A stretch of DNA of 64,000 nt from NCBI GenBank assembly GCA_951804945.1, contig OX638159.1, positions 34,534,001 through 34,598,000 of the forward strand, in the 5' to 3' direction. Every line of letters begins with the position of its first letter. The first letter of the stretch is position 1. Source of the DNA: Podarcis cretensis (Eukaryota). Made by a program: the position numbers and the translations under genes. Below are positions 1 to 64,000 of the stretch, in pieces. The notes under the pieces were generated by a model. That model was not told the origin of the DNA, did no database searches, and worked only from the letters and a program-made list of their open reading frames with translations.

Positions 1-1479
1 CTCTGATATGATGACCGCCTCATCAGAAAATAGGAAATTACAGGTAAGCAAAAAATAAATAATTTTTTTACATGCGATTTATTCTCCCACCCCACCCCCC
101 ATGTACATCAGTGTGCTCGTAATGATGACTTTAAAATAAATAAATGAAACTGCCACAAGCAAGAAAGAGTTACTACAACAAGCTTGGCTCCATCTCCCTG
201 CCAAAGGCTTCTATAACTCGTGTAAGCCTGATTACCCTCTCTTGCAGCAAAAGGAACTTAATTCTGTTCCCCCACCTGCTTTTTTTCTAGAATGTTACTA
301 AATGTTAAATTCTTCCCACGAACAGTGCAAGGCTATGTATCTGAATGCATTTTTGTTTCTTAACAGGTAAGGTGTTTATGTTTAGCCACAAATATATTTT
401 TTAGCATTTTTCATGAAATATATCAAAAAGAATATTATAATGTTCGAAATGAAAGCCATTCATTGCAATAAAACTCCATTAAAATATTGAGGGGAGTCCT
501 TCCAGTGACTTCAATAGGTCATTGAAAGTTAAATGGAAGCTATTCAGTAGTTATGTTGTAGAGGTTCAGCAGGGAGGAAAATATTGCTGTGAGTATTGTA
601 GTTTCCAGCAGATAGAAGCAATTTTGATCTCAAAAGAACTAGAGGGCAGGAAGTTAAGTGTTAATTCTGGGAAGGATTTATTTATTTGTAGTGTAACTGT
701 ACCTCATTTTTAAACTGTAGCACTAAAGGTCTTTAAATACTTTAACATATCACTGCCATAAACGTGACAAGTGTAATACTCTCAGGTGCAATCCTATGCT
801 CACTTACTCCTGTTATACATAGTTTATAATAGCATGGTGAATTTAGCTGTGTGAATTGGACCTATGTGATATTTCAATGCAAATGAAATACTTTACCTCT
901 GCTCACTACATTGCTCTAAGTAATGGCATCTTAATATTAAAGAGTACCACACTGATTCTGTAAATCTGCTGTAGCTGCCACAACAGAAACTGTAGCAGCA
1001 CTGAAAAAGCTGAAGCCACATCTCGTACTGAGAAATGCAGGAAAGATGCTCTGGCCTGTTCCTAATTTTTTACATAAGAAATCCATTGCTAAGAGGGAGA
1101 GAAGGAGAGAGAGCGAGGGGGGGGGGGAACCACACAAATGCTGAGGAACCTCTACTCTCTTACAGTATTTGTTGGGGGTATCCCTGATGGCCACCGATTT
1201 AAGTTCTTATGCCGATGTCTGAAGATGGGATGCATTAGCATAATATTTCAAGTTGTGCCGAAACATTTTATGCTACTTTAGACACTGCAGTCAATGGTTT
1301 GGATCCAGAGTTTACCACATCTAGTGAAGTTTGTGGAAGCTGACCTACCTGCTCCCTCCTCGCTATGGCAGCCCCTCCCAACCCCCACAAGATAGTATAG
1401 TAAACATTGGTATACCCTGCAGAATTTGGAGGAATGTGGGAGAATGGAATATCTTAAAATTGGCTTGAGACAATGTCAG

Positions 1480-1945
1480 CAAACAGATCCAGATGAGGGC
1501 CAGTAAACCGAAATTGCAACCTGATAGGACAAAGCCACTATGGTTGGGCAGTTCCATTGTCTGGAAACTAGACAAGTTGCCTGTTTGTGGTACGGTATCC
1601 CTCTTGATAAAGGGACAGGTAGTGTGGGAAGCTCTTAGATCCAGCATTGTTGAGGGAGGCAAAAGTGTCCTTTCTATCGAGCAGCACCTTTTACCAATTC
1701 TGGCAGGTATTCAACAGCCGTTCCTGGACAGGCATAATCTGGCCACATTGATCCATGCAGTGGTAACCTCGGGGTTGGATTACTGCAATGCACTGTGTGG
1801 GCTAAAATTGGTATGGAAGCTGCAGCAGGTACAGAATGCTGTGGCTAAGATGTGATGTGGAACAGCCTGCTCAGAACACATTACACCAATATTGAAAGAA
1901 CTGCACTGACTGCATGCATCTTACCAAGCCAGTTCAAGGAACTAG
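1480..1945 (+). mobile_element. L2-clade LINE fragment (ORF2 C-terminal region, decayed)
   Basis: Translates to LATLIHAVVTSGLDYCNAL...KLQQVQNAVAK...HYT/ELH, the L2 SRLDYCN/LQ.VQNAAAR/HITP..LHWLP motif series. Confidence 0.75.
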
Positions 1946-2685
1946 TAGCGTGGCTATTTTGTCCTCCCCCTTCTAGCCTCCAGCATCACCCACACGCTGT
2001 TCTGCAGGGGCCTCCAACTGATAAGAACAGCTTGTCAAAAGGCTGCAGGGGGAAGGAGAGGTTTTTTTTGGAGGGGGAAAGGCTCCTCCCTCTTAACTCC
2101 AGCACAGCTGAAACTCCACTGAGTGTAAGTGTGGTTTCAACTATATATATTTGCATATTTCACACTAATGTTGACTGGCTTAAAATAGATAATATCTAAA
2201 GTCTATCAAAACTAACAATCAAGTTTCTTCACTTCTGCCACCACCTGTCTAGAGTTGTCTGGTCCAAAAATGCTAGAAACTTTCTCAGAAATGCAAAGAA
2301 ACACTTAGGTGGACCTTAGCTATTCAAGCTCTTTCATCAACTGAATAATACATTGGCAAATGTCTCCCCAACTTAAACTGATGTGGTCACTGTGGCAGAA
2401 AACGGAATCCCTTTAAGATGCAAGGTTCCAAAGCTTTGTAGGGCTTCTAGATTAAAATCAACACTTCTTGGTCCATAATCAAATCATGGATTATAGCAAC
2501 TTTAATACATTAATTAACTTAATTACATTTGTTAATTAAAGTAATTAAGCTTGCATTAAACAGCACAAAGCAAATAATTGATTCTCAGCCAGCCGATAGG
2601 CCGAGTTCCTGAAGCCACTAGATCTGATTCTGTATATGATAGGGCTCATTTTTGTTCCATGTTTTTCTGCATAGGTTTATACTTA

Positions 2686-2981
2686 GGTAAAAGGTAAAGG
2701 TAAAGGTACCCCTGCCCGTACGGGCCAGTCTTGACAGACTCTGGGGTTGTGCGCCCATCTCACTTAAGAGGCCGAGGGCCAGCGCTGTCCGGAGACACTT
2801 CCAGGTCACGTGGCCAGCGTGACATCGCTGCTCTGGCCAGAGCCAGAGCCAGAGCCAGAGCCGCACACGGAAACGCCGTTTACCTTCCCGCTGGTAAGCG
2901 GTCCCTATTTATCTACTTGCACCCGGAGGTGCTTTCGAACTGCTAGGTTGGCAGGCGCTGGGACCGAGCAGCGGGAGCGCT
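2686..2981 (-). mobile_element. Sauria SINE, 5'-truncated
   Basis: (aaaggt)n tail and Sauria core; exact 12-bp TSD ggtttatactta at 2674-2685 and 2982-2993. Confidence 0.9.
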
Positions 2982-3199
2982 GGTTTATACTTACTTAGTT
3001 ATTTTCTTCATCTCTTATTTGGATGCTTAGTTATTTTCTTCATCTCTTATTTGGCTTTCTTTCCTGTTATAATGTACTGTATAAAGAAGGTGGTAGCTTA
3101 TGGCTTAGGAACGGAAAGCTATTTAACTCTGCTCTGTTGATAGCCTACTGTGGTGCTGCTGTTCTGTTTTGCTCACCTTAAGGAAGTAGCCAGGATAAA

Positions 3200-3922
3200 A
3201 GAAATGTGCTCCTCCCGTGCAGGAACACATTCCAAAGGATTATACTTTTCCCACTTGTTTTTCATTGGCATGGATACCTGGGCCATACCTAGAATCTATT
3301 GCATACAAACAGCACAGCCATGCTTCCTTTCATGTAGGGTGACTTTGAGACTCTGTCCTGACGTAGCGCATATGGAAGGCACTGAGGCATCGCTCCTGAC
3401 AGCTATGAGTTACCCACGACTCACTTCCATAAAGTCTGGAAGAACTTCACCTTGGTATTGGACATTGGATCATGTTCTCCCATACTCTCTTGGAGAGGCG
3501 AGCCATTGCCATAGCTGCCTTGCCAATATGCTTGTCTAGCTCAGTGTCAATGGAGAGGTTGCTGGTTGTGGTGGAACCCAAGTAGACAAAATTATCTACC
3601 ACCTCAAGCATGTGACTACCAATGCTGATGCATGGAGTGCTAGTGATGTACAGTGGTACCTCGGGTTAATAACTTAATTCATTCCAGAGGTCCGTTCTTA
3701 ACCTGAAACTGTTCTTAACCTGAAGCACCACTTTAGCTAATGGGGCCTCCCACTGCCGCTGGGCCGCCGGAGCACAGTTTCTCTTCTCATCCTGAAGCAA
3801 AGTTCTTAACCCGAGATAATATTCCTGGGTTAGCGGAGTCTGTAACCTCCAGCGTCTGTAACCTGAAGCTTATGTAACCCGAGGAATCACTGTACTGACT
3901 CAGGATGTTGGTCTTTGTCAGA
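3200..3922 (-). mobile_element. RTE-clade LINE fragment (RT region), interrupted by a MITE
   Basis: Minus strand reads KTNIL..ITSTP...LEVVDNFVYLGST..SNLSIDTELDKHIGKAAMAMARLSKRVWEN; left boundary approximate. Confidence 0.75.
3651..3892. mobile_element. Tc1/mariner (Tigger/pogo-like) MITE
   Basis: TIRs cagtggtacctcgggtta / taacccgaggaatcactg, TA on both sides. Confidence 0.88.
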
Positions 3923-3924
3923 GC

Positions 3925-4385
3925 TGCAGACACTGAGGAAGCTCTGCAGAAGCTCATGAACTGTTTTGCCCAAGCCTGCAAGGAGTTTCGGCCTTAACAC
4001 CCACCTGACAAAGAAGGTAAAAAGGTAAATGACTCCTGGACAGTTAAGTCCAGTCAAATTTGACTATGGGGTGCGGCACTCATCTCCGCTTTCAGGCCGA
4101 GGGAGCCGGCATTTGTCTGCAGACAGCTTTTCCGGGTCACATGGCCAGCATGACTAAACCACTTCTGGTGCAATGGAACACCGTGACGGAATCCAAGAGC
4201 GCACAAAAATGCTGTTTACCTTCCCGTCACAGCGGCATCAATCTATCTCCTCTCGCTGCTATGCTTTTGAACTGCTAGGTTGGCAGGAACTGGGACAAAT
4301 CAACTGGAGCTCACCCCATTGTGCAGATTTTAGCAAAGACTTAACATCCTGGGTCAGGACATCACCAGCACTCCACTCATCAGTT
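3925..4385 (+). mobile_element. RTE-clade LINE fragment, interrupted by a Sauria SINE
   Basis: ADTEEALQKLMNCFAQACKEF..LT before the SINE and NILGQDITSTP after it. Confidence 0.7.
4014..4331 (-). mobile_element. Sauria SINE (older, 5'-truncated)
   Basis: aaggtaaaaaggtaaa tail; core gggtcacatggccagcatgac ... gaactgctaggttggcagga. Confidence 0.85.
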
Positions 4386-7300
4386 TTCATATTCAATCAG
4401 CAATTTCACTTTAGGTTTCTTCGTGTAGGCTAAGACACAGTTACTATTCCTTCTCCCTGACTAGGACAAGCTTTAAACTCTCACCTGTGTAAAATACTTG
4501 CACCACTCCCAATTTTTCTCTAACTAGAAATACCCACTTGTGAGGGTAGGTAAACACAGTTTTGCAGAGAAAGCAGGCACTGGAATGCAGTGGCTGAATT
4601 TGGGCTCTCAAATTTCAGCAGCGCCTTGTGTGAAACTAAAATTCAGTTCTTCCTTGCATCTTGCACTCCGTTCTCCAGCACTGCTGTGGCACCCCCTGCA
4701 ATGTGGTGCCCAGTGCGGCCATATGTGTCACACTACCCTAAAACCACCTCTGTGGAGTGGGAAGGGTTCAAGCTCCCCATATCCATTTTTCCTAAGCCCT
4801 AAATTATTATTTCCTCCTAAATTTTCTTGGATCTCAGCATTATCTGCTACTGAGAGCCATGTGATGGTACCTGTGTCAGGTTTATGTTGCCACTAAGAGT
4901 GTGGTAAGATTAAAGCAAAGCATGGTATTTATTGGTGTGAAAGGAGACATTAATCCCACCCCTCCAGCTGGGTCCATTCTCCCTGAAAATGGGAATAATG
5001 CAATCTTGCAATGCAGTCACAGCCAAGAGCTCAGATGCAGACCTTTAAATATTTCTAGAACCAACAAGACCTAACCCTTGCTTCCATAGTAAACCATTTG
5101 CTAATTGCCCCCCTTAGTCATTTAAGTTTATTTTCATCCTGCAATCTATGGATTGCGTTTGCTTTAATTCATGTTACCTTCTTCCATAACGCAGTTCAGG
5201 AAGCTTGTTCTCTAAGGACCTTTGTATTACAGCTGTGGCTTTCTTGGGAATCGTGATGAGCTCAGCAACGTCTGCCTTTAATGTTCAAAACAATCATTGA
5301 GCAATAAAAATTAGGGCTCTTTTTGCAATTATTGATTTTGTACTAAGATGACTATCTCCCCTTCCCCTTGAAACTCATAAAATTTCAAATAGAAGCTTAA
5401 GTTGTTTCGTACTGCTACTCATAGTAGAAGGCTTTGAGGCATATGTTTGTTTTGTATGTGTTTAGCACAAAAAGAAGAGCATTGACCAGACAATCTTTCA
5501 ATCTAAGATTATGATAGATTAAGAAATGTTGACACTTCCATTCAGATTTTCCTTTGTGAAATTTAAGAGCGTTTTAATGGCTTACTGATTACAAATTGGT
5601 GCTGCTGTATTAAGATTGATATGGAATGTTTCATTAACCATATATCAGAAGAGTCTCTTACTTTCAGTTTCTTGTAGGCTGGTTTAACTTCTTAAATTAG
5701 TCATGTAAAATGTCTGCCCATGGAAATCAGTATCACACAGATTTTCAAAAGCTGTAACCATAAACCAGACCTAACATATCTAAGCTCTGGGTCACAGAAA
5801 GCATTGCAGTTGCCACATAATGCATCTGCGTGGAGCTTCACCTCTGATCTATTTTAAAAGGTCTTTCCATGAGCTCTGAACATGATATTTGAAATGGCCT
5901 AAAGAGGACCACTTTGGGAGGTATTGTTGAGGCACGTTCAAAACAGTTTTTAGTTCATATTTCTTGATCTGGGTATGCATGATTGTATTGCAGCCTATTT
6001 TGCAAGCTTTGGTATCGAAATTTCTTTAAGGAACCCACTATAATGCATTCAATGAGTGTTTGAAATATGTTGTACGCCAAAAGATAGCATTCAGTTTTGC
6101 CTGTGCTTTTTCTTGTCATACCACTTTAGTTGGCAAGAGTTGCAGAATTTAATGATTGAATTGCTAATTAGTAGACAAATTTTCAACTTGAAAAATAAAC
6201 AAGCATTGTACAACCTGAGCTTATAGTCCTGCCCCGCCCCATTTTTGTTTAACCTTGGAGGGGGGGGGGAAGAAATGCTTTATGCCAGCCTAATCACATT
6301 TAGTTTCTTATGTTCTTGGAATTTCACTGCACACTTTCTTAAGCTGGACATTATGTCAAAAACTTGGAAATGTAATTCACAATGTTCTTCTACATACAGG
6401 GTGCAAAAGTGACATCCAGTGGCCAGTTACATTAATTAGAATAAGTTGTATTCCATAGGGCAGATTTCAGCAATTCATTAATAAAATGAAAGTAAATCTC
6501 CTTAAGTTTTATGCTCATAGGATTGTGCTGTCAGATGTCTTTGCATTGCTTCAGTCTCACACAATTACAAAATGTTCTGTTCAGATGAAGACTTTAGAAA
6601 TTAAATCTAATGGGAGGCATAATAATTTTTGTAGTGGATCCCTGCTTGTTCTTCATCAGGAGCTTTATTTCCTATTTGCTCAGTTTGAAGGATGTCTAAA
6701 GGTAGCTAATTTCACCCTCTGTTTCACTTAGGAAACCTAATTTCTTTTGTTTGTTTCAAAAATTAACATCTTTCCCCCCCAAGAAGCATGGGAAAAATAT
6801 TGATCTGTTTGTAAGCTAATCTTATTTTAAAGCTTTTGGTAAACTTTCAACACCATGAGGTTATATTTACAACATTATTACCAATAGAACAGAATACCCC
6901 ACAAATACAGCACTGAAGTGTAGAAATGTTCATTCTGACAGAATTTCAATTTTTAAACATAGTGAAACTGCTTTACAATGGCTGTGGAAAACAGTGGAGA
7001 CAAAGGGAGGGTTCATTTTCTCCCTTCCACCTGCCTATCCGTGCAGCGTGTTAATTTTCCCCACCCTAGTTCTTGCTTTACCAAAATTCAGCATGATCCA
7101 AGTTCAGTTGGGTAACTGGCTCTTTTAAATTAGCCTACAAGTAGCCACAATGGCTCCTGAGGTAGACCAGGGCCATAATGCTTGGGGGACACAAAAGGCT
7201 AACCCCCCCCAAGCTATTTTATGCCACAGTAGGGAAAAGACTGGTACCGCATGGGTACCAAGCTCATATTGCAGCTGCTTTTAAGCAAAGAGCAGGATGT

Positions 7301-7762
7301 AAAGAGATCGTGTCTGGTTCAATCTGCAATGTTCTTAACTGTGTTTGGGTCTTGCCCATAATGCCATGCCGTGCTTTGAATATTGACTGCTTCGGCTGAC
7401 CCACGCTTATTCCTTGTTTTGTACAGAAGCTTAATTTTGGGCAGAGTTGTAGTAAAAGCATATACAAACAGATGGTTGAACTGGGCTTCTGTTAAGCTAA
7501 ATTAGTAGTAAGATTTAAAAATCCATAGCTTATTCCATGTACAAGTGTAAGGCAGCCATTTAGTCAAGGAATTTAAGTTTGAGCTTAACAGTTTCACTTG
7601 TGTATTTTGAAAATGAGGGCTAATGATTAAAAATGGAGGAAACTATGAAAAATGTCATGCAGAGAATTCCTTTCTGCCTTGCCACACTGTGGTCAAAGTA
7701 GTATTTTGGTTTTATGCCTATTGTGCAATGACAAAGGTTTATTTTCCCTTTGTTCTTTTCAG

Positions 7763-7852
7763 AGCGCTGCAGCAGCTCCCAGTCCAGTGCTAGGAAACAT
7801 TCCCCCAGGAGATGGCATGCCAGTAGGTCCTGTACCACCCGGTTTTTTTCAG
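7763..7852 (+). CDS. SSBP2: SSBP2 coding exon ([30 protein letters not shown])
   Basis: ttttcag acceptor and gtattc donor; 90 nt, phase 0/0; peptide matches vertebrate SSBP2 as I recall it. Upstream LisH/LUFS exons lie before the window. Confidence 0.96.
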
Positions 7853-8207
7853 GTATTCAGACAAATTATGAATTTTAGGACTTAGAAATGGGTCGGTAGC
7901 ATTATTTGGCACTGCCAGAAAAGAGTATCACTTCAAATTCTGTATAAAATGCATAGTATTTAAGAACAATAGCGGGTGGGATGGGGAATTAGGACAGGTT
8001 TAGTGATCAATAAAAGGCAAGCTTTAAGCTGTTTTATGTCAGGAGTTGGAAATTGTGAAACAGTGCAGTAATATTCACTGTTATAGAATATTAGATGTGC
8101 AATAGTCCCTTAGTCTAATTATGTAATTGGGGAGGTATTTTCTACACTAGCATAAGGAACTGGTTACTTAATATTGTCTTCTAATTAGAATCCATCTAAC
8201 TGAAATA

Positions 8208-8543
8208 CAGTGGTGCCTCGCAAGACGAAATTAATCCGTTCCGCGAGTCTCTTCGTCTAGCAGTTTTTTCGTCTTGCGAAGCAAGCCCATTGACGGCTTA
8301 GCGGATTAGCACTATTAGCGGCTTTTAGCGGCTTATCGGCTTATCGGATAAGCAGATAAGCGGCTTAGCGGCTTAGAAAAGGGGGGGGGGGAGGAAAAAA
8401 ACCCGCAGGAACTCGCAAGACATTTTCGTCTTGCGAAGCAAGCCCATAGGAAATTCGTTTTGCGAAGCACCTCCAAAACAGAAAACCCTTTCGTCTAGCG
8501 GGTTTTCCGTCTTGCGAGGCATTCGTCTTGTGGGGCACCACTG
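8208..8543. mobile_element. Tc1/mariner MITE
   Basis: TIRs cagtggtgcctcgcaagacgaa / ttcgtcttgtggggcaccactg, TA TSD, internal gcggctta-like repeats. Confidence 0.88.
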
Positions 8544-10767
8544 TAGCATTATACTTATACATTGTAGGTTAGCAGTGTTTTGGAAGAACAGTAGAATAAT
8601 GCAAATTCAAACTAGCAGTTTGAAACTCTAGGAAGCTGTTTCTACTCTTTAACAGGTAGCTATGTAAATCTGTGTATAGGTGTGTTTTTGGTCTGCTCTC
8701 ATATCAGCAGTCCTGCTACTAATTAGTTATGTTAAGATAAGTGAGAAAAACATTAGGTTAGGAAGCAAGTTACAGAAAGCTTCTTCTCTGAAAGAGAAAC
8801 TAGAAAACCAAGTTAATGGGAGTGTACTGCCTTCATTGACTATTTCTGACTTCAGGCATAGAGCACAATAATAATTCAGGGTACACCATAATATATATAA
8901 TGTTCTATTGTATAAGTCGGAGAGAGGTGTTGGTTTACTTATTGTAACAGTCTGATGAGCACAGAGAGAAGTACCACTAACATATATTGAGAAAGAGTCT
9001 GCTGATTGGCTTGTAGCCTTTTCAAGCAGAGATGGAGTTGTGAAACTGCCCGCAACTGTGGTGTACTGTTCCCAGGATAGAGAAAAATGATTGAACAATT
9101 TTTAAAAAAAATTAAAAATAGTATTTTCTATTAAAACATCAATTCTGGTAAATGCCATCTCTTTTCTAAAAGTGAAAACAATGAAAATGCCACCGGAGTG
9201 GGCTGAATCTGTGTGCTTTATTAGATGTTTCAAGTGGACAGATTATCGGGGAACTATAAAAACTAGATCTTATATATCCATTTGAAAACGTTCAGTGATA
9301 GACTATTTTTTAAATATCAAAAATGAATATAAAGACAAGTTTGGACAACTGTGCAGGTTTTGTAAAAATTGTCTAATTATCATAACTAAAACTGCAGTAC
9401 TCTGGAAAGAACTTGTGTTATTCAGACCCATGTCTTTTTAAAGGTTTGTCCTCTGTTCTTTTTCCACCTGTGTCTACCCCTTGGGATTTCCTTTCTGTGT
9501 GATGCTTCAAATCCTTGATAATACCATCCAGTTCATTTAACCACAACCTATGACCCTTGAGGTTTTTTACTGAAGCAAAAGGATTAATTCCATCCTTGTA
9601 TAAAAACTGTAGTGATTTAAGGATTATATTGTCCATTTGAGGGCAATTCTTTTGTCTCTCCACTTTTCCGCATTTGATAACACAGACCAGTGAAATTGTT
9701 GGTCACTTACCCAGGAGTAAAGAGACCTACTCTGGGCTTATTCTTGGGGAATTACATTGCAACAAAGGACAAGGCTAACATAGAAGGGAGCTTTTCTCTA
9801 TTAGATGCAGACTGTTGAAATTTAACACCAGGAGGTTATGTTTCTACCAGTGCAATTTGTATGAGATAGATGGCAAGGATTATAGTTTTGAGGTTTCAGC
9901 TGCCTTTTTGGTGACTTTTTCAGTGTCTCAGTGGTGTTGTTTGAAGTATGTTTATAAAATTGTGTTGTTGATTGTGACTGGTGGCCTTTTTGGATAATAG
10001 AGTTAATCTTTATATAGGTTATGCTATTTTTACTTAAAGTTGCACTGTTGGGTGGCTTTTAGCATTGTTTAATTATATTTATATATTTTGATGATTTCAA
10101 TTCTTTAAAAAGTGTTTTATGGGAGTTAGTCAACTAGATATATAGCATTTTAATTTTTTAGCAATGCCCATGCCACTCAAAATGCACGAGGCCTAATAAA
10201 AGCACTTTTTTCAGTGCACCTTGTAGGTGTCTGTCTTTGTTGCTTTGGTGTTAATACTTCCCTCCTCCTTTCCTTATTATTTTTAAATGATCTGATTTTA
10301 AAAGCAAATTGGAAGTTAATTCAAACATATTGAAGGCTACACTTAAATGCTTTTGAAATTGAATCATCACTACTTTTTTCCATTGAATAAAGTATCTTAC
10401 CTTAGGTAAGGCATCATAACTAAATGCAATGCAGAACATGCGTCTGGTTCACACATCACACTCAATCATGATTTGGTATAATGTACGAGAGCAGGAATGA
10501 CTGGTGGTGAGCCTTGGGTTCACCAGCCCTCTCGTCTTCTCTTCCTCGTTTGTTTTGAAGAAACTGGTAGATGCCAATGGCACTGAAAGGTACATAAAAG
10601 AACAGATGGGCTATATAAAGCTGAGTAAAATATTGGTCATCAGGAAAGCGCATTGGATCTCTTATGATAGTCAATTTTAATAATAGGCTAGTTCAAAAAC
10701 AATGTTTCCAGCATAGTTAAAGGGGAGATGTCACCATGTATTTTTTTTTAATGTAATTTTAATCTCC

Positions 10768-10821
10768 TGTTGGAAGCCACCCAGAGTGGCCGGGGATACC
10801 CAGCCAGATGGGCAGGGTATA

Positions 10822-10863
<42 letters not shown>
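10768..10863 (+). mobile_element. 3' end of a LINE (L2/CR1-like) with a (TAA)n tail
   Basis: gccacccagagtggc...cccagccagatgggcagggtata followed by a TAA microsatellite. Confidence 0.55.
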
Positions 10864-10864
<1 letters not shown>

Positions 10865-13800
10865 TTTTAAAAAACAAAAATTATTGTGAGCTCCCTGACT
10901 GACAAAAGGCAATACCTCCTGGGGTTTTTTGGAATAGAAAGTAGTTTTCAGAAATGTATTCCAGGGAACCCTAGGATTCCTTAGAAGTTCAATAAGAAGG
11001 TGGACAAACTTTTTGCAGTGGCAGCTAGCTCACAGTTATCAACCTTCCCTGGTGATGTGTTGCTGCAGAAGTGTTGGATGTTCTTTAAACTTCCCTCTCA
11101 ATTTGCACAGGTCTCACCGGTGCTGTCTGTACTGTGCCCTAAATTGTAGGTGTGTAGCAGAAATCTTGGCAGCATCTTAGGTTTCTGTGGCACACATTCT
11201 CATCAGGTTTCTGCATACAGAGCTAATTTTGAGTGCAGTTTGAAATTTCCACAAACATATGCAAAGAAAATAGCTATTCCGCATGTGGATTCCTATTTCA
11301 CATAACTAGCTGCGCTCATTGCTTTGTGTATTGCTTGCATATTTGCATACAGAGCTGTACAAGTGACCTTTGAATCATGACACCCAGCTGTTGGATAGAA
11401 TTGGCCAAATACTTTTAGACTGCATATCCTTAATTGCTATTATTTTTTATTACTAACTTGAAGTGTTAGGCACTTAACAGACTCTCCTAACCACTTACTG
11501 CAACTTCCATGTTCTTTACTTTCTTGAATAGTAAGACATACTAGGTTTCTTTCTGAAGGAAATTATTGAAGACTCACTATGTGACTATAGTGACAAATAT
11601 ATAGGTAGCAAAGAACAAGCAGCCACACACATAGTGCTGGCTTTAAAGTAGTGATAGCATTCATCTATCTTTTCCCTCCCACATAAAGATCACATAATCA
11701 AGAAGGTTGCTTCTTACGAACCAGTAGCAGGAAGATTTTTTCCTGTGTGCAGGATCCCTGCCACCTTAATACACAAGAGCATAAACTCATGGAAAAAGGG
11801 AGTGAGACTGTTCCATTGAGAACCTTTGTGTTGAATTGCATTTATAAGAGAGGGGAAAGTAGAGGAAGAAATGAGCTGGAATGAGCCACAGGAGCAGCGA
11901 GACATCTGGGGCCATCATTTTTAGAGATGCTGAGCTTGCACAAGTAGTTCATAGTTCTGATGCTCAACACATGAGGGGAAAAGAATCACTGAAGGAAACA
12001 TTTTCAGGCATTAGGGATTGCAGTCTCCTGCTATATGTGCTATTGGCTTTGAGTCTAGGACGTTGTGAACTAGTATGTGTGGGGAATTCATGCTGGGGCG
12101 AAAATACTGAAACCGATTTCCATGTTTGTTTTCTGTGGCTGCCACAAAAAAGCCATTTCCTGTTCCAGTGCCTCTGCTATTTGTGTCGTAAGGGGCAGTC
12201 TGTGCCAATGTGTGAATGCTACACTTTGGACCATAGGATGCAGTACAGAATCTAAATATCATTCCCCACAGCAGGCACCACCAAAACAGAAGCTTTCAGT
12301 TTTGGCTAATATGTAATATGTGAATGAGCATCAAGTGTAATCAGTATGTGATGTTGCCACATGGCTGCCCTAGCCAGTGGTTCTATATTTAGTGCTTTCC
12401 TGGTGCTTCCAAGCCTCATGTTGACAGGTGTGTGCTGAAGGGCAGGGGCCAGGAATACTGGCAGCTTCCACTTCAATGCCACATGGTGCAAACTGCTTAA
12501 ATTTCACCTGTGGAAGGGAATCTTGTAGTTGTACTAACCACATTGTATATGCTTAGCAGTATAAGGCCTGTTTCGTGGGTTATTCAATAGCTTTGGGTTA
12601 TAATTCCAAACACCATCAGGAGTAAGCCCCATTTAACACAATGGATTTTATTTCTGAGTAGGATTGCTCTGTACGGATTTTTTTTTTAAATGAGAAACAA
12701 ATAAAACAAGGCAGAACTGGGCTAAACAAAAACTACTCATCCAGCTATTTATCTCAATTTCAAAACCCATGTCTGTTATTTGACTTCGGGGGTAGGGAAG
12801 GTCTGTCCTGAAATGCTAGGAAAAGTTCCTTTTGAAATTGGTGTTTGAAATAACTGCAGTGGAATTATGCCTCATTGCACGGTGTGTGCATGTCTCCCGA
12901 TTTGCTCTCTTGGTACATGTGGATTTGCTTATGCTTACGACAGGTAGTGATATAACCTCATCATGTGTCAGGAGGCAATGCCACAATGCTTCCAGTATAG
13001 AACTTTATTGGTTACATAATAACACATAATGTTATTAATAGAAGTCATTGCTAGTCACAGCGACATTGGAGGCAGCAGCAGCAGCAGGGGCAACGGCTCC
13101 TCACTGCTGAGCAAAATTGTCAACTCCTTGCCATTTGAGGAATTTCCTTTAAACAAAGGACTTTCTCAAAAAGAACTCTTGAAAATACCTGTGATACTGC
13201 AATATTGATGAGGAACACCACTTGATTCTGAGCATGGAATGGAAATAGTTACAATTAATGAAACCGAAAGATGGCAAATTGGCACCACTAGGTGAAGCAC
13301 ATGGTATAATGACATAACATATCACTTTCAATGTGGTAGCACCCCAATTGTAGAATATCCTTACCCTGCCTTCTGGGGTGAAACCCACATTATTTACTTT
13401 TCTGAGGCAGTGGAACATACCTCTTTCCATTGTCTTTTACAGGGGTTTGATACAATTTAGCTGGCTGGAGGTTAATGGATAGTCTGTCTGCCCTTTTAAG
13501 AAGATAGCACAATGTTTTACTCATTGTTGTTATTTTATGTTGTCTCTCTTTGGGATCGTGAATAGATGAAGAGTGGGATAGAAATGGGAATGAATGAATA
13601 AAAATGAATAGAAAATACTCCCGTGTAATAGCCAGTTGTGCATTCCTTCTAAAGATTTCTGAGAATCAGATTTTAGCCACTTTTAAAATAATAATTCTAT
13701 CTATCTATCTATCTAAGCCACTTTAAAACAGAATATTGAAAAGGCCGATAGCTTTCTGTTTTAGAAAATTTACCTGTTAGTGATTAGGACTGGGTTTAAA

Positions 13801-16800
13801 TAGATTTCATTTGCTCCCAGATGTGTCTGCTGCTGGACAGTGTCTGCCTTCCAAGCATTAGTCCAAATTTGGTGTTAGAGCAGTCATTTGTATGTGCAAT
13901 TACTATTGCTCATGTTGTTTGCTGGTAATGCTTATTGGAGTACCTGAGCCTCAAACTCTTGACCTATCTTTATTTGGCCCAACCCTCAGTGATGCATGAC
14001 TGGAAAATGGATAGGGGAGAAGGCAATATTTATCTGGTGGCAGTTCTTCTGCTTTCTGTGGTGCCACTCGGTAGAGGGCCTCAACCTGGGGGTGCATTTT
14101 GGAGGTACAGGGAGCTGCTACTGGAAGGGAGAACTGAAAAGCTCCTGTACATGAGCTGAACACTGCCTGTGGTCTCTGGATCCAGCACATAGATTTCCAC
14201 CCCTCCTTCCCCAAGTCAAGTCATGCAGAGAATAGAACACAGTTCATATTTAACTCACCAGGGAGATGCTGTAAGGATGTTAACTCTTGAAGCTCTGAGA
14301 GAAAGATTTTCTCAGATGCTCAGAGGCAAATAACCAGTGGCTAAACTTCTGCTAGTGACTGGTGAAAATTAATGTTGGTGTGATAGCAGGAACATATAAG
14401 AAATGTGAAAACAGTAATAACTGCATGATTGCTTTGTTATGTGGACCGTTTCTTGGTGTATTATGGGGCATATTAACAGAATTTAAAATTGCCGAATTAT
14501 CAGGTGTTGTTACCAGTGCCATTCTTATATGATAGTGCAGTGATGAGAAAATTTGTTGATGGCTAGTTTCAAAGTCACATTTTATATGCTGTTCTTATGT
14601 AAAAGCTTGTGGAAATGAGTATATGAAGTATATAAGATTATCTTGCCATCTAGTGGCTACTATATTCCCTGCATTTTCACTTAACGGTTGGTTGGTATTG
14701 GGATTGAAGTGTAGTTTATCTAGTTTATAGTCATAGTGTATGTAAGATACAATTATATGTTAAGGAAGGATTTCAGAACACCATAAAGTCAATGTGAGAT
14801 TTTCCATTTTTCTATGGCATATTGAGTACAGTAAGTTACAATAGCCCTATTGCCACATTGTTGTTCTTGATACAAATTACTAAATGCAAGACATTACCAG
14901 TTCAATTTTCTTTCTGATTAAAATGGGTTGAATAGAATATATTAATAAAATAATCTTAAATATTAATGAATGGCTTTAAAATGATTAGCTTTTCTTCAGA
15001 TTCTAGTCTACAAAGGATCTTGAAGTTGTATGTATAGTAAGTTACCTTGTGCTAATGATATTAATAGCTTTTGCAACTTACATATAGAATGTGGAATTAT
15101 GTCAGAAATGATATATTTGTCTATCTCGAATGCTGTCCTCTTCAGAGTCAGTGAAGGATATGTTCCTGGTATTTTCTGTGTGGTTCATGCATAGAGACCC
15201 TCGCATCCGCATTTGTCTCAGTGACCAGAGTTCTTTCCTTCAACTCCATACCTGGGAAGTTCTAGAAAGCTTGTGAAAACATATTGATTCTGTGAAAACA
15301 AATTGATTCTTTCCTCATTTTGGTGACAGAATGAAGTGTCCTGAAGTTATGGAACCCAATTATTGCAGGAGACAAACTAACATTATACAGTTTCCAAATG
15401 CTGCTGTTCCCATTTGCTGGGGTTTATTGAATTTTTATTTATTTATTTTTAAACGATCAGATTACTTGAAGGCAGGATATCATTTTCCTGAAACAATTCT
15501 TTTTATCATCTGGAAAGGCACTTGTTTCGCCTTTGCATTAATCAGCATGTCTCTGATAATCCAGATTTGACTCATTCTCTTTGACTATTGAAAAAAAAAC
15601 AATGGTATGAATCCCAGGTGTTGTGTTCTGTCCTGTGGAGAATGGGAAGGTGATGTTTGAACCATTATGAGTAAAATTATATGGAGATCTTGAAGAGATG
15701 CTGTTATACTTTTTAGACAGGGAGATGACATAAGATCATATGAAGATCATATGAAGAAGTTCACAAAGTATTTGTGTGGCATGTGTTAAAACATGGCATA
15801 CAAATATATTTTGTCAAGATTATTGTGTCTGAGGCAGACAAATTATACAAGTGCTTTGTAACTTGATTCACAGGCCAATCTTTGGGGTTTTGCATTTGTT
15901 TGCTGTATGAGTTGGTGTGAGAAGACCTGAAATTCATAAAAACCATGTTGGGAATATTTTGGGAAGAAGTACTTCTGAATAGTCTTGCTGTAAGAAAGAG
16001 TTGTCTTTATTTTCATCTAAATATATATTGTGGCAGAGCTGGATTCCTTTAAAATGAGCTATGTATATGGGCAGTAGTGGATTGCCAGACCTTTGATGGC
16101 CACCAAAGGCATACGGGAGAAAAATTGCAAAGTGATTGTAGGACAATTCAATTCATAGTGAATTCATCCATGTTTGGCACTTTTTTGAAGCTACATTTTC
16201 TTTTAGGTTTACTACCCCTTAGGAAACACAAACTAATAAATTCCTAGATTGTTTTATTCATTCATCCTGCTGTGTTCCAAAGTTAACAGTACATAAAAAT
16301 ATAGGCCAACACTCAAATGAGCCATTTATTAGTTCCCCGCTGTACATGAACTTGTTACAATGCATAACAGATTATTATGTGCTGCTGGAACCACAGCCAC
16401 TTCCCCATTTCACACTTTCCTTCACACTTCACCTTCAAAGGTGCGCTCTTCCATTGTCTCCAAGACAGACAGATGCCAACTAATAATTTACCACGATGTG
16501 CAGACAAGCTCACTGTCTATTAGAGGTGCATTTTGATGAAGTACTGTACATGTGTGCAGATATAAAATACAACATAAACTAAGTCAAATTTCTGAATAAC
16601 CCAAAAATAGCTCTTGTGTTAGCAGATGTCCCCACTGGTGTCAGTGTTGGGGGCAGACCCACGGTCACAAGTGGTGGTCCTTCTTTGGCTTGTACAAAAT
16701 TCAAGCAGATCAGTTCTACTTCATTTCTCAGTATAATTGAATAAAGTAAAGACTTGTATTGATGACAGGCTGATTTTCTGAAGCTTATGGAGGATAAATG

Positions 16801-19212
16801 GTGCTGGTGGTGTTTAAGTTGGCCTTAACATGCTGTTCTATGCTCTATTGTTTTACTTAGAAAGTTCTTTAGCGCATGTAGTTGCATCAAACAATTTTAG
16901 CTTGTTTCTATGTGCTTTCAAAACAGATAATTATTTAAATTGGGCAAATGTATATAATATAATTTTCAGTTTAGAAGCAAAGCATAAATGTTTTTGTGGA
17001 TTTGCATTGTACTCTTGTTGGATTTTTCCTAGTAAAGGAATCCTGTTATGATACATAAACTATTAATTTAAGCATCAGTATATAAATGCAGCCTCTTATG
17101 TACAATTTCCTTTTAAGGTTTTAGTAACAAGAACCACAGGAGTTCAGTTTTCTAGTTTCAGAATTTAGGAACAAAGACATATTCTGAAACTAGCTTTGTC
17201 TAGAAGTGGTCCTGCTGGTTATGGGATTACTCATGGACTTTCTATTTTGCAATCGCTAGTGTGATTCGTGTTGTTATAATATATTTTACCTTTTCAACAT
17301 AGGCTAGCCAGTTCTCAAACACTCAAGAGACATCTAGTGTAAAAGAACAGAATACATCGATTTCATGGAGATAACTGCAGAAAAACTAAAAACATGTTTA
17401 TATAATGTACCTAATCCAGAGTCATCTTGCATAAGCAGTGGTTCGCTTCTTGATGTGAACATTGTGTGCTCCTTCCAGAATGTTCATGTGACATTCTTAT
17501 TAGCAGGAAAGTCTGTTGCCACTGGAGTGCTCTATGTTCTTTTGTACATTCTTTTTGTTTGGATTAGAGACTACTGTGTAATATACAAATGGTGTGCATT
17601 TTTGGCACTGCAAACTGGGTAGAGAGAAGAAGAAAAATATTCTTACAAATTACGTTTAGGGCTAGGACCAGATTTCTTGGGAAGGGGCAGTTGCTGTGGG
17701 GTTGACAGTTCCCTCTTACCCAAGCACAGGATAGAGCCCAGCCTCTATATGCTTTCTCTGCCTCCACTGCTTTTGTGGTGGTAGTAACACCACTCTCTGT
17801 TGCCAGCCATGTTTTAGCAGTGGATGGAAGGTGGCACTTTTAACAGGATCTAAGCTATGCTCCTTTCTGTGGTTGCCACCAGCCATCTTAAGTTACTGAT
17901 TATGCAATGTTCCAGCCTATAGATTCCTATAGATTTCATAGGTCTGTAGCCCAGAGCATTATATGCCCCAGCTGTGTTTGCCAGTTTTTGAAGACTCACC
18001 TCTTTACATAGGCGTTCCCTTGATTTCTCAACCTGAGTCCTGTTTTAATCACACTGTTTTATTGTGTATTTTAATTAAGAATATTTATATTTTAATGGTA
18101 GGTTTATATTAGTTTTTATACTTTGCAAATTACTTAGCCTACTTTGGCATGTTATTTAACATGGCAGACAGTCACCATGGATGGGAGGCAAGCTAGGCTC
18201 TTGTTCAGGAGTGGAACAGCTGCCCATTACTAGAAAAAGCATTGGGGGAAAGAGGTAAATGGCATCATGGTTGGGCCAGTGAGGGGCCATTGGACTGTGC
18301 CCAACCTGGCTGAGTGCTAGTGCCAGGCCCAAGTAAGCTGAAAAAATAAAGCAGTGTAAAAGGTAGATATAGGTATGTCTCAGTACTATTCAGAGCACAA
18401 ATGATAGTGTAATGCAATTGAAGTCCTGTCAGTATGGTTGTGACCTGCACACTCACAGGTATCTCTTGCATTGTTTGATCTCTTGGCTTTGATTTAAACC
18501 TTTTCCTCCTCTCTGTTCCTAGCCACTGCAATTTACTACAGCATTTTTGCTCTACCTTCTGTTACTAAGATACCCAAGGCAGCTATCACAATTTACTATT
18601 TTACTATCATCATAACATAGTAAAAAAAATAAATGCTTTTTTTGGTAATTAGATATAATTTATTTTTACTTATTTCTTATGACCCCTGCTTTAGCAGTAA
18701 CATTAGCAAAGAAGATGACATCCACACTGTCAGTGTCTGTAATATCTAACATCCTGTTCAATATTATTTTTAGAATCACGTTTTCACAATTTCTTGAACC
18801 ATCATCAGTCAAAAAATTGAGAAGAGCATATTTTCCATAAATCCACACCAAAGAAGACATTCTCCTCCCTTGTAGTAGTGTTCACAGAATTGTTAAAGCA
18901 AATTTGCATCCTATAATAAAATCTTGGAATTAATTTGTCGTGGCACCCTGCTGCAGCCATGTGTTTTGAAGAAGAGTGTCATAAGTAAAACTAATTTCTT
19001 ATTGTTAATGAGTGAGCTAAAAGCCCATATATGTTATACTAGAAAACTTTCAATCCCTGCTGTAGAGTTAGTACTATCAGAGTACTACAAGTGCTCACCC
19101 TGCTTTTTCTCACATCTGGCCAGCACTGGTGAGATGTAGTCCTTATCCTTCTACTTCCGTTCCTTTACGCTATTCTATCATGGAAAATGTACAAGTATTT
19201 CCCCCACACAAA

Positions 19213-19350
19213 TAGCTCAGTCAGTAGAGCATGAGACTGTTAATCTCAGGGGCATGGTTTGAGCCCCACATTAGGTTAAAGATTCCTGCATTAGAGGGGG
19301 TTGGACTAGATGACCCTGGAGGTCCCTTCCAACTCTACAATCCTAGGATT
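19213..19350 (+). mobile_element. tRNA-Lys-derived SINE with a CR1-type 3' tail
   Basis: Head tagctcagtcagtagagcatgagactgttaatctcagg...gagccccac resembles tRNA-Lys(CTT); tail gggttggactagatgacc...ggtcccttccaactctac is CR1-like. Confidence 0.8.
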
Positions 19351-20502
19351 CATTTGTGTAGAGCTGTGCGTCTTGACTTCTGTCCTCCTTCTTTGATCAC
19401 AGTTTTCAGAGTCCTGTTGTAGGCAGCTTGATTGCTCTTGTGACATTTGTAACTTCCTGCTGCCTGTTGTTGTTTTACTAATCTTGGGTTTGTATGTCAG
19501 CCTCCCAAAGCTCTGTTGCTTCTGCCAAACACTACCTGAAAGTCAGTTTTTAAATATAGGAAACTGTTTTCTGTTTTCTATAGGTTCTGGTGCTAAATGT
19601 TTTGTGGTGGTGGTGGTGGTGGTGTGTGTGTGTGTGTGTGTGTGTGATAGAATAACATTGTGTTTTGCAACTAGACTTCATATAGATGTTAGTTCATCCC
19701 ATGGGATATTTGAGTAAAAAAATGAGGTTTGTACAGTTGCATTTCTTTTTGTATTGCTTTTTTTGCAGGGTTAACACTTGAACTTCAAAATGAAGCTAAT
19801 AGATTTTATAAAACTTTTTTATTTATTATGCACAGTATGGCAAATTGGTTTAAATTCTTCATTGTATTAATTTGGTTAAGGGTAATTTACAGGTACCTAA
19901 ATTAACAAAACAAGTGTTCAGATTAAAATAATAATAATCTTCCTCCCCATCCCACATCTTACTGACTTTTCACATGCTTGGATTAAACTTTTTTCTCTGT
20001 TATGAAGCACATACAGTAGATTTGATAAGTAAACAAAAGTTTTTGCCTTCAGCCAGTGAAATTCTATATTTTTGCATCTAGCATCACTGTTCAATTTCTA
20101 CAGTGGAAGTATTCCAAATTGTTTTGTCTCTTGTAGTTTGTTCTGGCCCAATCACTGGTACAAGTCTTTCCTAGTGCAAGACTGCATGTGCAATTACACT
20201 GTTAATGGGCGTCTGATATGCGTGGTCCTGCTAAATGGTTTTTAGTGGGTTAATATTTTTCATCACCATTTCTAAAGTACTCAAAATGGTGCTTGTACGC
20301 TGCACTGGAGCAAGTAGCGTGTTGAGACCCTGGATGGAACTGCCACCCAGATTCAGGTCATGTTCCATCCTGAAAAGTGTTGGAAGTTTGGAATGAAATT
20401 GGGGGAAAATAAAAAAATTAAAATTAAATAAGGAATAAAATGGGATAAATAGCCTAGGAAAAGAATGTTTCTAATCTTTCCCCCAATTTTATTAATCCAT
20501 AG

Positions 20503-20586
20503 GGACCTGCAGGTTCACAGCCTTCACCCCATGCACAGCCCCCCACTCACAACCCCAGCAATCCCACGATGGGACCTCATGGTCAG
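20503..20586 (+). CDS. SSBP2: Putative SSBP2 cassette exon (GPAGSQPSPHAQPPTHNPSNPTMGPHGQ)
   Basis: atccatag acceptor, CAG|gtagga donor; 84 nt, phase 0/0, open; resembles the GPPGSQPSPH...MGPHxQ segment at the same position in SSBP3/SSBP4. Confidence 0.85.
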
Positions 20587-22914
20587 GTAGGAGGGTATAC
20601 AAAAGCACCCATATGCAACACTTTACTTGCAACTGCCATTACAACGATAGTTTGCTCATTTCAGATTTATCATTTAACTTTTCTCTTGTCCACCTAAAGT
20701 GGTTCGTATTTTGAACCACACTTTTCCTACCCGCTGTCCCCTTTCCCCATAAATCTCACCATCTACTTAATAAATTGTGTGGTATTGTTCGTCTGTCTGT
20801 CTGCTTAGTTATTTTCCCAATACCCATGTACTTTGTAACAGCAGTTTTGGCATACAATGTGGGCCCGCAAATTTTCCGCAATAGTATTCATACATGTGAA
20901 TTTTTACTACTTATCTGGTTTTCTGAAATTCCTGAATGTAGCATTTTTCATATGTTTTGGACCAACAATTGACTATTTTAAACCATTATTTGATTGACAC
21001 AAATGTAATAATAGTTTGGAAATTGATGGTTTCAACTATTGTTCGTTAAGCTTGCCAAACCCTTTGATGCCAAAATGTTGGAAAATCATTTGGAATGTTT
21101 TCATATACTAATTTATTCCTATGGCACCGTTTACTTTCTTTCAAATAGGCCTAGAACCTGGCTTTGTTTTTTCAGTTCTTGAGCACATACCAGTGATCTT
21201 TAGTTGTGGTTTCTTATTCTGAGGGGAAAGTGTAGGCTTCTTATGTGGGGGTATTGGGAACTAAGCAAATGAGTATTTCAAAATAGTGCCTACTTTGCGG
21301 TGTAAACATTTCCAAAATTTGGGGAGGGGGGATTTGGGAGCTATGAGATCTGTATCCATCATTTAATAGATCATGGCATTTCACAAGCTACACAATTCAG
21401 AGTTCTGTGTTGTCTAACTACAACTTGACTTACAGGCATTGTGGTACACCAGTAATAATTTAAATCAAGTACAAATCAAGTTCAGCAATAAGGCTATTTT
21501 CCTTTTTCATCGGTATCTCTTAGTATTTTGATATCAGGTAGTATTTCTGCGTGTTGTGTGTAACGTTATGTAATGTTCAGAAAACATTTTAGATTATATG
21601 TCTTACTGTTTAAAGTTCTTGCTTAGAGGTTGGCAGCTGTTTAGGAAAACAGCAGTCAACCAAGGACATTCCATATAAATAGCATGTGTTCAAGTGATAT
21701 ATGGGTTATTCTTGATTATTCCTTCAACTAAACACCTCTTCTTTATAATTATTTTGATCCAAAAGGCAGTATACTGGCCTAAAACTTCTATATCTAGCTG
21801 CCTACAAAATGAGATTCCATTGCAAGTTAGCAGAGAGGCTGTTTGGGTTTAGCATGCAGTTAATGAGCAGTTTAAATAATTGAATTTAGCACCGTAGTAA
21901 CCTAACAGCAAACATCTGCTGTATTAATGTAAGAGTTTGGAAATGAAGATCTATCTGGGTCTTGCAAGTTGTATCAGTGACTCAGTTACAGAGCTCAATT
22001 TTTTATATTATATGAATATTTACAAGTTTTTATTTGCATTGTCAATATATTGGGTTTGTAAACTTTGTCTAGATCGTAATCTTTATTTTAATTCTCTTCT
22101 CTATGTGTCATGTAAACAAAGTTCCAGAGAATAATGTTCTATGTCTAGCTACAATTATAATGTGAATCCCTGAAACTGGAACATTATCAAAGATGCAGAT
22201 ATAGGTACTAGACTCACAGTTTTTATAGACAAGACAAAAGTCAAGAAATTGTTCTTTGAATTGCAAGTAGAGCTAAACCAAAATATTTTTTATGTCAAAA
22301 TGTGGGTATTTGATAAGGGAGAACCTTTTGTTAAACAGTAAAGCAAGCTGCTTCTCATCCAAGTTCTTGACATTAATCATAACTCAAGCAGAACTGTACA
22401 GAATCACCCCAAGTTTGGTTTTTAAGGCCATGAGGAACAGTCTAAGCCTCTGAACAAGCTCAGGAAAGCTCCTGGCCTGACTTTGCTAAGCTTAGACACA
22501 GTCCTTTTATATGCTCTTGGTAAGCTGTGTCTTAACCTCATCCCCAGCCCTGCTTACAGTCATGTGGCCCAGAAAAGTGCTAACACAGTATGTATAAAGG
22601 GACTGTTCCTACATTCCTAACTTGCATTACAGGATTCCTATGAGTGTAGGCACTGTTTTCTTTCAGCTCTACAAGAACTGGGTTGTAGGTCTTGCTTTTC
22701 TGAGAACAGAAGTGGTGATGCTTAGTGGCCCCAGAATGTTGATAGTCCCAGATTACAGGAATCAATAAATGTCAGTTAAGAAGTATAGTAACATATGTCG
22801 CTGCTCAAATAATTTAACGTTATTGTTGGTTGTGAAATTGGTGTCAAAGTTTTTCTAGGATTTAATTTTAAATGGCTGTATCTGTGTTCTTAATGTAGTT
22901 ATTTTCTTTTGCAG

Positions 22915-22974
22915 CCTTTCATGTCCCCCCGATACCCAGGAGGCCCAAGGCCGCCTTTAAGGATACCCAATCAG
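22915..22974 (+). CDS. SSBP2: SSBP2 coding exon ([20 protein letters not shown])
   Basis: ttttgcag acceptor, gtaaca donor, 60 nt, peptide match. Confidence 0.96.
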
Positions 22975-24070
22975 GTAACAGTCCTTTTATTAATGAATAA
23001 TAATTCATTATTGCATCATTCTCTTGCAAGGGGCAAGAGAAAACTGAACCAGAAAAGTCAAAACTCTGCATACTTTCTTTTTGAGAACAATAATTTCAAC
23101 AAACTCCATACATTATACAGGCATTTGACAATGCAAATCAAATTTTATTGGAAATGCACCATATCAGCCTCTTGATTCCCAGAAGTCTAGGTCAAGAGTC
23201 TGAGGGGTTTTGTCTCTTGAACCTTTATCAGTCTGTAGCAGCAAAACAGAACAAGATAAGAAAAAATAACTGCAGAAGTGAAGAACCAATGTTGTTTAAT
23301 GTGACACTAACCTTCTTCACAGCCTTCGGCCATGGTGGGCAAATGAAGGCATCACACACTGTGCTTCACCGCCCCGCCCCCGGCCAATTTTTTTTTGCGG
23401 TGGGGGGGGGGAATTGCATTTTTTATTTGAGGCAAGACAAAGACAGCCTCCATTTAAAGAATGACAGCAGTTTACGAATTGGACCCTCTGAAAATTTTAC
23501 TTTATAGATCGAGTGCACAGCAAAAAGCCTCATCTGGAAGAGCACTCAGAAGTCTGCTCAGTCAATCCTGTGGGTGGATTTTTTCATTTTATATCAGGAT
23601 TCTAAAAAGCACTGCTTAATATAAGGCACGGTTACAGCACTGATTGTGTTATTTCATGTTATAAAACTTGACCAAAATTAGCATGGTTAAATACGTGCTT
23701 AATTTTCATGTAGTCGTTCAACCAATATTCCATTGAAATCAATGGAATTTATGCGGTATTCCTATTGAGGTTTCCAGCAATTTTTGGTTAACAAAAGGCA
23801 TCTAATATCAAAGTTAAATACAATCAAAATGATAGACTTGTTTGGAACTGGAAATCATTGTAGTTTGTGAAAATGTAAGGAAAGTCAGTGGTAGCTTATC
23901 TTAAAAACCTAACTCAATAAAGTACTGTTTTAATATTTTAATAATATTAAAATACTGCTTTTATATTTAATATTGCTTGGCATTTGAAACATTGCATTTT
24001 TTTAAAAAAAATAAGCCTCTCTCTATTCATATATAATTGAACTTTTAAATGTTGGTGTTTTTATTTATAG

Positions 24071-24137
24071 GCACTTGGAGGTGTCCCAGGAAGTCAGCCA
24101 TTATTGCCTAGTGGAATGGATCCAACACGGCAACAAG
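24071..24137 (+). CDS. SSBP2: SSBP2 coding exon (ALGGVPGSQPLLPSGMDPTRQQ-g)
   Basis: tttatag acceptor, gtaatc donor, 67 nt, phase 0/1. Confidence 0.96.
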
Positions 24138-25160
24138 GTAATCTGCATCATCAGTAGATAACAGCATGTTGGTTCAAAAATCTTACTCTCACTTCTTAGA
24201 ATGTTAAGCGATCGGAATGACAGGCAAAAATGAACACAGTTGTGGAACTGCAGGTGGGATGGTTCTGTTGTTCTTCTCATGGATGTCCTGTGGCATAGGA
24301 TACAAGGGAAAAACCTTTGTAGTTCATCATCTCTTAAAGCAAAGGGAACAGCTTCTATGCTGTTCTTAAAGCAAAGAGAACAGCTTCTATGCTGTTCTTC
24401 TGGAGTTTAAAGCATTTTACTTTTGCAGTATAAATTGAATAATGACATTCTTCATATTGAGGTCAGAATTGATGGGGATAAATAAGTATTTTTTTACCTA
24501 AAGGTCTCTGATGATTCAAATATCTTACCCATCATAGCATTTCCTTTTCCTAAGTCACCGTTGCTTAGGGATTACCCAAGAAGCTATTGCATTCTGCCCA
24601 GAATCTTGCGCTATATTCAGCAGCTACCCCGAGTTCCTAGCTGTTTTCCTTTTGAATAATTGAAATATGTAATGTAGTTATATATTATTTAGCACTGTCA
24701 GTTAAAGAATGCTCAGCAAATTGTATTAGTTGTTTTAAAATTATATAGTTCCATTATTACTTCCAGCTTCCTTTTTTGTCTAAACATAAAAGTGGAGGTT
24801 CATTCCATGACTTGTCTACAGTGAACTGGTTGTTGGGGCTGAATGCTTTATTAAGTCCGCATATGAGTTCAGCTAAAGTTCTGAAGAAAATGCTTTTTTT
24901 ATTTTTAGCTAATGCAACCACTGTTGTGGCAAGCACCATCTTAGAAGAGACTCTGCCTCTGTGTTAAAGAAAGAACAATAATCTACGATGGTGCCTGCCA
25001 TATGAGTGTGTGTGTGATAAATATTTGCATTAACCATGATTAACAATTTGTTGGCGGGGGGAAATCTGATTTAAGAATGTGCCTCTGAATATAAAGACAT
25101 TTTAATCAGCTAACCTGATTATTGAACTAAAGGTTGTACCCTAATACATGTCTTTTCCAG

Positions 25161-25231
25161 GACATCCAAATATGGGTGGGCCAATGCAGAGAATGACTCC
25201 TCCAAGAGGAATGGTTCCCTTAGGACCTCAG
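25161..25231 (+). CDS. SSBP2: SSBP2 coding exon ([24 protein letters not shown])
   Basis: ttttccag acceptor, gtatat donor, 71 nt, phase 1/0. Confidence 0.96.
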
Positions 25232-25889
25232 GTATATTGCTTGTGTTGCAGTTCACATGGCCATGTATATCAAAATTCCCACTTTTCATGTGGAATTTAT
25301 AATGCAACTATTTGTAGTTGCTATGTGTAAAGGCATGACTTCCCACAGAACACCTATGCTACATCCCTGAAACCATTCCTTGCTTGGTTAGACCAAAATC
25401 CACCTAGCTCAGCTTTCTGCTTCCAACAGTGGTGTCTGGAAGCTTAAAAATAGATCATGAAGAAGATCACATTTTCTGCTTGTTTGTTTGTTTGTTCTCA
25501 CCGTCCTGTACTTAGAAATTATTCTACACATGGATGATTCATTTACCTATTAATTCCATGAATCATCAGGTATAGAAGCAGCATATTTCTGAGTATTAAA
25601 TGCCTGGGGGAAATAGTGGCATAACCATAGTTTGTTTGGCATATCTGTGTTCACTGACTGTAGTTTTAAAAATGTGCAATTTGTTGCAACATTCATTTTT
25701 CTTCCACTTAACTGAAATTGCATTCAGAATAAAGCCTTTGGTATTTCTTATTTGTTTAATAGCTACATTAGCTATTTCTTGGAGAAATGCAAAATATCGT
25801 TTTTAAAAGACAGAAAACATGAAAGAAAGAAAAAATAATTAAACTTTCTAATTGATGGCCATTCACCGTCTGTTGAACCTATCCATATA

Positions 25890-26140
25890 CAGTGGTACCT
25901 TGGTTTTTGGACATCTCCATTGCAAAAAGCTTTGGTTTTTGAATGCCAAAATCCGGAAGTAAATGCTTCTGTTATCAAACGCGCCTCAGAAGTCGAACAG
26001 TTTCTGCTTCATGTATCTGTTGTTTTTTACCATTTTCTCTATTGAATTGGTAGGCCGCTCTTTGTGCCTCAGTTTTCTAACGTTTCGGAAGTTGAACTGT
26101 CTTCCGGAACAGATTACATTCGAAAACCGAGGTTCCACTG
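25890..26140. mobile_element. Tc1/mariner MITE
   Basis: TIRs cagtggtaccttggtttt / aaaaccgaggttccactg, TA TSD. Confidence 0.85.
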
Positions 26141-26495
26141 TAAATCTCTTCATATGTCCCTAATAATACCGAATCATTCAAGCAAGACTTACTCAGTTTT
26201 TCCTTTTTAAATATTTTTAAACCATTTGGCAAAATTGTATACTTTCACAGAAATTGTATACTTTCACAGAATCAATAATATCCAAATCGTTTCCTACAAC
26301 AGTTTTAGCATAGAAACTGATTTAGTTATTTTAGCTTCAGTATTCAATAAACATCTTAGTTTCACAAGGTGGAAACTAGTATGAATCCTCAGATTCTTAA
26401 TCAGAGAAAATTGAACTGAATAGCATGAAAATCAGTCAAGCTTTTGCTGAAAGTTTTAAAAAGAGACAGTTTTTATATGTCAGTATGTGTGCATT

Positions 26496-26849
26496 GGGAC
26501 GCGGGTGGCACTGTGGGTTAAACCACAGAGCCTAGGACTTGCCGATCAGAAGGTTGGCGGTTCAAATCCCCGTGACACAATGAGCTCCCGTTGCTTGGTC
26601 CCTGCTCCTGCCAACCTAGCAGTTTGAAAGCATGTCAAAGTGCAAGTAGATAAATAGGTACCGTTCCGGCGGGAAGTTAAACGGCATTTCCATGCGCTGC
26701 TCTGGTTTGCCAGAAGCAGATTAGTCCTGCTGGCCACATGACCCAGAAGCTGTACGCCAGCTGCCTCGGCCAATAAAGCGAGATGAGCGCCGCAACCCCA
26801 GAGTCGGTCACGACTGGACCTAATGATCAGGGGTCCCTTTACCTTTTAC
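26496..26849 (+). mobile_element. Full-length Sauria SINE
   Basis: gggacgcgggtggcactgtgg head with A/B boxes, acctttt tail, exact 12-bp TSD tatgtgtgcatt. Confidence 0.92.
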
Positions 26850-27989
26850 TATGTGTGCATTTATTTTGATGACTTCTATTTCTGGAAGACTTCAATAAAA
26901 TATGACATATCTCCAGAAGCATGTTGTTATACATCGGCATGTCTGGAGCACATGTCCTACAGCATGGGTTTGTTGACTAGACTCATCTAGGGCTCTTTGT
27001 TTTAATTTTTGTTATAATTAAAAAGTGTTATATGAGTACACTTACAAAGTAAATAGCATTGGCCACTTTTAAGAACTCAAGCCTGACTTCCCTTCTCACA
27101 ACAGATTGACATGCTTTCTCTTTGAATAGTACAATTCTTATAGCTGAGAATACACACAGTCTAAGATGGTCATGTTACAGCTACGTACATTGGGTGATAC
27201 CCAGTTATTCCTGTCCGCTGGTGACTTCTGCTTGTGCAACAGGACTTTCATCTCCTCTCCTTCTCTCTGCAGCCCACACACATCCCAGCACATCAGCTTC
27301 AAGGCGTTGAAGGATCTTACGAAACAAATTTGGGGGGAGGTGCACTGGGGTGAGGGAGACAAAGAGGAAATATTGGATATCACCCATGTGCTAATACACA
27401 CACACACACACACACCCCAGGTAAATAGCGCAGTTTCCAGAATCAATTGCTATATATGACAGCCTAAGAGCTAGGTGGAGAGCACATTTTCGTTTTGTCC
27501 TGAACATAGCAATGGGCTGTTCATAGGCATTTCAGTACATTTTTCATGCCTTCTGAATAATTCCCCTGCTCTTTGCTGTAGATTGCTTATTAAGTAAACT
27601 TAGCAGTCATCTTATTCAGTATAAGTATATACTTCTAATGTTAAATACTAACACTAAATAGGCAGTTTACTTAAAAAAAGTATCCATTTGAATCCCTCAA
27701 AATGTCTGTGGAATACAAAGTCAACTTTCGTGAAATGGATATTAAATCTGTCCCTCACAGACAATTGTATTATCTATCATAAATGTTACAATCTCCATGA
27801 ATCAATTAACATTTGTAAATGTGCCCCATATCCTTCCATTGTTAAGATAATAAGACTCTTAGGAAATGCTAAATAGTTTTATTAAAATTAGGGAGAGTGT
27901 AGAAATAATAATTGTTTTTAGTCAAGCAACTCAAATTCTGAAAATGAATGGCCCTGGCCTATCCAATAATCAGATGTGTAGGGAAGTCA

Positions 27990-28129
27990 NNNNNNNNNNN
28001 NNNNNNNNNNNNNNNNNNNNNNNNNNNNNNNNNNNNNNNNNNNNNNNNNNNNNNNNNNNNNNNNNNNNNNNNNNNNNNNNNNNNNNNNNNNNNNNNNNNN
28101 NNNNNNNNNNNNNNNNNNNNNNNNNNNNN
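27990..28129. other. Assembly gap (140 N)
   Basis: Run of n in the sequence. Confidence 0.99.
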
Positions 28130-28142
28130 CTGGAATGAATAT
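28130..28142 (+). CDS. SSBP2: Visible 3' end of the SSBP2 exon NYGGAMRPP...PGMN-M; the rest is in the gap
   Basis: ct gga atg aat at|gtaagt directly after the gap = (P)GMN-M with a consensus donor; phase 2 joins the next exon's first g to give ATG. Confidence 0.85.
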
Positions 28143-28749
28143 GTAAGTAAAAATAAAAATGCCGCTAAAACATTTCCAAAAAGGGACAATCTTGTTTTAC
28201 ATTAAACCTTATAACATGTAATTAAAAGATCAACCTTTAAAAAATAAACCAGAGTCAAATTGACATCCATCACAAGGCTTATCATGAATGTGTGCTGAAC
28301 TTCTGGTGGCCCCTCTCACAGCAGATATGTCATGTTCTCTACTATGGATAAAACATAGCAGGAGATCTTGACTATATTGAAAGTCAATTGCAGTTCTGCT
28401 TGTAGATTACAACAGAAGAACAATAACTGAAAGCAACTGTATCTTCAGTATGTTTATGCCAATGGTACTACACCCTATTATGGATAAGGAAAGGAAGGCA
28501 TTGGATATGCAGAATGTTAGCGGTGTGGTAAAGATGGGGCAATTGGTGTCTGTCAGTATTACATGTTTCTGGAAGTAAATGGAATTAAAGATGTAAATAG
28601 TTATGCATTTACTTTAGAAGTGTTTGTTATGTTAGTAAGTTAAATATGTCAAATAAAGGAAGCAAGACAGTAACATTGTAATAATATGCTACCTGTCAGA
28701 CATATAGTTACTTGCTCATTAGTTACCAGAAATAGCTTATTCTTCTTTG

Positions 28750-29149
28750 GTGATCACTTGTAGCTAAGTAAGATAGTTTTCCATGAATATGGTCTTAACA
28801 GTGTGTCTGTAAGTGACTGTGGAGGCCAATTCTGGATCCGCACATCCTCTGCACAGCGGAGACATAAGTTTCCGGGTGGGAGTTGATCACAGTGAGGATT
28901 TGCCAAAGGTGCCTTCCTCTTAGCTCGTTTCTCCCTTTTGTCCTGAGTTCCTGCTTCTTCAAAGTCCATTACACCTTGGGTAGAGGCTATTCTCCAATTG
29001 GAGCACTTGCAGGCCAGTGTTTCCCAGTTGTCAGTGTTTTTACTACATTTTTTAAAGATTTGTCTTGAGAGTGTCTTTAACCTGTTTTGTTGTCCACCGG
29101 CATTACGCTTTCTATTAAGTTGGCAATAGAGTAGTTGCTTTGGACGATA
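28750..29149 (-). mobile_element. RTE LINE 3' part
   Basis: RPKQLLY...GGQQNR...DNWETLA..SNWR; continues the RTE piece at 30712-30995. Confidence 0.8.
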
Positions 29150-29544
29150 ATTCACTGATCAACAACAAATTTGTTGCCTGCGTTTTTTCAGTTGATTTAG
29201 GACGAATCTGATGTGCTGAATCCAAAAATCACATTGGTTTTGCTCAGTCAGGTCAAGTTTTTGAGCTATGGCCACATGTCGTTTTTTTACGTTTTTGTTC
29301 ACATGTACGCTTGTGTGAAGCGTTTTAGAAGAAGTTGGTGGGGGTAAAATGCCATGTTGAATAATTGTTTTGATTGGAAATGATTATTTTAATGACAAGA
29401 AGTATTCAGGTCCGATAGTTCTGGGTGATTATGTCGAAAAGGGATCAGTTTGAAGTCATAAAACCTTGAAATCTTCCATAAATAGGTGTGGCAAAGCATA
29501 AAGTTGGGGGATCAAAACTAAGATAATGGGGCTTGGAGTGCCAC

Positions 29545-30454
29545 AGTATGAACCCAAAGATTGGAGACTGTTCATTGACAGCAGCAAGTGATCACTGAAA
29601 TGTGTTCTGCTACACAACGGCAACCAGTTTGCCTCTATACCCCTGGCTCACTCGAGTACACTGAAGGAGAAATATGAAGCGGTGAAGTATGTGCTGGAGA
29701 AAATTGGTTATGATCAGCATAAGTGGTTTATTTGTGTTGACCTAAAGATGGTGAACGTTTTGTTGGGACAACAGTCTGGCTTCACCAAGTACCCATGTTT
29801 TCTGTGCATGTGGGATAGTAGGGACCGTGCTCAGCATTACACGAAGAAGGACTGGCCTGTGCGGGAGGAATTGGTGCCTTGCAAAGAAAGGAACGTCATC
29901 AACGACCCTCTGGTGGACAGAGACAGAATAGTCTTCCCACCGCTGCACATCAAGCTTGGCTTAATCAAGCAGTTCACCAAGGCTCTGGACAAGGATGGTG
30001 ACTGCTTCACTTACTTGTGCCAGTTGGCATCTTTGATGGTCCTCAGATCCTTCAGTTCATCAGAGATCCAGAGTTTGGAAACTCAATGAACGAAGTGTAA
30101 CTGGAAGCGTGGAAGGCATTTGTTCTGGTAGTGAAGAACTTTCTTGGCAACAATAAGGCCAGAAACTACGCAGAACTTGTCAGCAACATGCTGACTGCTT
30201 TCAGAAACCTGGGGTGCAACATGAGCGTCAAGATGCACTACCTATTTTCACATATGGACCGGTTTCCTGAGAACCTGGGTTCAATGAGTGACGAGCAGGG
30301 GGAGAGATTCCATCAGGACATGAGAGAGATGGAGACCAGGTATCAGGGTCGCTGGGACGCAGTCATGATGGCTGACTACTGTTGGACTCTGAAGAGAGAC
30401 CTCCCTGCCGCTGAGCATTCCAGGAGTTCCAAGAAACGGAAGTTCAAGCCCTGA
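29545..30454 (+). pseudogene. Chapaev3-like transposase pseudogene (C-terminal half)
   Basis: WRLFIDSSK*SLKCVLLHNGN, ICVDLKMV..LLGQQSGFTKYPCFLC.WDSR, PPLHIKLGL, GIFDGPQI, KMHYLFSH, SDEQGERFHQD, MMADYCW; stop at 29589, frameshifting deletion near 30022, second stop near 30098. Confidence 0.85.
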
Positions 30455-30587
30455 AGTTTGAAAAATGGTGAAGCAACATGCAATTTACGTGTACTTACCT
30501 TTATCAATGCCCACCATTCAGTTTACAGTAAACCTGACCTGATGGAGAGAAACGGATGCCATTTCCTGATTCAGCAGTGCAAAAATA

Positions 30588-30704
30588 CCGTATTTTTTGC
30601 ACCATAACACTCACTTTTTTCCTCCTAGAAAGTAAGGGGAAATGTCTGTGCGTGTTATGGAGGAAATGACTACGGGTGGCATGCCTACAGATTTTCCTCC
30701 TCTA
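30588..30704. mobile_element. Truncated Tc1/mariner MITE of the same family as 38112-40539
   Basis: ta|ccgtatttttt...ggggaaatgtctgtgcgtgttat matches the reverse complement of 40460-40539. Confidence 0.75.
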
Positions 30705-30711
30705 CCCAGTG

Positions 30712-30995
30712 ATCAGGCATCCCAAACAACATGACCAGTCCAGTAAGTTGATGCTGACGAATCATTGCTTCGACACTAGTGATCTTTGCTTCTTCCAGTA
30801 CACTGACATTAGTTTGCCTGTCTTCCCAAGTGATATATAATTTTTTTTGGAGACACCGTTGTTGGAATCTTTTGGGGAGTTGGAGATGGCATTTATAAGT
30901 GGTCCATGTTTCACAAACATACAGTAAAGTTGGTGCGTAGTACAATAGCTTTGTAAACAAGCATTTTGGTTTCCCTGTGAATGTCCTGGTCCTCA
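30712..30995 (-). mobile_element. RTE LINE, upstream part
   Basis: PTLLYVCETWT...RFQQRCL...ITWEDRQTNVSVLEEAKITSVEAMI...MPD. Confidence 0.8.
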
Positions 30996-31375
30996 AACAC
31001 TCTGCACTTCCATTGGGAGAAAGCTGAAGGACTTCCAACAACACAGGAGTGGCAAAGGATGCAAAAGCAAGTGGTGGATGGTATTATATTAGGTTGTTTT
31101 AGAATCCTCTAACTGTCCGGAAACTGTAGCATTAAATTTCCTCCCCCCCTCCCCCCCCTAAAATATTCTTTGTCTATCTTTCAATTAGATGGTGTAAGGT
31201 TGTGTCTATATTATATTTCTGGGGAAGTCTTTATTAGACTAGAGGATGCTACTGGCCTCTATATTAAGAGCAGGATCCAACACTGCACAAAAAGACTTCC
31301 ACTCTCAGAATTGTATTTCACCTTCCTCTTACCTCTCCTGCAGCTCAAATTATCTTGTGAACTTTTATATTTTAG

Positions 31376-31424
31376 GGGTCCGGGAGGTGGTAGACCTTGG
31401 CCAAACCCTACAAATGCCAATTCT
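31376..31424 (+). CDS. SSBP2: SSBP2 coding exon (M-GPGGGRPWPNPTNANS)
   Basis: tttttag-like acceptor (attttag), gtaagt donor, 49 nt, phase 2/0. Confidence 0.96.
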
Positions 31425-32243
31425 GTAAGTATATATCAAAATGTACTGGAATTTGTAATCCTGTTTTATGCCTTTTGAAAAAAGCAAAAAGCAAAACTTA
31501 CTGTTAAGTTGTTCATAACTTTATCAACATACCTTCTGGCTCAGGAATACTATCTATCAAGATCATTCTGCTCCCTCAAGATACACATCCAAGGACCTTT
31601 TCATAAGCTGAATTCAGTACCTGTTGTAGGTCTATTTTCATCTTCCTTGCATTTAGCTTTTCTATTTCTGTTTCAGGTGGCTTTTGGTGACAAGGCAGTT
31701 GGATTACCTTTTTACCCATTCCTTATAATCTTATGACTATCACTACTTTAAAAATAGCCTGTTGTGCTGCTGTGTTAAGTTTATTATGTTTTGATATCTT
31801 AATTGTTTGGTGGTGGTTTTTTATTTTGTTAGCTGCCTTTGTTTGTTTTTTATAGAAAGGTGATATAAAATAAGTTGCTACTCCTCATAGTATGAACTCA
31901 GCTGTTTTGTTTAACAAAGATTCTTCCATTCTTAATTCTGCTGATTTATACAGAACATTTAAAACCACAAAATGCTTTCTGACAACAATTGCTGCATGTT
32001 CATATTCAGCTTTACTTAATACGATTTAAATAGTGGAAATGGCAGTAGTAAGGTGGCATTTATTTATTTATTTATAGGGCATTTATATATAACTTGATCA
32101 CTGGTATTTTTTAGTAGTGATTTGCTGACTTGTTCAAAATAAAAATAGAAACTTTTTAAATTTCAAAATGAAGCATTTTTAAAATTAAAAGAATTATATC
32201 TCAAAGGGAATAAAACTCAGTTTTCTTTTCTTTTCTTTTTCAG

Positions 32244-32279
32244 ATACCATACTCTTCTGCGTCACCTGGGAATTATGTA
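32244..32279 (+). CDS. SSBP2: SSBP2 coding exon (IPYSSASPGNYV)
   Basis: Long polypyrimidine tract + cag, gtgagt donor, 36 nt. Confidence 0.95.
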
Positions 32280-33471
32280 GTGAGTATGCTAGTGTGTGTC
32301 CGCTTATATATGTGCAGTCATTAGCATAAATGCTATGTTTCATTTGGGTTAAGAAATGGTTGTCCAGATGTTGAGGAAAACCCATGTGTATTGGTTGAGA
32401 AGTGAACAGCTGATCTGTTTTGTATCATTGCGTCTGCTATATATTTGTAGTACATATGTTGATGTTCATTAGTAAAACAGTTAACAGTCTTGCCAAAATT
32501 GCCCTGAATGCTGGGTTTTACTTCAGCATATGTTCTCTAACTGGTACAATGCATAGTCTTCAATAATGAAAAAGTAAAAGCAGCTGTTTTGAGGAACACA
32601 ATTATGAGCTTGAATTTAAGAAATTTCATTTGTATTGAAGGGTCTAAAAAGTATCTAACAGTATAGTCACAAATAAAATTTTGTGAAATATAAGAACATG
32701 TTTCACACTTTTTCCGTTCTGTTTTGACTTATTCTATTTTCTTCACTTAAACTGAGTGGGACTTGAAAACCTGATCTTAAGTGGCAGAATCACCATTGTA
32801 ATCATCCGAATAATTGGTTTAGGGAATGTAGCTAGATTTTTTATCTAAAACTTTTGTTATTAAATATTTACAACCAGTGATTTTAGAGGATTATTAGAAC
32901 CATGTCGTAACGATACACAAAGCAGATAGCCATACTGGCACAGATTGAATAGCGTGACTTGGTTATACATCTGACATCCACAATTGCCACCAGCCTCATC
33001 CTGCAAAGTAGAATCCAGTAGGGCAGAAAAGGGAGAGAGAAGCCTGGCGTGGCCAGAGAGTTAAAGCTCTGTACCCAGCCCAGTACTCTACATATTTCCC
33101 CTTGCGTGGTCATCAAGTCAATCATTTGAACAGGAAGGGGACCAGATGAAGGGGTATGGGTGTGTGAAAGAGAGGTGTGACCATGCCCACCACTGGGATC
33201 ACACACCCCCCCCCCGGATGTGGAATTTGCATTAAAAGAAGTTAGCCACCCCTGGTCTAGATAACTGGAGGTAGCAAAAGTGTCAAAATCACAACCTGCT
33301 GTGAAACCTTAATATGCTTGTGTGGAAAAAACGTGGTTATCAAGCTTGTCAAATTTACTAGAATATTCAGGTGTGCTCTATATAGAGTGTACAAATTTGA
33401 ACCTGAATTCACAGTTACAAAGTGGTGACAATTTTGACATGTGAGAGAAATTAGCAATTAAGATGTAAGTA

Positions 33472-33726
33472 CAGTCATACCTCGGGTTACAGACGCTTCA
33501 GCTTGTGCGTTTTCGGGTTGCACACCGTGCCGAACCCGGAAGTACTGGAACAGGTTACTTCCGGGTTTTGGTGCTCGCGCATGGGCAGAAGCACTAAATC
33601 GCGCTTTCCGCAGAAGCACCGAATCGTGGCATGCACGTGAGCAGACGCGGTGCTGCAGGTTGCGAATGCTGCGGGTTGCGACTGTGCCTCCTGCACGGAT
33701 CACGTTCGCAACCCGAGCGTCCACTG
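33472..33726. mobile_element. Tc1/mariner MITE
   Basis: Imperfect TIRs cagtcatacctcgggtt / aacccgagcgtccactg, TA TSD, CpG-rich. Confidence 0.82.
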
Positions 33727-34304
33727 TAAGTCTGTCTTACTGTCCCCCCCCCAGTAGTCAGTAGTGTAATTTGATCCCCAGATGGAATCTGATAAGGAAG
33801 GATCCAAATTTCTTGGCTGACCTTGCTAGCTAAGCCAAAACCAAATATTATGGTTGTCTTCTTATCCCCTTTGCTTGCTGTTTTAGCTGCCATGTGGCTA
33901 ATGCACTTGGGATCCTTAACTGATTGGCATAAGGAAGGCACAGAACTTACATGCCTGACACACACCTTCCCCTCCCAGCTTGGTTAAAGTGCCCTTGGTG
34001 CTTCTACCAGTCATGGTTCAAGTAAGCTCAGCTGCTACTTTAAAAACAATATAGACATATATTTGCACATAACTGGGGAGTTCCATGTGTATGTAGAAAT
34101 TGCTCTCTTATTTTTGGATAGCCTTCTTTTACTTCCAAATTGATAAGCGCTCAACAATCTGAGTGAATGAATGATGAAATAAAATATGTCAATTCTGTCA
34201 CATGCAGAAACCCTTCAAAAGCATATTGTTTACTTCAGTCTCTTCAGTGATCCTGACTGCTCTTTTGTTTGTTTATTAATTAAATGGTTTGGTTTGGTTT
34301 TTAG

Positions 34305-34359
34305 GGTCCACCAGGAGGCGGGGGGCCACCGGGAACACCCATCATGCCTAGTCCAGCAG
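34305..34359 (+). CDS. SSBP2: SSBP2 coding exon (GPPGGGGPPGTPIMPSPA-g)
   Basis: tttttag acceptor, gtatcc donor, 55 nt, phase 0/1. Confidence 0.96.
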
Positions 34360-34610
34360 GTATCCCAATTTTAACCAGAAAATGTCAAAGCAATGCAAAA
34401 TATTTTTTTTAATGTTTTTTGTTTTTTTTTAAATACTGGAAATGCATGATTTAGGCAACAAATAATTAAAAAGCTTACACAGGTAAGAGAAATGTATGTA
34501 ATTTTGCTTAACGTTTCAGCAATCACTTTAGGATTCTGAACCACTTCCATCTTCCTATACATGGATGCAACTTATAATTTTATTAATTATGGAAGACTAA
34601 CACAGCTTTA

Positions 34611-34959
34611 GGGTGGCGCGGTGGGTAAAACCTCAGCGCCTAGGACTTGCCGATCGCATGGTCGGCAGTTCGAATCCCCGTGGCGGGGTGTGGTCCCGTC
34701 GTTAGGTCCTAGTGCCTGCCAACCTAGCAGTTCAAAAGCACCTTCAGGTGCAAGTAGATAAATAGGGACCGCTTACCAGCGGGAATGTAAATGGCGTTCC
34801 GTGTGCTGCACTGGCTCGCCAGATGCAGCTTGTCATGCTGGCCACGTGACCCGGAGGTGTCTGCGGACAGTGCTGGCTCCCGGGCTATAGAGTGAGATGA
34901 GCGCACAACCCTAGAGTCTGGCAAGACTGGCCCGTACGGGCAGGGGTACCTTTACCTTT
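34611..34959 (+). mobile_element. Sauria SINE, near full length
   Basis: Same subfamily as 2686-2981 (ggcccgtacgggcaggggtacctttaccttt tail); exact TSD aacacagcttta. Confidence 0.92.
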
Positions 34960-35635
34960 AACACAGCTTTATGAATCATTCTTTCAAACCTGAATACGTC
35001 CCTTTGGTAGAGCATCCACAGCAGGCAGAAATTACCAAGAAGGCAAGAACTGTTTGCCTTTGGCCCAGTGCCAAATTGTGTCTGGATGCTTGTTAAATCA
35101 TAGCTGGTTCTCCTCTGTACCTCTTCAGTTCTTCCATTTTGAAAGGCCAGACTTCTCATTGTCATTGCGTCTTGCACAAGCATTGGGGAAGTGCCTTCTC
35201 ACGAACCATTAATGGAGCAAGCAAAGCAGATTGGATATTGGTGTCCTTCAGTTTGAATACTAATGGATTCTCATCTGGGTTCAGTTATTTTCCATGTTAA
35301 AAGAAGGAAACTGCTGCTGGTCCATACCTATGCTATATTTGCTCCTGTTTTCCTTTTAACATCTGCAACAAATCCCTTATCAAGCATTTGCTCACAGTCT
35401 AGCCGAATGCTGCTTATAAGCAAAATACATTACAGTTGATGTTAACAATAATGTGTACTGTACGTCCAATTTGAGAGCAGTTCTGAAATGTGTTCTTCCG
35501 TGTTCTTCCGTGGCACTGTAAGCATGCCTTGAATTCCTTGAATTCCGTGGCACTGTAAGCATGCCTTGAATTATTGTGTTCACTGGCTGTTTTCCATTGA
35601 AGATGTGTGACCCCCTACATATATTTTTGTTTCAG

Positions 35636-35706
35636 ATTCAACCAACTCTGGAGACAATATGTACACTTTAATGAATGCAGTTCCTCCTGGACCCAACAGA
35701 CCTAAT
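35636..35706 (+). CDS. SSBP2: SSBP2 coding exon ([24 protein letters not shown])
   Basis: tttcag acceptor, gtaaat donor, 71 nt; residues fit SSBP2 better than SSBP3. Confidence 0.96.
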
Positions 35707-36144
35707 GTAAATATTAGAAATGCAAACACATATTTAAATTGTGCAGCTTAAACACTAGTGTATGAAACATTATTCCTGTATGTCTTATCTCCCTTTATGT
35801 GAAAGAACATGACTTATATACATGCCAACATTGCTCCACTAAATTTTCATTAATATAGAAATGTTTGTAGTGGCTGCTCCAAGGCTATACTCTGATGTAA
35901 CAATGTTAATATAAATATTGCTTATGTGAGTATCTCTAGTGGTTTAGGTAATTTCCTAGCTCTTTTTCTAGCTATTTCTGGAGATAATTATTTTTACTGT
36001 TTAAATACAAGATTGACAGAAATAGAAACAAGATTGTTATTCATATTCCAGTTTTAACCATGCAGTTTATTCTTTACCATAGATTTATTAAGTGGTGAAA
36101 GTTACTTAATAGCATGTAGTATGATGTATTTTAACTTTCTGCAG

Positions 36145-36223
36145 TTTCCAATGGGACCAGGGTCTGACGGCCCTATGGGTGGATTGGGTGGAATGGATTC
36201 ACATCATATGAATGGATCATTAG
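36145..36223 (+). CDS. SSBP2: SSBP2 coding exon ([26 protein letters not shown]-g)
   Basis: ttctgcag acceptor, gtaaga donor, 79 nt. Confidence 0.96.
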
Positions 36224-37981
36224 GTAAGAGTAGTACACCTTGACTTCTTAACTCTGTGCTGAGTTCATTTCAGAATGTCTTGTTTTGAATTACTTCCATT
36301 ACGTTTTCAAAATTTTCTTTGCAGCCAGGGAAGTTGATTTCTGAATGGCAATTCTCAGGTTTCTAGCAAAAAACAAACAAACCCTGACATACAAAATATA
36401 TATTGTCTACTTGAGATTCCTATCGTGCTTTATAAATTAAGTTGCATGTGTTTTAGAAGTTAAAATAATACTGCACAGGTGGAAAGCCCCAACATGCTAT
36501 GATTCTAGAGTAAGTTTTCATGATAACATGCCAGGAAATTTAAAAGTCCTGGAAGTTCTCTCCTTAAAGTTAAGGTGAAAATAAAATAAAAAAACAACTG
36601 AGGGTTGAGTTACAAAATCAAAATACTGAAAGAACAAGCAAGGGCAGAGTGGGAAAGTCTGTTTATGCGGAGGGGGAGAGCTTTTGCTCATTTGGCAACT
36701 GGTGGGGTGTTTGACAGGACTGTTTTACTTGGGTTGACCACTTTCTTCCTCATTCATGATAATGCAACCAGTTTCATACAGAGATGTTGCCACAATACAG
36801 CAGACAGACGGTAAACAACTGTGACTTTTGTTCATTTCCCATGAGCAAGGATGTCAAAACAACAACTCCTCTGCTGGTGGTAGCATGCTCTGGGTGTGAA
36901 TTTGCAAAAAATAAAATAAAATAAAATAAATAAATAAGTCAAGTAGAATGCAGAAAAATGGCATACATCTTGTTTCAATTTTCTCAACTTGAGCTGTAGC
37001 AACTTCACAGAAACACAATAGGTTAAAAAAAGAAAAAGCATATATTATTTTGCAGTATATCATAACCTAAAGGAAAAAAGTTAAATATTCAGTAGAAAAA
37101 AATGATTTTTAAAATGTAAAAACATTGGATGATATATTCAGCTAAGCTCTGAGTAGACTGTATGATTTAGATGTTTGTGGAATTACTAACTGGGTACGGG
37201 GACTTGACCTGGAGGTATCCTACAACCTCCTTCCTGCCTTACCTTTCTCTGGTCCCTGGGAATCCACCCACCGAGCTCAAGTTGGTGCAGCTCAAGCATG
37301 TATGTTTAAAGTTCAACAGACTCTTTATTGAGAACACATACACTGTCTCACACAGACTTCACACAACTATATAAAGAGAAGACCAACAAAAGGTTTCTTA
37401 TATATACTTCTAATTACACAGTCTACTACTAGAAGTGGTCTCCCAGGGGATAATCCAACACAGAAATAATCCAACAGAGCAAAGCTCCAAAATAATTCCA
37501 AAAAGTAGTCTACTGGTCAAGGTCAAAAGATCCACCTGCCCTTTATATGCAGTTGTTTGTACTCTAGCACTGGACCTCCTGATAGAATGGTATCTGTAAG
37601 ATTACTTGATAGGCTCCCTAAGCTCCCCCTTTTGCTTTAACGATGACCTTAGCTGAAACTCCTGGTGTCTGGGTCCTGTACCATTTTTCCAATTCACACT
37701 CTAGCCAAGCTGAAATCTTGCCATATTTCCTGATATGATACACCTAGCTTCTTACTATGAGATAGCAAACACCCACACCTCCCATTTCAACCTTTATGTG
37801 CCCAAGCCATCGCTGATATGGATTTTATGCCTAAACTTGCAGCGTCATGCTATTGATAGTGATTTATTGGACCCATTGAAATTAAAAGGCTTGTAGTTGT
37901 GGCAAAATTTAAGGTATTCACGTTTGGAAAAGACTCAGTGATGAAATCCACAACTAAACTGAATCTTCATTTTAATTTTAG

Positions 37982-38010
37982 GCTCAGGAGACATGGACAG
38001 TATCTCCAAA
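37982..38010 (+). CDS. SSBP2: SSBP2 coding exon (G-SGDMDSISK)
   Basis: ttttag acceptor, gtaagt donor, 29 nt. Confidence 0.94.
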
Positions 38011-38195
38011 GTAAGTATATATTTGATGTTTGGCACTGTTTTTCTCTAAGCAGATTTATTACAGTGGTTAAACACTTAAAAACAAAAGAACACCTTGTTT
38101 AAAATGAAGTACCGTATTTTTCGCTCTATAACACGCACCTGACCATAACACGCACATCGTTTTTAGAGGAGGAAAACAAGGGAAAAAACATTCTG

Positions 38196-39383
38196 TTGTT
38201 TTGTTTTTTTAATAATTTTTTATTAAAGTTTCAACAAATTTTATAGTAACACAAAAAGCAAAACATCACAACAACAATACAAACAAACAATACAAAACAA
38301 AAATCAAACAAAATTAAAAGGTTCAATTCTTGGTTTCATGTAGCTTTCTTTCCGGACTTCCTCACATCTCCCTTTTCTGTTTTCAAATTTCCAATTTAGT
38401 TTCAGCAGATTTTTCCCCTATTTTAACCAGATTAATATGTCTTAATTTCTTTTAAAGTTAACCATTCCTGCTGCTAACCCATCTTTTTATCTTCCATCCT
38501 TAGGTTAACTAAACTGTGATTCTCTTATTGGTTACTAATGAAACATCTTTGCACATTCCTTCAGCTTTGTCACTAATGCCACATTGTCTCAATATCCTGC
38601 ATCATATTAACATTCATACAGTTTACAATGTTTTTGCAGATAATCTTTGAATTTCTTCCATTCTTCTTCTATTTGTTCTTCTCCTGTATCTCGGATTCTG
38701 CCAGTTATTTCTGCTAGGTCCATATAGTCCATCAATTGCATCTGCCATTCTTCCAGAGTGGGCAAATCTTGTGTCTTCCAATACTTTGCGATGAGTATTC
38801 TTGCTGCTGTTGTTGCGTACATAAAAAAAGTTCTATCCTTCTTTAACACCTTCTGATCGACAATGCCCAGAAGGAAGGCCTCTGGTTTCTTCAAGAAGGT
38901 ATACTTAAATACCTTTTTCAACTCATTATATATCATTTCCCAGAATGCCTTTACCCTTGGGCATGTCCACCAGAGGTGAAAGAATGTTCCCTCAGTTTCC
39001 TTACATTTCCAACATTTATTATCGGGCAAATGGTATATCTTTGCAAGCTTGACTGGTGTCATGTACCACCTATAAATCATTTTCATAATATTTTCTTTCA
39101 AGGCATTACATGCCGTAAATTTCATACCAGTGGTCCATAACCGTTCCCAGTCTGCAAACATAATATTATAACCAATGTCTTGTGCCCACTTAATCATAGC
39201 TGATTTAACCATTTCATCCTGAGTATTCCATTTTAACAGCAAGTTATACATTCTTGACAATGTCTTAGTTTTAGGTTCTAACAATTCCGTTTCTAGTTTC
39301 GATTTTTCCACCTGGAAACCTAGTTTCTTGTCCACGTTAAAAGCCTCTCTAATTTGGTAATAATGTAGCCAATCTCGCACTCT
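38196..39383 (-). mobile_element. 5'-truncated L1-clade LINE (ORF2 C-terminus + 3' UTR)
   Basis: Open frame to the stop at 38607 with the CCHC motif CWKCKETEGTFFHLWWTC; AATAAA and A-rich tail; exact 20-bp TSD acaagggaaaaaacattctg (38176-38195, 39384-39403). Confidence 0.9.
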
Positions 39384-39453
39384 ACAAGGGAAAAAACATT
39401 CTGAATGAAACAGTGGATGTATCATTTTTGTGCTTCATCCTGTGGCCACAGAC

Positions 39454-39995
39454 ATGTGATCTGATGGTGAATTTGGGGTGACCCAATGCAAAAATCCTGA
39501 GAATCCCTGTGGATCCATGCTTTGTAACCACATTTTTGCACCATTGCAGCCCCAGGCAACAGTGGGTGCGTGATTTTTGGGGGGCAGGCTGTAGCCATGG
39601 ACATGCTATGTGCTCTGATGGTGAATTTGGGCTGACCCAATGCAAAGATCCTGAGGATCCATGGGGATCCATGTTTTGTAACCACGTTTTTGCACCATTG
39701 CAGCCCCAGGCAACAGTGGGTGCGTGATTTTTGGGGGGCAGGCTGTAGCCATGGACATGCTATGTGATCTGATGGTGAATTTGGGGTGACCGAATGCAAA
39801 GATCCTGAGGATCCATGTAGATCCATGCTTTTTAACCACGTTTTTGCACCATTGCAGCCCCAGGCAACAGTGGGTGCGTGATTTTGGGGGGGCAGGCTAT
39901 AGCCATGGACATGCTATGTGATCTGATGATGAATTTGGGGTGACTGAATGCAAAGATCCTGAGGATCCATGTAGATCCATGCTTTTTAACCACAT
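39454..39995. repeat. 154-bp tandem repeat, about 3.5 copies
   Basis: Units start at 39454, 39608, 39762 and 39916 with atgtgatctgatggtgaatttgg. Confidence 0.92.
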
Positions 39996-40148
39996 TTTAA
40001 GTGGGGAGGGAAGGAAAAACACAGAACGGACAAGGAGCACGAGAGAGGTGTGCAGAGAAGCAGCTGGCTAAGAATGCAGGAGAGGGGTATAACGGGAGGG
40101 AGGAAAGGAAGGCAAAAGTTTTCCCTCACCTACCCACCCAAGCCAGCC

Positions 40149-40150
<2 letters not shown>

Positions 40151-40188
<38 letters not shown>
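40151..40188. repeat. (CT)n microsatellite
   Basis: Seen directly. Confidence 0.95.
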
Positions 40189-40193
<5 letters not shown>

Positions 40194-41185
40194 CTGCATG
40201 TTTTCAGCAGCACGGAGCACAGAGACGACACTCTGCTTTCCCCTCTGCTTGCCTGGAGGGGAGGGGCTTTCCCTGCTCTTTGTTCCGTTTGAGCAAACAC
40301 AGCAAGGAAACAGAGGTGGGTGGGCAGTAAGACCCTGAGGCAGAATGCAGGAAAGCAGCCACTTCCTCTTTTCAGGTTTCCCTTCTAGGAGACGCGCGAT
40401 TTGATTTTTGCCTGATTTTTTTTGCCTCCCCTCGCGCCATTTGGCTCCAGGGACCACACATTCGCTCAATAACATGCACAGACATTTCCCCTTCCTTTTT
40501 AGGAGAAAAAATCTGCGTGTTATAGAAGGAAAAATACAGTACTTGTTATTGGATTATCAACACTCTGAGGGCATTATGCAAACGAGATTATCATTTATAG
40601 AAGGTTGAAACTTAATCTTGATACGTGTTCCATTAAATGGATTTAGCTTATTGATTTTCCTGAATATAAGGGATTATTTTCCTGATGATCTCTAATCACT
40701 TATCCTATTTGTGATCAATGTATTAAAATGCATGTATTCAGTATTGATGATGCAAATGCCATAATCCAGACAGCTGCATTAAGTATGTTCAACGCTTTTT
40801 CCCTTGCCATCCTGAAACTACCAAGTATAACCCCCATCAATATGCCACCTCACAAACCAGAAGTTAACACCTTTTGGGGGCACGTTTTGATTTTTGGTTT
40901 GTAGCCGGTGGTGACTTTAATAGGGGATCTAAGAGAAACTAGACATCTGTTGGTGGTGCACTATGTGAGAGTATACATATATGTGGATGATAGAGGAAGA
41001 GCTCTGCTTTGGACCTCATATGGCAAATATAAAATATATGTCAATCACTCGTGAGAATTGAGGCAAGAATACAATGTGGCAGTGCTATGGGTTTTATATT
41101 TTCGCCCTTAAATTCTTTCATTTACATAAAACAAGAATGAATTCATACATACAGCATTGGCTCTCCTGTTGTGTTCTTCAAATAG

Positions 41186-41284
41186 AACTCTCCCAGTAAT
41201 ATGAGCATGAGCAATCAGCCCGGGACCCCTCGAGATGATGGTGAAATGGGTGGAAACTTTCTAAACCCTTTTCAGAGTGAGAGT
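41186..41284 (+). CDS. SSBP2: SSBP2 coding exon ([33 protein letters not shown])
   Basis: aaatag acceptor, gtaagt donor, 99 nt. Confidence 0.96.
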
Positions 41285-44200
41285 GTAAGTATTATATTTT
41301 ATTTTTTGGTTGCTACTGAATAACTTGCACATGTTTATATTACTTTCAGTCCTTTAGAAAGCTTACAATCATGGCAATCAAACAAATTTGAACATAGCGC
41401 ACATCAGATGTTTTTCAGAAGAGAATCCAGAGTTTGGCTGTTAGGACCTTTTTCTTTTAAAAGCTTGCTATTTCCTGGAGACGTTTTAGGCCATTGTTGT
41501 TCCACCACCTACTTGAGCTAAATGTTGTTGTTTTTTGCAAATTTTCCTGCAATTTACTGTGATGCGTTTAAAGAAAAGGTTGAAAATGGATTTTTGCAAC
41601 CCGTCCATTTAGATGTTTGAGACGATAACTTTCACACAGTTGGCCTAGTTTATTTGGGATATGAAGGCCAAAGATGACTAGAAAAGATCCATAAAATACT
41701 GAAATAGTGAAAGCATCATGCAAATGGCATACACAGTAACATGAAAAATGTGTATAATGTGTGAAGATTGTAGTATAGATTCTGCTTATGGATAAAATGG
41801 TTTTATGAAGCTTAAAATATAGACCTATTTATTGTATATTATACACCCACACACCAATTTTTAGCCTGTTATCAGGTATTGTACTAGGATCACCGTGCTT
41901 TGGCAATTCTGATAAATTAGCTGTTTTTTTACTTCTTTCCACAAGTAGAGATTGTCTTGTTGATGATTTTGCAGAAAATGGTATAATGCTGGCATGGCTG
42001 TTCTCAAAAAGTTTCTTCAACATATTTCTGAACCTGTATACAGAATTTATTGAAGAGGGCTGAATTCGTAGTGAAGTATATATGGACCTGTCTGATAGCC
42101 TGTTATCAGCAAAGGAATACAGACCAGTGTCACAAAGCAACAGATAGTTTTCAAGCTCTTAAGTATTATTTGAAAGGGAGCAAAAAAAACCACCCCAATG
42201 TTTCGGTGCAAACAGATTTGTTGTGATGGTGGTGACAAACAATTTTGAAAACTGCTTTACACTGCATTTGAAAGTATGAAGATTGGCTATATGAAGATTT
42301 GCAACCTATATAGGCAAGGATACCATTAAGTAAAAGTGTCCCTACCATGCTGTGCCTTTGGGTTCAGTAACAGAATGAAGATGTGACCATGGTGAATGTG
42401 ATATACATTTCCTCACATACAGTGTGTTGCCAAAGACTACCAGATATCTATATTGATAAACTGATGTCTGAGAAGACGATGCCAACCCATAATGGTCTAT
42501 AGTCGACATGGTGTCCCTTCTAGATGCCTGGCCACACTCCCATCAGTCCCAGCCATTATGGCCTCTGATCACAGATAATGGAAGTTGTAGCTCATCATGG
42601 TTGTGGTCCTTGCTCTTCCACCCCACAAATTATTAGGCTACTATGATGAAGCACACTTTGATGGGCAGGATTAGTGTTCTTTCCCATAGTGGGCATGCTG
42701 GATATGAAGAAAATAGACTTGCTACTGCTTGGATTAGTAGACTTTAGTACATGAAGGCAGTGCTCTATAGCAGCGAGCAGATGAACTCTTAAACAGTGAG
42801 TTGTTCTTCCATTGTCATTCAGCTGTTCCACAGAGTCATGAAAATGTCATTGACAGAGGTAGATAATCCTAGAATTCAGAATGAAATATATTTGAAAGTT
42901 GGGTTGGGATGGTTTGAGTTTTAAATAGGTAAACAGGTAAATATGTATTCCTGGGCATATTGTATTCCTGGGAGCACTTCATTCATGCTGGAAAACTGCT
43001 GCAGCTGATTTGGAGAGCAGTGGAAGACACACTATGCAGCAAAGAAACGGGCATGGGCTTGGATAGGATACTGCCTGGCTGTTTTGAGTTGCAAGGGGAA
43101 AAGGTGGGATATAAATATATAACTATAATGTAAGAATGGAATTAACTGTAATAAACACTTTGTTCCATTTTTATCCCACTTTTCAGCAAACCTTTATCCC
43201 AAAGCAGTTTACAATAATAAAAAAATCTAATTAAAAACACAATAGGGTGGGGGGGGTATGTCTTTTCCTTTAGACCTAATTATTAAACAGTTGTACACTG
43301 ATAGGATGCCATAGTGATATCCTTGGATAATTAGCTGTTCATGTTTCTTCCTGTTCCTATTTTGTTGCAAATTAAAATAAACTTCCCTTGAGACACTAAA
43401 ACATGAACTATAACCTTGTTGTGTGTGCTATTTTTGTACATGCTCTGAGTGTGCTGTTCCATTTTTTCTCTCTCTTAACATTACTGCATTGCCAAGTAAT
43501 GCTCTTTTCCCATGAGAACATAGGCAGTTGTCACTTATTATAAACAATATTTTCAAATATGCATTTGTTTACTTTCTACTATTAGTGGAGAAAAAAGTGG
43601 ACTACATGTCTGCAAAGAACCACAAATACTTCTACATTATTACTGCTGGTTACTGAATTGTTTTTAATGTTCTGATTTTAATATTTGCTTATGTGATTTT
43701 ATTGTTTAGATAAAATTATTTTTGAGTTAACATTATACAAATTAACCTAAATAAAGAATTAGATGCTACTACTGATAGGCAACAGGGATTTTGCCAAATA
43801 AACATTAACTCAATGCAGATATGACTGATTAGCTAAATGGTGTGTAATAAGGAGAATTGTAGATAAAATTCATAAATTATTTTATCCACAGGCTGCACCT
43901 TTTTCATATGGCTATAAGTGGTTTTTCCTTTGTTTTATTTTATTTCTTGCATGATGCTTCCACTAGCTTCTCTATTTCATTGTGGATCTCTTCCAATCAT
44001 TTAAAACCTTCTTGGCCCCTAAATATGGCAAAAATTATGAGTTATATTCCAAACTCTTCAAACGACATGATATAAAATTTTTGTTTCGGTCTGTTCTTTG
44101 AATTGCATCCCAACACTAGATTCTAACTTTTAGCCAATGGACATCAAGGCTATTGGCTACCTAAATCAACTGAAAAAAGTCATTCTGAAATGGCTGAATT

Positions 44201-44810
44201 AAAATATGTTCCTGAGCACATTTGTATTAGTCTTTTAAGGTAATGATAAACAATAATGCCCTCTAGTGTTCATTCACAAATAATTTTACCTATTGCACTG
44301 AAGGTAGATATTTTCATGAGTCTTCAAAATATGCTCATACTCCATTCTTTATGGTTAGATTTTGAACTCGTAATGAATCCTATATTTTTAAAAATCAGTT
44401 ATGCTGACCCAGTTAATGGTTTTGCTCCAACTGGAATTAAAGGATGCCGGAACCACCAATTGGAACTATTTATGTTGAAGATGAATTTGATATACTTTGC
44501 TACTTTGAATTTGATATACTTTGCTACTTTGAATTTGCTACTTTGTTTGAATCAATAGACCTAAATTTGCCCTAATTCAAGCAAAGCTTCATATTTCCAG
44601 GACTATTGTGTGCTTTTTCATTGGGTGTCTGTCACAAATATGCCATTGTATGAATTAGCAGTGAGAAAAATATCACTACAATTATTATTATTTACAAGGT
44701 GTAATTATTCAAAAATGAATAAAACCGGCTTAATGTAAAATCTGAGTTGTATCCAGCAGTGCCACTCAAGCTTATGGTAAAATTTCCATCAGCTGAATGG
44801 GAAGGGGGAC

Positions 44811-44856
<46 letters not shown>

Positions 44857-44857
44857 G
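44811..44857. repeat. (TGT)n microsatellite
   Basis: Seen directly. Confidence 0.95.
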
Positions 44858-46243
44858 ATATCCCCGACTCCACTGCAGCCCTCCCCTCCCCTCCCCAAAT
44901 CTGCTCTAGAGGATTGCAAGTCCCTCCAGAGCAAGTTGGGTAGAGGGCGGAAGGGGTATAAGGGGGATTTTCAAAAGTGGCTTCCTTCTCCATTCCACGT
45001 ACAGAAGACTTACTGTAAGCAGAGCAACACTAAGGGTGTTGCTAAAAGATATAGCTCTTTTAGATTGAATCCCATAATACTGAAATAAATGTAGTTGCCC
45101 TTACCTCACAGTTCAGCATAATTCACTTAGAAATTGGATGGAACAAAATCAGTTTTGGAAAATGGGGAAGGGAGCTAAATGAATTGGCATGTGAAGTCAT
45201 TTTATTGGATATATTATTTTGCCCACTCTTATAAGTTGCCCTGATACTGCTACCCACTGACTTTCTACTTGGCTGGTTTTAAGGTTCTTAGTCCTGCTAT
45301 ACAGTAAATGAAGCTGAGGAAAACTTAGGAGCTTTTTTATTTAAAATCGTTCTACAGTTTGACCTTACGTCTCACTGCAAATTTTACCAAGTCTTTGAGA
45401 TGCAGCTAAATAGAAATTCAATTAAAAGGTTGTTTAAAAGACTTTCTCTGAATAGCTACCAAACATTTGCTAACCTACTGATATCCCAGCACACTGATTT
45501 CTCTGCTGCTTTCAGTGTAGCCATTAAGTATCAAAATCAGCTTTGTTGAGTTGCAACATCTACAGGAGTTCTGCCTAAAACTAAATACTGGACTTGATGT
45601 GGCATTTCAATTCACTTGGCACTTAAAACATTTAACTCTTTAGCAATGTGATTATGGGTGTCAGATTCAAGTGCTATGAATAAATACTGTGTTGCAAAGC
45701 ATGTGCGCTAGTCCAGGTTCTGTGATGAAGTATGTGCATATTAAACAAAAGCCAAAGTATGTTTCTGAAATAATGCCAAATGAATATGGTTAATCATCAA
45801 CAACTGTGCCCTAATGCTGTTAGGAGCGTCCTACTCTCATGTAGGACCTTGGCAGAGACACATGCCAGACTGGCACGTTCTCTCCCTCCTGGTCAATCGT
45901 TCAGGAGCTTCAAAAGCTTTCTTCTGCCCAAACTTCACAGCGACTAATGCCAAAAGGCATTAGCACACTCAGGGATCCGCAGAGTATTCACAGTTTACGT
46001 AACAGAACCAATAGCACAGCATATAATACACTCTGAGCATTCTGACTTAGCTTCTGCCTCTTTCTCATCAGATAGCAAAGAGAGAAAACAAAGGACAATA
46101 GTCCCACTTCACGGAACACAGTAACACAAACATCCTGTCTCCATCACTTCCCATACTGTGGAATGAAAACATACACCATCATGTGATAGACAGCAATCTC
46201 ATGACTGTAAACATGGGGAATGAATCTCCAACAAATACATGGA

Positions 46244-46368
46244 CAGCTGGTGCCCTCTCTATATGTTGTGAACTACAACTCTGATCAGCCCCAGCCAGCT
46301 TGGCTAATGGCCAGGGATGATGGAAGTTACAGTCCAAAACATTGGGGGGGACAGGTACCACATCAGCT
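46244..46368. mobile_element. Short palindromic MITE (common squamate family, decayed)
   Basis: gaactacaactc...agccccagccagc...ggatgatggaagttacagtcc; related copies near 42520-42600 and 54290-54425. Confidence 0.6.
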
Positions 46369-46805
46369 CTTCTTGTCACAAAGAAAGCAAATAACGCTAT
46401 GTGCCAAAAAGTGTTTTATGAAGTGCTGAACACAATTTTCCATAAAGTTTATAGAGATCAAAACTCTGATTCTTATCATCAGCCCTCATTCACGCAAATG
46501 CTATCTTGCTAGTCTGCAAGTTCTTGTTTTTTTCTTTAAGGAATTCACCCAATTACAGATTTGTAACCTTGATAGTTGCTCTTATGGTAGCAGTGTTTTG
46601 TTTTACCAGAGACTACTTACTTATATGGCTTCTGATACTATGGTAGGTAAGATATCTATATCTCTCTTAATTAGGAAGCTAGAAGTATGCACATGAACAC
46701 CGCATGAAATCATGACTGGGAATCATGAGAAACTTGCATTCAAGTCTCACTATTAGTGGATTGGTGCATTGAGTTGCTGCTAAAATGTGAATTCCTATTT
46801 TTCAG

Positions 46806-46835
46806 TATTCCCCCAGCATGACAATGAGTGTGTGA
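46806..46835 (+). CDS. SSBP2: SSBP2 last coding exon (YSPSMTMSV*)
   Basis: tttttcag acceptor; conserved SSBP C-terminus followed by TGA. Confidence 0.96.
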   Translation, partial: YSPSMTMSV

Positions 46836-47390
46836 TCCATTACCAAGTCTCTTCATGAAGGCTGCACTGAGTTGGCCCTCTCCAGAGAGCTACTAAAGAA
46901 GAAAAATTACTCATCCCTGTGTACAGTTTAACAGAAACAATCTCAGCCACAATTGGACCCACCATTCCCCCCACCCCAACCATCTTTCCAGTTTTGTGAA
47001 GAAAGTGGGTCCTGATCTGGTTTCAGCAACTGTGTGGCACATCAGAGCTGCCCAAGACTGAACTGAACTGCAAACAGTTATCTGTGTATGTATATGTAGG
47101 GATAGGTGTATTATGTATGTGTGTGTTACAGAAACATAGATATGCGCACATACATATATAGACCTGCAGGACGTTGTAAAATATTATCACATGACATCTT
47201 AAGTAGAAATAAGAAATAGGGACTTTTATTCCATCTTTTTTCATGTTTACATTTTAACTATTAAAAGAACTGCTTCCCTCTCCCCATCTGAACTGTTCCA
47301 TGCTGTTTATATCACTGCTTTGTAAGTTATTTTTTTAAAAAGATCTCGGATAAGTTCTGTTTTTTGTCAATGTCTGCCATCATGGATAGG

Positions 47391-47396
47391 AATAAA
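47391..47396 (+). promoter_or_regulatory. Proximal poly(A) signal of SSBP2
   Basis: AATAAA about 555 nt after the stop, followed by GU-rich ggttgtgtttg about 30 nt downstream. Confidence 0.55.
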
Positions 47397-47474
47397 ACTG
47401 CTTTTAAGAGGGCTCTCTCTCATAAGGTTGTGTTTGATACCAATAACATGTGAATTGAAAACTACACTATCTCA

Positions 47475-48333
47475 CAGTGGCGTAGCGTGGGTTGTCAGCA
47501 CCCGGGGCAAGGCAAGTAATTTGCGCCCCCTAACCCCTGGATTTTAGCACTCGAGTGCGAGCGCGCCCCCCCCAGATGTTGCGGCCGCCCCCCTGCACCC
47601 CCCACGCTACGCCACTGGGGCTGGGGGCGAGCGAAGGAGCCAAGGACCCCCCCCCTTAAGGCTCAGCAGGAATTTATTAAATTTATTATTTGCGGAGCCC
47701 CCGCGGGCCGAGGCAGCCGAAGCCCCCTCCCCTCGGGCGTCTCCCCGCCCCCTCCTCTCCTTGGGCTGTAGGTGGAGCCCGCGCTCCGAGGCGCTCCAGA
47801 TCCGGGCTTGGCGAGCGCCTCTCCTCCCCCCGGCCTGGTCCGGGGGCTTCCAGCCGCGCTCCGTCCTCGCCCGACCCCCCCCCCCCCGCGGCTGAGACTT
47901 GCGCTGAGAGCCGGAGCCAGCGGCGCCCCCTTCCGCCGGGAGACCCTCGCCCGCCCGCCGGCTTCCTCTCGGAGGGTTTTGGGGAGAGCAGGGCGCGACG
48001 AGGCCCCTCGGAGCTCTCCTCCCTCCCAGTCGGCAGAAGCAGCCGCCGCCTGTGGCTGGGCCGATGGGATGGCGGCGGCGGCGGGGTGCAGAGGCTGCCC
48101 GTGCCCGGCCAGGCGTTTGTGGCGGCGTCGGCGCTGCTGCAGCGGCTGCTCCTCCTGCAAGCAGTGAGTGGAGCGCAGCTGCAGCCGCAGCGGCGGGGGG
48201 CGCAAGGCTGGCGGTGGCGGCGGGGAGCCCGGCGGAGGAAGGAACTTGTCCCTTCCCTCTGGACTCGCGCCCCCCCCCAGATGTTGCGCCCGGTGCGGCC
48301 GGCACCCCTGGCACCCCCCACGCTACGCCACTG
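47475..48333. mobile_element. Composite non-autonomous hAT-type element with GC-rich cargo
   Basis: TIR cagtggcgtagcgtgg / ccacgctacgccactg; exact 8-bp TSD ctatctca (47467-47474, 48334-48341); extra internal right TIR ending at 47617. Confidence 0.9.
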
Positions 48334-51300
48334 CTATCTCAAGAAACTGAAGAAACACATTAATCTTGCTTAACAAATAAAACTTGTCCTTTGCCTAAAA
48401 AGTGAGAGAAAAGAAAATAGAAGGGGTTCTTTTCATGTTTCTTCGTAGAAGCCTAATACTGCGATCCTAAACATATTTGCATGGTAATAAGCTCCACTGG
48501 GATAAGTCAGATTTACTTCTGGTAATGTTGAGGATCAGGGTGCAAATCCTTCAATATTTGTTTTCAAGGGAAGTCTGAGTATATCTCAACTTCTTTATCT
48601 ATGCAGAGAAATACAACATTACTGTGTTGGGCTCTGGTTTGATTGCTGTAGCATCCAGCAATAAAAGTGGCAGGTTTTGACTTTCTGCCTTTCGAAAAAA
48701 TAAAATCTATTTAGTATGATCTTCCATAGATGTAGTAATAGATTTTTTCTTTTAAGTTATAGATTCTATTCTAAGGCATGCTTTTTCTAACAGTCCACAA
48801 TTGTCTACTGGGATGACTGACACCCTAACTCCCAATTACCTGTTACAAGTTAAAGGCTTATTAACTTTGTGTTGGGAGGGGAGGAAAGTTTCTTGCCCTT
48901 CTTCAATGGCCCTTCAATCTCTCTTCTTCCTTACCCACTATCTGCAATTTCCCCTTATCTATAATCTTCCAATGGTTCTGAGACCATACAAATATTCAGA
49001 TTACTTCATTTAAATGTAGCATCTTAAAGAGTAGCATCCTAAATGTAGCATCCTGAATACTTATAAATTTATTATGCAATAAGCTTTTGTGGACTAGAAA
49101 AAGTTTATGCCATAATAAATTTGTTAAGTCTCTAGTGTTTTTCAGGACAAAAACAAACAACAAACTTGGTTACCCCTTTGGAATGCAAGTCAGATTCCTT
49201 CAACTATCATTAAGGCCCAAATGACAGAGGAATTGCAACATGCAACACACAGGAAGAGAGAGCAAACGTAAAGGGAAGTTGTGAGAATTGTCTCCATCCC
49301 CTTCTATCCTCTGGAAGCCTCCTTTGGATCAAATAATCTTCCATGAATGGAAGGAGAACATAGATCCCAAGTACGTCATGTTTTCATCTACTCTGTGCCT
49401 AATTTTTTCCACTTCTGTTTGCACACTTCCCCAGTATACCACATAAATTAAGAGCTAATAATGTTGTATACAACATCTAAAGACACTGCTATCTATAAAT
49501 TTGTGTTTTTGTCTGAATTGCTTTCTACTCCCTATTAAGTCTTTATAGAGGCTAGTAATATAGAAGACAAAATTGAAATAGGAAATTGTTTTCCAAATAT
49601 TGGTTTCTTTCTAACATTCTAGGCATCCAGTTATACTGTGTCTTATAGTCATATGCAAGCCTTAAAGCCAAGCCCCCACCCTGCCTTTGCCCCAGAGAAA
49701 GAAATGTATGTTTAGGCTAATTAAGACACGAATACTTTCTTCTGTGGGAATGCCGATAGAATTGTTTTAGCACAGGTCTGCATATGGAAATTTTTCACAC
49801 AGTAACTGATCAATCATATGGATTTTTTTTTTTAAGAGGAAGGTCGGTAGTTAAAAGAGCACCTTCCTTTTTTTCATCCTGCTTATACTTGTAAATTGTT
49901 CCTGAATAAACTCATATGAATTCATGTCTGTGCCTCTCTAGGTATCCTTCAAAAAAAGCTGTAGAGTTCTAGCTACAAATATAGTCTACCTTTTGAAAAC
50001 AGCGATAAATGTTTAATACATAGCTCTTTCTAATCCAGATCTTAATTATTTGCAGGCTTTTAAAATGCCAGATGCAGACAGAGTATCAGGTAATGGAGAC
50101 AGAATAACTGAAGTAGACAAGTGAATCATTTTGGGTGGGCTCTATGTATATAAACTGTTGAAAATGAGTTTAAAATATTTTCTTTGTACTTGGCATGAGG
50201 ATGGTCTGAAGGTGAACATTCTCTCTCCCCTTCCCCCCATCTCCTGCTGAACTATCTTTAATGTTCATAAAATGAGTTGTTGTAATTTACAATGCTTCTT
50301 CTGCCAGCACTTGCCAAGTAATATGTCTCAGCCAAATCTGGATAAACGGTTGCATAAGAGTAAACCCCTAGCACAGTTCCTTCAAGCTTTTGTTTCTGTG
50401 TCACATTTGCCAAACTTATATCAGGAAGCCTATTCATTTTCATCTGTTTTTTCTTTTTCTTTTCATGGTTATCAGCTGAACATTTTCTTGCTACTTTCCT
50501 AGCTGATTTGGTACATACCCTAAATTCCTTCTCATCTATACATTGGGTCCTAGTTGAAAGTATTGTTGCCAGCATAACTGGCATCCTATAGGCACCTTAT
50601 TTAGATGTCATTTAACATCCATAATGGACACAGCATTTGCCAACTGAGTTTTTTTAAAAATAAAATAAAAGGAAAATAATTTAACACTAATTTAAACATA
50701 TGGATCAAAATCCTCCTACAGTTGGTCATTAAGGACACCAAACATCAAATAATGGTTTGACACTTTGGGAATGAGCCTTATGCTCAGCACCCCCTTCAAC
50801 CCTTCATGTACAATCCTGGTTGGCAAACCATAGTCTGCCAGTTTGAATGTAATGGCCAGCTATGGTTTCCTGCAAACCAGGAAATAACTCATCAAGCAGA
50901 ACATGCAGAAGAAGGCAGAGAGGGAGGCGTAAGCAGAGAAACATCAAACCATGTTTGGTGTTGCGTGTGAAATGACCCCATTGAAAGCAACGGAGATTAA
51001 ATTAGTTATTGACTATAGCAAGATTGAGGCTATTTGTAAGATCAAATTGGGTGTTTTGTATCCTTATGGATAACAACCTGGAATCTTGCATCAAAAAGAG
51101 AAGTTGGTTAAAAGTCTATCATCACTGTGATTATCTGCCAACATGTTGGATGTAAGTGAGGCTATGGAGTTAGATGGATTTGATGAGGGAGTAGTTACTG
51201 TTAAGTTGTACCTTTCATTTGTGCCCTCACTTTGCCTTGGTATCACAAGTTTTAGCCAGTAACTATTGCACTGACTCTTCCTGAGTCCTTTAAATAATTC

Positions 51301-51511
51301 AAGTATTGTCAATTTGTACCCTGACTGCTATTTTCAAGAAATACACAAATGTTTATGAAGGAATTTGGCATGCAACGTTCAAGAATACCACCAAGCTCAT
51401 GCTTAATGCTTCAGAAAGCTGTCTTGATTTAATTCATTGAAAGTCACAATACAATTTCAGCAGCAGCTGAAATATAGTCTAAATTGTTAAGGGTGACTTT
51501 GATAAATACTG

Positions 51512-51871
51512 GGTAAAAGGTAAAGGTCCAGTCAAAGGCGACTATGGGGTGTGGTGCTCATCTCGCGTTTCAGGCCGAGGGAGCCTGCGTTTGTCCACAG
51601 ACAGCTTTCCGAATCATGTGGCCAGCATGACTAAACCGCTTCTGGCACAACAGAACACCGTGACAAAACCCAGAGTGCACGGAAACGCTGTTTACCTTCC
51701 CGCCATAGCAGTACCTATTTATCTACTTGCACTGGTGTGTGTTTGAACTGCTAGGTTGGCAGAAGCTGGGACAGAGCAACAGGAGCTCACCCTGTCATGT
51801 GGATTTTTTGCCGACCTGATTGGCAAGCCCAAGAGGATCAGTGGTTTAGACCACAGTGCCACCTGCTCCCC
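51512..51871 (-). mobile_element. Sauria SINE
   Basis: ggtaaaaggtaaagg tail, Sauria core, ccacagtgccacc head. Confidence 0.87.
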
Positions 51872-53202
51872 TCAAATGCTAAGTATTATGCAGAGTCTTG
51901 TGGTATAATATATCACTTTCCTTTAAATAAGCTGAAATTCAGGGCAAATATACACAGATCAAATTTTATAAAGTGTCTCAATTTGATTTCAGAGAAATAG
52001 AGTTCTGAGCATAAATAAACTTGTTCAGTTCAGATGAACAACTTGAGTCAGTTGTGAGGCACACAAATACTCTCAACATTGGTATTTTGAGCCTTTGCAC
52101 AACAGTGACCTATGCTTTTAAAAAATAATAATAATACAGAAACCTATGTCTGTATAAACCTATGCCTATCTATAAATAGTTTCTTGGAAAGAATTTGGTT
52201 CCCTCCCACCCCACTTTGAGTAATCCTATCTGAAACATTTTTTACTTACTTAATGCTTAAGGTATGTATTCATATGAATACATAGTCATGTTTTATCACC
52301 AAAATAATAACTTTTATCCAGATTTATTTTGTTATTTAAATGTAAGATATGCAAGGAAGCTTCTCATGCAATGAGAGAATTTGCCATTGATGTTGTCAGA
52401 TGTATATCCCCTTTTGTTATACTACTTTTGACCAACATGGAAGCTTTATTTATAACTTGATACCATCCATTTTCTAGACACATTTGTGGGTTTTTTGTGT
52501 TTTTTTTAAGAAAACTTTTTGAAATCCACAACAGTCAGATACTTTACAATGATTTGATGGTAGGAAGACATTCTCAGCATGTTCGCTTTGCATTATTAAA
52601 TTGGACATTGCTATCTTACTTTCAAAAATTATGCCTAAAATCAAACATGTAAGCTGGTAGTCAGAAACAATGGAATTCATTGTCACATTTTTTTTCTACT
52701 TTAGCATCATTGTGTTTGGTCCATAATCTAAAGGGTTGCATCCAGAGTTGTGTGCCTGCCCTAGGGCATTTCCAGTCTTCTCAGCTGCTGCTGCTGAGGT
52801 TCTGAAGACTCTTCAGAACGGTGTATTATATGGTGTGGGAGTTGTAGCTATGGAGAAGAGTGCTTTCCTTATGTAACTGGGACTTCTGAAGTCCTTGCTT
52901 AGGCTTAGTGTATTGAATTTTCAGTGAATAATCCTGTTCGTTCTAGATTATACCACAGACAATAATTAGAATGAGCATGATTCAGCCCATGTTGCACACT
53001 TTTAAATACCACAGCTTCCATGAGATAATTGATCACGTGTTTGAATTTCTCTCATTAAAATGAATGGGACATAGAAGTGCTTAACTTTGGACCTGAACCA
53101 GTGAATATGGACATGATTTGCATGTAGTATTCTCCAAGTTGTAGATGTATATATCTAACGAATTATGAGATAGATGCTGCCTGCTGATCAATTCCTCTAC
53201 AC

Positions 53203-53240
<38 letters not shown>

Positions 53241-54289
53241 CAAATTCCTTCTTGTTGTTTAGAGACCAAAAAGTTAATAGAATTTCACTTTCCCCCTGGG
53301 GGAAGATTCTAACACCTATTCTATAGTCCAGCAGTTCCTCACATGAAATGCAGAAACTTTTATTAAAGGTTCTGTATTTTCACAGTCCTTGTATCATTTT
53401 GGCTTTTTTATTATTACTGAATAAACAGTATCGAGACAACCGCAATAAAAATTATTTTTATAAGTACAGTAGTTTACACAAAAATCATTGGCAAAATCTT
53501 ACATGGAAGCCAATGCATGCCCTGTTTACATGAGTAGTGTAATGGTTCTAATTACTTTTTATGGAGCAAACCACTATCAACAGAAATAATCCAATTCATA
53601 CAGTCATCCACAAAAATGGCTTATGTTGAATTCTTGGGCTTTCCTGTCCAAACAACACAAGAGTTATGCCAGTCACAGAAAGTGAAGAATTTCAAATTAC
53701 GTTGGAAACCGCCACCCTCTTTATTTCTACACTCATACTGCCCAGATAATATATGAGGGCTGTTCTTAGCAGTCTCCAAAGTTAAGAGAATCAGGACCCT
53801 TCTGGAAGATCAAGATTCCACCTAGCCCATCATTCTTTTTCCAGTAGTGGCTGTCATGTGCTTCCAAAAAGTGCAAAGCATGAAGGCAACCTCTTTCCCC
53901 ATGATGTTTTCCCAACATCTGGCATTCAGAGGTATGCTGCTTCAGCTAATGTAAATGTTCCATTAATTAATAATGGCTAATAATGGCTAATGTTCTGCAA
54001 ATCCTTCTCCATTCACTTTTGTTGTAATACTTACCAATGGCTTACCAAGGCTCACAGATGGGCATAACAGCTACCTTGTCTTTCCACCCGTTTTCTCCAT
54101 CCCTAATTCTCCATCCCTCACAGAAAATCAAACTCCTAAACATTTTTCAGCAAATCTGAATTTCTTATATTTTGGTATCTTGTTAATGAGCTTAGTTTAT
54201 TGTGCAGTTTATTTCTCGTTTGCAAGACATACTCTATTCTACACGTCTTACTGCACAATAAACTAAGCTCATTAACAAGATACCTAATG

Positions 54290-54425
54290 CAGGAATGATG
54301 AACCTGTTTTTCTCCAGATGTTGTTGGACTGCAACAACTCTGATCCTCCCTGACCGTTGACCATGCTGGAGCTAATGAAAGGTAGAGTCCATCAACACCT
54401 GAAGGACAGAGGTTCCCCATCCCTG
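54290..54425. mobile_element. Short palindromic MITE
   Basis: caggaatgatgaacctg ... caga-ggttccccatccctg inverted ends. Confidence 0.7.
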
Positions 54426-57039
54426 CCCAGTACAAGTTTGTGAGCTGCTGGTTTAGGGCTTTTGAGATGGTGGCTTTTTTAATTCTGTGGTGGCTGTCCG
54501 TTTCCTTTTCTTCTCCACTGGAATGCACATCTAGCCAGATTTTTTTTAAAAAAAAAATCAAGGTGGAATTGGTAATATAGGTATCTCCACATCAAGCCTT
54601 TTTTCAGTCCATCACTCCTTAATGCATGGCAAATAGCACCATACATTACTGAATATACATACATACATACATACATACATACATACATGTGTATGTGCAT
54701 CAAACAAAGGATAAAGTGCAGTGGGGTACGATACATTTGTGCATTAAACCCCATATTTCTTAGGCCATAGTAAGCAAAAGTGTTTGCTTTATGTACCTCA
54801 GTGTTTTGTGCAGCAAGCTTGTGAAGTGTGGACTTAAAGACACACTTTCAAATAGATCTTGTCATCCCACACTTTGTTTCATGCAAGAAACACAGGCGTG
54901 GAGCTTCCCAAGGGTCTGTAATACAGAAATGCTAACTCATGTTGTAAATTATGCATATTAGTGCATAAACATATGATTTAGTAAGTAATGACCCCTTTTT
55001 CTGTTGCTGTATACGGTATGTTTTCCTAGTATCATAATTCACAATAGAAGTTTGCCTCATGCTTTAGGCAGTTAAAATGTATTTTCAGCTGTAGCCATGA
55101 ATTCATCATCCTATTGGGGTTTCATCTTGTACAGTGTGAAGTTTACAAGAGAGTAGAGCATTTAACGATGTGCAAAACAGCATCCATTCAAGCAGGCAGC
55201 AGTCTGAATATTGCTGTTTGGCATAAAGAAAATTACACATGTCCAAAAATTAAACTGTCCCTTGAATATACACAGAAAGTCAACATTGTCAATAGGAAAG
55301 CTGGTTCACACTGAAACAGACACCAACAAGCTAATAATCCAAGATGATGCCATTGATTTAGAAGTGCAGTTGTTGAGCTGATATGTGCTGGTAGAAGGAT
55401 CTTTCTGTGGAAAATCCCTGCATTACAAGATTTGTAACCAATAAAGCTTCTGACTGCTCTTGACTTTAGACAGAACTCTGAATCTACAGGGGTAATCCAC
55501 ATACAGAAATGCAATTCCATGTATAAATAGTCCCTATCATGGGTTCAATAGAGTGCTGCAAGAATACAAAATCCTTCCATCAAGAAGCTATTCAGAGGAA
55601 CTGTAACCCAGAGATCTGCTTAATACTTGTGCATGCTAGTTTAACAGGGGGGAAGTGGATCTACAGCTCTATGGATGGGATGGAAAGATTTAAAAATGCA
55701 ATGCAGAAACCCATACATTACCATGACTATCATTGTATTTTAAAACATTCAAAACAGATAATGGTCGCTCCCTTCTAACAAAAGATGTTCATAAAAATAT
55801 AATGACCCATTTTAAATTGGGTTTTATTTAGTAAAAGATTAGGAATAATAACCAGAGTTTTGGCTTTAAATAATGGTAAAACCCACAAGGAATAAAGTCT
55901 TCTCTGCAGACTATGATTCAGTAATATCTTTTATTTCAGAAAAGATGAGATCTTTACCAAAACAGATTTCTTAAAAGGGATAATTAGGTACATTTTAGTT
56001 AACTAATTTTTATTTCTTGTGATTATTCCCTTGAAAATAATTTATTGTGGCATCTGTTTTTTTATAGTGCCTACTGTTAAAAGACAAAATCTTTTGTTTT
56101 CTGCCTTGAAAGTGTTCCTTTTAAAGGAAAAGGGACATCTGGGGTTAGGTCTGTTTCAGTTGTCTAATGCATCAGTAAACCATTGTCAATTTGCTAACAT
56201 TTGCACAAGTTATTCTATGTAGACAATTTACTTTTTGTTTAAGACTGGCATTATAAACATCCATAACTATGGATATGCTGTAAATTATTGTAGGTTTTGT
56301 GTAAGAAAACCTTTCACCACATTACTACTGTCGATTCTTGGTTTTTGATTGTATAGCCATATGTCTTATATACCTGTTCTGTCATCAAAATCTCCTTTTC
56401 CTATATTGTTAAACACTTATTAAGCATGTTTAGTAGTTTCTCATTTTATTTCATATAGCCCATACAGCAATCACTGACAACATAAAATTATAATGTAATA
56501 GTCCAACCAGTCTACTTCATGTAAGTTATAGGAGTAGCTTGCAGACTCTAGTGCAATTCAACTGCATTGTAGCTTATTTCAGTGCAATCTTCTGCCTGCT
56601 TATTCAGAAGTAAGTTTCACAGAGTTCAGTGAGACATACTGTACTCCCAAGTAAATGTGTACAGGATTGCAGCCTACAATATGTTTGTTTGGGGCATGTA
56701 TGAATCTAGAGGAAAACTAGCTATTGAAATTAAGGTATAGAGACTGGTAGACCTAGACTTTAGACTGTCAGGTGAAAAAATCCACACAAACAGCTTTCAG
56801 GGAGACAATCCATTTAGAATTTTAATAGCAGTATCAAAAAAAAAAAAAAGTCCCATATTTTTCAAAGCCCCTTCCAGACCATCTAGAAAACCTAGCAAGT
56901 TTATTCTTGCGGCTTCTGTGCAGCCCTATATACAGAATCTAAATGTGCTTAAATAAAACATCAAAAAGCAATACTGAAATAGAATGCAGTATAGCAAACC
57001 TTGTCAAAATGCTATAAAATGACAATTAAATTAAATTCA

Positions 57040-57070
57040 AGTAGGTAGCCGTGTTGGTCTGACGCAGTTG

Positions 57071-57108
<38 letters not shown>

Positions 57109-57205
57109 GTCCAGTAGCACCTTAGAGACCAACTAAGTTTGTTCTTGGCACATGAAAGCTTATACCGAGAACAAACTTAAGGTGCTGCTGGACAATTTTT
57201 TTATT
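57040..57205. mobile_element. Penelope-like element remnant with inverted structure and (TA)n
   Basis: gtagccgtgttggtctg...aaaattgtccagtagcaccttag...ttaaggtgctgctggacaatttt. Confidence 0.55.
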
Positions 57206-60200
57206 TTTAAAATTAAATTAAAATGTAACATGCTTCAGGCATAATTGACCTAATCCAACAGTATTTAATCCTAAATACTGACACATAGTAAATATGAGCA
57301 CTCTCTTCCACCTTAGTGTCTCTCATAATTCAAAACTTCCCAAAATTAGTCTCCTAGATATCTGTGTTTGGAAGGCCGTTCTAAAATACAGGTTCAGCAT
57401 CAACATCATACTTTCTCCCCAACCCAGCTTATTAATGAGAGTATTTAAGAGTAACCTCTTAAGTAATTAAAGAAGCAGGGCAATCTGTTGTGATCAGAAA
57501 TTCTGGAGCTATGTGTATGCCTATCAATGTGCTGTTCTTTACTTGCTGTGCAAATCAGTTTTTAATTATCAAATAATATTTCAAGGACTTAAAATAGTAG
57601 ATACGTTAGAAAGCACACACACTCATCAACAGCAGCATCCTTTGGTTTAAAACTGAGAGACCTGGATCACTGTTTGATAGACCTCTAGAATCAATGAGGG
57701 TCTAAGCTAAGCACAAATGGATTCCACTGACTTGATAAATAATCAAAGTCAGCCAGAGTCCCTTTGTAGTAAGCTATCATGTATGTTGGTTGAGTGTTGT
57801 GTTTGTACAGATACCAAAACATAATTTTATCCAGATTATTTGACGATACACTCCTAAACCCATTTGTATACCAATGGGGTTTCATTAAATTAAGACTATG
57901 TTGGGTTGAAATTCTACTGTACTGTACCTTTGAATAATTTATATAGTAAACATTCACTGCATTAACATAGCAAATATTATACTATTTACTAATCTTTGTG
58001 AATCTTAACTGCGTAAAAACATTTTAACAAAAAAACTTAGACAATGCATTGGTTACAATACGTAGAATTTATATCCTGATTCTAAAGAACCTTTATTTAA
58101 CCATCTTACGACTTAAGTAGAATGTGCTTCCAAATACAGATGTTTTTGACAATGCTGACTCTTCTATTAGTGCTTACTATGGTTTAGTAAACTGAAAATA
58201 TTCTGTTTACATATTCATCTCCATTAAGCAATTTATGTCTGTCTGAGATTATTTCACCCCTAGATATTATGAGGCACAAATTTGAACACCCTAAAGCCAC
58301 TAAAGTGAGTTTGATGGATAGCCATTCTAAAATACCATTGATACCCTCACTTCAGTTTAACCTCATGTTTCACATATAAAGTAGCTATAGGAAGATAATA
58401 GATGTGCACTGATCTTGCCACCTTCATTCTACCATAAGAACTGCACCACTGTTGACTGTAATTCTTACTGTTAACCTACCTAGCGACCTACTTAGACACG
58501 GGGGCCTGGTACTTAGGGATCACTGCTACTACTTCACATATTCACATGTTAAAGTGAAAAACTTTGAACCATGGAGGAGGAGTTTCACTTATTCCAGGCC
58601 ATCTGTTTCTCCACAGCATGGAAATCACCATGCCCGCTGCAAATGCTAGGCTGATAATGTTAGTTGGGTCCAAGGAGTAGCAAAGGTTGTAAACTTGCCC
58701 TATGCTTCTGATATATGCCTTGTACTTCGGCACCAGCTATCTCAAATCTTGAATTTCTTTTACTCATAGATTGTTCTTTTTTGGGAGTAGCAAGTTGCAA
58801 TTTGGAGAATTTACCATAGTAATACCGGAATACATCTTAGCAACACCAAAGCCCTATTATGACCCTTTAACTCAAGAATAACAACTCTTTCAGAAAACAC
58901 ACATGAGATTTCATTAAGTGCTTTACTATCAAACGAGAGAGAGTAGTAATAGTTTGCTCAGCGGTGCAAATGTTGTGAATAAGTTATTTAGCATCTATTT
59001 GTTTTTATGATACTTTTCAGTGCACCTATACATTTTTTATAATTGGTTTAGGGGAGTTTGGGACAGCTAATGTAACTGTACCCAACATTATTTACAATTT
59101 ACACTGTTTACCTTTCATTGTCTTCCCTTCCTGTGTCTCTTTAGTGTATGTTGATAACCAAAACAATGGATTTTTAGTAGTAGTTCCCTGCTTTCTTTTC
59201 TTCAAAAAACTTTATTGACTATGGGTACAGCTGACATCTCATTCTATATCCCATCATGGGTAGCCGATTCCCTTTTTAAAGTGCCATAAGATTATAAAGT
59301 ACACACACACACAAAAACAGGCCTAATTTTCCTAGTAATCTTTGTCCAAGTGACCTCATGTACAGAATAGGAAACATTATTCAGAATGCACTGTATTCAT
59401 CTACACATTCTGGTTCATGCATTAGTGTCAACTGTTAGAAAGCTTCCTTCCTTATCACGCTTTATCAGCACATTGTATTTTCCACTATGAAAGACAGGTA
59501 GTGTTTCACTGACTCTAATTGAAAACACTGTGTATGCTTGGCACTTCGACAGAATTCCAAGATGGAAATATCATACTGTGTAGATGCATCTTATCAAAGT
59601 TTCATCTGATATTTTATGAAATCTGAATCCCAGTGGAATCTACACACTTGGATTTTGGTAAACCAAACAGCAGCTAGCCTGAAAAGTAACAGGTGGAGAA
59701 AACTATAACAAATACTTTTTTAAATGAGATTGGTTGGGGTATTTTGGCCATTTAACAATTTTAGCATATTCAATATTTTACTGCAGTTCCTTGAACGTGA
59801 ACTTTCTACAAAGTGACCTGCACTTTGTGCAAAGCAACCAAACGAGTGTATAGCCTACTTTGCACCTGCCCACCTAATTGTCTGAAATGTCATTCAAGCC
59901 ATAAATTCCTTTGAGATATTTTGTGTTTGTGCAATCAAGGCAGTTGGGTTTGACGCCTTAGGTGTAAAGATGGCTCTCCATATACAGTTTGTGTGTATGA
60001 GTGCTTGGGTGCACATATACACAGATAACAGTAAGTCTGGTGTCTTTTTTGAAGCGAGGTATCTCTTTGAATTCCACCTACTGTGCTCTAGAAACTAGAC
60101 ACTTTTTAAATAAAAAAAAATACAAACATTTTCTTTGAAAATAAGTGATACAAATACCTTGCTTAGTAGATTTGATATCAAAACTGAAGACCAAGAACTG

Positions 60201-60781
60201 AACAGGCAGGACTGTTTTGGCATCAAATCTTTTTAAACTGTTCAAAAATTTTATTTAGTGGAAGTATAATTTAGAATTAAGTGGAATGTCAGAACAAACT
60301 GGGGAGTTTTAGAAATAAATCACTCAGCAATCATTTTATAAAGTTTAACTTCTAAATGCACTATGATTTATTACAAAAATATATTTTCTTCTGCTTGCAG
60401 ATATGGTTGTTCCATTTTGTGATAGTTTTAAACTAAAGCAGTTAATTTTGTTGCACTGTGTAACTGCATGAATTCATCAAGTGTACATATGTACCTGTGC
60501 AACATTTTTTGGGGTTTTGTATTTGAATTTCAGTATTGGTTATTTTTGTATTTTACTTTACCTGTATTGGAGTTGTAGTAGACATAATTTATACATATGA
60601 TTTAAAAACTGTTTTGCAACTGAAAAGTCTTCTTTAAATTGTAAAATTTTGTTGATGGAAACTCATTAAAATGGTATAAAATTATATTAACAATTGTTTT
60701 GTGTTTTGATGCTCTCTGTACATAAATATGTATTTATCTGTTTTAATGGTGTTGTGTCTTGCAATTTTGGATACATTTTAG

Positions 60782-60787
60782 AATAAA
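60782..60787 (+). promoter_or_regulatory. Candidate distal poly(A) signal
   Basis: AATAAA ending a U-rich, TGTA-rich, repeat-free block typical of 3' UTR ends. Confidence 0.4.
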
Positions 60788-61855
60788 GTTTCATTTTACA
60801 AAAATAAGTTGTACTTTAAAAGCTATGTCGTTATCATGATCCAGGAATTGCCCTTGATAACTCCACTTGTTATTCCTAGAATATTTCAAGATGGATGAGT
60901 AATTTAAACATTCTGGCTGGAATCCATAGAAGTACTCTAGGTACATCTAAGGCTTCTGACATGTTTAGTGAGTTATGTCTTTCCTTCCTTCTGAACCATT
61001 CCATACTGTATCCAACTGTTCTGGAAAGTCCTCTCTGTTTTTAAATGAGTTTTGCCATGTGGCACAAGTACCTGTCTGAAAAACACAAGAAAGGCTTTGT
61101 GTCATGCTGTCCTCTGACTTCTGAAATGAGATCAGGAAGGGGCCCTGTGGAGCTGCAAAAAGTCAGACGTTCAACTGACCAGGGTTTTGTTCATCCTTTT
61201 TAGTTAGCTGACTGATGTACCATGTGCTATGTGTATGTGTACACCCAGAGAGAAGACAATGTAGAATTAACTCCTTGTCAAGATTCGCTGTCTAGAGTTA
61301 TTAACAACACGGAGCAAAACAACCTTCAGGAAAAGCCAATTCAGGTACAGTATGTGTGTGAATGCGCACATATATTATTACTTAAAACAATGACAGAGGA
61401 TCCTTGTTATTAAACAAAACTATTCTAGAATGGATTTATATTGTGTGTGTGAACATCAAATTACTTGAAGATTTTGCTATCTGCTTTGCCTTTTGAGATT
61501 TTCTTAAGTTGCATGTTATAAAACTTTATTTGCATTTATTTCAGACATCCTACATATTGTTAATTAGAAAAGCCCCAGAGTTCACCAGCTGAAGACTTGC
61601 CATGCATTAATCTTAGTCAAAGAATTTAACTAGCTACTGCCTGCTTATCATGGTTTCTCTCCCCTCCTCTCCATGATCAAGCTGCTGCTGCTTTACAGAA
61701 TATTCAAGAACTATGGGGAAAGGCTTAATACAAATGTTTGAAATTGGGAGATCTTCTACTTAGAAAGAGAGGGTGAGTGTAGTTCTCATGCAAGGCCTAG
61801 AAGCAAAAGAAAAAGTGCTGCAGAAGGCCAGAGACGTGGGCAGTGGAGTCACTGC

Positions 61856-62005
61856 CAGAGGCGTACCTAGGTTTGCACCCAATACAACAATGAGCTGTAT
61901 TGGCATCCTCCTGTCACTTGCGCCCTTGGAGAGGCACACTTTTTCACCCCCTGGGCCTGTGCCCTTGGCAGGGGCCAACCTAACCATCTCCTAGGTACGC
62001 CCTTG
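61856..62005. mobile_element. hAT MITE (150 bp)
   Basis: TIRs cagaggcgtacctagg / cctaggtacgcccttg; exact 8-bp TSD gtcactgc. Confidence 0.87.
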
Positions 62006-64000
62006 GTCACTGCCCCACCAATAACAGTCTGCCTTCGCCCAGCCACCACCTACCTGCTTCCATACATCCAGTCCAGGGGGTGGCACTGTCTTGTCAGCCT
62101 CCTCCTCCTCAGTCTCAGTATTGTCCTTGAAGAACTTAGTGGTGGGGATGGGAGAGGACAAAGCTAGAATGGTTTTCTTCGGCTGTGTATTCTGTAATTG
62201 TACAGAATCCTAGTATGCACAGTTTGCAAAGAAGAAACTTGCACATATAGTACATATCCACACATCATTGGTATCCACGTTCAGAATGGCTCTTTATTGG
62301 TGAAAAAACACATACTTAGATGTTTTAACACATTAGCTTGGATTCTAGCAGTTCTCCCTTTCTGTCATCGTCTCCTTACATATCCCTTCAGATTATATAT
62401 TTTTCCTTTGTATAAATATACGAAATATTTAACAGCTAAGCATACATGCAGTACAGATCTTGAAGTTGGTCTGTATAACCTTGAAATGGACTCTTGATTT
62501 CCCCCTTCACAATTTAACTGCACAATCTCCTCCTTAGAAACTAGTTATTGCAGAGAAGTTTAAAATAGAAGCCTTCCCTCTCTGCAGTAACTAGAAGGGC
62601 TGCTCCCCCTTCACCCGCTTTCTTTTTAATTCCAGAATCCCTCTATGCTGCCTAAAAGAGATCTCATTATCCAGGCTGAGCACAGACAGCTCCAGGGAAT
62701 TCAAGAAGGCTTATACGTGAGCAGATTTAGACTTTGCATTGCTCTGGGATGCCAACAGCTTTGCAGTTCCTAATCTTATAGCAAACAACAGATACACTAT
62801 GGGCAGAAACTCTGGTCAGCTGGGTCAAACTCAGCTTAGATGTGTCTTGAACATAAGAGTTTATTTAAAAGAGCATTTTTTCTGAAAACCTAAACAATTC
62901 AAATATGACACTGTACATTTGGACCCAAATTTAGTGACTGAAGCCAAATGTGAACATGTTTAGCTTTGAAAATATACCAGCGTTTTGTTGAGGTTAGAGC
63001 TTCTTTTTTGAGTGACGAACATTCATAGAGAAGAGAGTCTATAAACTATGGAAAAGGCAAGGAGGAGAAAATAATGGTCACTATGCTTAGTTTATACACA
63101 CATTATTATACAGCAATTTCTAAAGCTGCTGGAGCCAGTTTTCCTGAGCAGAGATTTCAAGATTCCTCACTGATGAACACCTGCCAATGATAATTGAGTG
63201 TAAACTTCACTCTTAAAAACAACAGGCAATGGAAATAAACTCAGTGTTGGGTTCTGCATAATGATTTGTAAACACACCTATTCATCTGCAATGCTGGATT
63301 ATATGAGAAATGATATTTTGTATCAGGTGTTCCAAAGGGGAAATTGATTGGCATTGTTACTTCACACTTTGCTTTCAAAACAATAGTTTTAAGTCCTGCC
63401 AAAATATAAATATCCTAATTTGGAGGGAAATTCAGCTGGAGATAATTAGGTCAGAAATGTATAGACCATAGTCCAACTACAAAACCACTCAAAACAGCTT
63501 TTAAATACGACTAAGAACAAAACTTTGCATAGAATACATACATTGTAACCCAAGGAACATTGATATTTTAAAATACCAAATCTTCTGGCAAAGCTTAGCA
63601 GAAGCTCCGATATATAAGAGTGTGCAAACATTCTGCTTGCTGTGGAGCTCAAACTGAACAACAGAATGTTTCATTACTGTCCAGCTTCTCTCCTGGAAGT
63701 AGAAGGTCAGGTTGACCAGAATTCAAAGCTCACACATGTCCCTAGAGACAAGAAGATGTGTGCAGGTGAGTAGAAAGACTGGGGACTAAAAATCCTTACT
63801 ATAACTAGTCAAAAGTAAATCCTATTGACTTAAATAGGGCTGACTCCCAGGTAAATGGTGTTAGGATTGCAACTGGGGTGTTGTTGTTGGGAAGTTTGTT
63901 GCTGTTGGATTTTTTTTGCACATTTATATATTTTGTGATTGGTGTAGAAATTGTTCAGGCTGGTTGTGTATTTCTAAATATTTTATTTATTGTTTATAAC

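Follow-up and report, generated by a model that had tools for sequence, protein, structure and literature searches.

A composite insertion of 859 bp (positions 47475..48333) in the 64,000-nucleotide stretch of Podarcis cretensis DNA analysed here, hereafter the window, fits a non-autonomous hAT-type element, judged from the sequence of its ends and of the duplication that flanks them. A complete 143-bp mini element is followed in it by 648 bp of GC-rich cargo and by a second right end, and a perfect 8-bp TSD encloses only the whole unit. The reading preferred here, put forward tentatively, is that of a young non-autonomous hAT with host DNA as its cargo (a Pack-hAT whose internal TIR is solo), which would have moved as a composite.

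Boundaries and superfamily of the insertion

The insertion has a GC content of 0.73 and contains 87 CpG (CpG o/e 0.77). Its parts, in order along the window, are the following.

47467..47474, plus strand: left TSD copy, the 8-mer ctatctca, flush with the left outer TIR
47475..47491, plus strand: left TIR, 17 bp, a perfect inverted repeat of both right TIRs
47492..47560, plus strand: subterminal part of the left end, together with the middle of the mini element
47561..47617, plus strand: inner right end, 57 bp, with its TIR at 47601-47617; it closes the 143-bp mini element and no TSD copy follows it
47618..48265, no strand assigned: cargo, 648 bp, GC 0.73, 67 CpG, CpG o/e 0.77
48266..48333, plus strand: outer right end, 68 bp, with its TIR at 48317-48333
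48334..48341, plus strand: right TSD copy, ctatctca, flush with the right outer TIR

The left TIR at 47475-47491 is perfectly inverted both at 47601-47617 and at 48317-48333, and no additional copy of these 17 bp was seen in the 64-kb window with up to 4 mismatches allowed. Among all perfect 17-bp inverted pairs lying at most 3 kb apart in the window, an 8-bp direct repeat was present only around the outer TIR pair, and the chance of a given 8-mer standing there as a TSD is 2.4e-5 at the base composition of the flanks. A generic scan of the window for TIRs with TSDs (10-bp inverted ends, TSD of 4-10 bp, span of 80-4000 bp) returned two candidates, the 859-bp element and one with a 4-bp repeat.

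The terminal five nucleotides of hAT elements follow the pattern YARNG, and the ends of the insertion, which read CAGTG, fit it. The perfect TIR of 17 bp and the TSD of 8 bp also agree with the definition of the superfamily (TIR of 10-25 bp, TSD of 8 bp) given in the accessible part of PMC3942097. The hAT assignment of the initial annotation is thus upheld, and so are its left TIR at 47475, its 143-bp mini-MITE ending at 47617 and its second right end, all of them present with perfect 17-bp TIRs, as well as the perfect TSD that it had placed around the whole 859 bp and not around the mini-MITE.

Pfam matches were seen in 0 of the 7 ORFs of the element, which leaves it with no recognisable transposase, and the hAT TIR has no partner in the window, where the best matches near the transposase-like ORFs at 29592-30454 carry 3-4 mismatches in 12; the subgroup (Ac, Buster or Tip) therefore cannot be named. 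Pieces of the TIR (12 letters, or 8 letters together with Tip100) had no match in the open literature, a scope outside which lie the repeat databases and most subscription journals, where the family may be catalogued. The accessible parts of PMC10058329 and PMC12676858 contain nothing on the family of this TIR, and no report of a lizard hAT transposon with a captured CpG island was found in the open literature. Rfam holds no family across the element, and the fold of the whole element is no better than that of shuffles (z -1.35; 2/20).

Mini element and the two right ends

The 143-bp mini element is short, non-coding and bounded by TIRs, and thus MITE-like; it folds as a TIR hairpin (z -5.4, reached by 0 of 200 shuffles) and has no other copy in the 64-kb window. 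Direct repeats of 2-11 bp were sought around 47475-47617 and none was found, so that the mini element, having no TSD of its own, is not an independent insertion at this locus. No TSD copy follows the inner end, which speaks against a duplication of a resident element together with its own flank as the origin of this end.

The two right ends (47561-47617 versus 48266-48333) align with 79% identity over 68 columns and differ in an indel of 9 nt, two further indels of 1 nt each, a single substitution and the length of a C-run (9 versus 8). The extra 9 nt had been noted in the initial annotation and are indeed there, but its list stopped short of the remaining differences. About five right-end differences in about 60 bp, next to a perfect TSD, perfect TIRs and no excess of TpG or CpA, favour two templates over slippage as their source.

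Subterminally, the inner end is 9 nt shorter than the outer one. An 8-mer of the left end (47521) recurs in the outer right end (48284) and is absent from the inner, and an 11-of-13 inverted match links the left end to the outer end, with no counterpart in the inner; the subterminal alignment score of the outer and left ends is also attained by 190 of 2000 shuffles. This gives only a hint that the outer right end may be the intact form.

A perfect 12-bp palindrome (47547-47558) lies just ahead of the inner right end, and looping out 47561-48265 leaves a 154-bp element that keeps both TIRs and the same TSD. Both features speak for an alternative that we hold to be unlikely, capture in situ, according to which a MITE of about 154 bp made the TSD first and later broke, the palindrome being one possible break point. 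Repair would have used a sister MITE at an ectopic site as template, taking over the right end of that sister along with 648 bp of its flank until the copy was joined again to the resident right end, so that the composite never transposed. Two different right ends are also predicted by it. In the accessible part of an animal-wide survey of Pack-TIRs (PMC8277862), most single-copy cases go back to gap filling in situ, their source is found within 15 kb in 57% (multicopy ones are always distal), and in primates a plain TE occupies the orthologous site in 91 of 97; these primate figures stem, however, from long-dead TE families. Such captures favour nearby DNA, yet no donor is present in the window, and the perfect TSD and the lack of CpG decay point to an insertion so recent that it would leave little room for a second rare event. 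The initial annotation had concluded from the outer TSD that the unit transposed as one piece. This is not established, because removal of the block leaves the 154-bp element in the same TSD, and capture inside such a resident MITE gives the same picture.

The repeated end also bears on the quality of the assembly. An artefact would require that the assembler entered the repeat, left it into the flank of another copy and returned; the window is scaffolded, with one 140-N gap at 27990-28129, and the 143-bp unit may exceed a short read if the family is abundant. Two misjoins would be needed for this, the second through a 68-bp repeat at 79% identity, whereas both outer junctions are exact, the TSD is perfect and the nearest gap is 19 kb off, which makes an artefact very improbable.

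Other repeats in the window

A SINE-like repeat is present in five copies at about 75-90% identity (2695-2990, 4040-4331, 26496-26849, 34600-34962 and 51520-51871), four of which served as CpG controls for the cargo. A weak Rfam tRNA match at 19206-19265 (30.9 bits, E 0.018) is probably a SINE head or a pseudogene. The region 38110-40541 is a non-autonomous DNA element with inverted ends of about 31 bp and TA at both termini, which we take to be of Tc1/mariner type, and a partial second end of it is found at 30583-30668. Its interior holds a tandem array of 3.5 copies of a 154-bp unit at 94% (39454-39998), a low-complexity part with a GC content of 0.53 and, nested at 38196-39383, a minus-strand LINE 3' fragment bounded by a perfect 20-bp duplication (38176-38195 and 39384-39403); the 275-codon open frame of this fragment gave no Pfam match and presumably resembles the C-terminus of L1 ORF2. 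Two successive open frames of 165 and 117 aa at 29592-30454 look like a broken DNA transposase, which we assume to be Chapaev-like, with no Pfam or PDB match and no tie to the hAT TIR. A CpG-rich MITE that begins and ends with TA and has an 8-bp tandem array in its interior occupies 8209-8544, with related ends at 3650, 25889 and 33471, and an inverted repeat of 38 bp (97%, 41-bp spacer) with no evident TSD lies at 54171-54287.

Composition of the cargo and candidate promoter features

Two features inside the cargo are referred to below.

47671..47691, no strand assigned: pure A/T run of 21 nt
48064..48169, plus strand: candidate coding part of a first exon, with ATG at 48064 and 48069 and a donor-like GTGAGT at 48164-48169; inferred, with no protein homologue

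The 1-kb flanks of the insertion have GC contents of 0.38 and 0.36 and CpG o/e values of 0.14 and 0.12, and the merged region 47301-48580 is the only one in the window to pass CpG-island thresholds (500 bp, GC of at least 0.55, CpG o/e of at least 0.65). The cargo is thus GC- and CpG-rich, as described in the initial annotation, and non-repetitive within the bounds of the window. Its CpG o/e (0.77) is that of the mini element (0.77), next to 0.84 for the outer end and 0.68-0.77 for 3 of the 4 SINE-like copies, and its GC content (0.73) stands between those of the element ends (0.67 and 0.79) and above those of all other repeats measured in the window (0.42-0.61). The o/e values of TpG and CpA are 0.91 and 0.71 in the cargo versus 1.26 and 1.26 in the window; as neither is in excess, the CpGs of the cargo can be regarded as undecayed. 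The earlier argument, in which intact CpGs pointed to a young or unmethylated insertion, carries less weight than was given to it, the o/e of 0.77 being equal to that of the element ends and of nearby SINE-like copies. The state of the insertion suggests a young-looking element.

A switch in GC skew could be seen at 47970, with the cargo C-rich up to this position (-0.18) and G-rich beyond it (+0.17), and it reads identically on both strands. It is matched by 3 of 2000 dinucleotide shuffles and, under harder controls, by 3 of 95 other 648-bp windows (5 of 95 for either sign) and by 66 of 2000 shuffles of 24-bp blocks. GC skew rises at the start site of human CpG-island promoters in the accessible part of PMC3787257, and the skew argument for a promoter accordingly draws on human data. 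The succession of an ATG in strong context and a donor, a pattern picked post hoc, occurs in 11 of 2000 shuffles. The cargo shows no enrichment of GC boxes, of which 1733 of 2000 shuffles have as many. The A/T run is non-random, its length being reached by 0 of 5000 mononucleotide shuffles, and holds two minus-strand AATAAA hexamers (47673 and 47682). The subterminal 8-mer recurs inside the cargo at 48198, at a distance of 135 bp to the right end; 166 of 2000 shuffles contain such a copy.

The similarity of cargo and ends in GC and CpG o/e speaks for another alternative, in our opinion rather unlikely, namely that the cargo is the interior of a TE. The 859 bp would then be either the ordinary consensus of a multicopy non-autonomous subfamily or the product of a mini element nested in a longer GC-rich member, its new left end being mobilised together with the old right one; in the nested case the 8 bp that follow the inner TIR would represent the leftover half of a TSD. 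Nesting would also account, without a separate truncation, for a resemblance of the second element to the first that is confined to its final 68 bp. This alternative is further consistent with the 8-mer copy at 48198 (but see the shuffles above), with the lack of a protein homologue in any frame searched and with the likewise patchwork interior of the element at 38110-40541 (154-bp tandem array, low-complexity part). In maize, the fillers of Ds-l4 are mostly untraceable to a source (accessible part of PMC3260210). The skew switch, the ATG and the donor stand, on the other hand, in the order of a promoter, no other repeat measured in the window reaches the GC content of the cargo, and the interior of a TE may even so once have been host DNA.

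Search for the source of the cargo

No source of the cargo was found in the 47,474 bp upstream or the 15,667 bp downstream (best E 5.0), and the 64-kb window contains neither a donor locus nor a second copy of the cargo. Three queries in 3 of the 6 frames gave nothing significant in a set of 5.8 billion proteins (6696 candidates at E 0.001, 302 at E 10 and 8000 at E 1), and one plus frame had 0 matches in a set of 1.84 billion; the frames missing from these two large sets are the two ATG-led plus ones and a single minus one. The Atlas gave no usable match for 2 of 2 queries, exact protein look-up 0 of 9, and the best of six PDB queries had an E value of 0.097. These blanks do not exclude a host origin, because three frames were left out and UTRs or short divergent N-termini would escape such searches.

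A match to the GLUD1 transit peptide was rejected (E 0.45, not significant, stopping after 37 residues), as was an origin from bacteria, plasmids or phages: plasmids and phages had no match, and an exact 21-mer in 596 Gb of prokaryote genomes extends to just 25 bp and is taken as chance. A scan with bacterial promoter and terminator models, which are unsuited to vertebrate DNA, returned nothing.

From its sequence features, then, the cargo is fairly likely to be host DNA, and it is probably, though not demonstrably, a fragment of a host promoter; the skew switch and the ATG followed by a splice donor may be taken as modest support for a host origin. The proposal in the initial annotation that the cargo came from a promoter or first exon keeps its CpG-island composition and some promoter-like order, but host DNA is not established in the face of a missing source and of a CpG o/e shared with the TE ends and with 3 of the 4 SINE-like copies.

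Genomic setting at the SSBP-family gene

The insertion lies in the 3' region of a gene whose exons run along the plus strand and belong to the SSDP family, 5 of the 6 scanned exons matching Pfam PF04503. We assume the paralogue to be SSBP2, the name given in the initial annotation. Two features of this setting lie ahead of the element.

46806..46835, plus strand: last coding exon and stop of the SSDP-family gene, the family being assigned via PF04503 on upstream exons
47391..47396, plus strand: first AATAAA after the stop, 84 bp ahead of the element

For the last exon, of 9 codons, the placement relies on a motif plus an AG acceptor. The distance from the stop codon to the start of the element is 640 bp, and the next AATAAA is at 48376, so that the spacing of the two hexamers is 118 bp at the reconstructed empty site. 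A proline-rich candidate exon, possibly an alternative one, was also seen at 20500-20590, between the SSDP exons at 7763 and 22906. At its new site the cargo is most likely a neutral passenger, and a function there is not indicated.

Proposed origin of the composite

In the preferred reading, a mini element made of the left end and the shorter right end would have resided elsewhere, in a GC-rich promoter/first-exon region, and the adjacent 648 bp would have acquired the right end of a second family member that differs slightly from the first. The joining may have taken place through repair synthesis that ran through the end of the first element into its flank and then switched template, or may go back to a second, 5'-truncated copy lying downstream in the same orientation. 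A hAT transposase acting in trans would then have used the left end and the outer right end as a pair, the latter chosen perhaps because the inner one is without 9 nt of subterminal sequence; this weakness of the inner end is a guess, since so many shuffles attain the subterminal match. Insertion of the 859 bp downstream of the first poly(A) hexamer in the SSBP gene would finally have given rise to the 8-bp TSD.

Transposition as a unit is favoured by the perfect TIRs and by a TSD around the whole unit only, and the absence of a nearby source together with the apparent youth of the insertion tilts the balance towards it without amounting to proof. A far wider version of this reading seems doubtful to us. 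A family of hAT MITEs would habitually land in CpG-island promoters, bypass or read through its own right end and spread promoter/first-exon DNA, the internal end being a scar that records the mechanism. The present copy would then have placed an orphan CpG island, free of methylation, in between two poly(A) hexamers in the SSBP gene, altering the choice of 3' end or starting new sense or antisense transcripts, and it would represent a TE-linked class of capture that the animal survey filtered out, in a barely sampled clade.

Significance

The routes by which cut-and-paste transposons acquire host DNA are still debated (gap filling, fork switching, end bypass and paired ends), and a retained internal end could discriminate between them once compared with the host genome. 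If the cargo is a working promoter fragment, such elements would be a way of scattering CpG islands. At present there is one locus, with the source of its cargo not found, and both animal Pack-hATs and this layout in plants have already been published. The new aspects may be the taxon, squamates being almost absent from the animal-wide survey (accessible part of PMC8277862), and the class, i.e. TE-linked capture.

Comparison with known cargo-carrying elements

Animal Pack-TIRs number 370 cases in the accessible part of the survey by Tan et al. 2021 (PMC8277862), 208 of them hAT, so that the initial annotation overstated its case in calling capture little described for TIR elements of animals. 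The row of that survey for the lizard anoCar2 gives 0 hAT and 0 Pack-TIR. Its criteria ask for an interior of 100-5000 bp, a unique non-TE parent at 90% identity or more and no TE within 100 bp of the parent, and its pipeline drops cases with a TE-linked parental copy. The interior of the present element measures 648 bp between the ends of one TIR element, as judged by the internal TIR match and not by a family consensus. It thus works like a Pack element with an internal end, strict membership of the Pack-TIRs requiring a parental copy, and the best explanation predicts that it has a TE next to its parent, i.e. that the survey filter would remove it. What it shares with animal Pack-hATs is a non-TE-looking interior of 100-5000 bp between non-autonomous hAT ends and a TSD around the unit; unlike animal Pack-TIRs, it retains an entire mini element plus a second right end and has no identified parental copy. 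Pack-hAT-N8_XT, which is a hAT present in multiple copies in a frog and holds 291 bp from the 5' UTR of CAPSL (same source), resembles it in that its cargo comes from a 5' gene region, for which the 859-bp element offers only a candidate.

Nearly the same layout is described in the accessible part of Du et al. 2011 (PMC3260210) for maize Ds-l4-483, a hAT that combines a complete element with trapped DNA and with a second, truncated copy that ends in a TIR and a TSD. In that 7.3-kb unit the first element is flanked by the TSD too, giving three TSD copies, whereas the inner end of the 859-bp element has no TSD copy and its two right ends differ. Three ends, a TSD at the outer pair only and, in some cases, gene fragments are also found in MULEs of tomato that have a solo extra TIR (Ferguson and Jiang 2012, PMC3310237, accessible part), which differ in being plant elements of the Mutator superfamily, with TIRs of at least 100 bp and a TSD of 9-11 bp. 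Nearly all of these MULEs are single-copy (1 of 12 has another copy), which counts against the preferred reading of the 859-bp element.

Capture between neighbouring ends has been proposed for Pack-CACTA (PMC6379663) and for maize Pack-hAT (PMC8903248), and Ac macrotransposons excise (PMC9910405), as far as the accessible parts of these papers go. They show it in plants only, and the donor arrangement that they involve is not seen for the 859-bp element. In the Pack-CACTA model and in Ac macrotransposons alike, the outer ends of two close elements mobilise the DNA between them and an internal end can persist, as in the composite proposed here.
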